A stretch of DNA of 64,000 nucleotides from a virus. The notes beneath the pieces were generated by a model. It was not told the DNA's origin and did not search any database. It saw nothing but the letters and a program-made list of their open reading frames with translations. Positions 1 to 64,000 of this stretch are shown piece after piece. The translations under genes were made by a program, and so were the position numbers. The stretch covers positions 1 through 64,000 of the IMG/VR virus record IMGVR_UViG_3300017782_000007; one strand, 5' to 3'. Every line of letters begins with the position of its first letter. Positions within the stretch are counted from its first letter, which is position 1.

Positions 1-3000
1 ACTTGAGTACCCTCAGCTGAGTTAGTTTGATTGATTTGGAAGTTACTACTAGCTGACCCAAAAGAAGCCCTTCTGTAACTATTACCAACCTTGAAGTTGT
101 TAACCCATTTAATTGGGTCTGTAATCATCTTCTCAATCTCATTATCAGTAGGCATTACTTGGTTAGCTTTTAGCGTAGTAACAACCATACTGGCAATCTT
201 ACCGTGAAAGTTCCTGTTAGAACCTCTACCACCAATGGTTAAATGACCACCAATAGATCTGTCCATTCTAGCACCTGTAGAAGTCCAAGTACCGGCACCG
301 CCATAAGTAGGATTAGGATTGAATATCCAAGACCCACCGCTGTAGAACATTAGCTTGATTTCAAAAGTATCAGCTAAGTTAGCAGCAGTAGCATTACTAG
401 CATTGTATCTAGCTCCTTTGTAACCTATGTAAACACCATACCAAGCAGCACTACCTAAGTTTGCAGCAATAAGATACTCATTAGTACCTACACCTTCTCG
501 ACCCCATCCAAAGTACAAAGCACCAAATTGGTTGGTTCTTAGATAGATGTTGTCATCATTAGTTCCTGCTCCTTCTCCATAGTTCCAAATGTGTTGGTTA
601 CTATTGTTACCATCCGATTTGAATACCATAGTAGTAGCCCAAGGTCTAGAGTAGATAGCATCCGAAGTTTTACTTGGATCCGTACTATGAGCAGCAACAG
701 TAGTACCCGTGAATCCCATTGAAATAGGGTTCTTAGATGAGTAGTTAGATACTTGCTTAGTGTGTTCATTAGAACCACTAAAGTCTAAAGCCTTAGTCCA
801 ATCCGTTAATATGGTTGGAGCAGGAGTAGGAGTTGTAATAGTTTCAATATCGTCTGTGCTAATATCTCCTGTTGTATTTAATACAGCCATATGAATTTTA
901 ACTGGTGCTGTTTCTTCAATAGAAGTAGCTTCATAAGTGTTTGAAAAAGTACCGCCATCAGCAGGACTTGCATTGTTCATTATGTTATTCAAACTACAAG
1001 CAATTAACCAAGCACTAGTACCATTTACCTCAATAGCATAGTCGTAAAACGCTTGTGTCATAGAATTGATAACTACGTTTTGCTGAACTACGCCAGCTCT
1101 ATAAAACTTGAAAGTGTGAGAACTTGCAGTTTCGTATTCCCAAACAATAGCAGTATCAAAATCAGATAATTCTAAAGTACTAAAATCATGAGGGTCATTA
1201 GCTAAACCAATAATATACTTATCATTAGCAGCATTTAAGCTAGGTAATATATTAGATTCTACGTATGCTTTCTCAATTACAAATCTCTCTCCATCTGCAA
1301 CTGTATTATTAACATGAACTACCGAACCATCGTCCATAGTATCTGAGTCAATCATCGCTGTAGATGCAGCTTCATGATTAAATCCACTTATAGCAGTAAT
1401 TGGGGCAGTTAGGTTTGTCACTGTAATAGTCAAAACACCCGTAGCACTACCGTAAGAGTTACTTCTAACAACATCAATAGTATAAGTATCTGTTGGGTTA
1501 GTATTGTAATCGCTAGTGACTTCTGGCGCTGAACCTTGTAAGTGAACTCCATTTGAATCCATTGAAAGCCCGCTATTGTCGTTATCAACTATTGTAGTTG
1601 TATATGGTGCATCAACTGGGTGTAGCTGAATATTAACAGCACTTAATTCATCAACGGTTACAGTACTATCGCTAAAAGCATCAGGTGCTAAATCAGCGTT
1701 TACTTGCGAACTAATCTCAGTCCAATTAATAGGATTTCCTTCAAACAATATTGCATTAGTAGGTGCTACCGTTCCATCATGTATATGACCATTTGTAGGC
1801 TCGTACCATTGTGTGAAAGTAGGCTCATCTGGATAAACATTTGTAGAACTTGTACCTGTACCACCATTTTGTAAATCAAAGTAATTTGCTTCTTCTTCTG
1901 TAACAAAAAGAGGATAATGAAAGTTATCGTCTGGAGATTCAATGTATCTAAAATTCATTGTAGGTGCAGTATTAATAACACCTTGTTGCAAGGTATCAAA
2001 AATAGCACCTTCTTCTTGAGCTATCCAAATAAATTTATAATCTCCACTAGGAGCAGCAGCTTGAGTGTGTCTATAAACAGTATATGTTACACCGTCTGTA
2101 GAATGCCAAATTGTCGCTCTGCCTTGACCATCAAACCCAATTCTACCGTAATATTGAGAAACTGTAGGGTCATTTGAATTGCCAATAGATACATCAGGCA
2201 AACTACTGTCACTATACATCCCGTTAATTACACCATTACTTTCAAGTCTTGCACCATAGAATATATAGTCATCATTACCCCAAGCACTAGTGTTTGAAGT
2301 TAAGTCTGAAACATCATAGTCGTTTTCAGAAAATAGTCCAAAATTAGCGTCCGCCCCAGCAGACCAAGTAAACTCAAAATACTCGCCAGAAGCATTAATA
2401 GTTTGTGAAGTTACAAAACCATCATTGTCAAAATCATCAGTAGCAGAAGAAGAAATTCCTCCAGCAAGAGTACCAGTAATTCCTTCACCAAATACTGTGA
2501 TAGCATCAGTACCTAAAGCTGTAGGAGTTTGAGCTGTATCTAATAAATGAACCTTTGGTGCATTAAATACCTTAGCAGATGAATTAGCTGCTTTTATTCC
2601 TAAATGAAATTCAGCATTTTGTACTGCAGGATAAGAAGTTCTAGCGTGAACAACCCAAGTTACATTGTCGTCTTGTAGCGATGATATTGAAATAAATCCA
2701 TTTTCATCTAATCCTACTTTTATTTTAACTGGGTCTCCTGCCAACCATTCGTTTTGTGATTCCCAGTTAGACCAACCTGGTCTCATTGAGTGAGATGTAT
2801 TTGCTCCGTAATTAGTCCAAGAGCCGTCTGCTGTTGGGTGAAACCAATGTGAAAATTGAAAACCATAGTGAGCAGAATTGCCATTAGCAAAACTAGTAGG
2901 ATCTGCATAATTAGAGCTGCCGCTAAAGTACCCTTCATCGAATGATTCTTGAGTATGGACAAGACCAAATCCTATTTGACCTTCACCTCTAATATCAAAA

Positions 3001-3761
3001 GTAAAGTACTCACCTGCTCTACTTATTGTTGCTGTAGATTTTAATCCAGCATAATTGCCACTTGATGAATTTGTAAATATATCATCACCAGCAGGGTCTG
3101 TTGCTGTGCTTCCTTCTAAAGTGTACCCAGCGTTTTCCCCGTTTACATTTGCTACCATTGTTGAATAAGGGTCAGATATTACCACAGACTCAAATGCCCC
3201 AACAGTAAACAACTCATTTAAAGTATTTACTACATCTTGTAAACCACCACTAACTGCACCACCATTAACACAAGTGTTTGCTGCGTCTAAGTGGTGAAAG
3301 TGAGTTATATCATCAGCACCATCATTAGATACTATATGAACTGTACCATCTGCATTGGGTACAGCCTTAATAGTATTAACGCCAAAAGCGTGACCTGTGT
3401 CAAGCATGATTGAAGTGCTAGTTGCATCTAAGGAAAAACATACTGTTTCGCCAGTTAAATCAATACCCTCCCCAGATAAACCTACTACATTTGCTTTTTC
3501 AGTAATATAGTCAGCACATTCTTGTGCGTTTGTAAATGCATTTCCATCTCCATTAACAAAAGTAGTAAACGGTATTTTATAAAATTCATATTCTTTTTCT
3601 CCTGACTGAGCTGTCAAAATATCATTTATTACATTTATTAATGTATTGTCAGAGCTATCAACTTCTGCTGATAAACAAGCATTCCAATAGGTCGGGTTAG
3701 ATGAACCTTCAAAATTAACGCAGTTTCCTGCTTCGTTTCTTTTTATTTTTATTGTACTCAT
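1..3761 (-). CDS. Large virion fibre/receptor-binding protein, >1250 aa, truncated at the window edge; C-terminal part LamG/ConA-like
   Basis: Not in the ORF track because it has no stop in the window. Manual translation from ATG 3761 (MSTIKIKRNEAGNCVNFEGSSNPTYWNAC...) stays open to base 1. S/T/G/N-rich; ends ...HLTIGGRGSNRNFHGKIASMVV, a LamG-like pattern; lies in the fibre cluster. Confidence 0.75.
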   Translation of the reverse strand, partial: MSTIKIKRNEAGNCVNFEGSSNPTYWNACLSAEVDSSDNTLINVINDILTAQSGEKEYEFYKIPFTTFVNGDGNAFTNAQECADYITEKANVVGLSGEGIDLTGETVCFSLDATSTSIMLDTGHAFGVNTIKAVPNADGTVHIVSNDGADDITHFHHLDAANTCVNGGAVSGGLQDVVNTLNELFTVGAFESVVISDPYSTMVANVNGENAGYTLEGSTATDPAGDDIFTNSSSGNYAGLKSTATISRAGEYFTFDIRGEGQIGFGLVHTQESFDEGYFSGSSNYADPTSFANGNSAHYGFQFSHWFHPTADGSWTNYGANTSHSMRPGWSNWESQNEWLAGDPVKIKVGLDENGFISISSLQDDNVTWVVHARTSYPAVQNAEFHLGIKAANSSAKVFNAPKVHLLDTAQTPTALGTDAITVFGEGITGTLAGGISSSATDDFDNDGFVTSQTINASGEYFEFTWSAGADANFGLFSENDYDVSDLTSNTSAWGNDDYIFYGARLESNGVINGMYSDSSLPDVSIGNSNDPTVSQYYGRIGFDGQGRATIWHSTDGVTYTVYRHTQAAAPSGDYKFIWIAQEEGAIFDTLQQGVINTAPTMNFRYIESPDDNFHYPLFVTEEEANYFDLQNGGTGTSSTNVYPDEPTFTQWYEPTNGHIHDGTVAPTNAILFEGNPINWTEISSQVNADLAPDAFSDSTVTVDELSAVNIQLHPVDAPYTTTIVDNDNSGLSMDSNGVHLQGSAPEVTSDYNTNPTDTYTIDVVRSNSYGSATGVLTITVTNLTAPITAISGFNHEAASTAMIDSDTMDDGSVVHVNNTVADGERFVIEKAYVESNILPSLNAANDKYIIGLANDPHDFSTLELSDFDTAIVWEYETASSHTFKFYRAGVVQQNVVINSMTQAFYDYAIEVNGTSAWLIACSLNNIMNNASPADGGTFSNTYEATSIEETAPVKIHMAVLNTTGDISTDDIETITTPTPAPTILTDWTKALDFSGSNEHTKQVSNYSSKNPISMGFTGTTVAAHSTDPSKTSDAIYSRPWATTMVFKSDGNNSNQHIWNYGEGAGTNDDNIYLRTNQFGALYFGWGREGVGTNEYLIAANLGSAAWYGVYIGYKGARYNASNATAANLADTFEIKLMFYSGGSWIFNPNPTYGGAGTWTSTGARMDRSIGGHLTIGGRGSNRNFHGKIASMVVTTLKANQVMPTDNEIEKMITDPIKWVNNFKVGNSYRRASFGSASSNFQINQTNSAEGTQ

Positions 3762-3765
3762 AATT

Positions 3766-4698
3766 TTATCTTATTATAGTTACTAACATTCCTACAGGCT
3801 GAATAATAACAGGGTTATCTGATTTAATTGCTGGCAAAGTCAATGCATTAACATCTTCACTCGAAGTTATCCAAGCAGATATTTCTATTCTGTTTAAGTA
3901 CGATTTCCCAACTGTACCTGCACCATAAAAAGATGGGGAAGTAGTTAGTGGAAAAGTATAAGTGATATTGTCGCTTTCGTCTCTATTCGCATACCAAAGA
4001 GCAGGCTCTACGGTTGTGTTTGCAATCTGAGGAATAATATTATATTCAAATCTCACTCTTACTTGGTCACCATATTGCAGATCGTTTAACTTAATTCTTC
4101 CTACACTTCCTTCAAACCCTGTTCCTGAAGACCCAGGATTTTCTGTATCGTAGTCGTAAGTATAATCAAATAATGTGGTTATGTCGTCAGGGAGATTTTC
4201 TCCTTCAAACAATCCTATTCCAGTTGTCCCTGTTGGGGTTGGAGTAGTCCAATATGGGTTATCTAAAGCTAAATGAGCTGCGTTACTAAGAGAGAATACT
4301 TTCCAAATTTCGTTAGCAACATCATCAGCAGTATAAGAAACTCCATTTTCAAATGCAGGATTTTCATCTGTACTCCATTGATAACCGTTTACTGACGGTC
4401 TAGCTGCAAATGCAGAAGAATGAGAGTAGCCTGAAACAGATTTAACGAACATGTTAGACCCGTTTTCTGAGACGACTACATTGCCGTAATCCCCGTCAGT
4501 TAAAGAACCACTTCCTCCACCTGAAGCGTTAATCCTTCCCGCAGCAATCTCGTCATTAATATAATTTACTAATGATTTGTCTACATCATCGGCTCCTAGT
4601 ACCCCCACATTAGTTGGGTAATTACCAGAACCATTCATCATAGCCTTTCTTTTCTTTTCTAGATCTATCATTGAATCTAGAATAAATTTGTTTGCCAT
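3766..4698 (-). CDS. Putative structural/fibre-associated protein
   Basis: 310 aa ORF in the fibre cluster, beta-rich C-terminal half. Confidence 0.6.
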   Translation of the reverse strand: MANKFILDSMIDLEKKRKAMMNGSGNYPTNVGVLGADDVDKSLVNYINDEIAAGRINASGGGSGSLTDGDYGNVVVSENGSNMFVKSVSGYSHSSAFAARPSVNGYQWSTDENPAFENGVSYTADDVANEIWKVFSLSNAAHLALDNPYWTTPTPTGTTGIGLFEGENLPDDITTLFDYTYDYDTENPGSSGTGFEGSVGRIKLNDLQYGDQVRVRFEYNIIPQIANTTVEPALWYANRDESDNITYTFPLTTSPSFYGAGTVGKSYLNRIEISAWITSSEDVNALTLPAIKSDNPVIIQPVGMLVTIIR

Positions 4699-4724
4699 TT
4701 TGTTTAATTTAATTTAATGTATAA

Positions 4725-5018
4725 TTATGCATTAAGCTTAGCTTCTTGAGCAGCTTTCTCAATTTCTCTAGCAGCTATGCTAGTATTTAATTTTTCTATC
4801 TTTGCATCACAGTCAGCAATACATGCTGTACGCTCTGGACAATCTGGTAAGTCTCTCATCATTAAAGCACAGTCAGCTTCTATACGTGCGATAGCTGCTT
4901 GTTCTGAAGCAATTAATGCTTCTTCTCTTCTGACGTTATTTGCAAAATCTGTCTCATCTTCGATATAAATCTTTTCGACTTTTTTATCTTCTGTTAATTG
5001 GTATTTATAGTATCCCAT
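4725..5018 (-). CDS. Small helical protein, possible fibre assembly chaperone
   Basis: 97 aa, coiled-coil-like, A-rich leader, downstream of a fibre gene. Confidence 0.5.
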   Translation of the reverse strand: MGYYKYQLTEDKKVEKIYIEDETDFANNVRREEALIASEQAAIARIEADCALMMRDLPDCPERTACIADCDAKIEKLNTSIAAREIEKAAQEAKLNA

Positions 5019-5044
5019 TGTTTTTAAATTTTAAGTTTATATTA

Positions 5045-7510
5045 TTAAGCTGCAACTCCTACTAGCATCCATTGTCCTGTTGAGTTGTATCGTAAAGTTC
5101 CTCCTCCGCCAGCTTTTATTGTTACGTCTGTAGAGTTTGGAAGTGTAAATCTATTTGCTGCCAATGAAGAGGCATCTTGATGTTTAAATGTTAAGTCTGC
5201 TGTGAATACATTGAAAGTTACAATAGTTCCTGTAACTGCATCTGTAGCATCTAGTCCAGTTATATCTTGATTACCGCCTAAGATAACATCAAAGTGTGCA
5301 GAAGTTTTAAAGTTAGTTGGCGATGCATTATCTGCTTGTGCAGTAATAGCAATGCCTCCTTGACTTGTCTTTCTTACTTGTCCTACCTGTTCAGTATAGA
5401 ATACTGCAGCATTTAATTCTGCTGTCGTAGTTCCATCAGTAGAACTTATTTCTACATTACCAGAAGCTAGTGCTTCTACCTTTCCAGTAATTGTACCGTC
5501 AGTAGTTTGCATAACAGATGTATTACCTGCTTTAGCTACGAACTCTGCTTTAGTAGTTGGCGTGGCATCTAAGGCGTTACTCATCGTTACACCTAAGGCT
5601 GCTGTTGCTCCAGCTAAATAAGTTGAAGTAGCGTCTCCTGCTGCGGTAGTTGTAGTCATATATAACTGACCAGTTCCTAACAAGTTAAAGTTATTCTCAG
5701 CTCCTGAGATAGTAGTTAACTTAGTTAACGAACCTCCTAATTCTACTGTAGTGCCGTTAAGAGATAATCCATTGGCTGCTGCTGTTACTGTAGCGGCTGT
5801 TGGAGTTACTTCTATTATCGTTCCATCAGTGGCAAAGCCAGCTAGATAACCTGAGTCAGTCTTACCTGGAGTTGTTACTATGAATGGTGTATTACCAGCG
5901 TCATCAGCATTAAGAGCTGGTGTTACTGTAATAGTAGTAGTATCAACAACTGTAACTGTTAAGTCATCTGTGTTATTTGCACCATCTTCAAATCTAAGAA
6001 TATCTCCATTACTTAATCCGTGTACTGCTGCAAATACAATTGTACTTGTTGCAAGTGTTTCAGATGTAGTAGCTACTCCTAATGTTGTTAAAGTTCTAGT
6101 AGTTAAGTCTCCTATCTCTTTAGTACCTTGACCATAGTCATCAAAATGAATAGACTTAATAGATACATCACCTCCAAGGATTCCTCCTATGTTAAGTTCA
6201 TTATCTGTAGTTACTCTTTCAGTCTCTTGAGAAGAACCAACTATGATATTATTAGAACCTGTAGTATTTAAAGTTAAACTATTATACCCTAGTGTTGTAT
6301 TGCTATCACCTATGAGGTTAGCAGTTGCACTTTGATACCCTATTGCAGTATTACCTAAACCAGTTGTATTAACCAGTAATGAATTATAACCTATTGCTAC
6401 ATTATTACTTGCTGTTAAACCATCTCTACCTGCATCTCTCCCCATATATGTATTCTGTGCACCAGTAGTATTTAAAGACCCTGCTGATCTACCTACTGCT
6501 ACGTTATGTGTACCAGTAGTTGTGTTGGTTAAAGTACCATATCCTAATGCAGTATTATCTGATGCAGTAGTACTTGATACTAAAGAAGAAGTACCTAAAG
6601 CTACATTCCTATCTCCTGTAGTATTAGCTATTAAAGACTGCGCTCCTATTGCTGTATTGTTACTACCTCCATTTGTATTAAGCATGGCAGTATAACCAAT
6701 TGCTGTGTTAGCTGAATCTGCTGTAGAAGCGTTTAAAGATAAATATCCTACTGCTGTATTCTGCGCACCTGTCATAGATTCAGTACCTCCTGATATAAGA
6801 ACATTGTTTAATGCGTCTCTTACACTTGCAGTACCAGTAACAGTTAATTCTCTAGTACCTACAAATGTATCTGCACCGAATGCAGTCTGTCCAGTTCTGA
6901 ATGCTGAAGTTGTAGTATCTCCTGTTGGAGTAGTAGTACCTGTATTATAGAAAGCTGAAGTGTCTGTACCTGCTGCTGCCTCAATAAGAGTACCGTCAGT
7001 TGCAAGCTTTAAGAAGTAGCCAGAGTCTGTCTTAGACAGATCTCCTGCCTCTCTATTACCTGCACCATATTGCTTAAAGACTAGAGTACCAGAAGTATCC
7101 ATCTCTAAAGCATCGTTACCTGCTGAACTAGTAAAGGTAAGAGTGTTACCTGTTGCGTTAGTCATTACATAAGATGCTGTACCTGCTCCTGCTTCCCCTA
7201 GAGTTAATCTAGGACTAGTTAGAGTAGATAAAGTTATCTTAGTATTACCACTAGCGTCAAGCATTGAATGATTAACTTCTCCTGCAGCAGTAGTGGCTAT
7301 CTCTACTTGCCTACCTTGTGCGGTATTAATGAAGAGTAAGTCTCTATCTCCTGCAGTTAAATCTCTTAAACTAAGTAAAGCTGATGGCGAAGGATTACCT
7401 ACACCCAACCTTCCGTTAGTGTCATCCCATCTAAAATTAGTATTCTGGGACAATTTCTTAGCCGAATCCCCAAAAGGGACTAGCGTATCTGTGTAATTAA
7501 ATATTGCCAT
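5045..7510 (-). CDS. Fibre protein with YadA-head-like 14-aa repeats
   Basis: 821 aa; tandem NTAIGYxAL/NVAxG repeats, GRLGVG motif, two ATDGTxIE modules. Confidence 0.75.
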   Translation of the reverse strand: MAIFNYTDTLVPFGDSAKKLSQNTNFRWDDTNGRLGVGNPSPSALLSLRDLTAGDRDLLFINTAQGRQVEIATTAAGEVNHSMLDASGNTKITLSTLTSPRLTLGEAGAGTASYVMTNATGNTLTFTSSAGNDALEMDTSGTLVFKQYGAGNREAGDLSKTDSGYFLKLATDGTLIEAAAGTDTSAFYNTGTTTPTGDTTTSAFRTGQTAFGADTFVGTRELTVTGTASVRDALNNVLISGGTESMTGAQNTAVGYLSLNASTADSANTAIGYTAMLNTNGGSNNTAIGAQSLIANTTGDRNVALGTSSLVSSTTASDNTALGYGTLTNTTTGTHNVAVGRSAGSLNTTGAQNTYMGRDAGRDGLTASNNVAIGYNSLLVNTTGLGNTAIGYQSATANLIGDSNTTLGYNSLTLNTTGSNNIIVGSSQETERVTTDNELNIGGILGGDVSIKSIHFDDYGQGTKEIGDLTTRTLTTLGVATTSETLATSTIVFAAVHGLSNGDILRFEDGANNTDDLTVTVVDTTTITVTPALNADDAGNTPFIVTTPGKTDSGYLAGFATDGTIIEVTPTAATVTAAANGLSLNGTTVELGGSLTKLTTISGAENNFNLLGTGQLYMTTTTAAGDATSTYLAGATAALGVTMSNALDATPTTKAEFVAKAGNTSVMQTTDGTITGKVEALASGNVEISSTDGTTTAELNAAVFYTEQVGQVRKTSQGGIAITAQADNASPTNFKTSAHFDVILGGNQDITGLDATDAVTGTIVTFNVFTADLTFKHQDASSLAANRFTLPNSTDVTIKAGGGGTLRYNSTGQWMLVGVAA

Positions 7511-10500
7511 TATGCTAAATATATGTTTGTACCGTCAGTAATCATAATAACTCCATCGTATTGAGCAGGAAGAGTATAAGATGCTTGACCATCTATCGTT
7601 CCACTCGTAGGAGTAATTGTTACTGCGTTAGTTGTATTTATTGCTTTGACTATGTATCTCTGCCCTACCGTCATATTAGCAGGGTTAGGTTGTAAGTCAA
7701 CAGCGTTAGATGTAGCATCAAGTAAAGTATTGTCTTTTGTTAAAGACGCTGTAGCTGCTGTGATTGTTTCTAATGTAAGTGGTACAGATGATAAAGTAGT
7801 TTCTAAGATTGTACCGTCTGTGGCAAATTCAGCTATGTAACCTGAAGATGTTTTTGAAAGTGTACCTGCATCTTTATTACCTGAGCCGTATATTGCTGAA
7901 GCTATATACTGGTCTGTTAAACCAACTCCTCCTCCTGTTTCTATTTTAAATAGTTCATTAACTCCTTCAGCTTGAAAGCCTCCTCCATGATTAAAAGTAA
8001 ATGATGCTCCAGTAGGGAAATATGTATTAAAGTTGCCTCCATTAATGCCAAAGCCATAATGAACGCCTACACCTCCATCAAATACCCTTAACTTTTCTCC
8101 TACTACCGCATGTAAATTTACAATAGCACCGTCATAAGTAAAGTTAGCACTACTTGAAGGTGCTGTTGTAAGACCAGTACCATAAATAATTTGTGTGTCA
8201 GGTTGGTAATCTGTTGCTTTAGCTACTTCAATAATAGTACCGTCTGTAGCAAAGCCAGCTAAGTATCCACTATCTGTCTTAGTTAAGTCTGCGGCTTCCT
8301 TAGTACCAAGACCGTATGCAGTTCCTTGTAAAGTTCCTGCGCCATCTAACACTAATCTATCTACTATACTACCTGCTCCATTTGCTGTCCAAAAATGTAA
8401 AGCTGAATCTTTAGTGGCTGATACATTATCTACAATCTCATAAGTCATTCGTGCGAATTCTTCTGTAGCTCCTGTTGAAGTACCTGCTCTAAGTGAAATA
8501 GGAAATTGAGTAGTGTTTACTGCTGCTGTATTAGCTCCTGAACCATATCCAGTCAAAGCCATTATATTATTTCTTTCATGATACCCTCCAAGAGAGTTCT
8601 CATTAAACACATTTAAGGCAAGTTTTCCTGTAATAGCGTGAGTTTTTCTAATTTGAGCTCCATCTGAATTTCCGCTACTTTGTACAATAAGTGTTGCTCC
8701 ATTTCCAGTTGATATAAATTGTCCTGCTGGACCAGAGCTAGAAGAATTTCCTTCTATAGCAGAGTTAGTTCCTGTTGTATTTGCGAAAATAGTTTTAAAA
8801 TTACCCTCTCCTATAACGGAAAATACATTATTTCCTAAACTACCACCATTTATCCCTACATGACCTGTAGAACCATTTACTACTAAGGCATCTATATTTG
8901 CGTCTGTATCTACCCTTAAATCAAATGTATCTGTGTACAAGTATCTATTAGCTGTGAAATCACTTGCTCCTGTTCCTGATGCAGCATGACCTAATTGGAT
9001 ATTACCAGTAGTAGTATCTTTACTTAATCCTTCATTAGCTAAACTAGCTCCTCCTAATTCTTCTAAGATTGTACCGTCTGTCGCAAAGACAGCACCATAG
9101 CCAGAAGATGTCTTGGTGAGGTCTGCTGCTTCTTTTGTACCAAGACCATACGCAGTAAGTTTTACATTTTGAGAAGTTGTTTCTATAGCGGTTGAACTTG
9201 GGGTACCAATAGTTAATCCTCCCGTAGTTATACCGATAGCTCCTACGTCACCTCCATCTCTTCTGAAAGAAATAACATTTCCATCAGAAGTATTTCTAGT
9301 GAGAATTAAAGTGTCATTATCATCTCGCACAATAGAAGTTCTTCCATCTGGTCTAGTCCAAAATCCTTCCGCAGTATCTGACTCTCCTCCTGCCCCTACT
9401 ATAAAGCTACCATTATCTTTCACATCTAAAATAGTATCATTATCAGAGTTATGAATTAACATAGCCCTAGATGTTCCTGAATTACCGTCCCCTACAATAT
9501 GCGTTTTTGCGATTGGTGCACCTGTTCCAATTCCTACATCTCCATCTTTATTGATAATCATTCTTTGAGTACCCGTATTAGTTGTATTTGTTGCTGCAGT
9601 AAAGAAAGTAATTGCAGTTGCCGCATTACCTATAGATGACCCACCTCCAATGTAAACATAAGACGAAGAACCTGTACATGTACCCATAATCCCTAAAATC
9701 GGTTTTTCACTATTTGTATAGTGAGCTACACCCCAACGAGAAGACTTATTTGTAGCATCAGTGCTATTGTTTTGACCAATAATAAAGTTGCTATCGTACT
9801 TAAGGTAACTGCCTTCAACAAATAATAAAGAGTCAACTAACCCTACTCCATCAGAATCAAACATTCCTAAGTAATTAGCTGTTCCTGTAATATCAGCAGA
9901 AGATATTGCATCTATCCAATCAGTGCCTATTGCAGTAGATGACAATATTTGTCCACTCGTCCCTGCTTGATTATTACTGTCATATATTGCTCCTGTAATA
10001 CGTGCGTTTCCGTTAACGTCTAATTTATATGCGGGGCTCGTTGTGCCTATCCCTACATGCCCACTATCGCCAAGAATCCGCATTCCTTCAAATGGAGTAC
10101 CTTGATAATCTACAATAAATGCTAAATCAGCATCATCAGTATTTCCACCGACAACTGATCTAATTGCTGCATTCGTATCCTTATCAGTATTTTTAAATAC
10201 CATCCCAATATATTCACCAGTGCCATTTGGATTAGATTCAATTGTTAAGACATCTTCCGAAGTAAATATCGTCGAACCTACTACATGCAATGATGAACTA
10301 GGTGTTGCAGTTCCAATGCCTACATTTCCACCCAATCCATTCAACGATATATTTTTATCGTACCCAACGCCTGATTCCCACGCTTCAATATTAAATACTC
10401 CACCTGACCAAAACATAGATGTTCTAACATTTTCACTACTACCTAAAGCAGTTGAGTTTTCTGTTATCGTCAAATTTGCCGCACCTACACTATTATTTCC

Positions 10501-11079
10501 CGAACCGTAAATTGTAGCCGTATTCACACCGCTTGAATGAATAAAACCTAAAACATAACTAGAGTCTGCTGTTAAAGCGACTCCATTTGAACCAAATGAA
10601 TACAGCCCTGAACCTCTATTGTTCTCAAAACTATAAGAAGGATTTTGATAATCCCCTAAATCTGTTAATAGCTGCCCACCATTAAAAATTATATCGTTTC
10701 CTCCCATTGTCACCGTCCTGTCGCCTGTCAATGTTCCGTCTGCCGTATAAATATTATCTTTTGCAAATGAATTTTCTAAGCTGACCCATTGAGAGCCAGT
10801 TGATTGCAGGGTTACAATTTCGTTTAAAGTAGACATAGTGATAGACCCTGCAACGCCATCAATTGTCTCTACTCCTGAAGGAGTTATGGTGATAGAGTTA
10901 GTAACGTCTACCGCCTTTATCCTAAATATGATTTCTGCTTGAGCAGAAGCCGCAGGGAGATTAAGAACAACAGCACCACCGCTAGCATCTGCTAAAACGG
11001 TGGAATATATGCTGCTTAAATTAATAGTCCCTGTTACTGTTTGGATGTCTTTAAAGGACATACCTGACTTGTAACTCAT
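7510..11079 (-). CDS. Tail/head fibre protein (trimeric beta-repeat type)
   Basis: 1189 aa; repeated GxVGIGTxxP motifs, three FATDGTIxE modules, related LP..IK/VK..IDG domains at both ends. Confidence 0.75.
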   Translation of the reverse strand: MSYKSGMSFKDIQTVTGTINLSSIYSTVLADASGGAVVLNLPAASAQAEIIFRIKAVDVTNSITITPSGVETIDGVAGSITMSTLNEIVTLQSTGSQWVSLENSFAKDNIYTADGTLTGDRTVTMGGNDIIFNGGQLLTDLGDYQNPSYSFENNRGSGLYSFGSNGVALTADSSYVLGFIHSSGVNTATIYGSGNNSVGAANLTITENSTALGSSENVRTSMFWSGGVFNIEAWESGVGYDKNISLNGLGGNVGIGTATPSSSLHVVGSTIFTSEDVLTIESNPNGTGEYIGMVFKNTDKDTNAAIRSVVGGNTDDADLAFIVDYQGTPFEGMRILGDSGHVGIGTTSPAYKLDVNGNARITGAIYDSNNQAGTSGQILSSTAIGTDWIDAISSADITGTANYLGMFDSDGVGLVDSLLFVEGSYLKYDSNFIIGQNNSTDATNKSSRWGVAHYTNSEKPILGIMGTCTGSSSYVYIGGGSSIGNAATAITFFTAATNTTNTGTQRMIINKDGDVGIGTGAPIAKTHIVGDGNSGTSRAMLIHNSDNDTILDVKDNGSFIVGAGGESDTAEGFWTRPDGRTSIVRDDNDTLILTRNTSDGNVISFRRDGGDVGAIGITTGGLTIGTPSSTAIETTSQNVKLTAYGLGTKEAADLTKTSSGYGAVFATDGTILEELGGASLANEGLSKDTTTGNIQLGHAASGTGASDFTANRYLYTDTFDLRVDTDANIDALVVNGSTGHVGINGGSLGNNVFSVIGEGNFKTIFANTTGTNSAIEGNSSSSGPAGQFISTGNGATLIVQSSGNSDGAQIRKTHAITGKLALNVFNENSLGGYHERNNIMALTGYGSGANTAAVNTTQFPISLRAGTSTGATEEFARMTYEIVDNVSATKDSALHFWTANGAGSIVDRLVLDGAGTLQGTAYGLGTKEAADLTKTDSGYLAGFATDGTIIEVAKATDYQPDTQIIYGTGLTTAPSSSANFTYDGAIVNLHAVVGEKLRVFDGGVGVHYGFGINGGNFNTYFPTGASFTFNHGGGFQAEGVNELFKIETGGGVGLTDQYIASAIYGSGNKDAGTLSKTSSGYIAEFATDGTILETTLSSVPLTLETITAATASLTKDNTLLDATSNAVDLQPNPANMTVGQRYIVKAINTTNAVTITPTSGTIDGQASYTLPAQYDGVIMITDGTNIYLA

Positions 11080-11104
11080 ATTGAATTAATTTAAATTGTT
11101 TATA

Positions 11105-12910
11105 TTATAAGATTCTCCACTGATTTGTTTCAGAGTAGATTAGAGTGATACTCTCTTGTGCAATACTGAAAGTATGAGTATCTTGCCCATCAATTTTATG
11201 AGCTGCTGGAGTTGTTAATGCTACTGCATTTGTAACATCAATTGCTTTAACATAAATTACGTCTCCTACTGTTGGTGTTGCTGGTGTAGTAACTGTTACT
11301 ACTGCTGCATTACCGTCAGCGATGATTACGTGATCCCCTTCTAACATAGTGTAAGAAGCTGTCTTAGTTGATACTGGAACATTCTGAGTTCCTTGGTGTA
11401 CCAAAGTACCTGTACTTGAAGGTCCAACTGTTACATTTCCTGTAGTAGTTGTGATTCCAATAGTACCTGTAGTCTCTGTTAAGTTAACAGATCCTCCTAC
11501 TGAAGAGATAGTCTGAGTAGCTGCACCTGATGCAACTGCTGAGAAGTTACCTGTAGTAGTAGAGATTGCAACATTACCTGTAGTTTCAGTCAAATTAATT
11601 GACCCTGCTACACTAGAGATAGTGTGTACTCCTGCTCCTAACGCTACTGCATTAAATCCACCAGTAGTAGAGTTCCAGTTCAAGTCGAAAGTAGTTGCTG
11701 TGAAATTAGTATCTTTAGTGATAGTACCTCCTAACTCAACAACTGGCTGTAAAGCTACATCAGTCACTGTGAAACCATTATCGAAGTCGATAGTATCAGT
11801 TCCAGTAGTTACTGTAGAAGTAGTAGATCCATCTGTAATATCAAATGTACCTGCTGCCGGTGTAATCCAAGAAAGAACGCCTGATCCATCAGAGCTTAAT
11901 ACTTGGTCTGCTGTTGGAGCAGCTACTGGTAATGTATAATCAATATCTACAGTCTGTGCTCCTGCAGAGAATGTAGTAAAGTGAGATGAATCTGTATCTT
12001 GGAATTTAAGAGCTGTGTCTTGTCCAATAACAACACCTGCTGTATCAGAGTCTAAAGTAATTGCACCTGATCCAGTGGAAGTTAAATTAATTCCTCCTGT
12101 AGTAGTAGTTAATCCTAAAGCAAAAGTAGAGCCTGCAATAGTAGTAGCTTCAGTTAAAGCTCCTCCTAACTTAACTCCAACTGTATTAGCAGTTTCAGAG
12201 TCAGTACTCATACCATTAGTCCCTAAGATAGACAAAGTCTCTCCTGAGATAATCTGTTGAGTAGTTGCTGTATCACCTGTAACTGGAAGAGTCTGTAAAC
12301 TTGCGCCGTCAAAGATTTGGTTATAATCTGCAATTGTACCTGCAACTCCTCCATTGTGAATCCATGTTTCAGATCCACCAGTAGCTGCTGTTAAGATAAC
12401 AACATCTCCTTCTTCGTGAGTAGGTGTAGTCGCTACATAAGCAGTAATAGAAACTGCTGTTCCATTAACCGTTACATCAGTAACAAGTAAGTTAGAAACA
12501 GATAATTCTCTGTTAGCTGTATCGAAAGATAAGAAAGAAGATGAACCTGCAGCAATCTTAATAGGAGAGTCCCATGAGTAAGAGTCTGTATTATCATCCC
12601 ACACTAGAACTTGCTGAGTTGTTCCACCTGTAGTTGGAGTTACACCCCATCCAAGGTTCACACCATCAGCAGTGTTAGTATCCCATGTGAAAGCAGTATC
12701 TGTAGCTGCAGTTCTACCAAAGGTAAGAGTATCACCTGAAGTTAGGGTTGAAGTACCGTTTGCTGGAGAACTAGCTAAGGTAAAAGAAGCACTTGATAGC
12801 GCAGCGTTAACCCAAACAGTTCCGTTGTATTGCAATACTTCATTAGCTGCTGGCGCAGTTAAAGTAGTGTCATTTAAGGCTGACAACGAACCTGGAAGTA
12901 AATGTGACAT
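11105..12910 (-). CDS. Thr-rich fibre protein
   Basis: 601 aa; N-terminal LNDT..LQYNGTVWVN fibre motif, internal TTTGN repeats, shared C-terminal domain. Confidence 0.7.
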   Translation of the reverse strand: MSHLLPGSLSALNDTTLTAPAANEVLQYNGTVWVNAALSSASFTLASSPANGTSTLTSGDTLTFGRTAATDTAFTWDTNTADGVNLGWGVTPTTGGTTQQVLVWDDNTDSYSWDSPIKIAAGSSSFLSFDTANRELSVSNLLVTDVTVNGTAVSITAYVATTPTHEEGDVVILTAATGGSETWIHNGGVAGTIADYNQIFDGASLQTLPVTGDTATTQQIISGETLSILGTNGMSTDSETANTVGVKLGGALTEATTIAGSTFALGLTTTTGGINLTSTGSGAITLDSDTAGVVIGQDTALKFQDTDSSHFTTFSAGAQTVDIDYTLPVAAPTADQVLSSDGSGVLSWITPAAGTFDITDGSTTSTVTTGTDTIDFDNGFTVTDVALQPVVELGGTITKDTNFTATTFDLNWNSTTGGFNAVALGAGVHTISSVAGSINLTETTGNVAISTTTGNFSAVASGAATQTISSVGGSVNLTETTGTIGITTTTGNVTVGPSSTGTLVHQGTQNVPVSTKTASYTMLEGDHVIIADGNAAVVTVTTPATPTVGDVIYVKAIDVTNAVALTTPAAHKIDGQDTHTFSIAQESITLIYSETNQWRIL

Positions 12911-12929
12911 TAAAATTAGTTTAAATAAA

Positions 12930-14195
12930 TTATATAATTACCCATTCTGTGCTGTCATATACAACAGTAATGGATTGAGTTTCTATTGGTAAGGTATAAT
13001 TAGCAGCAGTATCAATGGTGTTTCCATTGCCAGAGATAATAGTCCCTGTGACTTGTTGTTGCTTAATTACATGTGTTTCTCCTATTGAAGGAGAAGCTGG
13101 TAGAGAAATTGTACGTCCTCCATTAGTATGTACTACTATTACGTCCTCTGCTACAATTGTGTAATCCGCATCTTTTCGTGATACAGTCTTAGACGTAACT
13201 GAAGGAGTAACCCATAAAGGTCTAGTACCTGATCCTTGAGATGTTAATACATCTCCTGCGCTACCCGGAGTAGCGTTAATAAAGAAAGGTACATCTCCTT
13301 GAAAGTATGTTCCCGTATCTTGGATAATGAACTGGTTAGAAGTTCCCGAGCCAGTAGCAAATATCTGAGTAAATAGAGGTAAGGCCAATATGCCTGATGT
13401 GTCTGTACCATTAGTAGTTCTGTAATCGAATGAACCTACTTGCTCTGTGGCAGTGGTTATATTACCTGCCTCATCATCAAACGTTCTTGTTTGGATACCT
13501 GTAGTAAAGTTTTCACTTTGGTTAAAAGTATTCCAGGTGTGAGTCCTATCTGCATCCGCAGTTAAACTAGTGATTGCGTAATTACTGGCAGCTCCACCGC
13601 CACCAAAGGTAGAGGAGTCTATCTCAATAATAGTTCCGTCAGTAGCAAATCCAGCAATATACCCTGAATCTGTTAATGTATGTGCAGCGGCTGTTTGGGT
13701 ATTACCCCCATACGTATCAAATCTAACTCTCCCATCATTTAGTATTCTGGTTATTTGAGAGTTTAAATCATTAGCAATACTAAGTACCGCACCATCGTTT
13801 GAGGCGGAAGTACTCTTAACATGCAGGGTTCCATATGTCTCACCGGACGTTGCATTGATACCAACTCTTCCACTACTCGCATCTAAAAATAAAGTAGCTT
13901 CTTCTGAGCCAGTATCCCCTCGTCTAAATGTTAAATCATAAGAACCAGTTAAATCAACAGTTCTTTCTTCTTCTAGTATACCGTCTGAGGTATAGATATT
14001 AGTCTCTAAACCAGGTAAGTTATTCGTTATGAAAGTAGAAAGATTGTTATCTAGGTAACTAGTAAATAAATCCCATAATCGTAAAGAGTTATTGGGCCGC
14101 TCTACCGTACGCGTATATTGGTTATTAGGTTTAATCCTATTTATATTTAAGGGTAACCAAACCTTTTGTATATCTGCATTAGTGAATAAAGCCAT
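12930..14195 (-). CDS. Fibre protein (possibly capsid-attached)
   Basis: 421 aa; FATDGTIIE module and the shared C-terminal LPASP..IK..ID domain; follows the auxiliary capsid gene. Confidence 0.65.
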   Translation of the reverse strand: MALFTNADIQKVWLPLNINRIKPNNQYTRTVERPNNSLRLWDLFTSYLDNNLSTFITNNLPGLETNIYTSDGILEEERTVDLTGSYDLTFRRGDTGSEEATLFLDASSGRVGINATSGETYGTLHVKSTSASNDGAVLSIANDLNSQITRILNDGRVRFDTYGGNTQTAAAHTLTDSGYIAGFATDGTIIEIDSSTFGGGGAASNYAITSLTADADRTHTWNTFNQSENFTTGIQTRTFDDEAGNITTATEQVGSFDYRTTNGTDTSGILALPLFTQIFATGSGTSNQFIIQDTGTYFQGDVPFFINATPGSAGDVLTSQGSGTRPLWVTPSVTSKTVSRKDADYTIVAEDVIVVHTNGGRTISLPASPSIGETHVIKQQQVTGTIISGNGNTIDTAANYTLPIETQSITVVYDSTEWVII

Positions 14196-14220
14196 TTTAT
14201 TTATTGATTATTTTAGTAAT

Positions 14221-14258
14221 AAAAAAAGGGGAGCAAGGATAAACCCTACCCCCCTCTT
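14221..14258 (-). terminator. Intrinsic terminator after the capsid operon
   Basis: Minus strand AGGGGGTAGGG-TTTAT-CCTTGCTCCCCC followed by T7. Confidence 0.7.
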
Positions 14259-14281
14259 GAAGAGAAAAATAAACCAAGAAA

Positions 14282-15604
14282 TTAGCTTGTAATTCCAGTT
14301 CCTGCAGACGTTAACCACGCTCCGAAAGCAGCATCAAATGCAGCTACAGTTGTAGTATCCGTAGTAGGAATAAGGATGATTTCTTTCATTGGATTATAAG
14401 TCGCATTGAACGTATCCATCTGATACATTGTCTTGTGGTGAACAGTATACTTGTTATAAGTAGCTGTAGTATCCACTGGCGATGGAAAGTTAATCACTGG
14501 ATCTTCTTGGTGAGAAAGAGTATAAAGGTTTTGACCTTCAGTAGCTTTCCACTCTAAATCCAATTGACGACCCAATCCTTGACCTTCTCCAGGTCGTGAT
14601 GTCTTTTCTGAATAAACAGTAGTAGCATCGAATCCTGATCGTAACCCGATGTTAACATCGATCTTAACAGGAGCCACTTTGTCTACGCTTACAGTTTTTC
14701 TGTCTAGAGCAACGAATGCCATAACATCAGCTTCTCCTCCTGTAACAGTACCACCAGTAGTAGTATCTGCAGTTAAGATAGATGAACCTGCTGGTAAAGC
14801 AGCTTGTAATGTTGCTACCAATGCAGCATCAGGTGTGATTCCTCTAACACCGTTAGCAGTGTTTTGGATAGGCAAGAATGTACCAGCAGCTAAAGCAGCT
14901 ACTGCAGTACCTCCAGTTCCAGATAAATTCAAAGCTAATGCTACCACAGGGTCATTCCCTTGGAATCGTGGTCGAGAAGAACGAATAGCATAAGAATTGC
15001 TATTAGTTTGCTCAACTAAGCTTTGAATAATCCAATCTACTGGTTTTGCAGTTCCCAATGTTGTGAAGTCAGGAGTTACTGTAGAAACGATTGTGTGTTG
15101 AGTATTTCGTCTATTATACATTTCATCAATGATTCTGCCTCGGTAAGAGATACCGATAGAATATGATGTCTCGTCTGTTGCAGTGATTCCACCAGTAGCT
15201 AAAGCATTAGTGTCTCCAACAACCCATACTGTGTTAGTAGGAGCTTCGTAAGCTTGCTTAGTTACCGTGATATCAGTTGTTCCTGCGATAGGTGCAGAAG
15301 CAGCGAATGGACGTGGGTATAAAGGGTATTTGTATTGTGAATTACTAGGGTCCGCTGAATCAGCTGTTCCCTGGATAATACGAATAGATGCTGCATTTGT
15401 GATGTCATAAGTACCAGGTACTACATCATTTGCAACAGTAGAATTAAAATCAGCAGAGAAAATCCCTAGCTGACCATCAGCAATGTTAACTACTCCTGTA
15501 GAAGAATTCATCAATGTTACACCACCTGCAACCAATGCTTGGTCACCTGATGCTACCATGAAAGACTTCATAGGACGTTTGTTGTTAACTCTTTGATAAG
15601 CCAT
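14282..15604 (-). CDS. Auxiliary capsid protein (crAss-like conserved structural gene)
   Basis: 440 aa, A/T/G-rich; position after the ring protein matches crAss-like synteny. Confidence 0.6.
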   Translation of the reverse strand: MAYQRVNNKRPMKSFMVASGDQALVAGGVTLMNSSTGVVNIADGQLGIFSADFNSTVANDVVPGTYDITNAASIRIIQGTADSADPSNSQYKYPLYPRPFAASAPIAGTTDITVTKQAYEAPTNTVWVVGDTNALATGGITATDETSYSIGISYRGRIIDEMYNRRNTQHTIVSTVTPDFTTLGTAKPVDWIIQSLVEQTNSNSYAIRSSRPRFQGNDPVVALALNLSGTGGTAVAALAAGTFLPIQNTANGVRGITPDAALVATLQAALPAGSSILTADTTTGGTVTGGEADVMAFVALDRKTVSVDKVAPVKIDVNIGLRSGFDATTVYSEKTSRPGEGQGLGRQLDLEWKATEGQNLYTLSHQEDPVINFPSPVDTTATYNKYTVHHKTMYQMDTFNATYNPMKEIILIPTTDTTTVAAFDAAFGAWLTSAGTGITS

Positions 15605-15631
15605 AATTAAATGTTTTTATTAGTATAAATA

Positions 15632-16354
15632 TTATTCAGTCTCCATTAATTTTTGAGACTTAATTTGCATAAATTCAGGAGATTCAATTGTGCCTGATGC
15701 CACCTTAACTGCGATATCAATTATCTCAGCATGTGTATGTGGTGGGAGTTCACAGCCTACCTCCGTAGTTGTTGAACCATCAATATAAGTATATCCTGGA
15801 TAGGACATAGTTACAGGTGATCTCAAGTAAGAGATCGTGATGGAATTAATTGTATTAGTTCCCGAGTAAAGATAAAGAGATGATCCAGAGCCAGTAGGGG
15901 AAGTTCCATAGTTACATGGTATTTCACTTACATCAGGCGATCTAAATGGATCTTTAAGAACTTCAGAAATATCGTCTGTTTGTGTTACCTTTAAGATTGC
16001 TGTACCGTTACAACCATCTAAATCAGTAACAGACGCTGTTCCTCTAGTCATGAATAGGTAGTTAGGAACATTGGCATCATTAATAATGAATTCATATATT
16101 CCTCCTGTAAGATCCACTACAGAAGTGTGTGTAACGTTCTGCACATGTATCGTTCTAAGATCATCAATTCTTTTCTGAGTAGATTCTAGAGCAGTTCTCT
16201 TGTAGTTATTACCAGAGTATCTCTGCTTTACGAATAGTTCTTGAGCATGGTTCAGTATCCAATCTTTCTCTGCTACGTTAAAGTTAGGCTTCTGTGAAGA
16301 AGATACTTTATCTAACAGAAGATCGAACTGATAATGCATTTCCTGTATCGTCAT
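15632..16354 (-). CDS. Tail ring/adaptor protein (crAss-like)
   Basis: MTIQEMHYQFDLLLDK...LNHAQ..FVK and CELPPHTHAEIIDIAV motifs typical of crAss ring proteins; synteny. Confidence 0.75.
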   Translation of the reverse strand: MTIQEMHYQFDLLLDKVSSSQKPNFNVAEKDWILNHAQELFVKQRYSGNNYKRTALESTQKRIDDLRTIHVQNVTHTSVVDLTGGIYEFIINDANVPNYLFMTRGTASVTDLDGCNGTAILKVTQTDDISEVLKDPFRSPDVSEIPCNYGTSPTGSGSSLYLYSGTNTINSITISYLRSPVTMSYPGYTYIDGSTTTEVGCELPPHTHAEIIDIAVKVASGTIESPEFMQIKSQKLMETE

Positions 16355-16367
16355 CGTTTCGTTTTAA

Positions 16368-17363
16368 TTAAGTGGTCTTAAACTTAATAGCCTCTCTAAG
16401 TTCCTCAATAAGAGATTCTTTCTTAGGTGAAAGTAAGAAGTCAATAGTTTCTTGATAAGTATCTCCTAACACTAAACTTCCCTTAGACCTTGGCCAAGTA
16501 TAAGATCCTTGTTTTTCATATATCACTCTAGAATCAAGAGCTGACTTTAATAAGTATCTAGCTTCTAACTCTAATCTTCCTGCAGCCTCTTTATTAAGAA
16601 CGAACAACTCATTGAATTTATCAATGTTTGAACCAGCAGTGAATGAAGACTTTTCGATATAGTCATATAGTAAGTTCTCTACTTGTTCAGTAGATAACTG
16701 TGATGTAGCTCTCGCTAAATCTAATACCTTAACGAACTTATCTTTCATAGTAGAAGTCAATTTAGAATCACTTAAGGAAGCAAATGCTTTAACCTTAACT
16801 GCGTTCTTCTTGTGCTTAATACTTTCAGATTCATTCTCTAATGATATATAGTGAGTAGCTTTAGGCCACTTATGTGCCTTCCACTCTTTTTCTGAGTTAG
16901 CCACCTTTCGGTGTTCTAACATCACATAGTAACCTAACTCATCGTCCATATTAGATAAATCAAACAAGTTTGACCCATCTCTGAGTGACCATGCTTTCTT
17001 TTGATAATATGTCATAGAATCTTCCTTAGGGATGTCTCCCCTAACAAATCTTCTATCAGTTAAGTAACCATCAGGTAAATTCCATTTTCTTTCCATCTTA
17101 TGTTGTAAAAGTAATGGTCTTCCTGTTTTCTCGTCTACTTTTTGTTTGCCTTTCTCTGTCCAAGGTTTATTTAATCCTGTAAGTAACTTACCGGTCTTTC
17201 TTGATAGAGGTGCTTGTATACGATCTGGTGATTTTCCAATTTTGTTTTTTCCTAGTTTCTTTCCCGATGTTGGGTGGACAAGGTTGTGAACTCCCGTCGC
17301 TGACGTAGTTCTAGTGATACTCTTAATAAGTATCTTTTTTGAATCTTTCGATTGAATATCCAT
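16368..17363 (-). CDS. Conserved crAss-like protein downstream of MCP (gene-75-like)
   Basis: 331 aa basic protein; synteny with the crAss-like core block. Confidence 0.6.
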   Translation of the reverse strand: MDIQSKDSKKILIKSITRTTSATGVHNLVHPTSGKKLGKNKIGKSPDRIQAPLSRKTGKLLTGLNKPWTEKGKQKVDEKTGRPLLLQHKMERKWNLPDGYLTDRRFVRGDIPKEDSMTYYQKKAWSLRDGSNLFDLSNMDDELGYYVMLEHRKVANSEKEWKAHKWPKATHYISLENESESIKHKKNAVKVKAFASLSDSKLTSTMKDKFVKVLDLARATSQLSTEQVENLLYDYIEKSSFTAGSNIDKFNELFVLNKEAAGRLELEARYLLKSALDSRVIYEKQGSYTWPRSKGSLVLGDTYQETIDFLLSPKKESLIEELREAIKFKTT

Positions 17364-17404
17364 CTTTTATTTTTTACTTGTTGTTTATAGTTCAAGACCT
17401 CCCA

Positions 17405-18076
17405 TTATTTAAGGGGAGTATTGTGTTTATGGACTCTTTCAGCCCACTCTAAAAATTGTTGTTTGTATTGCGCTCTCTTAGCGTAATTACAAATCTCACA
17501 GCAAGGGACGCAATTACCAAGTAGATATCCTAGAGAATTATCTACACGATCTATCCCATTACAAATATAAGGGAGATGTATACTAGGTAACCCTTTAGCG
17601 TACTCTTTTTGGGCAGGAATACCACAATAGTAACAATCAGATTTAGTCAGCCTTTCAATCTCTTCTCTAGTCAACTCAAATTGTAAAGACTTCCTTTTAG
17701 CGGAACATCTATACTGTGTCACTAGCCGATTAAACGCTGATCGATCTGTTTGTTTGTACTGTTTCTTCCCATCCTTACCTGTGTATTTGCTATTCTTTCC
17801 TTTGCCTTTATTGGCCTTGCCATTAAGAGATTTAGCTTCAAGAGAAAGACATCCGCAGGACTTAGTATGACCTGACTTGACGTCTTTCCCTCGCGCTATA
17901 AGTTGAGTCCCACATTTGCAAGTAAATAGATAACAAGGCCTGAATTTTTTACCCTCAGGTACCTTACCAACTACTGCTTCGCAATGTAATCTATTATAAG
18001 TATTTCCAATCATACTCGAGAAATCTTTTCGATTTTCTTCTGGGATAAACCCAGTAGGTGCTTTAATATTTTTCAT
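17405..18076 (-). CDS. Free-standing HNH homing endonuclease
   Basis: N-terminal CKCG...TKSCGC zinc motif; C-terminal CYYCG...NGIDRVDNSLGY...NCVPCCEICNYAK. Start moved to ATG 18076, which follows the promoter. Confidence 0.85.
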   Translation of the reverse strand: MKNIKAPTGFIPEENRKDFSSMIGNTYNRLHCEAVVGKVPEGKKFRPCYLFTCKCGTQLIARGKDVKSGHTKSCGCLSLEAKSLNGKANKGKGKNSKYTGKDGKKQYKQTDRSAFNRLVTQYRCSAKRKSLQFELTREEIERLTKSDCYYCGIPAQKEYAKGLPSIHLPYICNGIDRVDNSLGYLLGNCVPCCEICNYAKRAQYKQQFLEWAERVHKHNTPLK

Positions 18077-18082
18077 ATATAC

Positions 18083-18111
18083 AATATGCAATATTTGGGC
18101 ACCGTTGTCAA
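18083..18111 (-). promoter_or_regulatory. Sigma70-type promoter for the HNH gene
   Basis: TTGACA-17 nt-CATATT, with 6 nt between the -10 and the ATG. Confidence 0.65.
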
Positions 18112-18172
18112 GTATTCTTAGAGCTCTTGTTATAATAAGTTAGGGAGTAGCTTTTGTTTTATATGCTATAGA

Positions 18173-19657
18173 CTACAGTTGATCATCAAAAATCAATGCT
18201 CCTCCACGAGTAGAGTCAAGCATAACGATTCCATTAGTACCTTCAGTAAATAAGTCATATCCAGCTTTTAAGCTACCAGCTTGGCCACCTTTAACAGGTC
18301 CCATTGGTGTGTGAGTACCAGCTACATAACCTCTTCGGTATGTATCTTTAACTCTTAGCATCTGAACATTTTGCTTACCTTCCATAGCAGAGTTGCCACC
18401 GAAGTCTAAGAAAGTAAATCGTGAAGATCTAATAGGAGCCTCCGTAAAGATAGGGTGAGTCCGCTTAGAAATTGTACGATCATCATATAATGGATTCTTA
18501 ACTAATGTTACTTCGATTCCTTCAGGTCCTTGGTAGTGAGTAAACTGTGCTCCGTAAGAGAGTAATCGTTTAGCTTTACCTGGCTGACGCTCGATGTAAT
18601 TAGTATCTACTGTTAAGAAAGAAGATGCTTCTGCAGCTAACATGTCATGGAACATTAATGATCCAATCGTACCAGTTACAGCAACCATGTGACGATCTTC
18701 TTCGTTTACTTTACCAAACAATACAGACAATAAGAAGTCTTTCATTCTTGTAGTTGTCAATGTAGAGTTGTAGTATTCAACGTGTCCGTCTAATAATTGC
18801 TCTTCAATTCCTGGACCAGTTTTCTTCCAGTATTTGTTAGGTCCTTGCTTGTTAGATCGTTTTCCGATCCAAGCTTGTTTCTCCATTCCCATTAACAAAG
18901 AGTGCTCCATCTTAGCCTCAGCCATTGGAAGGAATTTGTCAACAGTTTTGTCTTGACCTGTTACAGGGTCAGTATATCTCATTTCGATTACTGCTCGTCC
19001 TTGGTGTCTCCAAGCTTTGTCAGTTACAGTGAACTTCTCAGCAAATGCGCCGATCTGTGACTCTAACATGAAAGTTGAAGAGTGTTGTTGAGTACCGAAT
19101 CTATCGTTGTACTCTGATGCAACTGTAGTCCATCCTTTGTCGAACTCTCGTCCTACTTCAAGATACTCTACTGGTAAGAATGCATCTGGATCATCAGTCT
19201 CTAACTGACAAGTGTAGATAGTACCATTACCATCTTCAATTCCTCCACCAATGATTTGGATTGGGTAATCTTCGTCTTCTGGTAAAAGAACATCTGGTTC
19301 TTCATAGAAGTCTAAGTCTAATTTAATTCGGAATTGTCCTCCTCCTAATCCAGGAGTGGTGTTTGTAGGATCTAGTGTTTCTACGATACGTGCAGAGATT
19401 ACATCATCTCCATACATTCTCCAACGGAACATTTCAGTTTCAATTTCTGTAACTCCTCCAATCGATCCACCTGTCATCCCTGTTAAGAGTTTTCCTGTGA
19501 AGAATCGAGTCTTAGAAGAGAAGATTCTAGTCATAGTGTCTTGAAGGATATGTGGCTTACCTGTATCGTAAGCTGCCCCCAAGTATTTAGAGTCTAAGAA
19601 ATTTCCACCAAACCCGTCGTACTTTTTAATGATAAAATTGCTAGTTGGTGTAGCCAT
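18173..19657 (-). CDS. Major capsid protein (crAss-like)
   Basis: 494 aa; FRWR..., GPGIEEQL, YGAQFTHYQGP.G...NPLYDD motifs; position after portal/scaffold. Confidence 0.88.
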   Translation of the reverse strand: MATPTSNFIIKKYDGFGGNFLDSKYLGAAYDTGKPHILQDTMTRIFSSKTRFFTGKLLTGMTGGSIGGVTEIETEMFRWRMYGDDVISARIVETLDPTNTTPGLGGGQFRIKLDLDFYEEPDVLLPEDEDYPIQIIGGGIEDGNGTIYTCQLETDDPDAFLPVEYLEVGREFDKGWTTVASEYNDRFGTQQHSSTFMLESQIGAFAEKFTVTDKAWRHQGRAVIEMRYTDPVTGQDKTVDKFLPMAEAKMEHSLLMGMEKQAWIGKRSNKQGPNKYWKKTGPGIEEQLLDGHVEYYNSTLTTTRMKDFLLSVLFGKVNEEDRHMVAVTGTIGSLMFHDMLAAEASSFLTVDTNYIERQPGKAKRLLSYGAQFTHYQGPEGIEVTLVKNPLYDDRTISKRTHPIFTEAPIRSSRFTFLDFGGNSAMEGKQNVQMLRVKDTYRRGYVAGTHTPMGPVKGGQAGSLKAGYDLFTEGTNGIVMLDSTRGGALIFDDQL

Positions 19658-19691
19658 GTTTTTTTAAAAGTTTGTGTGAGTTTAATAAAAA

Positions 19692-20795
19692 TTATTGTGA
19701 TTTAAGAAAAGCTTCAAAGTCAAATTTTTCTTTTGATGGAGGCGTAGAGCCCTTGGAAGCTACGTTTACTTTGGTATTTAGAGCTTCATGTATAGAAGTT
19801 CTAAAATCCTTTGTTTTCTTTGATAGTTTAAGTTTAGATAATCTATCTAAATTTAATCCATCTTTTTCGTTATATTCATATAAGATATCTGCTAGTTGCG
19901 CTAAGTGAGTAGGATTACTTTTAAGCTTGTCCATAACTCTGGTGAACTCTGTTTTCTGTCCATCAGATTTAGTTACAGGATTGACATAGAAGTTCTTAAC
20001 TTTCTTTTGTCTCTCTGCTGTTAAGTAGTCAAGCTCAGATATAGAAGTAGTTACATTATTTCTAAAGTCAGCTTCTTTCTCTAATCTGGCCTGGGCCTTT
20101 CTCTGGTTAGCTTCTAATATTTCTTGTTGTTTAGATGCTTGCTCTGATTTCAATAAAGACATTGCTTCAGTAGCATCGTCTAATAATGATCCATCGCTAA
20201 CAGATCTGTCTATGAGTTTTTGGATTCTCTCGTCTGAGAATCTTGTTGTTGTTTTGTATTGATGTGCTATTACTTGTTTCTGTACTTCTTCTGAAGACAT
20301 ATCTACTGAATCATAATCAATGTAGTTGGCTTGGAACTCCTCCAAATCATCTCCACCATTAACTAGATACTCAAAGTATCTACGTTCAGCATCTGGTAAT
20401 TTTTGCATCAACCTCTCTTTGGCATTGTCGTCATATGCCTTCTTAGAGTGTTCTAAGGCTTCTTTAAACTTGTCAGCTGTGCCATCAAATTCAAAGTCCT
20501 CAGGTGTAACTAGTACACCATTATCTTTAAGTATACCGAAGTTATTGAGAAGTTGTTGTTGAAATTCTTCCTCATTTATCTCTGGCTCTTGAGTTTCCTC
20601 GCCAGTCTCAGATTCATGAGATTCATTTTCTTCTTGTTCTTGGCCTTGGCCCTCATCAGTATTGTTTTCTAATTCCTGTTCTCCACCCTCAGCTGGAGCA
20701 TTGTCATTGAATCCATCTTCGCTATATACGCTATCATCTTGAAATGATAAGATATCTTCCAAAGACGGTTCTTGTGGTGTATTTTCGTTATCCAT
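19692..20795 (-). CDS. Acidic scaffold-like protein (crAss-like conserved gene before MCP)
   Basis: 367 aa; very acidic N-terminus, helical C-terminus; synteny. Confidence 0.65.
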   Translation of the reverse strand: MDNENTPQEPSLEDILSFQDDSVYSEDGFNDNAPAEGGEQELENNTDEGQGQEQEENESHESETGEETQEPEINEEEFQQQLLNNFGILKDNGVLVTPEDFEFDGTADKFKEALEHSKKAYDDNAKERLMQKLPDAERRYFEYLVNGGDDLEEFQANYIDYDSVDMSSEEVQKQVIAHQYKTTTRFSDERIQKLIDRSVSDGSLLDDATEAMSLLKSEQASKQQEILEANQRKAQARLEKEADFRNNVTTSISELDYLTAERQKKVKNFYVNPVTKSDGQKTEFTRVMDKLKSNPTHLAQLADILYEYNEKDGLNLDRLSKLKLSKKTKDFRTSIHEALNTKVNVASKGSTPPSKEKFDFEAFLKSQ

Positions 20796-20798
20796 ATT

Positions 20799-20827
20799 AT
20801 TATACGATTAATATTTTATTTATGCAA
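20799..20827 (-). promoter_or_regulatory. Sigma70-type promoter (near-leaderless)
   Basis: TTGCAT-17 nt-TATAAT, then AAT and the ATG. Confidence 0.6.
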
Positions 20828-20866
20828 GTCAGATAGGGAGTACCCCTACGCATGTTATATTTATAG

Positions 20867-21046
20867 CTAGAGTGCAAAGTCCCAATAGAATCCCTTCAGT
20901 TCTCTATTCTTTGCATAGCAGGCTTCTACAACCTCTCTAGTGTCCAGTTTAAACGTAGACGTAAGCAGCACCATATTGGGCCACTTACGAATGAATAAAC
21001 CTGATTTATTTCTCTGTACTATTTGTACTTTAGGGTACTTGATCAT
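20867..21046 (-). CDS. Stand-alone NUMOD1-like DNA-binding protein, 59 aa
   Basis: Manual translation MIKYPKVQIVQRNKSGLFIRKWPNMVLLTSTFKLDTREVVEACYAKNRELKGFYWDFAL; ATGA overlap with the portal stop; fits the NUMOD1 pattern (V.Q...G.FI..W/F...C......G..W). Confidence 0.7.
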   Translation of the reverse strand: MIKYPKVQIVQRNKSGLFIRKWPNMVLLTSTFKLDTREVVEACYAKNRELKGFYWDFAL

Positions 21047-23514
21047 TTACTAGCTGCTTTTTGTTTACTAGCTTTGATCTCTTTCTCCTTTAACTCCTTG
21101 TTCTGAGCTAACTCTTTCTTCTTAAGGTCCAACTCTTTAGTCTTAATATCATAATCTAATCGAGCCTTCTCTAATTGTAATTGATCCGGCACTCCATCAT
21201 TATTAAGATCTTGATCCTTTTGGAACTTAAATGAGTCTATCTCAGCTAATTGAATCTTATTATTTAACTCCATCTGTTTAAGCTGTACCTCGTGTGCTTG
21301 TTGATCCTCAGCAGCAGCCTTAGCAGCCTCAATATTCTCTTGATTGATTTGCTGTTGTACTTGCTGTTGTTGTTGCAACTGCGCATCTCTATTACGCTCA
21401 GATTGGATAATATCTCTTTCTAATTCTTGTACTGATGAACCTTTGAATATCTTAATCATATCAGATAAGGAAGCCTTATCAGAGTTTAATAAGAACCCAG
21501 ATAGTGATTCTAATGAAGAGAACACCTTGTTTTCCTTAGCCGAGTTAGCAACAAAGATACCTACTTCCATGTCAGTTAAGTCATCAGGAGTGATATTTAA
21601 GGTGGCTATGGATTGATCATCTAGTATGTATTGTTTCAAGGTATTCTTACCTTTCATTACTTGCTTAGATTGATTAATCAATGAGTTAAGCATATTCTCC
21701 CACACTCTAAAGTGAGTCTGGAAATATATCTCAGTGATATTAGAAGAGGATATAATAGAAGATTGAGTATTAGATACTGCTTCATGAGCCCCAGTCTGTC
21801 CCTCTCTCTGTCTAGTGATACCAGCTACATCAGATATCTGAGCATCTAACGCATCCATTAATTGAACATAGTTCATTACATGTTGCATATTAGATAATGA
21901 TACTGAGGAGGTAACTTTACCCCTCTGTGCAGCACCAGGCTGTTCAGCATTCTGTAATGGATTATATACATCATACCCTAAGTTCTCTAAGTAATACATA
22001 GCTTTCTCTAATCCCATATTCTGTGGAATCATAGAAGCATCAATAGAGAATACTTGTCCTCTATCTCTACCTATTAATTGCTTTAACTTGTGTACAACAA
22101 TGAAGTATAGGTATTGAAATGGCTTCATTCTATCCATCAATGAGATAGCAGCAGCATTAGTATTAGAGTATAAAGCTCCATGATAACCTAACTTAACCAT
22201 ATACGGATCATCTAAAGATCTATATTGATATGGCTTAGCCCCCATGCAGCAATAGATATCTGTGTCTATTCTCATACCTGTCCATACTTCTGGAATCCAT
22301 TCCCAGATTAAATCCATGCCATCAAATGTATAGTGCTTAATCTTCTTACCGAATGTGCCAGTCTCCATATATGTCTCAGCATACTCAGGAATCCTGAAAT
22401 CCTCAGACACAATAGTAGTCTCAATATCCCCAAACTCGTTAGGACCCTCTAGGAAGCCCACCTTGCGTTGCGTCTTGTATTCGGTATGGTAGGTAAGGGT
22501 AGATGCTAAAGTGCTCTGAGAACGCCCGTATTGGCCATCTCGAGGACTTTCTGTATCTGTATAGTATTCCTTAAAATCATCAGTATGATTATACTGCATA
22601 GTCTTATAGGATCTTCCCTTATTACTCTTATTAAAGTAGAATCTATCTTCTAAGGTTTTTAAATCCTTATCAGTTAAATAAGTCCCTACTCTATCAAACA
22701 AGTCCGACGGTAGCATCCTAGTTCTGTAACCAGCATACTGACCGTCTTCAATAAATTTAGTATCAGGAGACTTATCATAGATAGCTCCTAATGGATTTAA
22801 TACTTGAACAGTAGGTTTATCATTGATAATACCTGTCCATCCAAATTGCATACCAGAGAGAAGGGCGTGCTTGAAGGAATCATTCATTTTGTCTCGTATA
22901 GATTGCTCGTGCATTAGATAGTTCAAGATTTTATTCGCTAGAATTTCTCTGGCCTCTAAGTACGTAGTATTCATATACTTTTCAATCTCACCAGGGTCCA
23001 TTACCTGGTCCATGATTTCTTGGATCTTCGCTTGAAGTTCCTCTTCAGGCAGCCCTTCCTGTCCCTTAAATTGATTCTGTACACGCGTTAACTCAGCGTT
23101 GTACTGGGCATCAACATACTCTCTTATCAATTCATCCTTAGTACTAAGCTTAGATTTAATTCCTTCAGAATTAATTAGTAAGGCCTTAGCCGTAAAAGGT
23201 CTTTTAGATTCCTCTCCTAGTAATACCTGAATTTTATTGTAAGCTTTGTTGTATGGTTTAATATCGTCTATTCTCTGTCCGATATCAATACCTGCAGGAT
23301 TAAATTCCTTCTGTAACTCCTCTTGAGTTACTACATTATTATATAACTCGTAGGAAGCCTTCATCCGTTTATAATCTTCAGAAGGTTGTGCACTCAAAGG
23401 AGTGTCAGACGAGGAATGAATAATAGAGTCTATGGTGTCCTTAACATGTTGGTAATCATCCTTTACTCGCTCTGAGTAGCTGATTCTCTGTTTAGGATAA
23501 GTAGTTAAACTCAT
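21043..23514 (-). CDS. Portal protein (crAss-like)
   Basis: 823 aa; YPKQRI N-terminus, EWIPEVWTG, GITRQREGQ, coiled-coil C-terminus with DLNNDGVPD. Confidence 0.9.
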   Translation of the reverse strand: MSLTTYPKQRISYSERVKDDYQHVKDTIDSIIHSSSDTPLSAQPSEDYKRMKASYELYNNVVTQEELQKEFNPAGIDIGQRIDDIKPYNKAYNKIQVLLGEESKRPFTAKALLINSEGIKSKLSTKDELIREYVDAQYNAELTRVQNQFKGQEGLPEEELQAKIQEIMDQVMDPGEIEKYMNTTYLEAREILANKILNYLMHEQSIRDKMNDSFKHALLSGMQFGWTGIINDKPTVQVLNPLGAIYDKSPDTKFIEDGQYAGYRTRMLPSDLFDRVGTYLTDKDLKTLEDRFYFNKSNKGRSYKTMQYNHTDDFKEYYTDTESPRDGQYGRSQSTLASTLTYHTEYKTQRKVGFLEGPNEFGDIETTIVSEDFRIPEYAETYMETGTFGKKIKHYTFDGMDLIWEWIPEVWTGMRIDTDIYCCMGAKPYQYRSLDDPYMVKLGYHGALYSNTNAAAISLMDRMKPFQYLYFIVVHKLKQLIGRDRGQVFSIDASMIPQNMGLEKAMYYLENLGYDVYNPLQNAEQPGAAQRGKVTSSVSLSNMQHVMNYVQLMDALDAQISDVAGITRQREGQTGAHEAVSNTQSSIISSSNITEIYFQTHFRVWENMLNSLINQSKQVMKGKNTLKQYILDDQSIATLNITPDDLTDMEVGIFVANSAKENKVFSSLESLSGFLLNSDKASLSDMIKIFKGSSVQELERDIIQSERNRDAQLQQQQQVQQQINQENIEAAKAAAEDQQAHEVQLKQMELNNKIQLAEIDSFKFQKDQDLNNDGVPDQLQLEKARLDYDIKTKELDLKKKELAQNKELKEKEIKASKQKAASK

Positions 23515-23516
23515 AT

Positions 23517-25763
23517 TTATATTGTGTTTAGTCTATTAAAAAGATGTTTATTATCGAGAAGGAATTTAAGAGGATCCTCTCGTTCTGTTTCTGTCATTCG
23601 GATATGGTTCTGGTTAGTTATCTCTTCGATACCAAGTACACAGCCAATAAAGGCGGATACCCTATCAAAGTTACCGTCATGCTGATAGGCAATCAATTCT
23701 TGTAAGAATGCCCTATCCCATATCCTATCTAAATTTCTATGGATTTTACCATTAGAATCTGTTCCTCTTTCTTCTAGTAGCCAGTCCCTAACATACTGTA
23801 TAGACTCCTGTTTCATCTTCTTAGATGACATTGGGAATCCATAAATAGTAGGAGCCTTAGTATCCCACACAGCCTTCTTATTGAAGAGTGTCTGAGGTTC
23901 CTTGGCCAGTAAATGTAGTTTCTTTTTCTTCTCAAAATACTCCTTCACGTTACCTCGGACATTCTCAAAATAGACTTTGGCATTGCCATACATAAGAGAA
24001 AGCTTTAATAGATTCTCGTTGTAAACATGCCTACCATCATGAGGTCTCCCAACGTATTGAGCAACTATCTCATTGTGCCCTATCTTGTTGAAGTATTTAT
24101 TAGTTTTTAATATGTAGGTAGCAGCTAAAGATCCCCCTTCCGGGTCATCCGTAGCGTATGGATCGTGTCCTATAATATAAGCACCCTCAGGTACTTTTCC
24201 GTCAATTAGTTGTGGTAGCTCGTAGATAACAACAGCTCCTTCTCTTTGTCCTTCTGTCCAAGGAAATCGATTAATGTGTTGTAGTTTATCTCTCGTATCT
24301 ACCTTATAGTTAACCCCGTTAAATGCTGACTTTTGGTCATAGAATAACTCTACTTTCTTCTCTACATATGTGTAGCTATCATTCTCCTCTAACTGGCGTA
24401 GCCTATTCTGTAAATCAGCAATAGGAAATATATTACCAGTACGAGTTAAGAAGATCTCAGAAGGTATAACCGGTCTATTCTGTAGCTCCGCATCTAAAGC
24501 ATCTGATCCTGACTTAGTTCCCCTAAGCTTATCCCTATGCTTGGCCAGGAATTGTTGAGCTCTCTCATTATCTGTCTTACCATATACACCAGGTCCTAAT
24601 TCTTCCTTAAAGGCGTTTAAACCTAAGTAAGCAGGTACAAAGTATCCTATCTTACCTCTATGTTCCCACGTGTCATTATAAGCCAGTAGATCGTACTTCT
24701 CAGGGTCATAGAACATCAGAGAGGCATCTAAAGTACCTCCACCATTCATATCACCCCCAGTACCTAAATACATGCAGGAACCGAACTTATAGTGCCCGTC
24801 TCGCATACACTCTACTGAGGCAGCCCTAGATTCCCTAAGGTTATCAAACATTCCTATCTCCTCCATCACCATTACCCCTGGTCTAGTACCATTGGCAGCA
24901 AATGGATTATCTTTGAATGTCCTGTGTTTTATATTAGATTGAGATCCCTTATTCTCCCAGTTACCTCCAATCTTTTCTTTGTAGGAAGCAACTACCTGAG
25001 AACCAGGCATCCATGAACCAGAATACTGCTGAGCAAAAGGAGAAGGGTATGATACCCCACCAAACTCACAAGCACCTGGTAGCCGCTCTACGGCTATCTT
25101 AGTCTTGTCTAAAATGTCTCTAGAGTACTTAGCATCACCTGCCCCAACTAATATCTCAGCTGGCGTGGGATTAGCTCTAGACTCTTCAGTGTAATGTGTT
25201 GATCCATTGAATAGCCACTCATGAGCAACTATACCAACGCCAACAGAGTAGGACTTACCAAATCCCCTGGATCCCATCATCATGAAATCCTTAGCCTCAT
25301 TCTCAAATAAGGGTCTCCCATAATTAGCATCATGGACCTTCCGTAAGTATTCTCTAGCGGGTACAAATTCTTTTGGTGTACCGTCCAATTTAAACGCATG
25401 TGGTGCATACGTTCTCTTAAACTCTTCTGGGTAATCTGGGTTATTAATTTCTCTATAGCAAGTATAATTCTCATCCTCAGCAAAGCCAGAGAAACCTCTA
25501 GCCTCAGCCCAGTTATAGAAAAATTCCCACTCTAAATCACGTAAAAAAGGGCGCCCAAAGCTTTTCACTTTAGACCCCCTCTTGTTTAATTTAATGGTAC
25601 CGAAGTTAATATAGAAATATAACTTTCCTGGCATCCATTTTCCAGATACCCAAAACCCTTCTATGCATCTTCTCTTTTGTTCTCTCCAGTACGTAGCATA
25701 TGCTTGTGTCGCTGGATGGTACTCAGGAGGAGAAGGGATTTTGAATTCTGTAATATTAATCAT
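23517..25763 (-). CDS. terL: Terminase large subunit
   Basis: Walker A GSRGFGKS, Walker B VMVMEEIG, GTGG coupling motif, RNase H-like IIGHDPY and GNFDRVSA. Confidence 0.93.
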   Translation of the reverse strand: MINITEFKIPSPPEYHPATQAYATYWREQKRRCIEGFWVSGKWMPGKLYFYINFGTIKLNKRGSKVKSFGRPFLRDLEWEFFYNWAEARGFSGFAEDENYTCYREINNPDYPEEFKRTYAPHAFKLDGTPKEFVPAREYLRKVHDANYGRPLFENEAKDFMMMGSRGFGKSYSVGVGIVAHEWLFNGSTHYTEESRANPTPAEILVGAGDAKYSRDILDKTKIAVERLPGACEFGGVSYPSPFAQQYSGSWMPGSQVVASYKEKIGGNWENKGSQSNIKHRTFKDNPFAANGTRPGVMVMEEIGMFDNLRESRAASVECMRDGHYKFGSCMYLGTGGDMNGGGTLDASLMFYDPEKYDLLAYNDTWEHRGKIGYFVPAYLGLNAFKEELGPGVYGKTDNERAQQFLAKHRDKLRGTKSGSDALDAELQNRPVIPSEIFLTRTGNIFPIADLQNRLRQLEENDSYTYVEKKVELFYDQKSAFNGVNYKVDTRDKLQHINRFPWTEGQREGAVVIYELPQLIDGKVPEGAYIIGHDPYATDDPEGGSLAATYILKTNKYFNKIGHNEIVAQYVGRPHDGRHVYNENLLKLSLMYGNAKVYFENVRGNVKEYFEKKKKLHLLAKEPQTLFNKKAVWDTKAPTIYGFPMSSKKMKQESIQYVRDWLLEERGTDSNGKIHRNLDRIWDRAFLQELIAYQHDGNFDRVSAFIGCVLGIEEITNQNHIRMTETEREDPLKFLLDNKHLFNRLNTI

Positions 25764-25798
25764 TCTGTAGTGTTGGTAGTATCGGATTTGTTGTAATT

Positions 25799-27406
25799 CT
25801 AACCGAATGGATTAGCTTCATGTGCCTGTGTAGGCTCTTCTTCGTGAATAGTACATTCAGTCATGATTATCATAGAAGCAGCTGATACTGCATTCTCAAT
25901 AGCAGAGGTAACTACTAATGTAGGATCAATAATCCCCATCTCTCGCATATCCCCAAACTTATCTGTATTGGCATTGTAACCAAAGTTAATGTTCTCGTTG
26001 TGGACTACGTTAGCCATGATAATTCCTGCATCTTTACCCGCGTTATTAATGATCTCTCTGGCAGGGGCTGTTAAAGCCTCTAATAGGATCTTAGCTCCTA
26101 AGTTCTCCTCAGCAAAGCCAAATATAGGGGTTACGTTAGCAGAAGCATGTAATAAAGCTGTTCCTCCGCCAGGTAAAGTACCAAAGCGAATAGCAGCCTT
26201 TACTGCCTGTAAAGCATCGTCAATTCTGTGTTTCTTCTCTACCATTTCAGCATCAGTAGCAGCCCCTACGTGTAGGATGGCCAAGCCACCAATAAGGTTT
26301 GCCATTCTCTCAGAATACTTCTGTGCCATGTAATCAGATTCTAATGTAGGCATAGCAGCCTTAATCTCCTCCAATCTCTGGGCTACCTGATCCTTAGGTC
26401 CTTCCGGCCCTAATAAGGTAGTAGTATTTTGATCAATGATAATCTTCTCGGCAGAACCGAAGTGAAATGATTGAATATCTTGTTGTGATATCCCTAGTTC
26501 CTTAGTGATTAAGGTAGCTCCGGTAGCGATAGCTAAGTCCTTCATGAACTCAGTTCTAATCTCACCGTAGTAAGGTGCCTTAACACAAACAACAGGAATA
26601 CCTCTTAGTTTGTTAGTAATAGTAGATTCTAATGCCTGAGCCTCAACCTCAGTGCCGATAATAACTAATGGTCTCTTCTGGGCCATAGCCAGATTCATAC
26701 AATTAACTGTTACCTTAGGATCTCTTACTTTGTCGTTGATTAAGACAATTAATGGATTATCATACTCTACTGAGTGCTCACCAGTGTTAACAAAATAAGG
26801 AGAGATAAATCCCTTCTCTAATTGCATACCTTCTGTGAACGTAGTATACGTATCATTTGTCTTAGATTCTTGTACTAGAATAACTCCATCCTTAGTTACC
26901 TTATCCATAGCCTCAGCTATTAGTTTCCCAATCTTAGCATCATTGTTAGCAGAGATAGTAGCAATAGCTTCTATACTCTCCTTAGACTCTGTTACGGGCT
27001 CAGATAACTTATTAATTTCTTCTAGTATGTGTGGAAGTATTTTCTCAATACCTCTCTTTAAATCGATTGGATTAGCTCCGGCAGCTATTAATTTCTCCGC
27101 TCTTTCTATGATGGCCTGGGCCAATATAGTAGAGGTAGTAGTACCGTCACCAGCAATCTTAGCTGTTTTAGCAGCAGCCTGTTTAATAACTTGAGCACCT
27201 AGGTTTTCAATGTAATCTTCTAGTATGATCTCAGAGGCTACTGTTACCCCGTCCTTAGTGACTACAGGGTTCGCGAATGGTTTGTTGATAATCACATTTC
27301 TTCCCTTAGGTCCTAATGTAATCTTCACTGCCTTAGCTAGTGTATCAACTCCTTTTTTTAATTTGGTTCTTGCTTCTTGGTTAAATGTTACTTTCTTAAA
27401 AGCCAT
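25799..27406 (-). CDS. groEL: Phage-encoded chaperonin GroEL
   Basis: TLGPKGRNV, TKDGVTVA, AGDGTTT, GGGTAL, GIIDP motifs. Confidence 0.96.
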   Translation of the reverse strand: MAFKKVTFNQEARTKLKKGVDTLAKAVKITLGPKGRNVIINKPFANPVVTKDGVTVASEIILEDYIENLGAQVIKQAAAKTAKIAGDGTTTSTILAQAIIERAEKLIAAGANPIDLKRGIEKILPHILEEINKLSEPVTESKESIEAIATISANNDAKIGKLIAEAMDKVTKDGVILVQESKTNDTYTTFTEGMQLEKGFISPYFVNTGEHSVEYDNPLIVLINDKVRDPKVTVNCMNLAMAQKRPLVIIGTEVEAQALESTITNKLRGIPVVCVKAPYYGEIRTEFMKDLAIATGATLITKELGISQQDIQSFHFGSAEKIIIDQNTTTLLGPEGPKDQVAQRLEEIKAAMPTLESDYMAQKYSERMANLIGGLAILHVGAATDAEMVEKKHRIDDALQAVKAAIRFGTLPGGGTALLHASANVTPIFGFAEENLGAKILLEALTAPAREIINNAGKDAGIIMANVVHNENINFGYNANTDKFGDMREMGIIDPTLVVTSAIENAVSAASMIIMTECTIHEEEPTQAHEANPFG

Positions 27407-27430
27407 GTTTTTCTCTCTCTTAATTATATA

Positions 27431-27532
27431 TTATAATATTCCTGTTACAGCGAATAATAAAATTGATATGATAGCTGTCAGGGCGCTTGCTAATAATGCT
27501 TTCGCAGTCTCAATAAAGTTAAATGTTTTCAT
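27431..27532 (-). CDS. 33-aa single-TM peptide
   Basis: MKTFNFIETAKALLASALTAIISILLFAVTGIL, AT-rich leader. Confidence 0.5.
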   Translation of the reverse strand: MKTFNFIETAKALLASALTAIISILLFAVTGIL

Positions 27533-27573
27533 AATTAAACTATTTTAAGCGCCCCTTAGGACGCCTGAATCTA

Positions 27574-28371
27574 TTACCAGATTCGGTATCCTAAAAATAT
27601 ACCAGCTGACCAGCCAGTAGTCACTGTTGTCTGTGGGTCTAAGTTCTGTCCGTACTTAATAGCCCCTTTCCTAAACTTCATTACTGATGGTCCAATGCCA
27701 GCAATAATCGCAATTCTCCTTGGTTTAGACTCAATATTATATGATTGAATTGATTGTTGACTCCAAGGGAAGTCAGATGTAGCAGTCACAGAGTGTTCCT
27801 GATTCCCAGTAAGGAATCTTGTTCTCGTACTATGTGTAAGAGTAGTCTCACTGTACGCATCAATATTAGTTAAGCTTAATGAGTCACTGTTAACGGACCA
27901 GTCAAAGCCTACGTTAGTACCGGAGAATAATCCTGAATAGGTAGGGTACACCATTACGTATACTGAATCTACCTGATGTAAGGTATCTACCTCAGTAATA
28001 AATAAAGAGTCTGGAAAGTAAATTGAATCAGTAGCAGCTGCAATAGAAGCATCATTCATTGATTGTTTCAATATACTAATCGTCCTTAAGTTCTTTCTGT
28101 CTTTCCTAGACAGCTTAGCTATCTTTTCTTCTTGCTCCTTAATGATAGCCTCTTTCTCTGCCTTAGAGACAGCTAAGGCCTCATTGCGTGAAGTTAGAGT
28201 ACCATTCTCATTAAGTATAGTCTCAGAATTAGCTTCTACTAATTCCATCTTTTTCTGTATGTTCTCAACGTTCTCTACTTCCTTGGCCAGGGTATTCTTA
28301 GTGGTATTACACTGGTAAGTCGTGAATAAGAGTACAGCGGTAATAGCCGCAATAATTACGTTCTTGATCAT
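27574..28371 (-). CDS. Spanin-like envelope protein
   Basis: N-terminal TM/signal with Cys, coiled coil, C-terminal amphipathic beta strands ending GIFLGYRIW. Confidence 0.55.
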   Translation of the reverse strand: MIKNVIIAAITAVLLFTTYQCNTTKNTLAKEVENVENIQKKMELVEANSETILNENGTLTSRNEALAVSKAEKEAIIKEQEEKIAKLSRKDRKNLRTISILKQSMNDASIAAATDSIYFPDSLFITEVDTLHQVDSVYVMVYPTYSGLFSGTNVGFDWSVNSDSLSLTNIDAYSETTLTHSTRTRFLTGNQEHSVTATSDFPWSQQSIQSYNIESKPRRIAIIAGIGPSVMKFRKGAIKYGQNLDPQTTVTTGWSAGIFLGYRIW

Positions 28372-28652
28372 GATTCTTTTGGTTGTGCTGTGAAATTAAA
28401 CTCGTCACGATGCTCTCGCTTCTGTTCTTTCATAGCTTCATTATATAAATACTGGTCTATCTCTGCACCAGTCAATTCGGGATTAAGACGGCGTAGACGT
28501 TTTTTAGTCGTCTTATACGCCCTCTTCATCTCCTTCTGTAATTTCTTGTTTTGTTTCTTCAGCCACTGCTGCTTGTTAAATTCATAACGTTTTAGTTCAG
28601 CGAGTTTTTCCCTCTCTGGCCTAGCAGCAACTTGTTTTTCTCTTAGAGTCAT
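28368..28652 (-). CDS. Basic hypothetical protein
   Basis: 94 aa, ATGA overlap with the next gene. Confidence 0.6.
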   Translation of the reverse strand: MTLREKQVAARPEREKLAELKRYEFNKQQWLKKQNKKLQKEMKRAYKTTKKRLRRLNPELTGAEIDQYLYNEAMKEQKREHRDEFNFTAQPKES

Positions 28653-28658
28653 TCTTAG

Positions 28659-29174
28659 TTATATTGTTCCTTCCTCAGATGCTGACTTAACTGCTCCTCC
28701 CTTAGTCTGGGATTTAGCTGTCTCATCTTGAACATCTTTCATACAAGTTCTTAATTGCTTCCATAATTTCTCAGTAGAAGCTAATAATTTTTCCTTAAAC
28801 TCAATAAGGGTAAAATCTGTACTAATGTCATAGTCTATAGCTGATAGGAATGCTGCTCTTTTCTCTAACTCCATTTCCCAATTGTATAGAGTTCTTTGTG
28901 CCTTTGTCATTGTAAGATGTTGGAACTTTTCAATTTCTTCTTTGTAATCATCCCAATCTACTACTACTTTCTTTAAGTAATCTTCTTGCACTGTCTTGAT
29001 TCTATATTCCAAGGAGGTGTTAGAAAACTTTGAGTCTGGGTGGAAAACTAAAGCCATTGCCCACATAATCTTGGAGGAGTTCCTCTTCTTGGCTATGCCA
29101 GAAAAAGCTACCTTTAACTGTGGATTAACTTCCCAGAAATCTGCATCTATACTAAAATTATTTAATATATTCAT
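28659..29174 (-). CDS. Conserved helical protein upstream of TerL (candidate TerS)
   Basis: 171 aa; C-terminal TKGG..S..E; position; function is inference. Confidence 0.5.
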   Translation of the reverse strand: MNILNNFSIDADFWEVNPQLKVAFSGIAKKRNSSKIMWAMALVFHPDSKFSNTSLEYRIKTVQEDYLKKVVVDWDDYKEEIEKFQHLTMTKAQRTLYNWEMELEKRAAFLSAIDYDISTDFTLIEFKEKLLASTEKLWKQLRTCMKDVQDETAKSQTKGGAVKSASEEGTI

Positions 29175-29473
29175 CCTCTCAAATTTTCTAAATATCTTGC
29201 TATTCCTTTCAATGCTACTCCTACTATAGTTCTTCTCTCAAATATGCTTAAGGGGTTCTTAACGTTGTTAAAGAATCTTAAAGCAAAGAATCTACTAGAG
29301 TCTTCTTGATGTGGATACATATAATCTAAAGCAACCTCATCATAAGAGTTGGATGTAGGAGACTCAGATAAATATTCAAAAGGTCTCACAATACCCTCGT
29401 TTTCCTCGACGGCGTTAACTATGGTATCATAATTTTCTTGGTGTTCTCTCTTGAAATATTTATACTTACTCAT
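29171..29473 (-). CDS. Hypothetical protein
   Basis: 100 aa, coupled by ATGA overlaps. Confidence 0.6.
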   Translation of the reverse strand: MSKYKYFKREHQENYDTIVNAVEENEGIVRPFEYLSESPTSNSYDEVALDYMYPHQEDSSRFFALRFFNNVKNPLSIFERRTIVGVALKGIARYLENLRG

Positions 29474-29997
29474 ATTAATTCTAAATGTATGTGGTCTGCA
29501 TTAATTCTAGGAATATGCTTTATTATGTTATTGTATTTATTCTTTATTTTTTTATAGTGTCTACGAGACCTAATCTCTAAGACAGCTCTAAGGTTATTTT
29601 CCTTAAGGTAAGTTTGTCCTTCATCGGAGTTTAGATACTCTGCTAATTCTATGCCAGTACCACACCAAGGTCTAAATCTGTAATCTAGAGCCTCACCGTT
29701 ATAATGTTTAGAGTGTTTAGCATGACGAGAATCATCTCCTGAAGTAACCATATGATCAAACCTAGCCAGAAAAGCATGGGCCTTAATCAGTGATGGGTGT
29801 AATCCTACTAGATTAACTCCTTCCTTAACTATGGTTGGACTAGCTAGTAATAGATTGATTGTGTTTTCTAACTCACATATTTTTAATTGTTCGTGAGTTT
29901 CGACGGGTTCAATTATTGTTAACACCTCATTTGACACTCCCGAAGAAATGCTGATGGGTGTAGCGAATATCATTAACGACATCAATATTGCTTTCAA
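29470..29997 (-). CDS. Peptidase M15-family endolysin with N-terminal signal
   Basis: VTSG...SKHYNGEALD...DHIHLE zinc motifs; likely start TTG 29997 (LKAILMSLMIFATPIS), since the longer ORF-track start overlaps the neighbouring gene. Confidence 0.75.
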   Translation of the reverse strand: MKAILMSLMIFATPISISSGVSNEVLTIIEPVETHEQLKICELENTINLLLASPTIVKEGVNLVGLHPSLIKAHAFLARFDHMVTSGDDSRHAKHSKHYNGEALDYRFRPWCGTGIELAEYLNSDEGQTYLKENNLRAVLEIRSRRHYKKIKNKYNNIIKHIPRINADHIHLELI

Positions 29998-30265
29998 TGA
30001 ATTTTTTAAACTCTTCCGAGTTATTTTCCCAGTCTGTTTGTGAGGACATTTCGTGCCATCTTCCATACGGGTCTTTTTTATTCGGTGCATAAAAGAGAGC
30101 TGGGGCATTGCACCCGCACTCAGAACACTTGCCAGCGTCGAGACAGCTTTTGCACAATACAGCTCTTTGTAGAGCTTGCTCTCTAATATGCTCATCCAGG
30201 AGTCCTAATTTTGCAAGAACTAGGTTTGTATACCCCTGTCTGATATCCTTAGTATTAATTTCCAC
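29927..30265 (-). CDS. Zn-binding hypothetical protein
   Basis: CKSC...CSECGC...DPYGRW. Confidence 0.7.
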   Translation of the reverse strand: MEINTKDIRQGYTNLVLAKLGLLDEHIREQALQRAVLCKSCLDAGKCSECGCNAPALFYAPNKKDPYGRWHEMSSQTDWENNSEEFKKFIESNIDVVNDIRYTHQHFFGSVK

Positions 30266-30617
30266 TAGCCGCTTCTTGAGCTTCCTTAGCTTTACGTTGT
30301 TCTGTAGCTAAGTTAACTAATACCTGTAAGCGAGCTGTCACATTATTCCAACGTCGTGGAGTCCATGACCAACCAAACCATCTTAACTTAGGTCTAGCGT
30401 TCTCATCTAATTGGTTAATTAAGTCTCCTAGAAAAGCATCTAGGTTTCTTAAGTTCAATGTTAAGAACTCATTAGCTTCTTTTAGTTGCTTAACCTCATT
30501 CTCCAAATCCACCTTAGCAGATGCATTTACAGTCGATGACGTAGGCTTAGTATTTTTAGTAGCTCTTTTGCTAGTAGTTTTCTTTGTTTTGTTGGTAACT
30601 TCTTTCTTAGTACTCAT
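30255..30617 (-). CDS. Hypothetical protein with K/T-rich N-terminus
   Basis: 120 aa, A-rich leader. Confidence 0.6.
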   Translation of the reverse strand: MSTKKEVTNKTKKTTSKRATKNTKPTSSTVNASAKVDLENEVKQLKEANEFLTLNLRNLDAFLGDLINQLDENARPKLRWFGWSWTPRRWNNVTARLQVLVNLATEQRKAKEAQEAASGN

Positions 30618-30655
30618 TATTTGTGTTATTATTATTTATAAATATTTATAATTAA

Positions 30656-31099
30656 TTACTTATTAACGATTCCGTCAATATACTCTTCTCTTACTTTTAA
30701 GTATCCTTCCCACTCTACGGTAGGTGTAGCTCTATTATGTAAGAATGCATTTTTAGGTCTAACTAGTGACGGATTAATCCAGACAACATCTCCTACCTTA
30801 TATGTAGGATCAGTTAATTGAGGAGAAACATGTGTCACTATTGCCTGTGAAGTAAATTCGAACTCATCTGGCCTAGCAGTACTTCGACCACTATCAGTAG
30901 TTCCTTCGATATATTTGATATCGTGTACGCCATATTCAGACACAGTTTCGTTTTCAAATTTGAATAATCTTACTAAGTATTGTTGTCCCATAATTTGGAA
31001 TCCCTCCATCTCAGATGGCATCTCAGTAATGTTCTTATTCCAGTCCGCTCTTAAAGCGTACTCCTTCTCAATTTTTTCTCTGATTTGTTCTTGAGTCAT
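30656..31099 (-). CDS. GroES-like co-chaperonin
   Basis: LVR...AIVTHVS...KVGDVV...YLKVREEYIDGIV follows the Cpn10 pattern; GroEL nearby. Confidence 0.6.
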   Translation of the reverse strand: MTQEQIREKIEKEYALRADWNKNITEMPSEMEGFQIMGQQYLVRLFKFENETVSEYGVHDIKYIEGTTDSGRSTARPDEFEFTSQAIVTHVSPQLTDPTYKVGDVVWINPSLVRPKNAFLHNRATPTVEWEGYLKVREEYIDGIVNK

Positions 31100-31419
31100 T
31101 TCTTTCTCTTTTTTTGTTTATTATATTCTCTCAATGAGTGTTGAATCTTCCTCCACTTCTTTAATTCAGTTCTAAGATATTCAGAGTCTTCTCTCCGAAT
31201 CTTTTTAATAATATTTAACTGGTGATAGTGTAAGGGTCTTTCTCTGTAAGTTAATCTTCCAAGGCCAGGTATAAATAATTCTGGTGAAGGAGGATCAATT
31301 ATATAATTCCTAATTTCTGTGAATGCGTGTTCAGCAACCTCATTAACTAGATTCTCCGGTTGGTTCGTTACCTGTGCCACCAGAGGGTACAGTGTCTTTA
31401 TCGGTTTCTCCCACAACAT
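31096..31419 (-). CDS. HU/IHF-like DNA-binding protein
   Basis: VAQVT...V..V...F.EI....LFIPGLGRL pattern; crAss-like phages carry such a gene here. Confidence 0.6.
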   Translation of the reverse strand: MLWEKPIKTLYPLVAQVTNQPENLVNEVAEHAFTEIRNYIIDPPSPELFIPGLGRLTYRERPLHYHQLNIIKKIRREDSEYLRTELKKWRKIQHSLREYNKQKKRKK

Positions 31420-31810
31420 TCTCTATAAATTTAAAGTTTAACATCCATGGTTTACCAGCTTCTAGAGCCTCTTCCACGTCATCTATAATTTTATTATAAG
31501 GTGATCCAAAGCCAAGTAAGCCATCTTCATCCCTATCTAATATTCCCTTATCTACTAGTGAGTAGACTTTGTTATTGAAATTCTCAGGAGTAATATTCCA
31601 TCCTCTAGCTTGAGCAGAGGCCCTAGCCTTTCTTTTAGCTAGTATTGAGAATCTCTGGAATCTAAATTTATAGGGTAATACAAGTACTTCTACTAACATA
31701 TCAATCTCTGATTGAGAAATAATCTTTGTTGGCGAAGATTGCATAGCATTAATTACTCTAAATAATTTTTGATAAATATTTCGTTTGTCTAACTTATGCG
31801 TTATCGTCAT
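31343..31810 (-). CDS. Putative winged-helix DNA-binding protein
   Basis: ISQSEIDML...NFNNKVYSLVDKGIL wHTH-like pattern. Confidence 0.5.
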   Translation of the reverse strand: MTITHKLDKRNIYQKLFRVINAMQSSPTKIISQSEIDMLVEVLVLPYKFRFQRFSILAKRKARASAQARGWNITPENFNNKVYSLVDKGILDRDEDGLLGFGSPYNKIIDDVEEALEAGKPWMLNFKFIENVVGETDKDTVPSGGTGNEPTGESS

Positions 31811-32051
31811 TCTCTTCTTGTTTATTTTCTGTTACAAAAGGTATAGAAGTATCTGCCTGTAATCTTTCTATAGTGTGATCATCTAATGCTTCTTGTACGG
31901 AGGGAGCTAAGTTCCATCTCTTCTTCAGAGACTCTGATAACCTCTTGTGTTCATCGTTCATTCTCTGTCCTCCTAATAGTATGGATTGTATTCCAAACAT
32001 TTCTTTTCTTGATATAGTCATCATCTTTGATGGGTTCTTTACTTTACTCAT
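31794..32051 (-). CDS. Hypothetical protein
   Basis: Likely start MSKVKNP at 32051 after TCAAAAC; the ORF-track start lies inside a promoter. Confidence 0.55.
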   Translation of the reverse strand: MSKVKNPSKMMTISRKEMFGIQSILLGGQRMNDEHKRLSESLKKRWNLAPSVQEALDDHTIERLQADTSIPFVTENKQEENDDNA

Positions 32052-32189
32052 GTTTTGAATTTGATGGGTCTCCGCCCGCACCAGTATGTGTTTGTCATTT
32101 GCATTTCCAAACCCAAACTCGTCGCGAGCTCCTCTCACCGTAGGTGACGTTAGCGTCGCTAAGTCAGTCGGTATCGCCCGACGACTCTC

Positions 32190-32218
32190 AATATACAACA
32201 TTTTTTTAGCAATGTCAA
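32190..32218 (-). promoter_or_regulatory. Sigma70-type promoter
   Basis: TTGACA-17 nt-TATATT. Confidence 0.7.
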
Positions 32219-32270
32219 ATATTCTTAGTCAAACGGACATGGAGTATAATTAATCTTGTTATAGTTTTAG

Positions 32271-32372
32271 CTAAATAAAATAGCAAATGAAGAATAAAGA
32301 TAATACGGCTAGTAGTATTCCCAGGCCAGATAAAAGTACTAAACAGCCTTTCTTAATTAACGAATAGTCCAT
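32271..32372 (-). CDS. 33-aa single-TM peptide
   Basis: MDYSLIKKGCLVLLSGLGILLAVLSLFFICYFI. Confidence 0.45.
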   Translation of the reverse strand: MDYSLIKKGCLVLLSGLGILLAVLSLFFICYFI

Positions 32373-32481
32373 ATTAGTATTATTTTGCAGTCGAGTAATA
32401 TCTGGTATTTGTAGTAAAAAGACTTTTACGAGACTTCATTTTAATGAAATTAAAATTAATATTCTTCGTTTAGAAGAATCC

Positions 32482-32694
32482 TCACTGTACTTCTTTCTCT
32501 ATTGGAGAGATACTGCACACAAGGCTATCTATAATTTTTTCATCTTCTTCGTAATGAGTGGAAGTAATTCTATAAGTCTTTCCTGTACTAAATTTTATCT
32601 CACATACATTTTCTCTTGGATATGTAATATCTTCTATATGTATATCCTTTCCTACAACATAGGGCTTTATTTTATCGGGGTTACAATTTTTCAT
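32482..32694 (-). CDS. Hypothetical protein
   Basis: 70 aa ORF. Confidence 0.55.
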   Translation of the reverse strand: MKNCNPDKIKPYVVGKDIHIEDITYPRENVCEIKFSTGKTYRITSTHYEEDEKIIDSLVCSISPIEKEVQ

Positions 32695-32788
32695 TTCTCA
32701 GTATTTAATAAAAAGACTTGTGAACAAATCTTCTTTCCTATCACAATATTAGCTACAATCACTTTCTTAATTTCCTTCTTCTTATACC

Positions 32789-33109
32789 TCATAATATAAA
32801 CCATCTATTTTTAATCTTATAAAAATCTACTGCCTGATTAGTCATATGAAAAGGTTCTACTACAGAAGAATCCATATCTATAACTCTATCTGCTTTAATC
32901 ATAGGAAACCTAGCTCTCTTCTTATCCGATCTGTACCAAGACTTATACTTAATAGTTTCTGTCCAAGGCTTTAATACCTTTACAGATATCTTATCATATT
33001 TAGGGTCTAGCGTATATTCCTTAGCCCCCTTAAGTAATACTACTAAATGATCTTTACTAGCTTCGTGCTCTATAACTTTTCCCATTGGTTGTTGTCTTTT
33101 ATATGTCAT
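32789..33109 (-). CDS. Hypothetical protein
   Basis: Likely start MTYKRQ at 33109, coupled to the upstream small ORF (TAATG). Confidence 0.55.
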   Translation of the reverse strand: MTYKRQQPMGKVIEHEASKDHLVVLLKGAKEYTLDPKYDKISVKVLKPWTETIKYKSWYRSDKKRARFPMIKADRVIDMDSSVVEPFHMTNQAVDFYKIKNRWFIL

Positions 33110-33240
33110 TATTTTAAGTTTAATCTTTTTCTTCTTATTTCTAGCGAAGTAACCCACGTTACTGGCTCGGTATTACATAATTGTGAGAAGCACTCTTCTC
33201 TATCTGCTCTATAATGTATATCCATCTCTATGTTTCTCAT
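33109..33240 (-). CDS. 43-aa leaderless ORF
   Basis: MRNIEMDIHYRADREECFSQLCNTEPVTWVTSLEIRRKRLNLK; ATG 4 nt after the promoter element. Confidence 0.5.
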   Translation of the reverse strand: MRNIEMDIHYRADREECFSQLCNTEPVTWVTSLEIRRKRLNLK

Positions 33241-33244
33241 GGTA

Positions 33245-33275
33245 CAAAGATACAACATTAAATACCGTTTGTCAA
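33245..33275 (-). promoter_or_regulatory. Host-type promoter starting the leftward module
   Basis: TTGACA-17 nt-TATCTTTG, which also matches the Bacteroidota -7 consensus TAnnTTTG. Confidence 0.75.
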
Positions 33276-33303
33276 GTTTTTAGCCAATTATTTTCAAAAA
33301 AAA

Positions 33304-33357
33304 TTTTTTTATATATAGGGTGATTGAAAATTTTTTTATATATAGGGTGATTGAAAA
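33304..33357. repeat. Perfect 27-bp tandem duplication at the strand switch
   Basis: TTTTTTTATATATAGGGTGATTGAAAA x2, plus a degenerate third copy. Confidence 0.9.
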
Positions 33358-33640
33358 TTTTATGTATATTTGAGGGGGTATACCTCCCAAAGCTGTACCC
33401 CTTAATTGATTTTGGGTCGAAAGGTGGGGGTTGCTTCTCTTGTGAGTTGTGATTTTTGGCGATGGTAATTGTGTTTGGAATGTTAGTGCTTCTGTACTAA
33501 ATACTATTTCGACAGCGGAACATCATCATCAACATCAACACATACTTTCCATGTACAATAAGTTATGACACTAGTGCTTGAGTAGGAATACAACATGCGT
33601 CATGTACGTTAGCTGTTTTCTTAACTTAAATATTAATATC

Positions 33641-34258
33641 ATGACTGAAGTACAAAAATTAAAGGAACAAGCTCAAGAAGTATTCGCACAAACATTTGCT
33701 GAATTCGCTAAACCTGAACACGCTAATAACACTAAAACGTATAGCGCAACAGGGAACAATAGTGGATTTGCGTCAGATGCGTGGGCTGAATACTGTATTG
33801 CTGGACAAGAGAAACCATTGCATACAACTATTGATTTAGCTGCTTTACCATATAAGATGAAAGCACGAATCATTGGTTATAACTTTGCTACTACTACGGA
33901 CTCTTCTGGAAAAGACGTGCCAGTATTGGACGCGCAAGGTAAGAAAATGCCTAAGGACTTCTTGAACTTAGTTGATTTGCCTATTACTGTTACTAAGAAG
34001 AACGGTAGTAGAGAATCTAAAGTTATTCAAGTTGCTCAGATTGTTGCAGCAATAGTATACAGAGATGTTATTACTAGTGTGATTCAAGAGGATTCAGAAA
34101 TGTGTCTTAAACTTACAATCAACGAGAAAAGTCCAGCATATTGTAGAACTAGGTTGTATGAAGGCAAGGAATTCATGAAGGTCATTGGGGATACTGGTGA
34201 AAAGTATGAGGATGTTACGAGAGAGATTGATGAAAAGATTGCTGCAATAAATGCTTAA
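33641..34258 (+). CDS. Early hypothetical protein
   Basis: Start MTEVQK after an AACTTAAATATTAATATC leader. Confidence 0.7.
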   Translation: MTEVQKLKEQAQEVFAQTFAEFAKPEHANNTKTYSATGNNSGFASDAWAEYCIAGQEKPLHTTIDLAALPYKMKARIIGYNFATTTDSSGKDVPVLDAQGKKMPKDFLNLVDLPITVTKKNGSRESKVIQVAQIVAAIVYRDVITSVIQEDSEMCLKLTINEKSPAYCRTRLYEGKEFMKVIGDTGEKYEDVTREIDEKIAAINA

Positions 34259-34330
34259 TGCTAATAGCTTCCCCCACCTTAGACTCCATTTTAGTACTAT
34301 CTCCCGCTTCTCATGCTTACGGTAGTGCTA

Positions 34331-34388
34331 CTCACAAGATATCCTTCTCACAAGATAGAATACTCACAAGATAGAATACTCACAAGAT
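34331..34388. repeat. 4 x CTCACAAGAT at a 16-bp period (iteron-like)
   Basis: Copies at 34331, 34347, 34363, 34379. Confidence 0.9.
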
Positions 34389-34461
34389 TTAGTAACCGGG
34401 TTCGATACTTACATCTGAGCCGTAAACTCACATAGCACTAGAGTATAAAGTGCCTAATATC

Positions 34462-35115
34462 ATGATGAATTCGTTCAATCCTACACAAGCATTAAAGATC
34501 CATGTAAATGATGACAGAATTGAGACTAAACAAGTCTTAGTATGTTCAAACGTTACATTAGAAAACAGTACAAAGTCTCATCGTGCTGTTATTACTGAAG
34601 CGATTAAGCAAAGATGGCAACATTGTGCTATCGAGATGGGGAAATCGTTACACTACGCGTATATAGACGAGAAATACAATGATAACAACGACATGTTCCA
34701 AATTACGATGGAAGCATGTTCGGAGGGAATTACTGAGAATGTATTCAACCCTTACTCATTTGCATTAATGACTAAGTTTATTGAGAAACTTGATTTGTTA
34801 GCTACTTTCGAGGGACATGAGAGTATTGATGTTGACTTTAGAACAATTGTTCAATTAGTTAAAGCATTGAAAGATTATTCTCCTCAATGTGGATTTGCTA
34901 GTGATAAGGAAAAAGCTACTAAGGTTGCTGATAAGTTATTTAATCAGTTATTGGAAATAGTAGTTGCTTATACTTATAGTCCTCCACAACCTACTCTTGA
35001 ACCATTATCTCCTCTTGAGAAGAAGAAGAAAGCTAGATTAGCTAATATTTCAAAGCCAGAGAAGGAAGATAAAGCCTTTGAATTTGCTGCTGATGATGAT
35101 CTATTAAAAGATTAA
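34462..35115 (+). CDS. Early hypothetical protein
   Basis: ~217 aa ORF, ATG 34462. Confidence 0.7.
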   Translation: MMNSFNPTQALKIHVNDDRIETKQVLVCSNVTLENSTKSHRAVITEAIKQRWQHCAIEMGKSLHYAYIDEKYNDNNDMFQITMEACSEGITENVFNPYSFALMTKFIEKLDLLATFEGHESIDVDFRTIVQLVKALKDYSPQCGFASDKEKATKVADKLFNQLLEIVVAYTYSPPQPTLEPLSPLEKKKKARLANISKPEKEDKAFEFAADDDLLKD

Positions 35116-35158
35116 TCACATGGTTATAAAGATTGTTACATATAGATGAATCCCTTTG

Positions 35159-35192
35159 GAGAGTTGCTATTAATTTAGTAGCTCTCTTTTTT
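35159..35192 (+). terminator. Intrinsic terminator
   Basis: GAGAGTTGCTA-TTAATT-TAGTAGCTCTC then T-run. Confidence 0.75.
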
Positions 35193-35215
35193 GTTTACCT
35201 TAAAATAACATTGTT

Positions 35216-35560
35216 ATGACAAATGAAGTAATAAACAACTTATTGGAAATAGCTGAATTGAATCGTGAGACTCAAACTCTTGTACTATTAATTAAACATT
35301 CTCCTCAAGAGAATCTTAAAGAATATCGCAAGCAGCTCTTAATACGTAAGGAAGAAAAGTTATCTAAGTATGATACAAGAGAGATAGAAGCTGTAGATAA
35401 TAAGATATATCTTACTATTACTCAAGCACATTCTTTAGCATACCACCTCAATAGACCATTTGAGGAGAATGAGGAATATGATGATGGCTACTGTAGTAGT
35501 GATCGTGAAGTATCTCCTCCTTGGGATGATAATGAAGCTGCTTATTGGAATATGGATTAG
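35216..35560 (+). CDS. Hypothetical protein
   Basis: 114 aa, TAAAA leader. Confidence 0.7.
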   Translation: MTNEVINNLLEIAELNRETQTLVLLIKHSPQENLKEYRKQLLIRKEEKLSKYDTREIEAVDNKIYLTITQAHSLAYHLNRPFEENEEYDDGYCSSDREVSPPWDDNEAAYWNMD

Positions 35561-35610
35561 AATTATGAGGGTGAAACTCCCTCTATTTTTAACCTTAAAA
35601 CAGTAATATT

Positions 35611-35919
35611 ATGATCAGTAAACATGTAATCGAAGAATTAGCAAAATTAAACAAAGAATTATCTAATACCCACAAAATAGATGCTTTCATCCTTGATGTG
35701 ATTAATCAAATTAGGACTAACCAGTTAATTTTAAACAAACGTGGATACTACGTTTGTAACATAGGTGGCCTTTTTACATCTTTATTCCACTTAAATGGAC
35801 CTTTACCACTTAAAGCGTATGAAGAACTTAGCGAAGCATTTAAGGAAGCAGGATTTACTGTTAAACCTTTTGTAGGCACCGAACATTTGATTGATAAATT
35901 CTTTTTTAAACCTTCTTAA
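35611..35919 (+). CDS. Hypothetical protein
   Basis: 102 aa, AACCTTAAAA leader. Confidence 0.7.
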   Translation: MISKHVIEELAKLNKELSNTHKIDAFILDVINQIRTNQLILNKRGYYVCNIGGLFTSLFHLNGPLPLKAYEELSEAFKEAGFTVKPFVGTEHLIDKFFFKPS

Positions 35920-36158
35920 ACCCGTATGTTATGGCATTAGCTACAGCTATTATCATTATTGGAATACTACTCGCATTAGCTGAGACTTCCAGATAAACCA
36001 TAACATAACCATGATTACCTAAGCACAGACTCCTAACAGAACGGAGTCCAGAGCACCTTAGTCGGATATGGTGCCAGAATATGACCGACTATTTCCCTTA
36101 ACAGGGTGAGCATCCTATGTCACGGGCAATGCAATATAACCTAATAGACACATTTTAA

Positions 36159-36322
36159 GCCTGATCGTGATACCATCCTAAGTAACTGGAGTATCACCCT
36201 TATCTTGAGACGTTCAAAGAATTACTACTCAAGAGAATGGAAGCTGAAAGAGAGTCAGCAGCATAGTAACGGATTAATAGCGTGCTATGTCGAAATTAAA
36301 GGTGCGAATCCTTCATCAGGCA
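36159..36322 (+). ncRNA. tRNA-like RNA (acceptor + T-arm) with four internal hairpins and no anticodon arm
   Basis: GCCTGAT/ATCAGGC 7-bp stem stacked on AAAGG-TGCGAAT-CCTTC, discriminator A. Confidence 0.6.
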
Positions 36323-36343
36323 CTATTCGTGAGATAATTTGTT

Positions 36344-36373
36344 AAGGGGAGCATTAGTGCTCCCTTATTTTTT
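36344..36373 (+). terminator. Intrinsic terminator
   Basis: GGGAGCA-TTAG-TGCTCCC then TTATTTTTT. Confidence 0.75.
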
Positions 36374-36391
36374 CAACCTAAAAAGATTAAT

Positions 36392-36550
36392 ATGAATATC
36401 ATAAAACAATCTAAACTCTGGTGGAATAAACTTCCATTAGAGGATAAACTCTATCAAATCTCAGGAACTACTATGACAGTAGCTAGTATAACTGAGACGC
36501 AAGTTAAGCAATTGTATTTGCTTGCGAGAGGACCACAAGAAAGAAATTAA
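36392..36550 (+). CDS. 52-aa hypothetical protein
   Basis: MNIIKQSKLWWNKLPLEDKL...; AACCTAAAAA leader. Confidence 0.6.
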   Translation: MNIIKQSKLWWNKLPLEDKLYQISGTTMTVASITETQVKQLYLLARGPQERN

Positions 36551-36567
36551 TTTACTCAACCTTAAAA

Positions 36568-37014
36568 TTGACAAACGTGAGAGATTTAAAAAGATTAGCA
36601 ATCATAGTATTCCCACTCTTATCTGTATTATTATACTTGCTAGGCCAGAATGAAGCTGATAAGTATGATGAAGCATCCTATCAATTGATTGAGACTAAGA
36701 AAGAAGTTAGAGAACTTCAGAAGTCATTAGATATCAATGAGGAGATGCTTACTGAAGAAATAGAGAAAACAAGAGCTCATCAAATAGCTTTTGAACACAT
36801 CAGACAACCAGAAGACCAACTATACTACATGACATTCTTTAATACTTCGGACGAAGTAGAGATGTTTGTGGAAGGTACATTCTATAATCCTGCTGAAAAA
36901 GGATTAAAAACAATTGATATATCCCCAGATATGGAGGAAGAAATGAAAGTATACTCTAAGTTCTTCAAGGAATTAGAATACGAAATAACATATTCTCATA
37001 CTCTTGGGGAATAA
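36568..37014 (+). CDS. Membrane-anchored coiled-coil protein
   Basis: N-terminal TM followed by a coiled coil. Confidence 0.65.
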   Translation: MTNVRDLKRLAIIVFPLLSVLLYLLGQNEADKYDEASYQLIETKKEVRELQKSLDINEEMLTEEIEKTRAHQIAFEHIRQPEDQLYYMTFFNTSDEVEMFVEGTFYNPAEKGLKTIDISPDMEEEMKVYSKFFKELEYEITYSHTLGE

Positions 37015-37187
37015 AATATGATGTTCGTTTAATTGGGGGAGCAGAACTAGTCTCCCCTTTTTACCTGTTCCCCCAACAGGTTCGACATGTACATCTGAAT
37101 TGATTACAATTGGGTTTTATTGATATATGGTAGAAGGGGGAGTATTTATACTCTCCCTACTTTAAGTTAAGAAAAATGCGTCAGGAA

Positions 37188-37235
37188 TTCCCACAGGTTA
37201 AATAACTGTAACCTCATTTGCGTGAGGTGTGGGAA
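37188..37235 (+). ncRNA. Three-way-junction RNA motif, copy 1 (Flavo-1-like?)
   Basis: TTCCCACA/TGTGGGAA, GGTT-AAAT-AACT, GTAA, CCTCA-TTTGCG-TGAGG. Confidence 0.65.
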
Positions 37236-37256
37236 CTAATCAAAATACCTATTACA

Positions 37257-37496
37257 ATGAAAAAAAGAAATATTTTATCGGTACTCTTATATTTATGGTT
37301 ATCTTTCTCTTGCTTGTACTTCTTTGCAGTACTTAAAAGAGCACATGATGACATTGATAAGAATTACCACATTAAACTTGAAGAACAAAGAGTTTTAAAA
37401 GACTCTATTAAATTATTAAAAAAAGAAATTTACGATGAAACTAGAAGGAATAATTATCGGAATTCTCCTCCTATCCTTGATGGGAGCGGGGATTAA
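37257..37496 (+). CDS. Small membrane-anchored protein
   Basis: MKKRNILSVLLYLWL... TM segment. Confidence 0.55.
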   Translation: MKKRNILSVLLYLWLSFSCLYFFAVLKRAHDDIDKNYHIKLEEQRVLKDSIKLLKKEIYDETRRNNYRNSPPILDGSGD

Positions 37497-37899
37497 TAGT
37501 ATATATACTCAGTATGAAAACCATATCCCTGAGTATACTTACACGTCTCCTGCTATTGAAGCAGATACAGTTGACCGACTAGCGGAATTGCGTAAGAGAT
37601 TTGAACCTCTACATAATAATCGCTATGACTTCAACATGCGAATGTGGCTAAGGGATAACCCTAATACTACATATGAATTAGCAGAAGCTCATAGAGTGAT
37701 GCTATGGAAGAAATACTCAGGCTATTCCAAGCCAATGAAAGGATATTCTGGTACATATAATCAGGAAACTAAGAGATATGAACCAACAATACTTAGCGAA
37801 CTTAGAAAAGAGCCTTCATTCATTGAAGAATATGCTCAACGTACAGCACCTATAGAAACCCCTGAAACTATTATTGAAATTAAAATCGTACACAGATGA
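37435..37899 (+). CDS. Membrane-anchored hypothetical protein
   Basis: N-terminal TM, 154 aa. Confidence 0.65.
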   Translation: MKLEGIIIGILLLSLMGAGINSIYTQYENHIPEYTYTSPAIEADTVDRLAELRKRFEPLHNNRYDFNMRMWLRDNPNTTYELAEAHRVMLWKKYSGYSKPMKGYSGTYNQETKRYEPTILSELRKEPSFIEEYAQRTAPIETPETIIEIKIVHR

Positions 37900-38063
37900 G
37901 AATTATTATAATTCTATGTATCTGGGTATACTTTGTGATAAGCTTCGGCTGTCCAAAGTCAACAACTCTCCCCTCAGCAGAGTTACAAGGAGCAATAGAC
38001 ATATCTTTGTCACTAATCCTAGTCGGATTATGTTTGCACGGGTATGCTAAAAAGAATATGTGA
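37896..38063 (+). CDS. 55-aa membrane protein/lipoprotein
   Basis: MRIIIILCIWVYFVISFGC...LSLILVGLCLHGY; ATGA overlap. Confidence 0.5.
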   Translation: MRIIIILCIWVYFVISFGCPKSTTLPSAELQGAIDISLSLILVGLCLHGYAKKNM

Positions 38064-38212
38064 TAGGTTGAACGATGGGAGGTACTCAAGTAATTGGGTG
38101 CTTCCCACTTTAACAAAGAACTTTTCATGCGTTTGTTTTAATCTGGTGAGACAGCTTAGCGGCTGTCTTACTTTTTTCCCTCGTCATTAGCGTGACACAA
38201 AATTGTTTTAAG

Positions 38213-38971
38213 ATGTTAGAATACTTAAAAAAAATACGACCTTTCCATGTAATCAACGTAGTGTTAGATTACTTGGTGGAATCTAAATACATTCAAATAT
38301 ATTCTGCAATGTGTTTATTGGTTGGAATGTATGTAACCACTATGGTTGCATTTAATACAATCACTTATATAGCTGGCTTGGAAGTACTTCCTAAATTAGC
38401 CACTACTACTGAAACGACAACGATTATTGATTCTCCGAAGAAATTATCTTCTATGGCCAAGCCAGAAAGAGAATACGACAGCAACAAAGGAACAAAGAAT
38501 GCTACACCTTATTACTTGAAAGAGATGTCAGAAGTGGCAATCAAGGAACAAGATAAATTTGGTATACCTGCTAGTATTACGTTAGCTCAATATCACCTTG
38601 AATCAGGTGTAAGGGCAGATAAACCACCTTCAGACCTAGCAGTTGAAGATAATAACTGGTTTGGAATGAAATATACTGATAACTTCTATGCATTTCTTAA
38701 GAAAAGAGGAATAGTGATAAGTAGAGGAGAGAAAAGATGCAACAGAAGAGGTAAAGATTGTGCTAATTATGCTGTATTTGCTAGTAGATGGGAATGTTTT
38801 AGAGCTAAGTCTCTACTACTTACCAACTCAAACTACAGTAGAATTAAAGGAGATACGTACATTGATTGGGCTAAGGGATTAAAGGAGTATGGCTATGCTA
38901 CTGACCCCAATTATGATAAGAAGTTAATAAAAATAGTGGAAAAGTTTGGCTTAGCCAAATACGATTCATAA
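38213..38971 (+). CDS. Membrane-anchored GH73 glucosaminidase (FlgJ-like)
   Basis: GIPASITLAQYHLESG, NNWFGMK, GYATDPNYDKKL; TM near the N-terminus. Confidence 0.9.
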   Translation: MLEYLKKIRPFHVINVVLDYLVESKYIQIYSAMCLLVGMYVTTMVAFNTITYIAGLEVLPKLATTTETTTIIDSPKKLSSMAKPEREYDSNKGTKNATPYYLKEMSEVAIKEQDKFGIPASITLAQYHLESGVRADKPPSDLAVEDNNWFGMKYTDNFYAFLKKRGIVISRGEKRCNRRGKDCANYAVFASRWECFRAKSLLLTNSNYSRIKGDTYIDWAKGLKEYGYATDPNYDKKLIKIVEKFGLAKYDS

Positions 38972-39049
38972 AGAAACGTTTGTTCATAGTAGAGAGGGTA
39001 TCCCTGGCCAGTAACATGGTCGGGGACTTTTTACACAATCACATAAATA

Positions 39050-39244
39050 ATGGCACAAAGAACAAGTAAAAAAGAAATATATAACCGAGCATGGAATGAT
39101 GCTATCATATCTATACTCGAACACCTTCTTGAAGAGGGACAAGGAATAGATTTATCTCATTTCAACCGAAAGGAAGAGATTAGAGAGAAAAAATACAAAG
39201 AATTTGAAGAACTAGAGAAGGAATTAAGGCGTAGGCATACGTAA
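39050..39244 (+). CDS. Hypothetical protein
   Basis: 64 aa, A-rich leader. Confidence 0.6.
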   Translation: MAQRTSKKEIYNRAWNDAIISILEHLLEEGQGIDLSHFNRKEEIREKKYKEFEELEKELRRRHT

Positions 39245-39421
39245 CTGACCAGCTCTGTTCTTTAGGGTACAGAGCAAATCTACAGTCCACGGGCTGTAGA
39301 GTTAGGATCGTGCAACGCGTACGGCCAAGGCTACAATGACTGAGATTTGATAATAACATCCGAGTACCAGGGAGAGTCTAGTTTAGGCTCTCCTTATTTA
39401 AAAACTTAAAAATAGTTATTT

Positions 39422-39775
39422 ATGATACATGCATCATTAGATTATTCCCCGAAAAAGCTACAGAATGTTGATGAAGAAGAGATTATTAAGCTATTAAGAT
39501 GCTTAATATTTGCAGACAGGGTATACTCTGCACGTATATTAGTTATGACTATATATGGTGTTGATTATACTGAGTCAATCTTCATTGTCCAGCAGACAAA
39601 AACATTATTGGGGAGTAAAGCTCCTGATTTAAAATACAAGAAATTCATCTCTCCCAACAAGTTTAACGACTTATTAAAGGCGATAGATAACCCTAGGTTC
39701 TATGATTTCCCTAACCGAGACTCATTAGAATACAAGGAAAAAACTATTAAAGATATTACTGGCCATGGAAGATAG
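39422..39775 (+). CDS. Hypothetical protein
   Basis: 117 aa, AACTTAAAAA leader. Confidence 0.6.
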   Translation: MIHASLDYSPKKLQNVDEEEIIKLLRCLIFADRVYSARILVMTIYGVDYTESIFIVQQTKTLLGSKAPDLKYKKFISPNKFNDLLKAIDNPRFYDFPNRDSLEYKEKTIKDITGHGR

Positions 39776-39940
39776 CAGTTTAGTATTCTTACCAGTATCT
39801 GTAATGTCCTATAGATTGAGAAGAGCTCTCTTTTCAAATAGGACATACGTATCCGGAGATCGTTACATCATTCCATTGGAGATGTTAATGATCAATGGTA
39901 GTGCCTACATGGAAGTATTAGTCTTAATGAAATAGCCCTA

Positions 39941-40045
39941 GGTATAGCAGGTTTGCTATTGGTTGTATTGTTAATGTTGAGAGTTGGTTACTCTTCAACA
40001 ACTTTACTAAATGCCAATAATTAGGTTCAATTCCTTTTTATACCG
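39941..40045 (+). ncRNA. tRNA-like RNA (tmRNA-TLD-like layout), no anticodon
   Basis: GGTATAG/TTATACC acceptor, CAGGTTTGC linker, long hairpin TATTGG..CCAATA, T-arm TTAGG-TTCAATT-CCTTT (only 3 bp). Confidence 0.5.
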
Positions 40046-40065
40046 CTAACCAAACCATTGTTATC

Positions 40066-40554
40066 ATGAACAGACCACCGTTTCAGTATCTTTTCTTTGC
40101 CACTCTCTTAATGATGGCAGCTTTAGTCTTACATCTTAATGAAGATAAACCTGTATCAGTAGAGAAAGAGAACTTAGAAGTCCCTCAAGAATTAATAGAT
40201 TGTAGATCAGCTCGTTTAGATGCTGAACAAGAATTAGTAAATGAGAGACTTAAGACTCAAACATTAAGAGAAGAATACGATGAGGCCGCTTTAGAACTAC
40301 AAGTATTTGATAGTTCTCTAGTAACATTATTCAGTAGCTTTACGAGGCTTAAAGATGCTCAAAGGTATCTTAAAAAGCTAAATAAAGGATCAGATTACCT
40401 TATATATTTAATAGTACTCTATGAAGAGTATGAATTAGATGTATACCCTAATCAAATAACTTCTGGCGGGAGAAAGTTAGAGAATCCTACAATTAAAGCA
40501 ATTGATTATAAAGATGTTCAAATCCAAGGAATTGGTATTACGTATCCACATTAG
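40066..40554 (+). CDS. Membrane-anchored coiled-coil protein
   Basis: N-terminal TM and coiled coil; weak SPOR-like SSFTRLKDAQRYLKKL. Confidence 0.65.
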   Translation: MNRPPFQYLFFATLLMMAALVLHLNEDKPVSVEKENLEVPQELIDCRSARLDAEQELVNERLKTQTLREEYDEAALELQVFDSSLVTLFSSFTRLKDAQRYLKKLNKGSDYLIYLIVLYEEYELDVYPNQITSGGRKLENPTIKAIDYKDVQIQGIGITYPH

Positions 40555-40765
40555 GTGGGTAGTAATTTTTATTATTGTTCAAATTATTATCTGCATCCTC
40601 GCCGGTGCAGGTATAGCACACTATGAGAAAAGCAGAAGCAATGATGGTGGTAGAAAGATCATTCCCAAAAGACCTAAGCTGGTTCAGGTACAATCAGTAT
40701 TCGACAAAAGAACTCCTAGAGTTCTCAGCAAATCTTTTAGATCATCTATCATCAAGAGGAGTTAA
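40514..40765 (+). CDS. Small TM protein
   Basis: WVVIFIIVQIIICILAGAGIA segment. Confidence 0.45.
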   Translation: MFKSKELVLRIHIRWVVIFIIVQIIICILAGAGIAHYEKSRSNDGGRKIIPKRPKLVQVQSVFDKRTPRVLSKSFRSSIIKRS

Positions 40766-40814
40766 TATAACTGAGGTAGCAGATAGACTTGAGGGGGTCA
40801 TATCTGCGCACTAA
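40623..40814 (+). CDS. Hypothetical protein
   Basis: 63 aa; overlaps the previous ORF in another frame; followed by a hairpin. Confidence 0.45.
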   Translation: MRKAEAMMVVERSFPKDLSWFRYNQYSTKELLEFSANLLDHLSSRGVNITEVADRLEGVISAH

Positions 40815-41024
40815 GGCTTCGGCCTTGGTGTTCCTTAGTATATATTAAAATTAAATAAAAGTCGCTTAGAACGCCTTAAAATGGCTTATACGATATAACC
40901 ACACTTACAAGACGACATTATATATCCCAAAAACTTATAGTTGTCTGTTTGCTGGTAAGGGGGACAGTTGTGAGATGCTGTCCTCCTCTTTAAGAAATTA
41001 CTTAATCTTCTAAATAATACTCTC

Positions 41025-41618
41025 ATGAAGAATGTACTATTAAAATTCAGTAACAATAAGGTATACTTTGTTACTAATGAAGGATCTACTTTTAAACTCG
41101 TATCCAATACCAAGGATCCACTATTGGCCACAGCCAAAAAAGGAAGAGGAAAGCCGTTCGCGGTAATACTCGATGTTCCTTTGCCAGAGTCTACAACAAT
41201 GACTCCGGTATCTACTGGTCTTATACTCCCTATCAGTAATGTTAGGGAGAAAGAACATATTGAAGCTTATGCTGATGATGGTGTATACTATGCTAAACAA
41301 GGTATTCCAATAGGTATACTATTAGATTGCACAGTAGTACCATCAAGATCCAAGAACCGATTCAATGTTGTGGATTATAAGATTCATCAACATAAGATTG
41401 GATTTACTCATGGTAAGCTAGGAGCATTGATAACATTAATTAATAATGTAATTAAACCTAGACTGACTGTGAATAAGAGAGATGATTACGATATAATTGT
41501 TGATTTGATGAATGCTAGAAAGTCTCCTTTTGGGAGGAAACTATCCAAAGCACAGACAAAGACGTTCAAAAAAATTTATTTAAGAAGAGTCAAGGAGTTT
41601 CTCACTCCTAAAGGTTAA
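41025..41618 (+). CDS. Hypothetical protein
   Basis: 197 aa ORF. Confidence 0.7.
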   Translation: MKNVLLKFSNNKVYFVTNEGSTFKLVSNTKDPLLATAKKGRGKPFAVILDVPLPESTTMTPVSTGLILPISNVREKEHIEAYADDGVYYAKQGIPIGILLDCTVVPSRSKNRFNVVDYKIHQHKIGFTHGKLGALITLINNVIKPRLTVNKRDDYDIIVDLMNARKSPFGRKLSKAQTKTFKKIYLRRVKEFLTPKG

Positions 41619-41652
41619 TGGTTATTTGGGGGTTCGATTCCCCCAAACCTTC
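41611..41652 (+). ncRNA. Minimal tRNA-like element (42 nt)
   Basis: AAGGTT/AACCTT acceptor, ATGGTTATTT linker, GGGGG-TTCGATT-CCCCC T-arm. Confidence 0.55.
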
Positions 41653-41661
41653 TAATCAAAA

Positions 41662-41979
41662 TTGAATGATATGAGAGGAATAGAAAAGAAAAAAAACTAT
41701 GTATCAACCTGGTTAACTCCGAGAGTGAGAGCTAAACTCAAAGAGAACCCACAAGTCGAGCAATTGCTACTTGCTGGGGATTACCTAGGTATAAACCAGT
41801 CAAGAGTATTTCAAGTGTTCCCTGTTGGAACACAAAGAGATACGATATTCTCAGAAGATGAAATGAGAATATACTTGGAGGAACTTAAATCCTTGGCTAG
41901 GGGATTAGTAGTAGAAGTATCCTCGCTTTCTAGATGCGGTTTCTATACTACGTCCATGCTCAGGAGCCAACCCGTGTAA
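41662..41979 (+). CDS. Hypothetical protein
   Basis: 105 aa ORF. Confidence 0.6.
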   Translation: MNDMRGIEKKKNYVSTWLTPRVRAKLKENPQVEQLLLAGDYLGINQSRVFQVFPVGTQRDTIFSEDEMRIYLEELKSLARGLVVEVSSLSRCGFYTTSMLRSQPV

Positions 41980-42044
41980 ACAAGACGTAACATGGGCTAC
42001 ACCAGTATTATTTTATTTTTTAATTTTAAAACTTTTAAAGACAA

Positions 42045-42698
42045 ATGGATTTTAGCAAAATTTCCTTTAAGAAGACTGTTGAGCCTACTCCAGTTTCTAA
42101 AAAAGGAACCGAGACAAACGGCTACCAGCCGCCTAGTGAGACTAATACTCTTACTGTACCAAAGAATGCCTTGGAGGATATCCCAGGTATTGAGCAATTT
42201 GAAGAGGATACAGGGAACCCTGTTCCAACGCCACCGGAAGAAGTTACTGAGACGAAGAAAGGAACGAAGAGAGGATTAGTTGTACCTGTTACGAATGTGA
42301 ATGGAGAAGTATTTTCATACAATATTGTGACGAGAGAGAAAACATACTTACGAGTTGGAAAGACTGTATTACCTACTGCTACGAAAGCATTTGACGTGAT
42401 TACCTTTGATGAAGATACGACGAAGAAGACTACAAGAGGAAGTGAAGTATTGATGAATATTGAAATTGAAGGACCTACGACTGCTGCTAACGTGTTGACT
42501 ACTACTACTGCTGATTCTGCGAATTCGACTACATCTGTATTGCCAAGTTTGACTGTTGCTACTATTACTGATTTTGTATCTGATTTGATTTCTACTACTG
42601 GTTTGGATGCTGCTATTGCTACTTTGAATGCTGATGCTGTTGATTTTACTACTGCTGATTTTAATGGATTAACTGTTGTTGTACGAGTGAATGGATAA
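42045..42698 (+). CDS. Thr-rich hypothetical protein
   Basis: 217 aa, TAAAA-type leader. Confidence 0.7.
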   Translation: MDFSKISFKKTVEPTPVSKKGTETNGYQPPSETNTLTVPKNALEDIPGIEQFEEDTGNPVPTPPEEVTETKKGTKRGLVVPVTNVNGEVFSYNIVTREKTYLRVGKTVLPTATKAFDVITFDEDTTKKTTRGSEVLMNIEIEGPTTAANVLTTTTADSANSTTSVLPSLTVATITDFVSDLISTTGLDAAIATLNADAVDFTTADFNGLTVVVRVNG

Positions 42699-42944
42699 TT
42701 GCCCTTGTGTTATTGTTTTATTATTACAGATTATTTTGATTTAGTAGACCTATCAAAGGTTTATACATTTTTGCATTATGATACGATTTATTGTTAACCA
42801 ATTATCTTATTTTAATGTCGATCACATCTACCAAAACATTTGTGAAAAGAGTCTAAATAATAGTGCTGAGGGTACAAGTTAACTGTCTATTACTTAAACC
42901 TAGGTTTTTGTTTAGACTCTTTTTTTTAATCAAATGTTATATCA

Positions 42945-43607
42945 ATGAAAATACTAATATTAAGATTATTATCTAGCATATTTATGCTAGGAGGAACTTT
43001 GATGCTGTTATCATCTGCTTTGATGATTGGGACTGCTACTGAGGCTGCTATCTATAGAAATAGCGTGCATCAAGTCTTGGAGGTTTCGTCAATTGACTCG
43101 GTAAGTATGAAACCACAAACTGAGTTTGAATCTCTCTTACTGAAGTATCATGAGCGAGGTTTAAAAGCCCCGTTCGTCTGTTTGTCGCAGACATATGGTG
43201 AAACTGGCAAGTTATCTTCTAATATCTATAAGGAGAATAATAACTTGTTCGGGTTTAAGTGCTCCACTTCTCGCAGTTACTGTGTGAAAGTGAATAGAGG
43301 GCACGCTTATTATTTAAGTTACGATGATTCAATAGACGATTACGTTGAATGGCAGAAGACGATGGTGTCAAATTATGAGGAGTACTTTAACCAACATGTA
43401 TCCTCGGATACTACGTATCTTAATCTATTAGAGAACGTAGTATTAAAGTCATCCACCCCGCCTTATAAGTATGCCGTATTACGGTATGCTACGGATCCCA
43501 AATATCGTGGAAAACTAAGGGACTGGGGCAATGAGATGTTATCAAAATCCTTAGTTCGTGAGGACTTCCTGACTTCGTTAGGTTATGATGCGGATTGGTG
43601 TATGTAA
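42945..43607 (+). CDS. Membrane-anchored glucosaminidase/lysozyme-like hydrolase
   Basis: SQTYGETG...NNNLFGFK...RYATDPKY; N-terminal TM. Confidence 0.85.
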   Translation: MKILILRLLSSIFMLGGTLMLLSSALMIGTATEAAIYRNSVHQVLEVSSIDSVSMKPQTEFESLLLKYHERGLKAPFVCLSQTYGETGKLSSNIYKENNNLFGFKCSTSRSYCVKVNRGHAYYLSYDDSIDDYVEWQKTMVSNYEEYFNQHVSSDTTYLNLLENVVLKSSTPPYKYAVLRYATDPKYRGKLRDWGNEMLSKSLVREDFLTSLGYDADWCM

Positions 43608-43780
43608 GGTATGCACCGGTGCCGCTCTTCACGGAGGTTTCTCAGGTCAATCTGGACGGTTCCTGGGTAATCATCTTTTCGTCAGAAGAGACATCCTCCT
43701 CTCTACTACCAACGCCTTGTCTGGCTTAGGAATAATGGTAGAGAGGACAATTTGATTTTTTAATTAAACTTCATATATTT

Positions 43781-45250
43781 ATGGACACTTTATTAGTTGT
43801 AAGTGCGTTCGTGCTAGTCGCATGGCCTTACATTCTTTACCCGTGGTTTATCGGAAGAGCTGTTAATAAGCTTATCTTTAACAACGCCACAAATTACGAA
43901 CATGATGATTTCGACAAACTAGTTGCAGAAGCTAGTAGTAAACTCAAAAACCAGACAGGTAAGAGTTTCAAGAAGACGTATCGAAATCGAGTACATTTAG
44001 CACAAGTACTTTCAGGACTCAGAAAAGAGTATAAAATCGAAGCTATTGGTGGAGCAGAATTTAAAGCTTGGAAATCTTACCAAGTCTTATACAAATTAAC
44101 CAAGAGACTTCCATGGTACTATTTCTTAGACAATAGTGGCCGAGTATCTTACTTAGTAGCCGATTACTCTCACATTAGAGTAGATGAATTGGAAAAAGAT
44201 TCTAACTTCGATATCAAATTCGGAGGTAACTACATTAAAGGTAAAGACGGATTTAATAAATTCTGTGTACCTGTATCAACTAGACTTCAATTCATTAGTG
44301 CTAATGAAGAAGAAGAGTATGCAGCAGGATTAATGGAAAAACACACAGTAATTTCAATTAAGAAAGAAGTTGATTACACTAAAGGTAAGCCATTTGTATT
44401 GGTGAAAGATCCAGTATTTAATAACTATATGTTCGAACAAAGAGATATAGCATTAGATACTTATCTAGATGACCTAGTAATTAACAAATCTTATGTTAAC
44501 GTGCCAATTAAATCTGGTGAAAAGAAATACAATGTTCCTATGTCAGTTATTGCTAAAGAGTTTCTCTTTAAGATAATTGAAATGAAAGGTGATACTAATC
44601 ATTTGTATGCCCATGGCCCTGTTGGTTCAGGAAAATCTGGTATACTTAAGATAGCAGCTAGTCAAGCTGAGAAACACCTAGAGAATGGAACAGTTGTTAT
44701 TTACATTAACGTAGCAGAATTGAAAAGCATTAGTGCTACCGTATTTAAGACAGCATTAGCTGATTTGATGTCGTCTACCAAAGCTGAGAATATTTTATTC
44801 TTGGTTGATGAAGCTGACTCGGTATTAACATCTAAGGATGTTGAAACTTCTTCATTTAGTGGATTCATCTTATCATTAATGAATGGTGTAGATCAAAACA
44901 TGTTCAACGCTACTTTCTTATTTGCAGGTAAGAAGCCTTATGAGGACATTTCAGACGATTTTAAGAGACGAATAGGATTTCCTTTCTCTATCCCTTCTTT
45001 ACCACGTAAAGAGGCCTTAGAACTCTTTAAATTGCTCGAGAAGTCTCCTATCAAGGAAGGACATGAGCCACAAGTATCAGAATTAAATGATATCTTATCT
45101 AAAGATACCACTTATTCTATCAAGGAGCATGCTTCTTTGTATGAGGTGTTTGTTTTATGTTTCTCAAGACTGGATAAAGATGCAGAAGATGCTATTGAAG
45201 AACTTCTCCAAGAACACCATGTTGAGACTAAAGCAGCAAGTACGGCTTAA
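43781..45250 (+). CDS. Membrane-anchored AAA+ ATPase
   Basis: N-terminal TM; Walker A GPVGSGKS, Walker B LFLVDEAD, DFKRRI arginine finger. Confidence 0.8.
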   Translation: MDTLLVVSAFVLVAWPYILYPWFIGRAVNKLIFNNATNYEHDDFDKLVAEASSKLKNQTGKSFKKTYRNRVHLAQVLSGLRKEYKIEAIGGAEFKAWKSYQVLYKLTKRLPWYYFLDNSGRVSYLVADYSHIRVDELEKDSNFDIKFGGNYIKGKDGFNKFCVPVSTRLQFISANEEEEYAAGLMEKHTVISIKKEVDYTKGKPFVLVKDPVFNNYMFEQRDIALDTYLDDLVINKSYVNVPIKSGEKKYNVPMSVIAKEFLFKIIEMKGDTNHLYAHGPVGSGKSGILKIAASQAEKHLENGTVVIYINVAELKSISATVFKTALADLMSSTKAENILFLVDEADSVLTSKDVETSSFSGFILSLMNGVDQNMFNATFLFAGKKPYEDISDDFKRRIGFPFSIPSLPRKEALELFKLLEKSPIKEGHEPQVSELNDILSKDTTYSIKEHASLYEVFVLCFSRLDKDAEDAIEELLQEHHVETKAASTA

Positions 45251-45857
45251 ATGGGAGACTTTCGTTGTCTTTGGAAAAGGTGATTTACACTCTGTAAATA
45301 TACAGAACCCAGATTCTGATGAAAAAACTACAATCCCGATTATGTCTAAGCCTTTTATGAAACCTGAATACAGAGATGGTATGTATATTAATCCATTAAT
45401 ATGTGGATTACATAAACCCGTGCCAGAAGAGTATGACGACTTAGGTAATAACCTATTTTACCACATAGAAGAAAACGGTATTAAATACTACGTCCTAACT
45501 AGTCATAAATTCAGTCAAACAGGTGTATATTACTTAGACGAGTCTGCTCATCCCATAGTGTCTAGAACACCAATGGATAAGCGGATAATTACCAAGATAC
45601 GAGACGACCATTCACATATCCGTAAGTTAAGAAGAAGAGTAGCTGATTATAAGGAAGATACTATTCCTAATATCACTAAACTTCTATGGACTAGATTCAA
45701 GGCTAGTGACATTAATGGCACCGTAGTAAGAATAGTCTGTACTAAAAGCGGAAAATACTTAGAACATACCGATAATCCTGAAGATCTTATTGTTTTAACT
45801 CATGGTAACGAAGATGAAATCTCGTTACGTGCTAAATTTTTAATTAATTATGAATAA
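45219..45857 (+). CDS. Hypothetical protein
   Basis: Likely start MLRLKQ at 45219. Confidence 0.6.
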   Translation: MLRLKQQVRLKWETFVVFGKGDLHSVNIQNPDSDEKTTIPIMSKPFMKPEYRDGMYINPLICGLHKPVPEEYDDLGNNLFYHIEENGIKYYVLTSHKFSQTGVYYLDESAHPIVSRTPMDKRIITKIRDDHSHIRKLRRRVADYKEDTIPNITKLLWTRFKASDINGTVVRIVCTKSGKYLEHTDNPEDLIVLTHGNEDEISLRAKFLINYE

Positions 45858-46458
45858 GAAAATTTATCTGCCTGAACTAGACATTCAAGCACAAGATAAC
45901 AAATTACATTGGAGAGAAATTGCCTCAAAAGGATCAGGATTCCCATCATCTATGTGGAAAACTGATAGCACCTTTGGTACAACTCCTGAAATTACATTTG
46001 GATTTGAAATGGGAGCTGACTACCCATTAATGTATTTTCGTTCACCTTTAGTCAGAGATATTGCTTTTGAGAAACTAAGACATGCTAAGGAGTATAGCAA
46101 AGTGCGATTGGGGAGAGATGACTTTTTTAAGTCAGTCACTTCTCGTGATAAAAATGCTATGGTATCCTCAATGCAGAACTTAGACCTCAAAGATATCTTT
46201 CAAGAGCACATCAATAAACGTTTTGGAAGTCTTTCCGGGTTGAATAAAGAAGTTCATATGGACAAACCATTGACCAATGAGCTATTTAACTCAATTATCA
46301 AGGACAAGTTTGATGCTAGTCAAGGTATAAACAAACGAGGACTAGTAGTCCAACTTTGTAATGCTTTGGAAAAGCCTAAATTCCCTGGCTCGGAGAAGAT
46401 TCCTAGTGAAATGTTTTGGTGGTACTTTATTTCTAACCTTAAAACAATTAAAGCATGA
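45850..46458 (+). CDS. Hypothetical protein
   Basis: 202 aa, coupled overlaps. Confidence 0.65.
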   Translation: MNKKIYLPELDIQAQDNKLHWREIASKGSGFPSSMWKTDSTFGTTPEITFGFEMGADYPLMYFRSPLVRDIAFEKLRHAKEYSKVRLGRDDFFKSVTSRDKNAMVSSMQNLDLKDIFQEHINKRFGSLSGLNKEVHMDKPLTNELFNSIIKDKFDASQGINKRGLVVQLCNALEKPKFPGSEKIPSEMFWWYFISNLKTIKA

Positions 46459-47177
46459 GATCATTGATTTTTGTATTAATTTTATTATTGTTTGGGTGTT
46501 CTGATACACCACCCCCAGGAGTTCCTGATACAGGTTCTCCGCCAGTTAAAGCACACAATCCACCAGTTATCAAACAAGTTACACCTGTTGTAACAAAACC
46601 AGTAGAAAAACCAAAGCCAGCTGTAAAAGCTAAGCCAACTAATCTAAATAGTGGTTTCTCGGCTGATTTCAACTGGAAGAAAACTGGTTACAATGAGTAT
46701 GAAGAAGTAGACCTACAAGTAACTGTGAACTTTAAAAACAGTACCATTAACTTGTATACTGATATAGATGACATCTCAAACTCAAGCAATACTTTAGAAA
46801 TTCAAGACGTTCACAGTAATTATGTAGAAATGAGTGGTGATAACTTTTATTCATCATTTTCTACCGTACTCAATCCTGACACCTGGGAAGAGAGAGGAGC
46901 TAAACAGTATGACTTCAATATGGAGGTCATAAATGGTAGCTTAAACTACATCTCTATTACTTCAGGGGGTGTTAAGAAAGAGTACTATATACAGATTCCT
47001 AAGGAATCAACTGCTGCACCAGCTCGCCAGGCTGTTGCTAAGCATATCGTAAAATCAGGAGAAACATTGTTGCATATCGCAGGAAAATATGGTGTTACAG
47101 TATCTAAGATTCGGTCTCAAAACCAACTACGAGGTAACACAATCTATCCTGGCCAGGTTCTAGATGTCTCGAAATAG
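46455..47177 (+). CDS. Lipoprotein with C-terminal LysM domain
   Basis: Lipobox LLFGC, Pro-rich linker, HIVKSGETLLHIAGKYGVTV...IYPGQVL. Confidence 0.88.
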   Translation: MRSLIFVLILLLFGCSDTPPPGVPDTGSPPVKAHNPPVIKQVTPVVTKPVEKPKPAVKAKPTNLNSGFSADFNWKKTGYNEYEEVDLQVTVNFKNSTINLYTDIDDISNSSNTLEIQDVHSNYVEMSGDNFYSSFSTVLNPDTWEERGAKQYDFNMEVINGSLNYISITSGGVKKEYYIQIPKESTAAPARQAVAKHIVKSGETLLHIAGKYGVTVSKIRSQNQLRGNTIYPGQVLDVSK

Positions 47178-47853
47178 CAAGATAGGAGTCTTATTGCTAG
47201 ACTCTTCGCATTTAGATGATATAAGAACTTTTGCTTCACAATTTGGTGATGTATTCGTAGTTATGCCTTATGAAGTTAGATTGGACTTAGATATTCTCTT
47301 TGTCCATTCTAAGTTACCTTCCACTTCACCGATAACATCTAAAGATGTATCGTATTCTAAAGATCTAACCAACTTCTATTCTCTCTACTACCCAAAGTAT
47401 AAGGATTCCGATATCCCTGTCTTTGCATTAGAGAATGCTTGTATAGAAGCGTGGAAGATTTTAGGAGGAAGTTTAGTAGGTAACATAACAGGACATAACG
47501 GACTTCATGGAATCCTTAACAAGAAGGATAAGATATATTTAAAGGTAGATTCTGATCATAGCATAGGGCTAGTGGATAATGCTGCTTTAGCTACGCCAAT
47601 AGCACATGAATTTAGAGGCTCTAAAAACACCTTTGAAACATGTAAACCTATTGATTATGATAAGCATCTAGGATTTGTGGAAATATTTGAGTCTTCTTAC
47701 CTCTCCGGATGTATGAATCCGACTCATATTAAGGAAAATAAATATTCATCCAAAGTCTACGAAGAAACCAAATGCATGTATGGTGATTTAATCACCTTAC
47801 GACTTATTCTCAAGATTTTACGTAAACATGGCACCGCAGCTGTACCTGTATAG
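47164..47853 (+). CDS. Degenerate class I glutamine amidotransferase/peptidase C26-like protein
   Basis: DIPVFALENA..LGGSL...GH..H...VDSDH aligns by eye to IPILGICRG..LGG.L..VNS.H; catalytic residues altered. Confidence 0.55.
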   Translation: MSRNSKIGVLLLDSSHLDDIRTFASQFGDVFVVMPYEVRLDLDILFVHSKLPSTSPITSKDVSYSKDLTNFYSLYYPKYKDSDIPVFALENACIEAWKILGGSLVGNITGHNGLHGILNKKDKIYLKVDSDHSIGLVDNAALATPIAHEFRGSKNTFETCKPIDYDKHLGFVEIFESSYLSGCMNPTHIKENKYSSKVYEETKCMYGDLITLRLILKILRKHGTAAVPV

Positions 47854-47862
47854 TTGCTGGTA

Positions 47863-47915
47863 GACTCAGTCTAATGGATGGCGAAAGCCTGTAGGTTCGA
47901 TTCCTACCTGAGTCA
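47863..47915 (+). ncRNA. Minimal tRNA-like element (53 nt)
   Basis: GACTCAG/CTGAGTC acceptor, TCTAATGGAT linker, GGC-GAAA-GCC, GTAGG-TTCGATT-CCTAC, discriminator A. Confidence 0.75.
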
Positions 47916-47934
47916 CTCACTAAATCTTTAAATT

Positions 47935-48162
47935 ATGTTCGCAATAGCAACAAAAAAGAAGGTTTATATCACTCCAGAACACTATGAATTGTACGAAAAA
48001 GAATTCCAAGCCGGAACCTATGTACTTTATCATAAAACTGGTAAATATAGAACTTTCGTAGGGATTGTAGGGATCCCTCACACAGCTTGTCCCACTAAGA
48101 CGGTGTTAGTATCGCCTTTAAGAGAAACATATTTCGTCACTTTAAATCATAAATATCAATGA
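47935..48162 (+). CDS. Hypothetical protein
   Basis: 75 aa, ATGA overlap with the MoxR gene. Confidence 0.6.
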   Translation: MFAIATKKKVYITPEHYELYEKEFQAGTYVLYHKTGKYRTFVGIVGIPHTACPTKTVLVSPLRETYFVTLNHKYQ

Positions 48163-49178
48163 CAAAAGAATTTTTAGACAAATTAAACAAGATTGATTTA
48201 TCTCAAAGATTTATCAAGTCTGAACGATTTACCCGAGCCTTTGTATCAGCTCTCTCATTGGGAGAACATGCCATGTTTTATGGTAGAGGGGGACACGGTA
48301 AATCAGAGATGGCTATGGAAGCTTTTGCACAAGTTGGTATTGATCCATTTGTACTCTCCTTCCATGAAAATACTACAATTGAAGAATTATTTGGAGGGAT
48401 TGATCCTGAAGAATGGAAGAAAACAGGAAAGATTAAATATCTTTTTGAGAACTCGATGTTTAACCACCAGTATGTAATTGCAGAAGAAGCATTTGATGCT
48501 CCTGGAATCGTATGGGCTTCTATTAAAGATGCTTTAACTTCAGGACATGTTAGATTTGGTAATGATACATTCGAAATCAAAACTAAGTCTATCTTATTCT
48601 TAACAAACAGATCTAAGGAAGAAGTAGTTGAGGATAACTCTGTAGAAGCATTTATGCAAAGAATTGTATTCAATTTAAAAGTTGAATGGGATTCATACAC
48701 ACCTGAAGACTACTCTGATTTATTAGAGTGTGTCTTTAAAGATAGAAATGAACAATTTGCTACTATCATCTCAGATATGTCTGCTGTTTCAGAGGAAGAT
48801 TTTATCTCTCCAAGAACATGTGTTAAGGCATATAAAGCATATATTACCTTAGGGATAGATTGCTTACAAGAGTTTGAAGGGTTTTCAGTTGATAAAGTTG
48901 AAAGAATGAAGGATAGACTAGTTAAATTAGAGCAAATCAAAACTCAAAGAGAGAGATTAAATGCTTTTGGAGCTACTCTTCATGAAATTCGAAAAGGGAG
49001 TATCAAATTCAGTCAGGAAGCAACAATGAAAATCAGATTATTAAAAGAATTTCAATCTAAATTGAAAGCTTTGAAAATCTCTGATAGTTTATTTCCTGAG
49101 AAAAGTGAAATGATGAGAGATGTAGATGCATTGAGAAAGAAATTAGTTGAGTTATCAATAAATCTTCCTAAATCATGA
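48159..49178 (+). CDS. MoxR/RavA-type AAA+ ATPase
   Basis: GRGGHGKS, TTIEELFGG, VIAEEAFDA, FLTN, ISPRT sensor II. Confidence 0.85.
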   Translation: MTKEFLDKLNKIDLSQRFIKSERFTRAFVSALSLGEHAMFYGRGGHGKSEMAMEAFAQVGIDPFVLSFHENTTIEELFGGIDPEEWKKTGKIKYLFENSMFNHQYVIAEEAFDAPGIVWASIKDALTSGHVRFGNDTFEIKTKSILFLTNRSKEEVVEDNSVEAFMQRIVFNLKVEWDSYTPEDYSDLLECVFKDRNEQFATIISDMSAVSEEDFISPRTCVKAYKAYITLGIDCLQEFEGFSVDKVERMKDRLVKLEQIKTQRERLNAFGATLHEIRKGSIKFSQEATMKIRLLKEFQSKLKALKISDSLFPEKSEMMRDVDALRKKLVELSINLPKS

Positions 49179-50785
49179 GAGCAACAATACCTTTAAACGG
49201 ATATATTCCACCTGATGAAGATGATATTAGATATTTTTGTAATCAAGAGAATTACAAACATAAGGTATCAACTGAATTAATACAAGAACTTTGTAATTTC
49301 TATGTTGGAGGCATGGCTAGCTATGTTCCTACTTCTACAGTAGATAAAGAAGATGTAAAATATGTATCTAATGTACATAGATTACTTGAGAATCTTCCTT
49401 CTAATACCTTTAAAGGTTCTCCCTTGGCTAAATCTGTTCAAACAGCAGTGGCTATTAATTCTCTAAACAACAGTATTCTTAAAAAGAAACAACGTAGAGC
49501 TGTTAGAATGGACAGAGAAATTGCAGAATTACAAAGGAGACAACAAGAGTATCAAGATTTGTCAGACTCTGGTGATTATAGCCCAGAGGAAAGTGATGAT
49601 TTCAGATCTTCCAAGAGTGATATAAAAGAATATGAAGAGGACATAAGAGATAAGAAAAAGAAGTTAGATAAAGAGATAGAAAAACTTTTAAAACTTCTGG
49701 AATCTGAAGATAATCCTATGGAAGATTGTAATGATCCTGAAGGTTTAGCTGATGCTATTAGCCAATTAGCCTCTGATTGCGATCTTCTTGAACAAGCAGA
49801 AAAAGAAAAGAAAGAGAAAAGTAAGAAGGGTGAAGATGGCCAAGAAGGAGAGGGTGAAGGAGAGGGGGAAGGAGACGGTGAAGGAGAAGAAACAGAAGGT
49901 ACTCCTATGAATTCTGATGAGAGATTACATGATAAACATCCAGAAGACATCATGGTTAGTGCAGAGGCAATGGGAGTAAATATAATCAATAGTGATTTTA
50001 GTCCTATTAAATTCTCTGAAGTAACTACTGAAGAAGCTAACATCTTGAAGAAACTATCTGTAGTTAACTCTTTCAATGGTAGTATAGCTGGCGAAGCTAA
50101 GATTAAGAGGAAAAGAAAAGTCTCTTCTAAGAAAAGAGGTAAACTTAAAATGGAATCTTATAAGCAAGTTAACCAAGCCAGCTTCGTTGAACGTATGATG
50201 CCTGGATTCGATAAGAAGTTCATCCAAAAAGATGTACTAATTAAAGATAAGTATGTATCTGAGGTTTGTAAGCAAACTTTAGTACTACTTATAGATGATT
50301 CAGGTAGTATGAATTCTGAGTGGAAGATTGGGTGGGTTAAGGCATTAGTATTAAATAGATTAACAGCTGTTATGAAAGGAGACGCTACTCTTTATATCTG
50401 TACTTTTGAAGAAGAATTAGATCCTAACTGGGTTAAGGTAGGTACTAAGGCCCAAGCCAAAGATTACTGGAAATTATTTGATAGACAAGTTGGATTCAAT
50501 AGAGGTAATACTGATATTGAGAAGGCTGTCACACATACAATAGAGCAAATAGACAATGGTAAGCTTATCGGAGTTGATTATGATGATACTGCTACTATTA
50601 GTCTGAAGAAAGAAAGGCCACAAATATGTGTTATAAATGATGGCCAAGATTACATTGATAAAGATTATTCTCCTAAGATAATAACTCATGGTTTTATTTT
50701 AGGCAGAGATAATATAGAGATGAAAATCATGTGTGAACGATCTGGAGGTATATACCATAGAATCGGTCACGTTGACATTTATTAA
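49175..50785 (+). CDS. VWA (MIDAS) domain partner of MoxR (ViaA/CobT-like)
   Basis: LLIDDSGSM, GNTDI, INDGQD; acidic GE-repeat linker. Confidence 0.85.
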   Translation: MRATIPLNGYIPPDEDDIRYFCNQENYKHKVSTELIQELCNFYVGGMASYVPTSTVDKEDVKYVSNVHRLLENLPSNTFKGSPLAKSVQTAVAINSLNNSILKKKQRRAVRMDREIAELQRRQQEYQDLSDSGDYSPEESDDFRSSKSDIKEYEEDIRDKKKKLDKEIEKLLKLLESEDNPMEDCNDPEGLADAISQLASDCDLLEQAEKEKKEKSKKGEDGQEGEGEGEGEGDGEGEETEGTPMNSDERLHDKHPEDIMVSAEAMGVNIINSDFSPIKFSEVTTEEANILKKLSVVNSFNGSIAGEAKIKRKRKVSSKKRGKLKMESYKQVNQASFVERMMPGFDKKFIQKDVLIKDKYVSEVCKQTLVLLIDDSGSMNSEWKIGWVKALVLNRLTAVMKGDATLYICTFEEELDPNWVKVGTKAQAKDYWKLFDRQVGFNRGNTDIEKAVTHTIEQIDNGKLIGVDYDDTATISLKKERPQICVINDGQDYIDKDYSPKIITHGFILGRDNIEMKIMCERSGGIYHRIGHVDIY

Positions 50786-50801
50786 CCATAAAATATTAAA
50801 T

Positions 50802-51185
50802 ATGAACATGTTTAATAACGATCAATTATCCGTTGTAGAAACTATTTTTGGACGCAAGTCGCTTACAGAGAGAGTTCCTGGAACAACACTAGACTTAATG
50901 CTAGTGAGTATAGCATTAACTTCTAAAAAATTCTATAATCTAAAAGTTATGTATGGCTTTGCTGAGGTATGTGGAAAATGTTTCGACAAACCAGCAGAGG
51001 AAGCTCATGCTATTTTACGTGATGCAGTAAGAACGAAGCATAAAGCTTCTTTCGAGAATCTTTCTATTATTGCAGAAGCTGTAACTCTTACAGGATTGCG
51101 TAAAACTTTTGACAGAACGAAAGAAGAAACAGATCATTTTAATCGAATCTGTTCTTACTTCGATGTAATCGAAATTAACGATTAA
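50802..51185 (+). CDS. Hypothetical protein
   Basis: Start MNMFNN after AACCATAAAA. Confidence 0.65.
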   Translation: MNMFNNDQLSVVETIFGRKSLTERVPGTTLDLMLVSIALTSKKFYNLKVMYGFAEVCGKCFDKPAEEAHAILRDAVRTKHKASFENLSIIAEAVTLTGLRKTFDRTKEETDHFNRICSYFDVIEIND

Positions 51186-51194
51186 CTACTCCCT

Positions 51195-51241
51195 AAACCC
51201 TGGAACTGAGTTCGTTATGTTGTTCGCGCAACACAGGGTTT
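51195..51241 (+). ncRNA. Three-way-junction RNA motif, copy 2
   Basis: AAACCCTG/CAGGGTTT, GAAC-TGA-GTTC, GTTA, TGTTG-TTCGCG-CAACA. Confidence 0.65.
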
Positions 51242-51264
51242 CTTTATTCACCAAATCTTCTTTT

Positions 51265-51501
51265 ATGAAAAATACTCAATTACCATCTACTATTGTATTA
51301 GTAGTAATTTCCTTAATATATGTAACAATAGGAACATATATCTTTATCCTCTCAATTAAAGAGACAAATATGATCTCTTTTTTAATTAGTGGAATATTTT
51401 GGACAGGATTTTACGAGTCTATGATAGAACTAAGATACAGGCTCTATAGAGCTGTAAGAGATGGAAAATCAATGAATTTGATTGAAAGGAAATGGAAATA
51501 A
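51265..51501 (+). CDS. Two-TM membrane protein
   Basis: Two hydrophobic segments; start MKNTQ. Confidence 0.6.
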   Translation: MKNTQLPSTIVLVVISLIYVTIGTYIFILSIKETNMISFLISGIFWTGFYESMIELRYRLYRAVRDGKSMNLIERKWK

Positions 51502-51558
51502 CATAGTCGGGCACTTTTCGGAGTGACCCGCTATATTTTTTAACTTTAAAATTTTATT

Positions 51559-51903
51559 ATGAAAAATTTATTATTATTAATCTGTATATTATTTTCATTT
51601 GTTGGTCAAGCTCAAAAAACACCATTTGAGAAAGACATTGCTTATGACCAATACAAGTATGAAAAACATTTAAAAAAAGCAGACAATTCTTACGATACTG
51701 TAGTAGGTGGATTAATAATCACCACTTTAGGGGTAGTAGGACGTAGCGCTGTGAAATGGAATCCTAACTATCGATCAAAGGAAATCAAGGCACTATCTAA
51801 TGGATTAACCTTAATTGGTTCTTCTATGGTGGTTATAGGTACTTATAATTTTTTTGATAATAAGAGGAGTGCGAGGAAGATTGAGAAGAAATACAATTTT
51901 TAA
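51559..51903 (+). CDS. Secreted/membrane protein
   Basis: Signal peptide MKNLLLLICILFSFVGQAQ plus two Gly-rich hydrophobic helices. Confidence 0.7.
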   Translation: MKNLLLLICILFSFVGQAQKTPFEKDIAYDQYKYEKHLKKADNSYDTVVGGLIITTLGVVGRSAVKWNPNYRSKEIKALSNGLTLIGSSMVVIGTYNFFDNKRSARKIEKKYNF

Positions 51904-51908
51904 AATTA

Positions 51909-51954
51909 TTCCGTGGACCAAATGGTCGTAACTTCCTTTGCGGGAAGCACGGAA
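51909..51954 (+). ncRNA. Three-way-junction RNA motif, copy 3
   Basis: TTCCGTG/CACGGAA, GACC-AAAT-GGTC, GTAA, CTTCC-TTTGCG-GGAAG. Confidence 0.65.
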
Positions 51955-52213
51955 ACTATACACATCTATATTATTAGGACTGGATATCTCATTTTGTATT
52001 TGAGTATTACGCTAATAGATGCATTGTAAGCCACGAAATGTGGATTCTGGATAGATTGTCTCTCTAGTCCAGAAAGAGGGAGGAGAAGTCCTTAAAACGC
52101 CTTGTAGCAGGATTTTCAACCCTGTGTGACGGTGATGACCTCAAAATGCTTTAATATTAAGCACACTAAAACGTCAAAGAGTGTATGTGGGTTCGAATCC
52201 CATCTTCCGTGCT
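51946..52213 (+). ncRNA. Large (~265 nt) tRNA-like RNA
   Basis: AGCACGGAA/TTCCGTGCT outer stem, ATACAC/GTGTAT inner helix, GTGGG-TTCGAAT-CCCAT T-arm. Confidence 0.5.
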
Positions 52214-52440
52214 GGAAGTATGCCAATTGGAAGAGCAACTTATTATCCGTAATTATTCCGTATTGTTAAAGGTAACTATTGTAGAAACAGTCTCATTAGC
52301 TGTGGAACAAGATAGAGTTTAACATTAGAATATTAATCGAGAGGGTAGAAAGCCCAGTAATAGAGTGACACCTAATCTATAGATAACGATTCAACCTTAG
52401 CGGGCTTGATGTTTTATCTTTAGCGCATCAAAACAAAACA

Positions 52441-52506
52441 GCTCACTGCTAGTAGCTAAGCGATTCTGATATAATCGTGAAACCTGTGCAATTCAGGAAG
52501 TGATAT
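52441..52506 (+). tRNA. Degenerate tRNA-Ile(GAT)-like
   Basis: CGATT-CTGATAT-AATCG anticodon arm, CCTG-TGCAATT-CAGG T-arm, TCACT/AGTGA partial acceptor; reduced D-arm. Confidence 0.4.
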
Positions 52507-52523
52507 CAAAGACATTTTTTAAC

Positions 52524-52588
52524 GGGGGTCTATAGTAAGAGCTCGTTAGAGTACCGGACTTTTAATCCGGGGGAGACTATATATTCCC
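52524..52588 (+). ncRNA. tRNA-Lys(TTT) D/anticodon fragment without a T-arm
   Basis: GCTC-GTTA-GAGT, CCGGA-CTTTTAA-TCCGG, closed by TATAGT/ACTATA. Confidence 0.55.
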
Positions 52589-52602
52589 ATTACTTTAATT
52601 AC

Positions 52603-53040
52603 ATGAATTACACAAAAATTAGGAAACCAAGACGCAAAATGAAACTTGTAGAACCTTGGTTACAAAGTATTATTAAAGACAATGAATTCGTAGTATTACG
52701 TGATAAGCGCACTAAAAAAGCGTTACATGTAAGTTATACGGAAGACGGTCTAAAGTGGGCCTTGGACCCACGGACATCCAAATCTCTTTATTTCAAAGAT
52801 GCTTATCTTTCCCACGGCCGTGTTGGTGGTGAGGGCTGGAACGGTTTGTTCCGTAAAGAGAGAGATCCAAATACCATAGTCGAAAAGTTCATACCAATGA
52901 ATCACGTAAGGACCCGCAAAGATGGTATCGAGTATGTCGATACAGTCAACCAATCCTTAGAATTCAAAGCAGTGGATAGAGCTTTGCGAATGTTAACCAA
53001 ATCTCAGACGAGATTACTTGATAATTTTTCTGATAACTAA
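52603..53040 (+). CDS. Hypothetical protein
   Basis: 145 aa ORF inside the ncRNA cluster. Confidence 0.65.
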   Translation: MNYTKIRKPRRKMKLVEPWLQSIIKDNEFVVLRDKRTKKALHVSYTEDGLKWALDPRTSKSLYFKDAYLSHGRVGGEGWNGLFRKERDPNTIVEKFIPMNHVRTRKDGIEYVDTVNQSLEFKAVDRALRMLTKSQTRLLDNFSDN

Positions 53041-53046
53041 ATTTAT

Positions 53047-53123
53047 ACTCTTGTTAAGACGTAAGGTGCGGCAACATGTTTGAAACACATGTCTGTTCAG
53101 GTTCGATACCTGGTGCGAAGAGT
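53047..53123 (+). tRNA. Degenerate tRNA-Phe(GAA)-like
   Basis: CATGT-TTGAAAC-ACATG, TCAGG-TTCGATA-CCTGG; mismatched acceptor. Confidence 0.4.
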
Positions 53124-53125
53124 TA

Positions 53126-53190
53126 ATAGTACTGGGAGTATAACTATTGTGACATAATAGTGAACTAGGGTTCGAATCCCTTGCCGAAAT
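53126..53190 (+). tRNA. Degenerate tRNA-Val(GAC)-like, acceptor lost
   Basis: CTATT-GTGACAT-AATAG, TAGGG-TTCGAAT-CCCTT. Confidence 0.35.
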
Positions 53191-53726
53191 AAATTTAGTT
53201 TGAAGTATCTTGAATGACGTATTTAATGCTTAGGGCTCAGCAGAGATAGACGAAGAATACCTTCTCTCCTAGATCTGGAGGACGTACCCTAGGTAGCCTA
53301 TGGCTTCCTTTAAATAATTCAATTTTTTATTTGTGAATAGCTTAAACCTGAAGACGCGTTTTAGTCAACTGGATGTGAAGTAAAGAGTACGACACAAATT
53401 GGATTACCTACACCGAGCGGTAGAATTCATCCATACCAGAGAAACTATACGTATAACGAGCGAGGAGCCTCTTCTAAAAATAGCACCTGTCCGTTTGACA
53501 GAAGAAATAACATCATAGGTTTTATATTGATGGCTAAGCCAACCAACTGGGTGTTGGAGCTTAGTTTATATAGATTATATTGTAGGTAGTGGTGGTAGGC
53601 GACTATACCCTCAAGCCAGGGGTGAAGTTGATACAATATATTCTCACTATAAAGTCAATAATTTTGATGTTCACGTAGAAGATAATCAAGTCTGAGAGTT
53701 AGATTTTTATTACTGTAAATTAGTTT

Positions 53727-54320
53727 ATGAAACAAATTATATTGAATTTTGTCTTATTAATAGCATTAGCAGCAACTAATGTTGGAGTTTGGCAGAATAC
53801 TACTGTTATAGAATCAACTGATTCTGAATTACGATCGAGTCTCACCTTGGTAACCCAAGAATTAGAATGTGTAGAAGAAGAACTGTCTTCGTTGAAAATG
53901 GATTACGAAGATTTCAAGTTAAAAGATACCACATTACTAGAGACTTTTGGCCTAGAGGAGCTTTCATCGCCAGATGAGAAGAACTCTTGGAAGAAAATGG
54001 ATGGAACTTTTGTCTCCCTGTTAAAGGAAGCGGAAGCGGTATCCGGATTTAGATGGCGAATCAACTCTGGTTATAGAACTTGTTCACACAACAAGAACTT
54101 AATTAAGAGAGGATACAAAGCCGCTAAAAATAGTTGGCATATGGACGGAAATGCCGTAGATATTTCTGCATCTACATCTGCCTATAGGAAACTTATTCTT
54201 AACTCATTAAAACATATTGGAATAGTGAAGGGTATAAAGGTATACCCAGCACATATTCATGTTCAATGGAAAAACGATCATGATTTATGGAATCAAAAAG
54301 ATTTAATTGCAATGAAATAG
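53727..54320 (+). CDS. Anchored peptidase M15 (D-Ala-D-Ala/L-Ala-D-Glu type)
   Basis: INSGYRTCSHN...NSWHMDGNAVDI...HIHV; N-terminal TM and coiled coil. Confidence 0.88.
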   Translation: MKQIILNFVLLIALAATNVGVWQNTTVIESTDSELRSSLTLVTQELECVEEELSSLKMDYEDFKLKDTTLLETFGLEELSSPDEKNSWKKMDGTFVSLLKEAEAVSGFRWRINSGYRTCSHNKNLIKRGYKAAKNSWHMDGNAVDISASTSAYRKLILNSLKHIGIVKGIKVYPAHIHVQWKNDHDLWNQKDLIAMK

Positions 54321-54769
54321 AAGGGACCTCAGGTCCTTTCATACCGCCTTAGTTATTGACTGTAAAAGTGTGATAACTAAGGGTGTGTCCCGCTTAAGAG
54401 CGAAAAAATAGTTATCGTATAACGGTAACGGTCAGTCCAAATAGTTATTAGTTTCTGTACACAATACGCTAATACTATTATTAGACTCTTGGATTCCTTA
54501 ATCCCTGAGACAATTCTGAAGGTGACCACAAAGATTGTGTAAGTGAATGATCCTCACTAAAAATATAGATCGTATTAAAATGAAAGATTCATTGGCTAGG
54601 CCAGTAAGTTATCTTAGTGTTACATTATACTTATGGAAGCAATTATCATACCCATAACGGGCCATTAAGTATTTTCCCTACATAACGAATACCACTGCTC
54701 TCGGTGCAGGATTGGTTAGGTACATAACAAGCTACTAATTACTGAATCTGATTTTTTAACTATTAAAAT

Positions 54770-56815
54770 TTGAAATACCTTTTAAACAAAAACACCTACC
54801 AAGTAAGTGGATTTGAGTCAATCTCCTACAGTGAAATGTTAGAGAAATTGAGTTCAATGGAGGTAATATGCGTCGATACGGAAACTAGACCCAAGAGCGA
54901 ATTTATGTCAATCCCAATGGCAGGTCTAGATCCACACTTATCTGAAATTGTTATGTGTCAAATAGGAGATGAACACGATCAGTTCATCATAGATGTTAGA
55001 CACGAAGACATCATGGGTCTTAAATCAATCTTAGAAGAGCCTAAGGTTGTTAAGATATTGCAAAACGCCAAGTTTGATTATAAAATGCTCTTAACCAATT
55101 TTGGTATAAGAGTTAATAACATCAGAGATACGATGATTCAAGAGCGAGTGCTAACAACTGGTGATATTTCAGCCAGAGCTTCGTTAGAGGCCTTAGCCAA
55201 GAAATATGTCGGATTTGAATTTGCGAAAACCAATCAGTTAAACCTCTTTGAAAAGCCACCAGAGGTAGTCCTAACTAAGAGTGTGAGGACAGAATTTAAA
55301 AACGTGGGAAGTCGACCTTTTACTAAGCGACAGTGTGAATACGGTGTAATGGATATAATACTACCGATTCAGATAGACAGGGAACAACAATTAGACATCA
55401 AATCCCAAGATTTGACTAGGATTGCGAAACTCGAGAATGACTTTATTCATGTAATGGGTGAAATCGAAACAAATGGATTTTACTTAAATGTTCCTAAATG
55501 GAAAGAATTATATGAACAAAGACTAGAGGAGTATCAATTAGCTAGGAAAGATTTAGTTGATTACATTTTTGATAATAAGATGGAAGGATTATATAAATGG
55601 AAAAGTAGTTTATTCGAGAGCGACAAACTATTAAACATTAATCTTTCCTCAAGCCACCAAGTTGTTGAGCTACTTAATGTCTTAGGTATAGATACTAAAA
55701 TCTTAGATAAAAAGAAATCAAAAAAACAAGGACACGACGTCTTCAAAGACAGTATCGAAGAACGTGTTCTCAAAAAGTACAAAAAGAGGTTTAAGATAGT
55801 ACCTCTTTACCTGCACTTTAAGCAATTAGAGAAAGCAGTAACTACATATGGCATTGATTTTTTAAATCATGTCTCGCCCAGGACGGGGAGAGTTCACTCC
55901 TCATATCGACAAATCATTCGTAGTGGAAGAATGGCTTCTAGTAGGCCTAATCTTCAAAACCTGCCGAATGGATCAAAACTCCCTGGGTATCGGGAGTGTT
56001 TTACTAATTCAAAACCAGGCACCAAACTTATTGTAGCTGATTACTCTGGACAGGAGACAGCAATCTTAGCTGACAGAGCTCAAGAGACCGCCATGATTGA
56101 TTTTTTGGTCAATCAAGGAGGAGATTTTCACTCACACACTGCTAAACGCATGTTTGGAGTCAATGTGAGTAAGACAGAAAATCCACATCTTAGGCAAATC
56201 GCTAAGTCGATAAGCTTCGGGTTAGCATATGGTATGTCCGCACATAAATTAGCAACTGATTTCGAAATTACTATAGAGGAGGCTGAAGACTTTATCGATA
56301 AGTATTATGAAGCATACCCCGAATTAAATAAATATTTCAAAGATCAACGGAGGAAGGCTCTTGAGAATGGCTTTATTCTCATTGACCCTGTAGTAGGACG
56401 CAAGTCTTTCCTTGTAGGCATTCATGACAAGTACCTTGATGCAAAGGCTGTTATAGATGAATATAGGGAAGCAGAGGCATTAAAGAAAGTTCCGAAGCAA
56501 GTCTGGTCAGATTTTTATTCGGCTAAAGGAAGGATAGAGAGGTTGTCGCAAAATTTACCCATTCAGGGTACTGCGGCAAATATGACAAAGGTAGCCGCGA
56601 TTCGGTTTCAGAAGTGGATAAAGGGGAGTAAATTGGAAGAATTTGTTAAGATTGTCAACATGGTTCACGATGAAATCGTTGTAGAATGCCATGATGATTA
56701 TGTAAGTATGTGTAAGGATGAATTGGAAAAACAAATGATACTAGCTGGCGGAATATTTTGTAAAACTGTTCCAATGAGAGTAGATGCTCAAGTTGGTCCT
56801 TTCTGGGATCACTAG
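54770..56815 (+). CDS. polA: DNA polymerase family A with 3'-5' exonuclease
   Basis: VDTET, QNAKFD, PNLQN, ADYSGQE, RQIAKSISFGLAYG, NLPIQG, VHDE. Confidence 0.95.
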   Translation: MKYLLNKNTYQVSGFESISYSEMLEKLSSMEVICVDTETRPKSEFMSIPMAGLDPHLSEIVMCQIGDEHDQFIIDVRHEDIMGLKSILEEPKVVKILQNAKFDYKMLLTNFGIRVNNIRDTMIQERVLTTGDISARASLEALAKKYVGFEFAKTNQLNLFEKPPEVVLTKSVRTEFKNVGSRPFTKRQCEYGVMDIILPIQIDREQQLDIKSQDLTRIAKLENDFIHVMGEIETNGFYLNVPKWKELYEQRLEEYQLARKDLVDYIFDNKMEGLYKWKSSLFESDKLLNINLSSSHQVVELLNVLGIDTKILDKKKSKKQGHDVFKDSIEERVLKKYKKRFKIVPLYLHFKQLEKAVTTYGIDFLNHVSPRTGRVHSSYRQIIRSGRMASSRPNLQNLPNGSKLPGYRECFTNSKPGTKLIVADYSGQETAILADRAQETAMIDFLVNQGGDFHSHTAKRMFGVNVSKTENPHLRQIAKSISFGLAYGMSAHKLATDFEITIEEAEDFIDKYYEAYPELNKYFKDQRRKALENGFILIDPVVGRKSFLVGIHDKYLDAKAVIDEYREAEALKKVPKQVWSDFYSAKGRIERLSQNLPIQGTAANMTKVAAIRFQKWIKGSKLEEFVKIVNMVHDEIVVECHDDYVSMCKDELEKQMILAGGIFCKTVPMRVDAQVGPFWDH

Positions 56816-56934
56816 TTACAGTTATGTTTAGAAGCTCTTACAGCGTATGTAAGATACCTTTACGCATTTAAACAAGATAATCTATGTATATTAAAATTAC
56901 TTGGTGGGGCGAACTTCGGTTCGTTCCACTATAT

Positions 56935-56977
56935 TCTTGGTATGGTAGTAATTAAGGTTCGATTCCTTAGCCAAGAA
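56935..56977 (+). ncRNA. Minimal tRNA-like element (43 nt)
   Basis: TCTTGGT/GCCAAGA acceptor, ATGGTAGTAAT linker, TAAGG-TTCGATT-CCTTA, discriminator A. Confidence 0.7.
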
Positions 56978-57004
56978 CATTACTTAACCAAAAATTTTTT
57001 AATT

Positions 57005-57517
57005 ATGAAAAATTTAATATTTTCTCTACTTATCTGTAGTGGATTTACTTCCTATGCTCAGAATCCTTTTCAAGGAGGACTAATTGCTAGACCAGAAGTA
57101 AGAGCCTTTGCCGTAGAAGAGAGACTCAGTAGATCTCCTACTGATTTACGTACACAAAAAGATATCCGATTAAAAGTCATAGGGTTCGCAGGAATCAGAC
57201 TTGACTTCGAACTTGGAAAAAAAGGATTCTATCGTTCTGATATGTTAATATCAGTTACTAGCTTGCCTTTTGATTATGTAAGATTAAATGGTCTATTAGG
57301 CTATAATCCTACGCCAGTTATGGGGGTATTCTTAGGTGTTTCTGGTGATTACAACCACCTAATAGATGACCGAGTGAATATGTCTATAGTTGGAGGAGTA
57401 GAACATGTGCTCCATACAGGAAAACAACTTGATATAAAAATAGATACTGGATTTTACTTTGAAGTTATAAATAAAGATCATTCGCTAGCGACTGGTCTAT
57501 CGTTCATATTTAAATAA
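57005..57517 (+). CDS. Outer-membrane beta-barrel-like protein
   Basis: Signal peptide ending YAQ, amphipathic strands, C-terminal GLSFIFK. Confidence 0.6.
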   Translation: MKNLIFSLLICSGFTSYAQNPFQGGLIARPEVRAFAVEERLSRSPTDLRTQKDIRLKVIGFAGIRLDFELGKKGFYRSDMLISVTSLPFDYVRLNGLLGYNPTPVMGVFLGVSGDYNHLIDDRVNMSIVGGVEHVLHTGKQLDIKIDTGFYFEVINKDHSLATGLSFIFK

Positions 57518-57522
57518 ATATC

Positions 57523-58698
57523 ATGAATCCAGACGGTATAAATAATCCGATGTTAGTTGGTGTTACATCTTTAGTAGTAGCATTTATCTTTTTGTCTATA
57601 GGAGCCTCTATTCGTAGAGCTTCTAAGAAAGCAGAAAGAGAAGGAGTTCCTTTTGATTCTCTTCAGTTATTAAATAACTTTATCAAGCATCAATTTGGAC
57701 TCTTTGCCTTAATTACTTTTGGCTTAATGCTAGCCGAAACTGTAATATTAACTGACCTAGCCGCGGATGACAGAAATCCAGCCGGTGTATTCCTAATTCA
57801 CGGAGGTATTAACATTGCTATGTTTGTTCTAGGAATTAATTTTCCTAAGAATTCATTAGCTTTTGCCAAAGCCACCATAACTGGAATCAAACAAATGTAC
57901 TTTTCTTCTAGATCGAAAGATAAGAAGTTTAAAGCTAAGCTTGATAAGATGCCCGAAAAGATCACTATGTCACAGTACCTAGCAATTACAGGATTTACAT
58001 TTGCGTGTGTATACGCAGCTATCATTGCTCCAATGGAAATATTAGAGATGATGGCTAGGGGATACGGAGCGTACGATTACTTGGAACTCTATTATTATGA
58101 ATGGAGAACTCCAAAAGAAGTTTATGAAGCTTACTATGCTTCTGTAGCTTTCCAAAGCCACCCGTTGTATATTGAACATGGACAGTTTTCTACTGTTGAT
58201 GAGATTATGCATGGAGGGTTAGATACTTCAATATTCTTAGTTCAATGGCACTTTCTATTAGCATTCCTTAAAGGATGTGCTGTAGTTGGCTATGGACAGA
58301 ATACGTTATTAGATGATTTTGCTCAGCAATTAACTGGTGATCAAATCATTACACATAAGAAGAGTTTCAGCGATTTTGAGAAGGATCCTAACATCCGATC
58401 AGACTTTTTTGAATCTTTACTTAAGAAATGTGGAATGGTTGAACCTGGTCTATCTACTCAGCTAGGACGTATAGTTAACTCTTATGACAAAATGACTAAA
58501 GGGAAGAATAGAGTTTATACTGCTCTTAAAGTCCAGCTAGAAGAGATTAAAACTATCGATAAAGCTTATAGTAAAGGAAAATTATCTAAATCTGATTATG
58601 AGAGTAAACTAAAAAATCATAAGCAAGAAGTGAAGAAGGTAATTGGTGCTTCATCAAAACACGGAAAAGGATTAGGGGTTTCCATAAGTATAAAATGA
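57523..58698 (+). CDS. Multi-pass membrane protein
   Basis: About 5 hydrophobic helices, basic C-terminal domain. Confidence 0.75.
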   Translation: MNPDGINNPMLVGVTSLVVAFIFLSIGASIRRASKKAEREGVPFDSLQLLNNFIKHQFGLFALITFGLMLAETVILTDLAADDRNPAGVFLIHGGINIAMFVLGINFPKNSLAFAKATITGIKQMYFSSRSKDKKFKAKLDKMPEKITMSQYLAITGFTFACVYAAIIAPMEILEMMARGYGAYDYLELYYYEWRTPKEVYEAYYASVAFQSHPLYIEHGQFSTVDEIMHGGLDTSIFLVQWHFLLAFLKGCAVVGYGQNTLLDDFAQQLTGDQIITHKKSFSDFEKDPNIRSDFFESLLKKCGMVEPGLSTQLGRIVNSYDKMTKGKNRVYTALKVQLEEIKTIDKAYSKGKLSKSDYESKLKNHKQEVKKVIGASSKHGKGLGVSISIK

Positions 58699-58896
58699 AC
58701 CCCAGAACACAAATGCAAAGGATGTAAGCACAGAGTACATAAGACTTTCGAGTGGAAAGGAAAAGAGCTATGTCCAGATTGCATTAAAAAAATACCAGGA
58801 ATTAGGATTTGTCCTGAGTGTTTGAAAGTAAAGAGGGTCAGTCCTAGATACTTTAAATCCACTAAAACTAGAGTATGTTTAGAGTGTGATCCTTAA
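58695..58896 (+). CDS. Double zinc-ribbon ORF with no in-frame start (recoded or frameshifted)
   Basis: Frame after TGA 58696-98 reads TPEHKCKGC...CPDC...CPEC...CLECDP*. Confidence 0.6.
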
Positions 58897-58925
58897 TTGG
58901 ATCACCTCTTCTCTACTCACAAAAT

Positions 58926-58954
58926 TTGACTTTCATTAATTAAATCATTATATT
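58926..58954 (+). promoter_or_regulatory. Sigma70-type promoter
   Basis: TTGACT-17 nt-TATATT upstream of 58970. Confidence 0.6.
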
Positions 58955-58969
58955 AAAAAGCTTATTTTT

Positions 58970-59248
58970 ATGAGTACTAAAGAATTGGTATTAACTTATT
59001 TGGCTAACGTAGCCACAGCATCTGGAGTCGCAAATGATAAACAAGAAGGTCATTTGGTTGCTGATCTCTTATTAGAGGAAGCTAAAAAAGATCCAGATCG
59101 GATGATGGATTTGACTGCTAAAGCTATTGATAGCGCAAAAGCATTCAGAGTATTTCGTTCAAAACAAGAAATGAAGTTGAAAGAGTTAGCGACTGCATCC
59201 GGTATGCACTCATTAGAGATTCTTAAAGACAGATTAAAAAATCCTTAA
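58970..59248 (+). CDS. Hypothetical protein
   Basis: 92 aa helical ORF. Confidence 0.7.
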   Translation: MSTKELVLTYLANVATASGVANDKQEGHLVADLLLEEAKKDPDRMMDLTAKAIDSAKAFRVFRSKQEMKLKELATASGMHSLEILKDRLKNP

Positions 59249-59665
59249 TCAAGAACCAAGGAGTATACAATGCCTAAGTTGCAGGGTACGAAGATAATCG
59301 TGGCTTAGGTGTTTAGAGAATATTAACTATATAAGACATACAATTTACATGAAAACTTAGGAGGAATTAATTCTGTAGTGGAAGAAAAGTCTCCCTGAGC
59401 CAACAGGGCGACACCCTTAAGGCACTAAGCAAGTATTGTGAATAGAAATATTTTGGCTATGGTATAAGAAAAGAACATACTCTGATTTACGTCAGCATGT
59501 CTTCGAGTATCTTAAGAACCTTTTCTATAGCGCTAGATACTAGTTCTTCGGAACACTATGAATCTGGACTACAAATCGAAATATTATATGTAGTGTATCT
59601 TAATACATTTTAGATTTACCACTAGAAGGTAAAATATTCTCGCTCTCCTGTTTAAAACAAGCAAT

Positions 59666-60826
59666 ATGAACTTAATGTTAAAAGAATTTATCACCTCTAA
59701 CGGTAAATTCGTACCACCTGATGTAGAGTCTTATATAAAAGGTGGTAGAAAACATGATTTCTGCGCTTTTTGTAATAAGAAACATCATAATTACGCAACC
59801 TATAACTTTAATAAAGAAGATAGGAAAAGTCATCAGGTATTATCCTCACACATGAGAATACCTAGGTATGATGACTGTTTTGTATGTGTGCGCTGTACTA
59901 AAGAAATCGAGGAAGAGGTGTATGGAGATCAAATAAAGCATCCTGTAGTACTACAGATCTTTAAAGATTCTAATATGTTTTTGAGGAAAAGAATAACCTC
60001 ATATGTAGAGGATTTAACTTTTATTGATAACTCTAAGAGTTACCCTCCGCCAACAAGCTTCACCACAGGCAATTTAGACGATTCTAAGTGCATCTTCTGT
60101 AAAGATAACCTTCTATCCCAAGAAGGTAGAATAACTCCCGTAGATGTCCCCATAGGGGTTAATAGGAAGGTTTATGGAAGAGCTTACTGCTGTGAGTATT
60201 GTGATAATGTAATGTCTACTCTGATTTCAGAGGATGCTAAACGAGTAAATGGATCTCTTCACGGAGATTGGGATACTTGTGTAGAATGTTCATCACATTA
60301 CCCTATCACCAGAAATGAAGCCAAAGCCAGAGAAGAATTTAATACTACTGGCAACCATTATTGTAGTGCTTGTATCGAGAATAAGTATGACTATGCTTTA
60401 CATCAGGAAAGATTCCCAACATTAGATTGTACGGGAGGATGTGGAAAGCAATTAACTTATGATCTTACTATATGTTTAAGTGTACCTAAAGTTAAATACT
60501 GTACGAGTTGCTTAAATGAAACTTACAATGATGAGCAAACTAAGAAATTTAATTCTCCTGCTTATCCATCCAAGCAAGAGAAGTTTACTATAAAAACTTT
60601 TTACTCTTCGAAGGGCTTGGAGGAAAAGATAACTTTTATTCTTTTTAAGAATGGGTTAGATTTGCCTTATACCAGTCCTTATTATAATTACACTATGTTC
60701 CATGAAACACATGAAGGTTCTATAAAACTGAGAGAATCCGATGATTTTCATTCAGCAGAAGAGGCCATCGACGATGGTGTAGAAGCTGCTTTCAGGGAAT
60801 ATGAGTATCTTATGAACCCTCCTTAG
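59666..60826 (+). CDS. Multi-zinc-finger protein
   Basis: About 8 CxxC-type motifs. Confidence 0.7.
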   Translation: MNLMLKEFITSNGKFVPPDVESYIKGGRKHDFCAFCNKKHHNYATYNFNKEDRKSHQVLSSHMRIPRYDDCFVCVRCTKEIEEEVYGDQIKHPVVLQIFKDSNMFLRKRITSYVEDLTFIDNSKSYPPPTSFTTGNLDDSKCIFCKDNLLSQEGRITPVDVPIGVNRKVYGRAYCCEYCDNVMSTLISEDAKRVNGSLHGDWDTCVECSSHYPITRNEAKAREEFNTTGNHYCSACIENKYDYALHQERFPTLDCTGGCGKQLTYDLTICLSVPKVKYCTSCLNETYNDEQTKKFNSPAYPSKQEKFTIKTFYSSKGLEEKITFILFKNGLDLPYTSPYYNYTMFHETHEGSIKLRESDDFHSAEEAIDDGVEAAFREYEYLMNPP

Positions 60827-60827
60827 T

Positions 60828-61397
60828 ATGGAGTTAACAAAAGAAAAATTACAACAACTTAACAAATTAGGTCTTAGATTAGAACATTATTTTGTGCTCT
60901 GGTCTAAGGCAGAATCATTAGCCCTATTACCCTATTACAAGGTAGATAATAGTATTTACACAGATTTGATGAACAAAGGGTACCTTAGTTTATCTAAAAA
61001 CATTACAAAAGATGGTATTAAACTTATTGCCCCAGTGGAGGAAACCCAAGAGTGGCGAGAACATTTTGAAAAATGGTGGAATTTATACCCATCTACCGAC
61101 AAGATTGATCACCACCCAAGATCGAGAAGTCTTAGAGGTAACAAAGCTGCCGCGGAAAGATATTATAAAAGAATTTACGAAAGGAGTGATGACGGTATGC
61201 ATAGAAAAATATATGCCGGGTTACAAAACCACATTCAATCCTTTACTTCACGTACGAAGCTCACTGGGGATAACGCTTTCAAGTACTTCCCATCTGCCTC
61301 AAAATGGCTCAACAACGAGCTATGGGATGTCTGGTATGAGTCCGACTCGGGTAACTCAGATAGACCCCCTAAGAGCGGGAGAATTAAAATTTCATGA
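60828..61397 (+). CDS. Replication initiator/helicase-loader-like protein
   Basis: FEKWWNLYP...WLN motif typical of phage replisome organisers; directly before DnaB. Confidence 0.6.
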   Translation: MELTKEKLQQLNKLGLRLEHYFVLWSKAESLALLPYYKVDNSIYTDLMNKGYLSLSKNITKDGIKLIAPVEETQEWREHFEKWWNLYPSTDKIDHHPRSRSLRGNKAAAERYYKRIYERSDDGMHRKIYAGLQNHIQSFTSRTKLTGDNAFKYFPSASKWLNNELWDVWYESDSGNSDRPPKSGRIKIS

Positions 61398-61417
61398 GAA
61401 TGTAGCGTCACAAGGAA

Positions 61418-62398
61418 ATGTCTGAAGTTAGGAGTTTAAGTTGGAAGTCTATTAATAAAGCTACTAAAGAAGCATTGGAGGAAATAAAAGGAAGAAAAGA
61501 AGGGACAATTAAGTCACTTCAGACTTCAATGCCTAAATTAGATAAAGCTTTATTTGATGGATTCCCCTGGGGTTCCATAATTTTAGCTGGTGGACTAAGT
61601 GGATCTGGAAAATCTATGTTCGTTGAACAATTAAAAAGAGATTTCGTAAACTATAATCCTAACGAGAAATTTGAGATATTGTCATTTGAATTTGAGATGT
61701 TGGGTAAGATGCAGGTACTAAGGAATCTATCAGGGAAACTAGGTACATCGGTGAGACACTTGCTGTCAGCTGATTCTAATACCTTATCTGATGGAGAATT
61801 AGATATGGCAAAGGGTAAACTTAATGAAATAAGTAGATACCCAATATCTTATGTGGATAATGCAGGAACTTCAGAAGAAATAGAAAAAACTATCTCCTCA
61901 TTTATAGAAGTAAAAAAGTTAAAAGAAGATAAGAAAGGATTGATTATTACTATGGATCACGTTCTCTTGGCTAAGGAGAACCTAAACGAATCTGAAAGAA
62001 TCATGTTGAGGAATATTTCCAATGCAATGATTCGAGTAAAAAAGAAATATTCAGATGAGTTTCCAGTAATGATTATTCTAGTAACACAGTTAAATAGGAA
62101 TATAGAACAGAAAGAGAGGATATTGAATGAGAAGCTCCATATGCCTAATAAGACTGATATTCAGGGATCATCTAGCTTATTTCAAAGTTGTGATTTCTGC
62201 TTAGTGTTACATAACCCCTCTACGCTGAAAGGAATAGGGGATACTTATTCTCATGAAAAACTACCTTTATACACTCCTGATGAGCAGAATGCCATGATTT
62301 ATATCCATGTGTTGAAAGCTAGAACAGGAGAACAGTCTATACTGGCTATGAAGGAAAACTTTGCTAATTCTAGAATTGAAGAGTATAACGATTTATAA
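61418..62398 (+). CDS. dnaB: DnaB-like replicative helicase
   Basis: GGLSGSGKS, FEFEM, MDH, TQLNR, KARTG. Confidence 0.9.
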   Translation: MSEVRSLSWKSINKATKEALEEIKGRKEGTIKSLQTSMPKLDKALFDGFPWGSIILAGGLSGSGKSMFVEQLKRDFVNYNPNEKFEILSFEFEMLGKMQVLRNLSGKLGTSVRHLLSADSNTLSDGELDMAKGKLNEISRYPISYVDNAGTSEEIEKTISSFIEVKKLKEDKKGLIITMDHVLLAKENLNESERIMLRNISNAMIRVKKKYSDEFPVMIILVTQLNRNIEQKERILNEKLHMPNKTDIQGSSSLFQSCDFCLVLHNPSTLKGIGDTYSHEKLPLYTPDEQNAMIYIHVLKARTGEQSILAMKENFANSRIEEYNDL

Positions 62399-62409
62399 AT
62401 TTAAATTAC

Positions 62410-62832
62410 ATGGAAATTACGAAACCAATCCCGTCCTTCAGGGACAGGAGCGAGTCAATTAAAAACTTAGCAGGGGCATTGATAAAATTTCAATCCCGGA
62501 TGCCTGGAATCGCTAAAGATTCCACTAATCCTTTTTTTAAATCAAAGTACGTATCTCTTGGATCACTCCAAGAAGCAATAAAACCTGTCTTAGTAGAGGC
62601 AGGACTCTGTTACGTACAATTACTAGAGGGAACCAGAACGGTAACTACAATGTTAATTCATGCTGAATCAGGTGAATTTATACAGAGTAGTGTCTCTATG
62701 AAACCAGAGAAGGATACTCCTCAGGGAGTAGGTAGCGCTATCACTTATCAAAAGAGATATGCTCTAGCAGCCTTACTCGGAATTAACACCGATTATGATG
62801 ATGACGGTAACTCCGCTTCATCTTCACGATAA
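62410..62832 (+). CDS. erf: ERF-family single-strand annealing protein
   Basis: NPFFKSKY, HAESGE, PQGVGSAITYQKRY, DDDGN. Confidence 0.92.
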   Translation: MEITKPIPSFRDRSESIKNLAGALIKFQSRMPGIAKDSTNPFFKSKYVSLGSLQEAIKPVLVEAGLCYVQLLEGTRTVTTMLIHAESGEFIQSSVSMKPEKDTPQGVGSAITYQKRYALAALLGINTDYDDDGNSASSSR

Positions 62833-62874
62833 AATTACTTATATTACACATAAATTAGTTAAATTACTTTAGAC

Positions 62875-63480
62875 ATGTCAAATAAATCATTTACGGGACA
62901 ATCACTTCTTGATAGAAGAAAACCAGCGTCCCAAAGACAACTTCCCATCGATATTAATACCAACATTATGTACACTTCTATGGATGTTGGCGAGTTATAT
63001 AGCAGAGTAGTTTTCTCCAACGAGGAGGGACAGAATGGGTTTAAGACTGTCTGGCATCCAAAGCCAGATGGAGAGCGTGCTTTTGGCTCAGACACCCCAG
63101 AACAAGCATACCGAAAGGTCTATGACAATAGAATCAATTGGTTTGTTGATGTATTAATTGCTATGGGCTTGGAGTCGCAAGTTGCACAAATGGACGTCTC
63201 CGGAATTAACGAATGGGATATGGATTCATACTTGAGATTCTCTAAAGATGTGAAAGCATTATTAGATGAAGCAGGTACCGAACCTAGAGTTAATCTGAAA
63301 GTTAGATACGATAATAAAGGAGAATGGCCTTTTATTCCTGATTACAAGTTTATTGAGAAACATGTTCCAGGAAATCCACCTACTTTAGCGTATACTGATA
63401 ATGAGATTGAGAAGTATCTCAAACCTGCATCAGTAGATGTAGAGGGCGACACAGTTGTCAATGAGCAAGAATTATATTAA
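62875..63480 (+). CDS. Putative ssDNA-binding protein
   Basis: Between ERF and primase; acidic tail ending in an aromatic residue. Confidence 0.5.
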   Translation: MSNKSFTGQSLLDRRKPASQRQLPIDINTNIMYTSMDVGELYSRVVFSNEEGQNGFKTVWHPKPDGERAFGSDTPEQAYRKVYDNRINWFVDVLIAMGLESQVAQMDVSGINEWDMDSYLRFSKDVKALLDEAGTEPRVNLKVRYDNKGEWPFIPDYKFIEKHVPGNPPTLAYTDNEIEKYLKPASVDVEGDTVVNEQELY

Positions 63481-63487
63481 ATAGTGT

Positions 63488-63512
63488 TCGAGGGGGTAGA
63501 AATACTCCCTCG
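63488..63512 (+). terminator. Hairpin (terminator/processing site)
   Basis: CGAGGGGGTA-GAAA-TACTCCCTCG. Confidence 0.5.
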
Positions 63513-63529
63513 TACTAAACTTTACAGAC

Positions 63530-64000
63530 ATGACAGGGAATGACTTAATTAAAAAGTCGAAAGAGAGAAATAAAATTCATGTTACACGAGACCATATCTT
63601 AACTGAGTTAACGCAGTTTCAGATTATGGAATATTATACAGGTCAACCTGTTATGATTAACTTCCCATTTAAATCACCTTTTCGAGAAGATACGAAAGCC
63701 GGATGTAAATTTATTATTCAGGCTGGTAAACTCTACTTTAGAGATTATTCTCAAGAAATTATGTGGGATTGTTTTAGTGTAGTTATGAATAAATTTAATA
63801 TAAGCTTCCCCGAAGCATTAGAACGAATACATTCAGATATGGGAGTTGGTAAGTTTAAACCAAATACTTACAAACCTATTGAAGAATACCCAGAAGAAAA
63901 ATTAAAATACCAGATTAAGGCCGAAGGATGGGACGAAGAGTCCTTGGAATACTGGAAACAATTCGGCATTACTGAACCAACCTTAAAAAGATTTAAGGTG
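63530..64000 (+). CDS. DNA primase (crAss-like), truncated
   Basis: Manual translation ...FKSPFREDTKAGCKF...YFRDY..DCFSVV...EYWKQFGIT; open to the window end. Confidence 0.8.
   Translation, partial: MTGNDLIKKSKERNKIHVTRDHILTELTQFQIMEYYTGQPVMINFPFKSPFREDTKAGCKFIIQAGKLYFRDYSQEIMWDCFSVVMNKFNISFPEALERIHSDMGVGKFKPNTYKPIEEYPEEKLKYQIKAEGWDEESLEYWKQFGITEPTLKRFKV

What the first reader, a model, noticed from the sequence alone, without database searches (positions are those of the whole stretch)
52524..52588. Complementary 'bottom-half': tRNA-Lys(UUU) anticodon arm without a T-arm
Seen: a canonical Lys anticodon stem-loop (CCGGA-CTTTTAA-TCCGG) with a shrunken D-stem, closed by an unrelated TATAGT/ACTATA helix. 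Known: tRNA-Lys(UUU) is the target of the anticodon nucleases PrrC and PARIS AriB. Inference: an anticodon decoy against defence nucleases or modification enzymes.
Basis: partly seen in the sequence, partly recalled or inferred. Interest (0 to 1): 0.7.

Follow-up and report, generated by a model that had tools for sequence, protein, structure and literature searches.

The report
Degenerate lysine tRNA look-alike in phage
A marine crAss-related phage carries a 66-74 base descendant of a lysine tRNA gene that keeps a perfect anticodon arm but has lost the features needed to work as a tRNA; it is most likely a decaying or re-used tRNA relic, and nothing yet shows it is a decoy against host defences.

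Summary
The sequence features are real. A perfect tRNA-Lys(UUU) anticodon arm lies at 52554-52570, and a 4-bp D-like hairpin lies at 52541-52552. The element is tRNA-related beyond chance: RF00005 scores 20.2 bits, E about 0.005 for the 87-kb phage. It is the only one of 33 CTTTTAA sites flanked by a 5-bp stem.

The TATAGT/ACTATA helix extends to 13 bp but is only weakly unusual (76 of 2000 flank shuffles match it). It competes with a 5-bp hairpin at the T-arm position, at 12% against 87% in the ensemble. Cut out alone, the element folds as a four-arm cloverleaf with no T-loop motif and no D-loop GG.

It is one of four tandem degenerate tRNA-like elements (Ile, Lys, Phe, Val) in a phage record with no canonical tRNA. 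I found no homologue anywhere, so neither conservation nor covariation could be tested.

Best reading: a non-chargeable tRNA-Lys relic (0.45). A functional anticodon-arm bait is possible (0.22) but unsupported.

The scan has found Lys-anticodon display RNAs on a Ro60-type handle in other phages. This element lacks that handle, and the phage lacks that protein.

The parts
52554..52570 (+). Anticodon arm: 5-bp stem CCGGA/TCCGG, 7-nt loop CTTTTAA, anticodon TTT at 52561-63 (Lys)
   Evidence: Read directly. Pairing probability is 0.91-1.0. It is identical to the arm of real tRNA-Lys(UUU) genes. It is the only stem-flanked CTTTTAA in the genome.
52541..52552 (+). D-like mini-hairpin GCTC-GTTA-GAGT (one G-T pair); the loop lacks the conserved GG
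   Evidence: Rfam alignment to D-stem positions 10-13 and 22-25, with a 3-nt deletion in the loop. MAFFT and nhmmer instead align GCTC to D-loop positions 15-18.
52571..52588 (+). Hairpin at the T-arm position: GGGAG / 8-nt loop ACTATATA / TTCCC; no T-loop motif
   Evidence: Ensemble pairing probability is 0.69-0.87. It is part of the MFE. The consensus scan also flags it as terminator-like.
52532..52597 (+). Cloverleaf reading (b): acceptor-like ATAGTAA (52532-38) with TTACTTT (52590-96), 6 of 7 pairs; unpaired A52589; discriminator-like A52597
   Evidence: RF00005 full-length alignment at 20.2 bits. This is the MFE of the excised 69-mer 52530-52598, at -18.0 kcal/mol, z -1.9.
52524..52588 (+).
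   Evidence: -22.9 kcal/mol against an MFE of -23.4. 76 of 2000 flank shuffles reach it. In this register GGGTCTA-TA-G (52526-35) resembles a tRNA-Lys 5' end, and TATTCCC-A (52582-89) resembles a damaged acceptor 3' strand plus discriminator.
52443..52503 (+). Neighbour: Ile(GAT)-like mini-cloverleaf with anticodon arm 52461-77 and T-like hairpin CCTG-TGCAATT-CAGG at 52483-97
   Evidence: MFE (z -0.15, not significant on its own). T-like hairpin found.
53049..53189 (+). Neighbours: Phe(GAA)-like (53049-53122) and Val(GAC)-like (53122-53189) degenerate tRNAs with canonical T-arms and mispaired acceptors
   Evidence: ARAGORN relaxed and mitochondrial modes. RF00005 scores 15.1 bits at 53127-53182.
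52639..53040 (+). Downstream gene (P0001, 133 aa, unknown function), about 45 nt after the element
   Evidence: No Pfam, PHROG or Atlas match. The AlphaFold model is unusable at pLDDT 50.

Best explanation
The element descends from a phage tRNA-Lys(UUU) gene and can no longer act as a tRNA. It keeps the anticodon arm, the 3' strand of the D-stem and position 26 intact. It has lost the T-loop motif and the D-loop GG that form the tRNA elbow. Its acceptor helix is weak and AU-rich, or mispaired, depending on the register. It sits in a tandem row of four similarly degenerate tRNA-like elements (Ile, Lys, gene, Phe, Val), inside two roughly 700-nt gene-free blocks of a crAss-related marine phage whose record holds no canonical tRNA. 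I read it as a relic of a former tRNA array that is transcribed with its neighbours and is neither charged nor used in decoding.

Shown: the homology to tRNA-Lys, the missing elbow motifs, the degenerate neighbours, and the lack of any detectable homologue of the derived form.

Inferred: that the losses reflect relaxed selection rather than redesign.
For: - Homology to tRNA-Lys: RF00005 at 20.2 bits, E 0.005 per genome. There is 93.8% identity over 32 nt to annotated tRNA-Lys genes of T4-like phages. nhmmer and MAFFT alignments to real tRNA-Lys agree.
- Loss of tRNA essentials: no UUCRANY T-loop and no G18G19. Not called by ARAGORN or by Rfam at gathering thresholds.
- The neighbours are degenerate too.
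- All eight IMG/VR contigs sharing the 23-mer AGAGTA plus the anticodon arm are ordinary full-length tRNA-Lys genes, so the truncated form is a one-off.
- A degenerate pattern for a short-D-loop Lys element gave only chance hits in IMG/VR.
- Homologues of the downstream gene sit directly behind a coding gene, with no such element between them.
- DNA-polymerase relatives (about 30% identity) have no comparable RF00005 hit.
- Three folds lie within 1 kcal/mol of each other, and the closing helix is barely better than shuffled flanks.
Against: - The anticodon arm is flawless (17 of 17 positions) while I count roughly six lesions in the other ~47 nt. By a rough estimate of my own, that has about a 0.04 chance under even decay.
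- Under the cloverleaf reading nearly all stems are still paired, which decay would not favour.
- The three neighbours also keep perfect anticodon stems. This is partly ascertainment, because they were noticed for that reason.
- Phage genomes rarely keep 1.4 kb of useless DNA.
- Earlier notes of this scan report that the phage's tRNA 'top-half' elements are conserved in relatives. I did not check this.
- RNA-library contigs cover the region, but they cannot show a discrete RNA.
Confidence: 0.45

Rival explanations
1. Functional bait. The element, perhaps together with its Ile, Phe and Val neighbours, is a non-chargeable tRNA mimic. It displays an authentic anticodon arm to bind or distract host proteins that read or cut anticodon loops, such as anticodon nucleases (PrrC, RloC, PARIS AriB) or modification enzymes. 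Because it has no elbow and no proper acceptor end, it stays invisible to the translation machinery.
For: - The anticodon arm is perfect and natural, while the elbow motifs are lost in both loops together.
- Stems stay paired in the cloverleaf fold.
- The neighbours show the same pattern.
- The scan has repeatedly found phage small RNAs that display a tRNA-Lys anticodon hairpin (these are unchecked leads, not evidence).
- The loop and 3' stem read UAAUCC, which is the site type of the minor AriB target tRNA-Asn (PMC12409363).
Against: - No homologue was found, so there is no sign of selection.
- No evidence of high expression or of a discrete RNA.
- AriB needs contacts distal to the anticodon loop, and restoring the cleavage site alone did not make T5 tRNA-Lys cleavable.
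- From my own knowledge, not checked here: PrrC prefers modified U34 and t6A37.
- A stoichiometric bait is a poor answer to a turnover enzyme.
- The host and its defences are unknown.
Confidence: 0.22
2. Re-used structural element of the transcript. In this reading it is a tRNA-shaped fold that serves as a processing or stability signal, like the phage's other tRNA-like intergenic elements. Alternatively, its 3' hairpin plus the U-rich tail acts as a weak terminator or attenuator before the downstream gene. The Lys anticodon would be a leftover with no role.
For: - It lies about 45 nt upstream of a gene, on the coding strand.
- All canonical T-arm hairpins of the phage lie between plus-strand genes.
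- The hairpin at 52571-88 followed by ATTACTTTAA is flagged as terminator-like.
- The 13-bp helix has about the length of the acceptor plus T-stem stack, which RNase P can use as a minimal substrate. That point is from my own knowledge.
Against: - It lacks the T-loop and elbow that tRNA-processing enzymes recognise best.
- The terminator-like hairpin is weak: 5 bp, an 8-nt loop and an interrupted U tract.
- A contig in run X4 (a guessed RNA library) runs through it from 52456 to 52644.
- This reading gives no reason for a perfect anticodon loop.
Confidence: 0.15
3. Working but very unusual tRNA-Lys, either a mitochondrion-style tRNA with a T-arm replacement loop or a tRNA without an elbow.
For: ARAGORN in mitochondrial mode draws it as a TV-loop tRNA-Lys. 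The 66-nt cloverleaf is the MFE of the excised RNA.
Against: - The same ARAGORN mode makes 31 calls in 87 kb, scattered over both strands and inside genes, so the call carries little weight.
- From established knowledge: bacterial EF-Tu, RNase P, the CCA-adding enzyme and the ribosome all rely on the T-arm and elbow.
- There is no variable region.
- The acceptor helix is AU-rich and contains a U-U mismatch.
Confidence: 0.05
4. Remnant of an attachment site for integration into a host tRNA-Lys gene, or a chance resemblance.
For: Phage attachment sites often carry a piece of a tRNA gene (established knowledge).
Against: - No tyrosine integrase in the record.
- The retained part is the 5' and middle portion, not the 3' portion that attachment sites carry.
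- Chance is made unlikely by E 0.005 for the record and by it being the only stem-flanked CTTTTAA of 33.
Confidence: 0.03

Closest known systems
Phage-encoded tRNA-Lys(UUU) genes (for example the annotated tRNA-Lys of T4-like Enterobacter phages; T5 tRNA-Lys, which resists PARIS AriB, PMC12409363)
   Same: The D-arm 3' strand, position 26 and the whole anticodon arm are the same or nearly so. Identity is 93.8% over 32 nt. The location is in a row of tRNA-like genes.
   Different: No T-loop motif, no D-loop GG, a weak acceptor, and a score below every tRNA-detection threshold. It cannot be expected to be charged. T5 tRNA-Lys escapes AriB through base changes at positions 39 and 41 while remaining a full tRNA.
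Truncated or decayed tRNA genes (tRNA pseudogenes) in phage tRNA clusters
   Same: Recognisable homology to one isoacceptor, loss of essential domains, degenerate neighbours, and no conserved counterpart found.
   Different: In this record every tRNA-like element is non-canonical, and the anticodon arms are conspicuously intact.
Anticodon-arm mimics that bind tRNA-recognising proteins: the E. coli thrS operator (binds ThrRS) and the HIV-1 tRNA-like element that mimics the tRNA-Lys3 anticodon loop and binds LysRS
   Same: An anticodon-like stem-loop embedded in a non-tRNA context, upstream of a gene or in a leader.
   Different: Those mimics are conserved and have a demonstrated protein partner. 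Here neither a partner nor conservation is known, and the arm comes from tRNA by descent, not by convergence.
Phage 'handle' small RNAs that travel with a Ro60-like protein and display tRNA-Lys anticodon hairpins (unpublished leads of this scan), and bacterial YrlA Y RNAs (Rfam RF02553)
   Same: A bare Lys anticodon hairpin shown on a non-tRNA scaffold in a phage tRNA region. A weak YrlA-like hit lies 300 nt upstream (19.5 bits against a gathering score of 69).
   Different: No ACAGCAA handle motif near the element. No TROVE or DUF2828 gene in the record. The nearby vWA protein matches only generic vWA folds.
T-armless (TV-replacement-loop) mitochondrial tRNAs of nematodes
   Same: Under reading (a): an acceptor, a D-arm, an anticodon arm and a short loop in place of the variable region and T-arm.
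   Different: Those tRNAs need a dedicated EF-Tu and are confined to mitochondria (established knowledge). Here 10 nt, not 2, separate the acceptor from the D-stem.

Membership tests
Canonical tRNA (Rfam RF00005 / ARAGORN) | Scores at or above the curated threshold, or is called by a tRNA finder | tested here: not met
   20.2 bits against a gathering score of 29. ARAGORN default gives 0 genes, and it is not called even at 80% thresholds.
Canonical tRNA (Rfam RF00005 / ARAGORN) | 7-nt anticodon loop with U33 and a purine at 37 on a 5-bp stem | tested here: met
   CTTTTAA on CCGGA/TCCGG, identical to real tRNA-Lys arms.
Canonical tRNA (Rfam RF00005 / ARAGORN) | T-loop motif (T54-Psi55-C56, UUCRANY) and D-loop G18G19, which form the elbow | tested here: not met
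   The loop at the T position is ACTATATA (8 nt) and the D-like loop is GTTA. A scan for T-arm hairpins finds none in 52524-52600.
Canonical tRNA (Rfam RF00005 / ARAGORN) | 7-bp acceptor stem joined directly to the T-stem | tested here: inconclusive
   Reading (b) has 6 of 7 pairs, AU-rich, with an extra A52589. Reading (a) has 5-6 of 7 pairs.
tRNA pseudogene / relic | Homology to a tRNA together with loss of essential domains | tested here: met
tRNA pseudogene / relic | Not conserved in its derived form; relatives have an intact gene or nothing at the site | tested here: inconclusive
   No homologue of the derived form was found.
Ro60-handle / Y-RNA-like phage small RNAs (scan-internal) and YrlA (RF02553) | Conserved handle (hairpin plus ACAGCAA) or a Ro-binding stem | tested here: not met
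   No ACAGCAA between 38.5 and 56 kb. No RF02553 hit on the element.
Ro60-handle / Y-RNA-like phage small RNAs (scan-internal) and YrlA (RF02553) | Ro60-like (TROVE or DUF2828) protein gene in the genome | tested here: not met
   PF05731 and PF11443 give no match at E up to 10 in the 87-kb record, which is about 85% complete. The model of the vWA protein 49175-50785 matches only vWA domains.
Anticodon-nuclease decoy (no curated family) | Binds or competes for an anticodon nuclease, and is abundant during infection | not testable with these tools
   Only contigs were available. Run X4 (a guessed RNA library) has an identical 189-nt contig at 52456-52644 at depth 3.9, which shows neither abundance nor RNA ends.
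Phage attachment site with a tRNA fragment | Integrase gene, and identity to the 3' part of a host tRNA | tested here: not met
   No PF00589 match. The tRNA-like part is the D-arm and anticodon arm, and the 3' part is unrecognisable.

The most novel reading that the evidence does not exclude
The four tandem elements (Ile, Lys, Phe, Val) are a deliberate set of non-chargeable tRNA mimics with damaged elbows or acceptor ends. They present authentic anticodon arms as baits or sponges for host anticodon-directed nucleases or modification enzymes. This would be a defence-evasion strategy distinct from carrying resistant full-length tRNAs, and it would have arisen independently of the Ro60-handle RNAs seen elsewhere in this scan.
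Probability: 0.15. Interest if true: 0.8.

Novelty: new member of a known kind. Interest (0 to 1): 0.33.

Why it matters
If it is a relic, it records how a phage tRNA array decays. It may also be raw material for the tRNA-shaped intergenic elements this phage lineage uses. That is useful for annotation but unsurprising.

If the anticodon arm is kept on purpose, it would be an RNA bait against tRNA-targeting immunity (PrrC, RloC, PARIS). No such counter-defence has been demonstrated. It would also fit the scan's repeated sightings of Lys-anticodon display RNAs in unrelated phages. The present data cannot tell these readings apart.

Tried and rejected
- **Exact and degenerate DNA patterns in IMG/VR.** A 25-mer gave 0 hits. 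A short-D-loop Lys pattern gave 72 hits, none with a fully paired anticodon stem and most in what look like coding regions. A 23-mer gave 8 hits, all ordinary tRNA-Lys genes.
- **Flanking-protein routes.** The downstream ORF has no relative in IMG/VR.
- **DNA-polymerase relatives.** 21 loci at about 30% identity have no tRNA near the polymerase gene. Seventeen whole records gave no comparable RF00005 hit. Canonical tRNAs occur only in the three most distant records.
- **Host clue from the anticodon arm.** The 17-mer occurs in tRNA-Lys of many phyla, bacterial and archaeal, so it gives no clue.
- **Split or interrupted tRNA.** None of the phage's T-arm hairpins is followed by a complement of the element's 5' strand.
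- **Hidden coding under TAG=Q or TGA=W.** No convincing ORF covers the element.
- **Promoter.** The apparent extended -10 (TGATATAAT, 52467-75) is the anticodon loop of the Ile-like element, and the σ70-type consensus scan did not list it.
- **Sequencing runs.** Four runs were laid, all as contigs. The element is covered only in X4, whose RNA status is a guess, and no variant was seen. Nothing can be said about expression level, RNA ends or absence.
- **Downstream protein.** No Pfam, PHROG or Atlas match, and the AlphaFold model is too poor to search.
- **Ro60 lead.** TROVE and DUF2828 are absent, and the vWA protein is not Ro60-like.
- **Register (a') by covariance model.** Cutting the sequence at 52590 did not make the tRNA model switch to the GGGTCTA acceptor register.
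- **Literature.** I found no paper on tRNA-like elements in marine crAss-like phages or on anticodon-arm decoys.

Full report
**What is in the sequence.** The window is the first 64 kb of an 86,835-bp IMG/VR virus record, classed as linear and about 85% complete. It is a tailed phage with terminase, portal, major head protein and a GroEL-like gene. Its DNA polymerase is nearest to crAss-like phages, at 27-30% amino-acid identity.

The stretch 52524-52600 lies on the coding strand, inside a gene-free block of about 700 nt (51904-52638). It contains:
- A perfect anticodon arm: stem 52554-58 with 52566-70, loop CTTTTAA, anticodon TTT.
- A 4-bp hairpin GCTC-GTTA-GAGT at 52541-52.

No ORF under table 11, TAG=Q or TGA=W plausibly covers it.

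**Is it more than chance?** Yes.
- The Rfam tRNA model aligns 52532-52597 end to end at 20.2 bits. That is below the gathering score of 29, but E is 0.005 for the whole record.
- Of the 33 CTTTTAA sites on both strands, only this one is flanked by a 5-bp stem.
- The 17-nt arm is letter-for-letter the anticodon arm of genuine tRNA-Lys(UUU) genes in more than 120 species of many phyla.
- With six bases of the preceding D-arm and position 26 added, the same 23-mer occurs in eight ordinary phage tRNA-Lys genes in IMG/VR.
- blastn finds 93.8% identity over 32 nt to annotated tRNA-Lys genes of T4-like phages.

The element therefore descends from a tRNA-Lys gene. It is not a convergent look-alike.

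**Which fold?** Three folds lie within 1 kcal/mol of each other.
It can be extended to 13 bp (52524-36 with 52576-88), giving -22.9 kcal/mol.
- (c) The MFE at -23.4 kcal/mol. It pairs 52545-53 with 52591-99 and keeps a hairpin GGGAG-N8-TTCCC at 52571-88.
- (b) A four-arm cloverleaf. It is the Rfam alignment, and it is also the MFE when the 69-mer 52530-52598 is folded alone (-18.0 kcal/mol, z -1.9).

I held the D-like and anticodon hairpins fixed and shuffled the flanks. In 76 of 2000 trials the shuffled flanks folded at least as well as the real ones. The closing helix is therefore possible but not established. 'T-armless' is better put as 'no T-loop motif'.

Two homology registers are also possible:
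- The covariance model prefers ATAGTAA/TTACTTT as the acceptor, with a shortened D-loop.
- MAFFT and nhmmer align the D region at full length. In that register GGGTCTA-TA-G (52526-35) is the tRNA 5' end and TATTCCC-A (52582-89) is a damaged acceptor 3' strand. Six bases (ACTATA) then stand where the 17-nt T-arm should be.

In either register the elbow signals are gone: the D-loop GG and the T-loop UUCRANY motif.

**Surroundings.** The element is one of a row.
- Directly upstream lies an Ile(GAT)-like mini-cloverleaf (52443-52503). Its anticodon loop is what looks like an extended -10 promoter.
- After the 133-aa gene come a Phe(GAA)-like element (53049-53122) and a Val(GAC)-like element (53122-53189). 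Both have canonical T-arms but mispaired acceptors.
- No element in the record reaches the tRNA threshold.
- All canonical T-arm hairpins lie on the plus strand between 41 and 57 kb. None is followed by a complement of the Lys element's 5' strand, so this is not a split tRNA.

**Relatives.** I could not find any sequence that shares this intergenic region.
- Exact and degenerate patterns in IMG/VR gave nothing but chance hits or ordinary tRNA-Lys genes.
- The downstream protein has three homologues at 38-41% identity. On the two short contigs I could read, it follows a coding gene after a 45-nt gap, with no tRNA-like hit.
- Phages related through the polymerase gene (about 30% identity) have no comparable tRNA-model hit.

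**Expression.** Only assembled contigs of public runs were available. One run whose RNA status is a guess holds an identical 189-nt contig across the element (52456-52644). A true metatranscriptome holds pieces of the second gene-free block. This shows presence only. It gives no information on RNA ends or abundance.

**Leads from earlier notes, tested here.** The scan has repeatedly reported phage small RNAs that show a Lys anticodon hairpin on a conserved 'handle' and that travel with a Ro60-like protein. This element does not belong to that group:
- There is no ACAGCAA motif nearby.
- There is no TROVE or DUF2828 gene in the record.
- The neighbouring 536-aa vWA protein sits beside a MoxR-like ATPase gene. 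Its model has long helices plus a generic vWA domain, and Ro60 is not among its structural matches.
- There is no integrase and no RNA ligase.

**Interpretation.** I think the element is most likely a non-chargeable relic of a tRNA-Lys gene in a decayed array (0.45).

Two observations keep the functional readings alive.
- The anticodon arm is untouched while the rest carries about six lesions. By my own rough estimate, that has about a 0.04 chance under even decay.
- In the cloverleaf fold the stems remain paired.

A bait for anticodon-directed proteins is possible (0.22). However, published work on AriB shows that the site sequence alone does not make a tRNA a substrate (PMC12409363). The element's UAAUCC matches only the site type of a minor AriB target. 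A re-used processing, stability or terminator element (0.15) and an odd working tRNA (0.05) are less likely.

**Verdict.** The decoy idea is neither supported nor refuted. Interest is modest unless relatives or RNA data show that the derived form is maintained.

Noticed in passing
window 52443-52503 (+): An Ile(GAT)-like mini-cloverleaf lies directly upstream. It has a 5-bp acceptor, a 3-bp D hairpin, a perfect anticodon arm at 52461-77, and a T-like hairpin whose loop is TGCAATT. Its anticodon loop reads TGATATAAT and so mimics an extended -10 promoter. As in the Lys element's cloverleaf, one unpaired A separates the T-like hairpin from the 3' acceptor strand.
   Followed up: partly
window 53049-53189 (+): Tandem Phe(GAA)-like and Val(GAC)-like elements have canonical T-arms and paired anticodon stems but mispaired acceptors. 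A metatranscriptome contig (run X8) begins exactly at 53122, the junction between the two elements.
   Followed up: partly
window 52162-52270 (+): A weak YrlA (Y RNA-like) hit scores 19.5 bits against a gathering score of 69. The parts run in the order T-arm, hairpin, D-arm. No Ro60, TROVE or DUF2828 gene is in the record.
   Followed up: partly
window 48159-50785 (+): A MoxR-like AAA ATPase gene is followed by a gene for a 536-aa protein with long N-terminal helices, a Gly/Glu-rich disordered stretch and a C-terminal vWA domain. The low-complexity part (about 49843-49889) attracts many unrelated metagenome contigs.
   Followed up: partly
window 25799-27406 (-): A phage-encoded GroEL-like chaperonin (PHROG 5725, E 3e-142) lies next to the terminase gene.
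   Followed up: no
window, mostly minus strand 3-22 kb: The heptamer ACAGCAA occurs 16 times against 8.0 expected, and 0 of 100 shuffles reach that count. All copies lie outside the tRNA-like blocks, and most fall within the span of the minus-strand structural-gene block.
   Followed up: no
window 51957-52432 (+): The first gene-free block, upstream of the Ile-like element, is the deepest contig (12.2) in run X4. That run's RNA status is only a guess.
   Followed up: no
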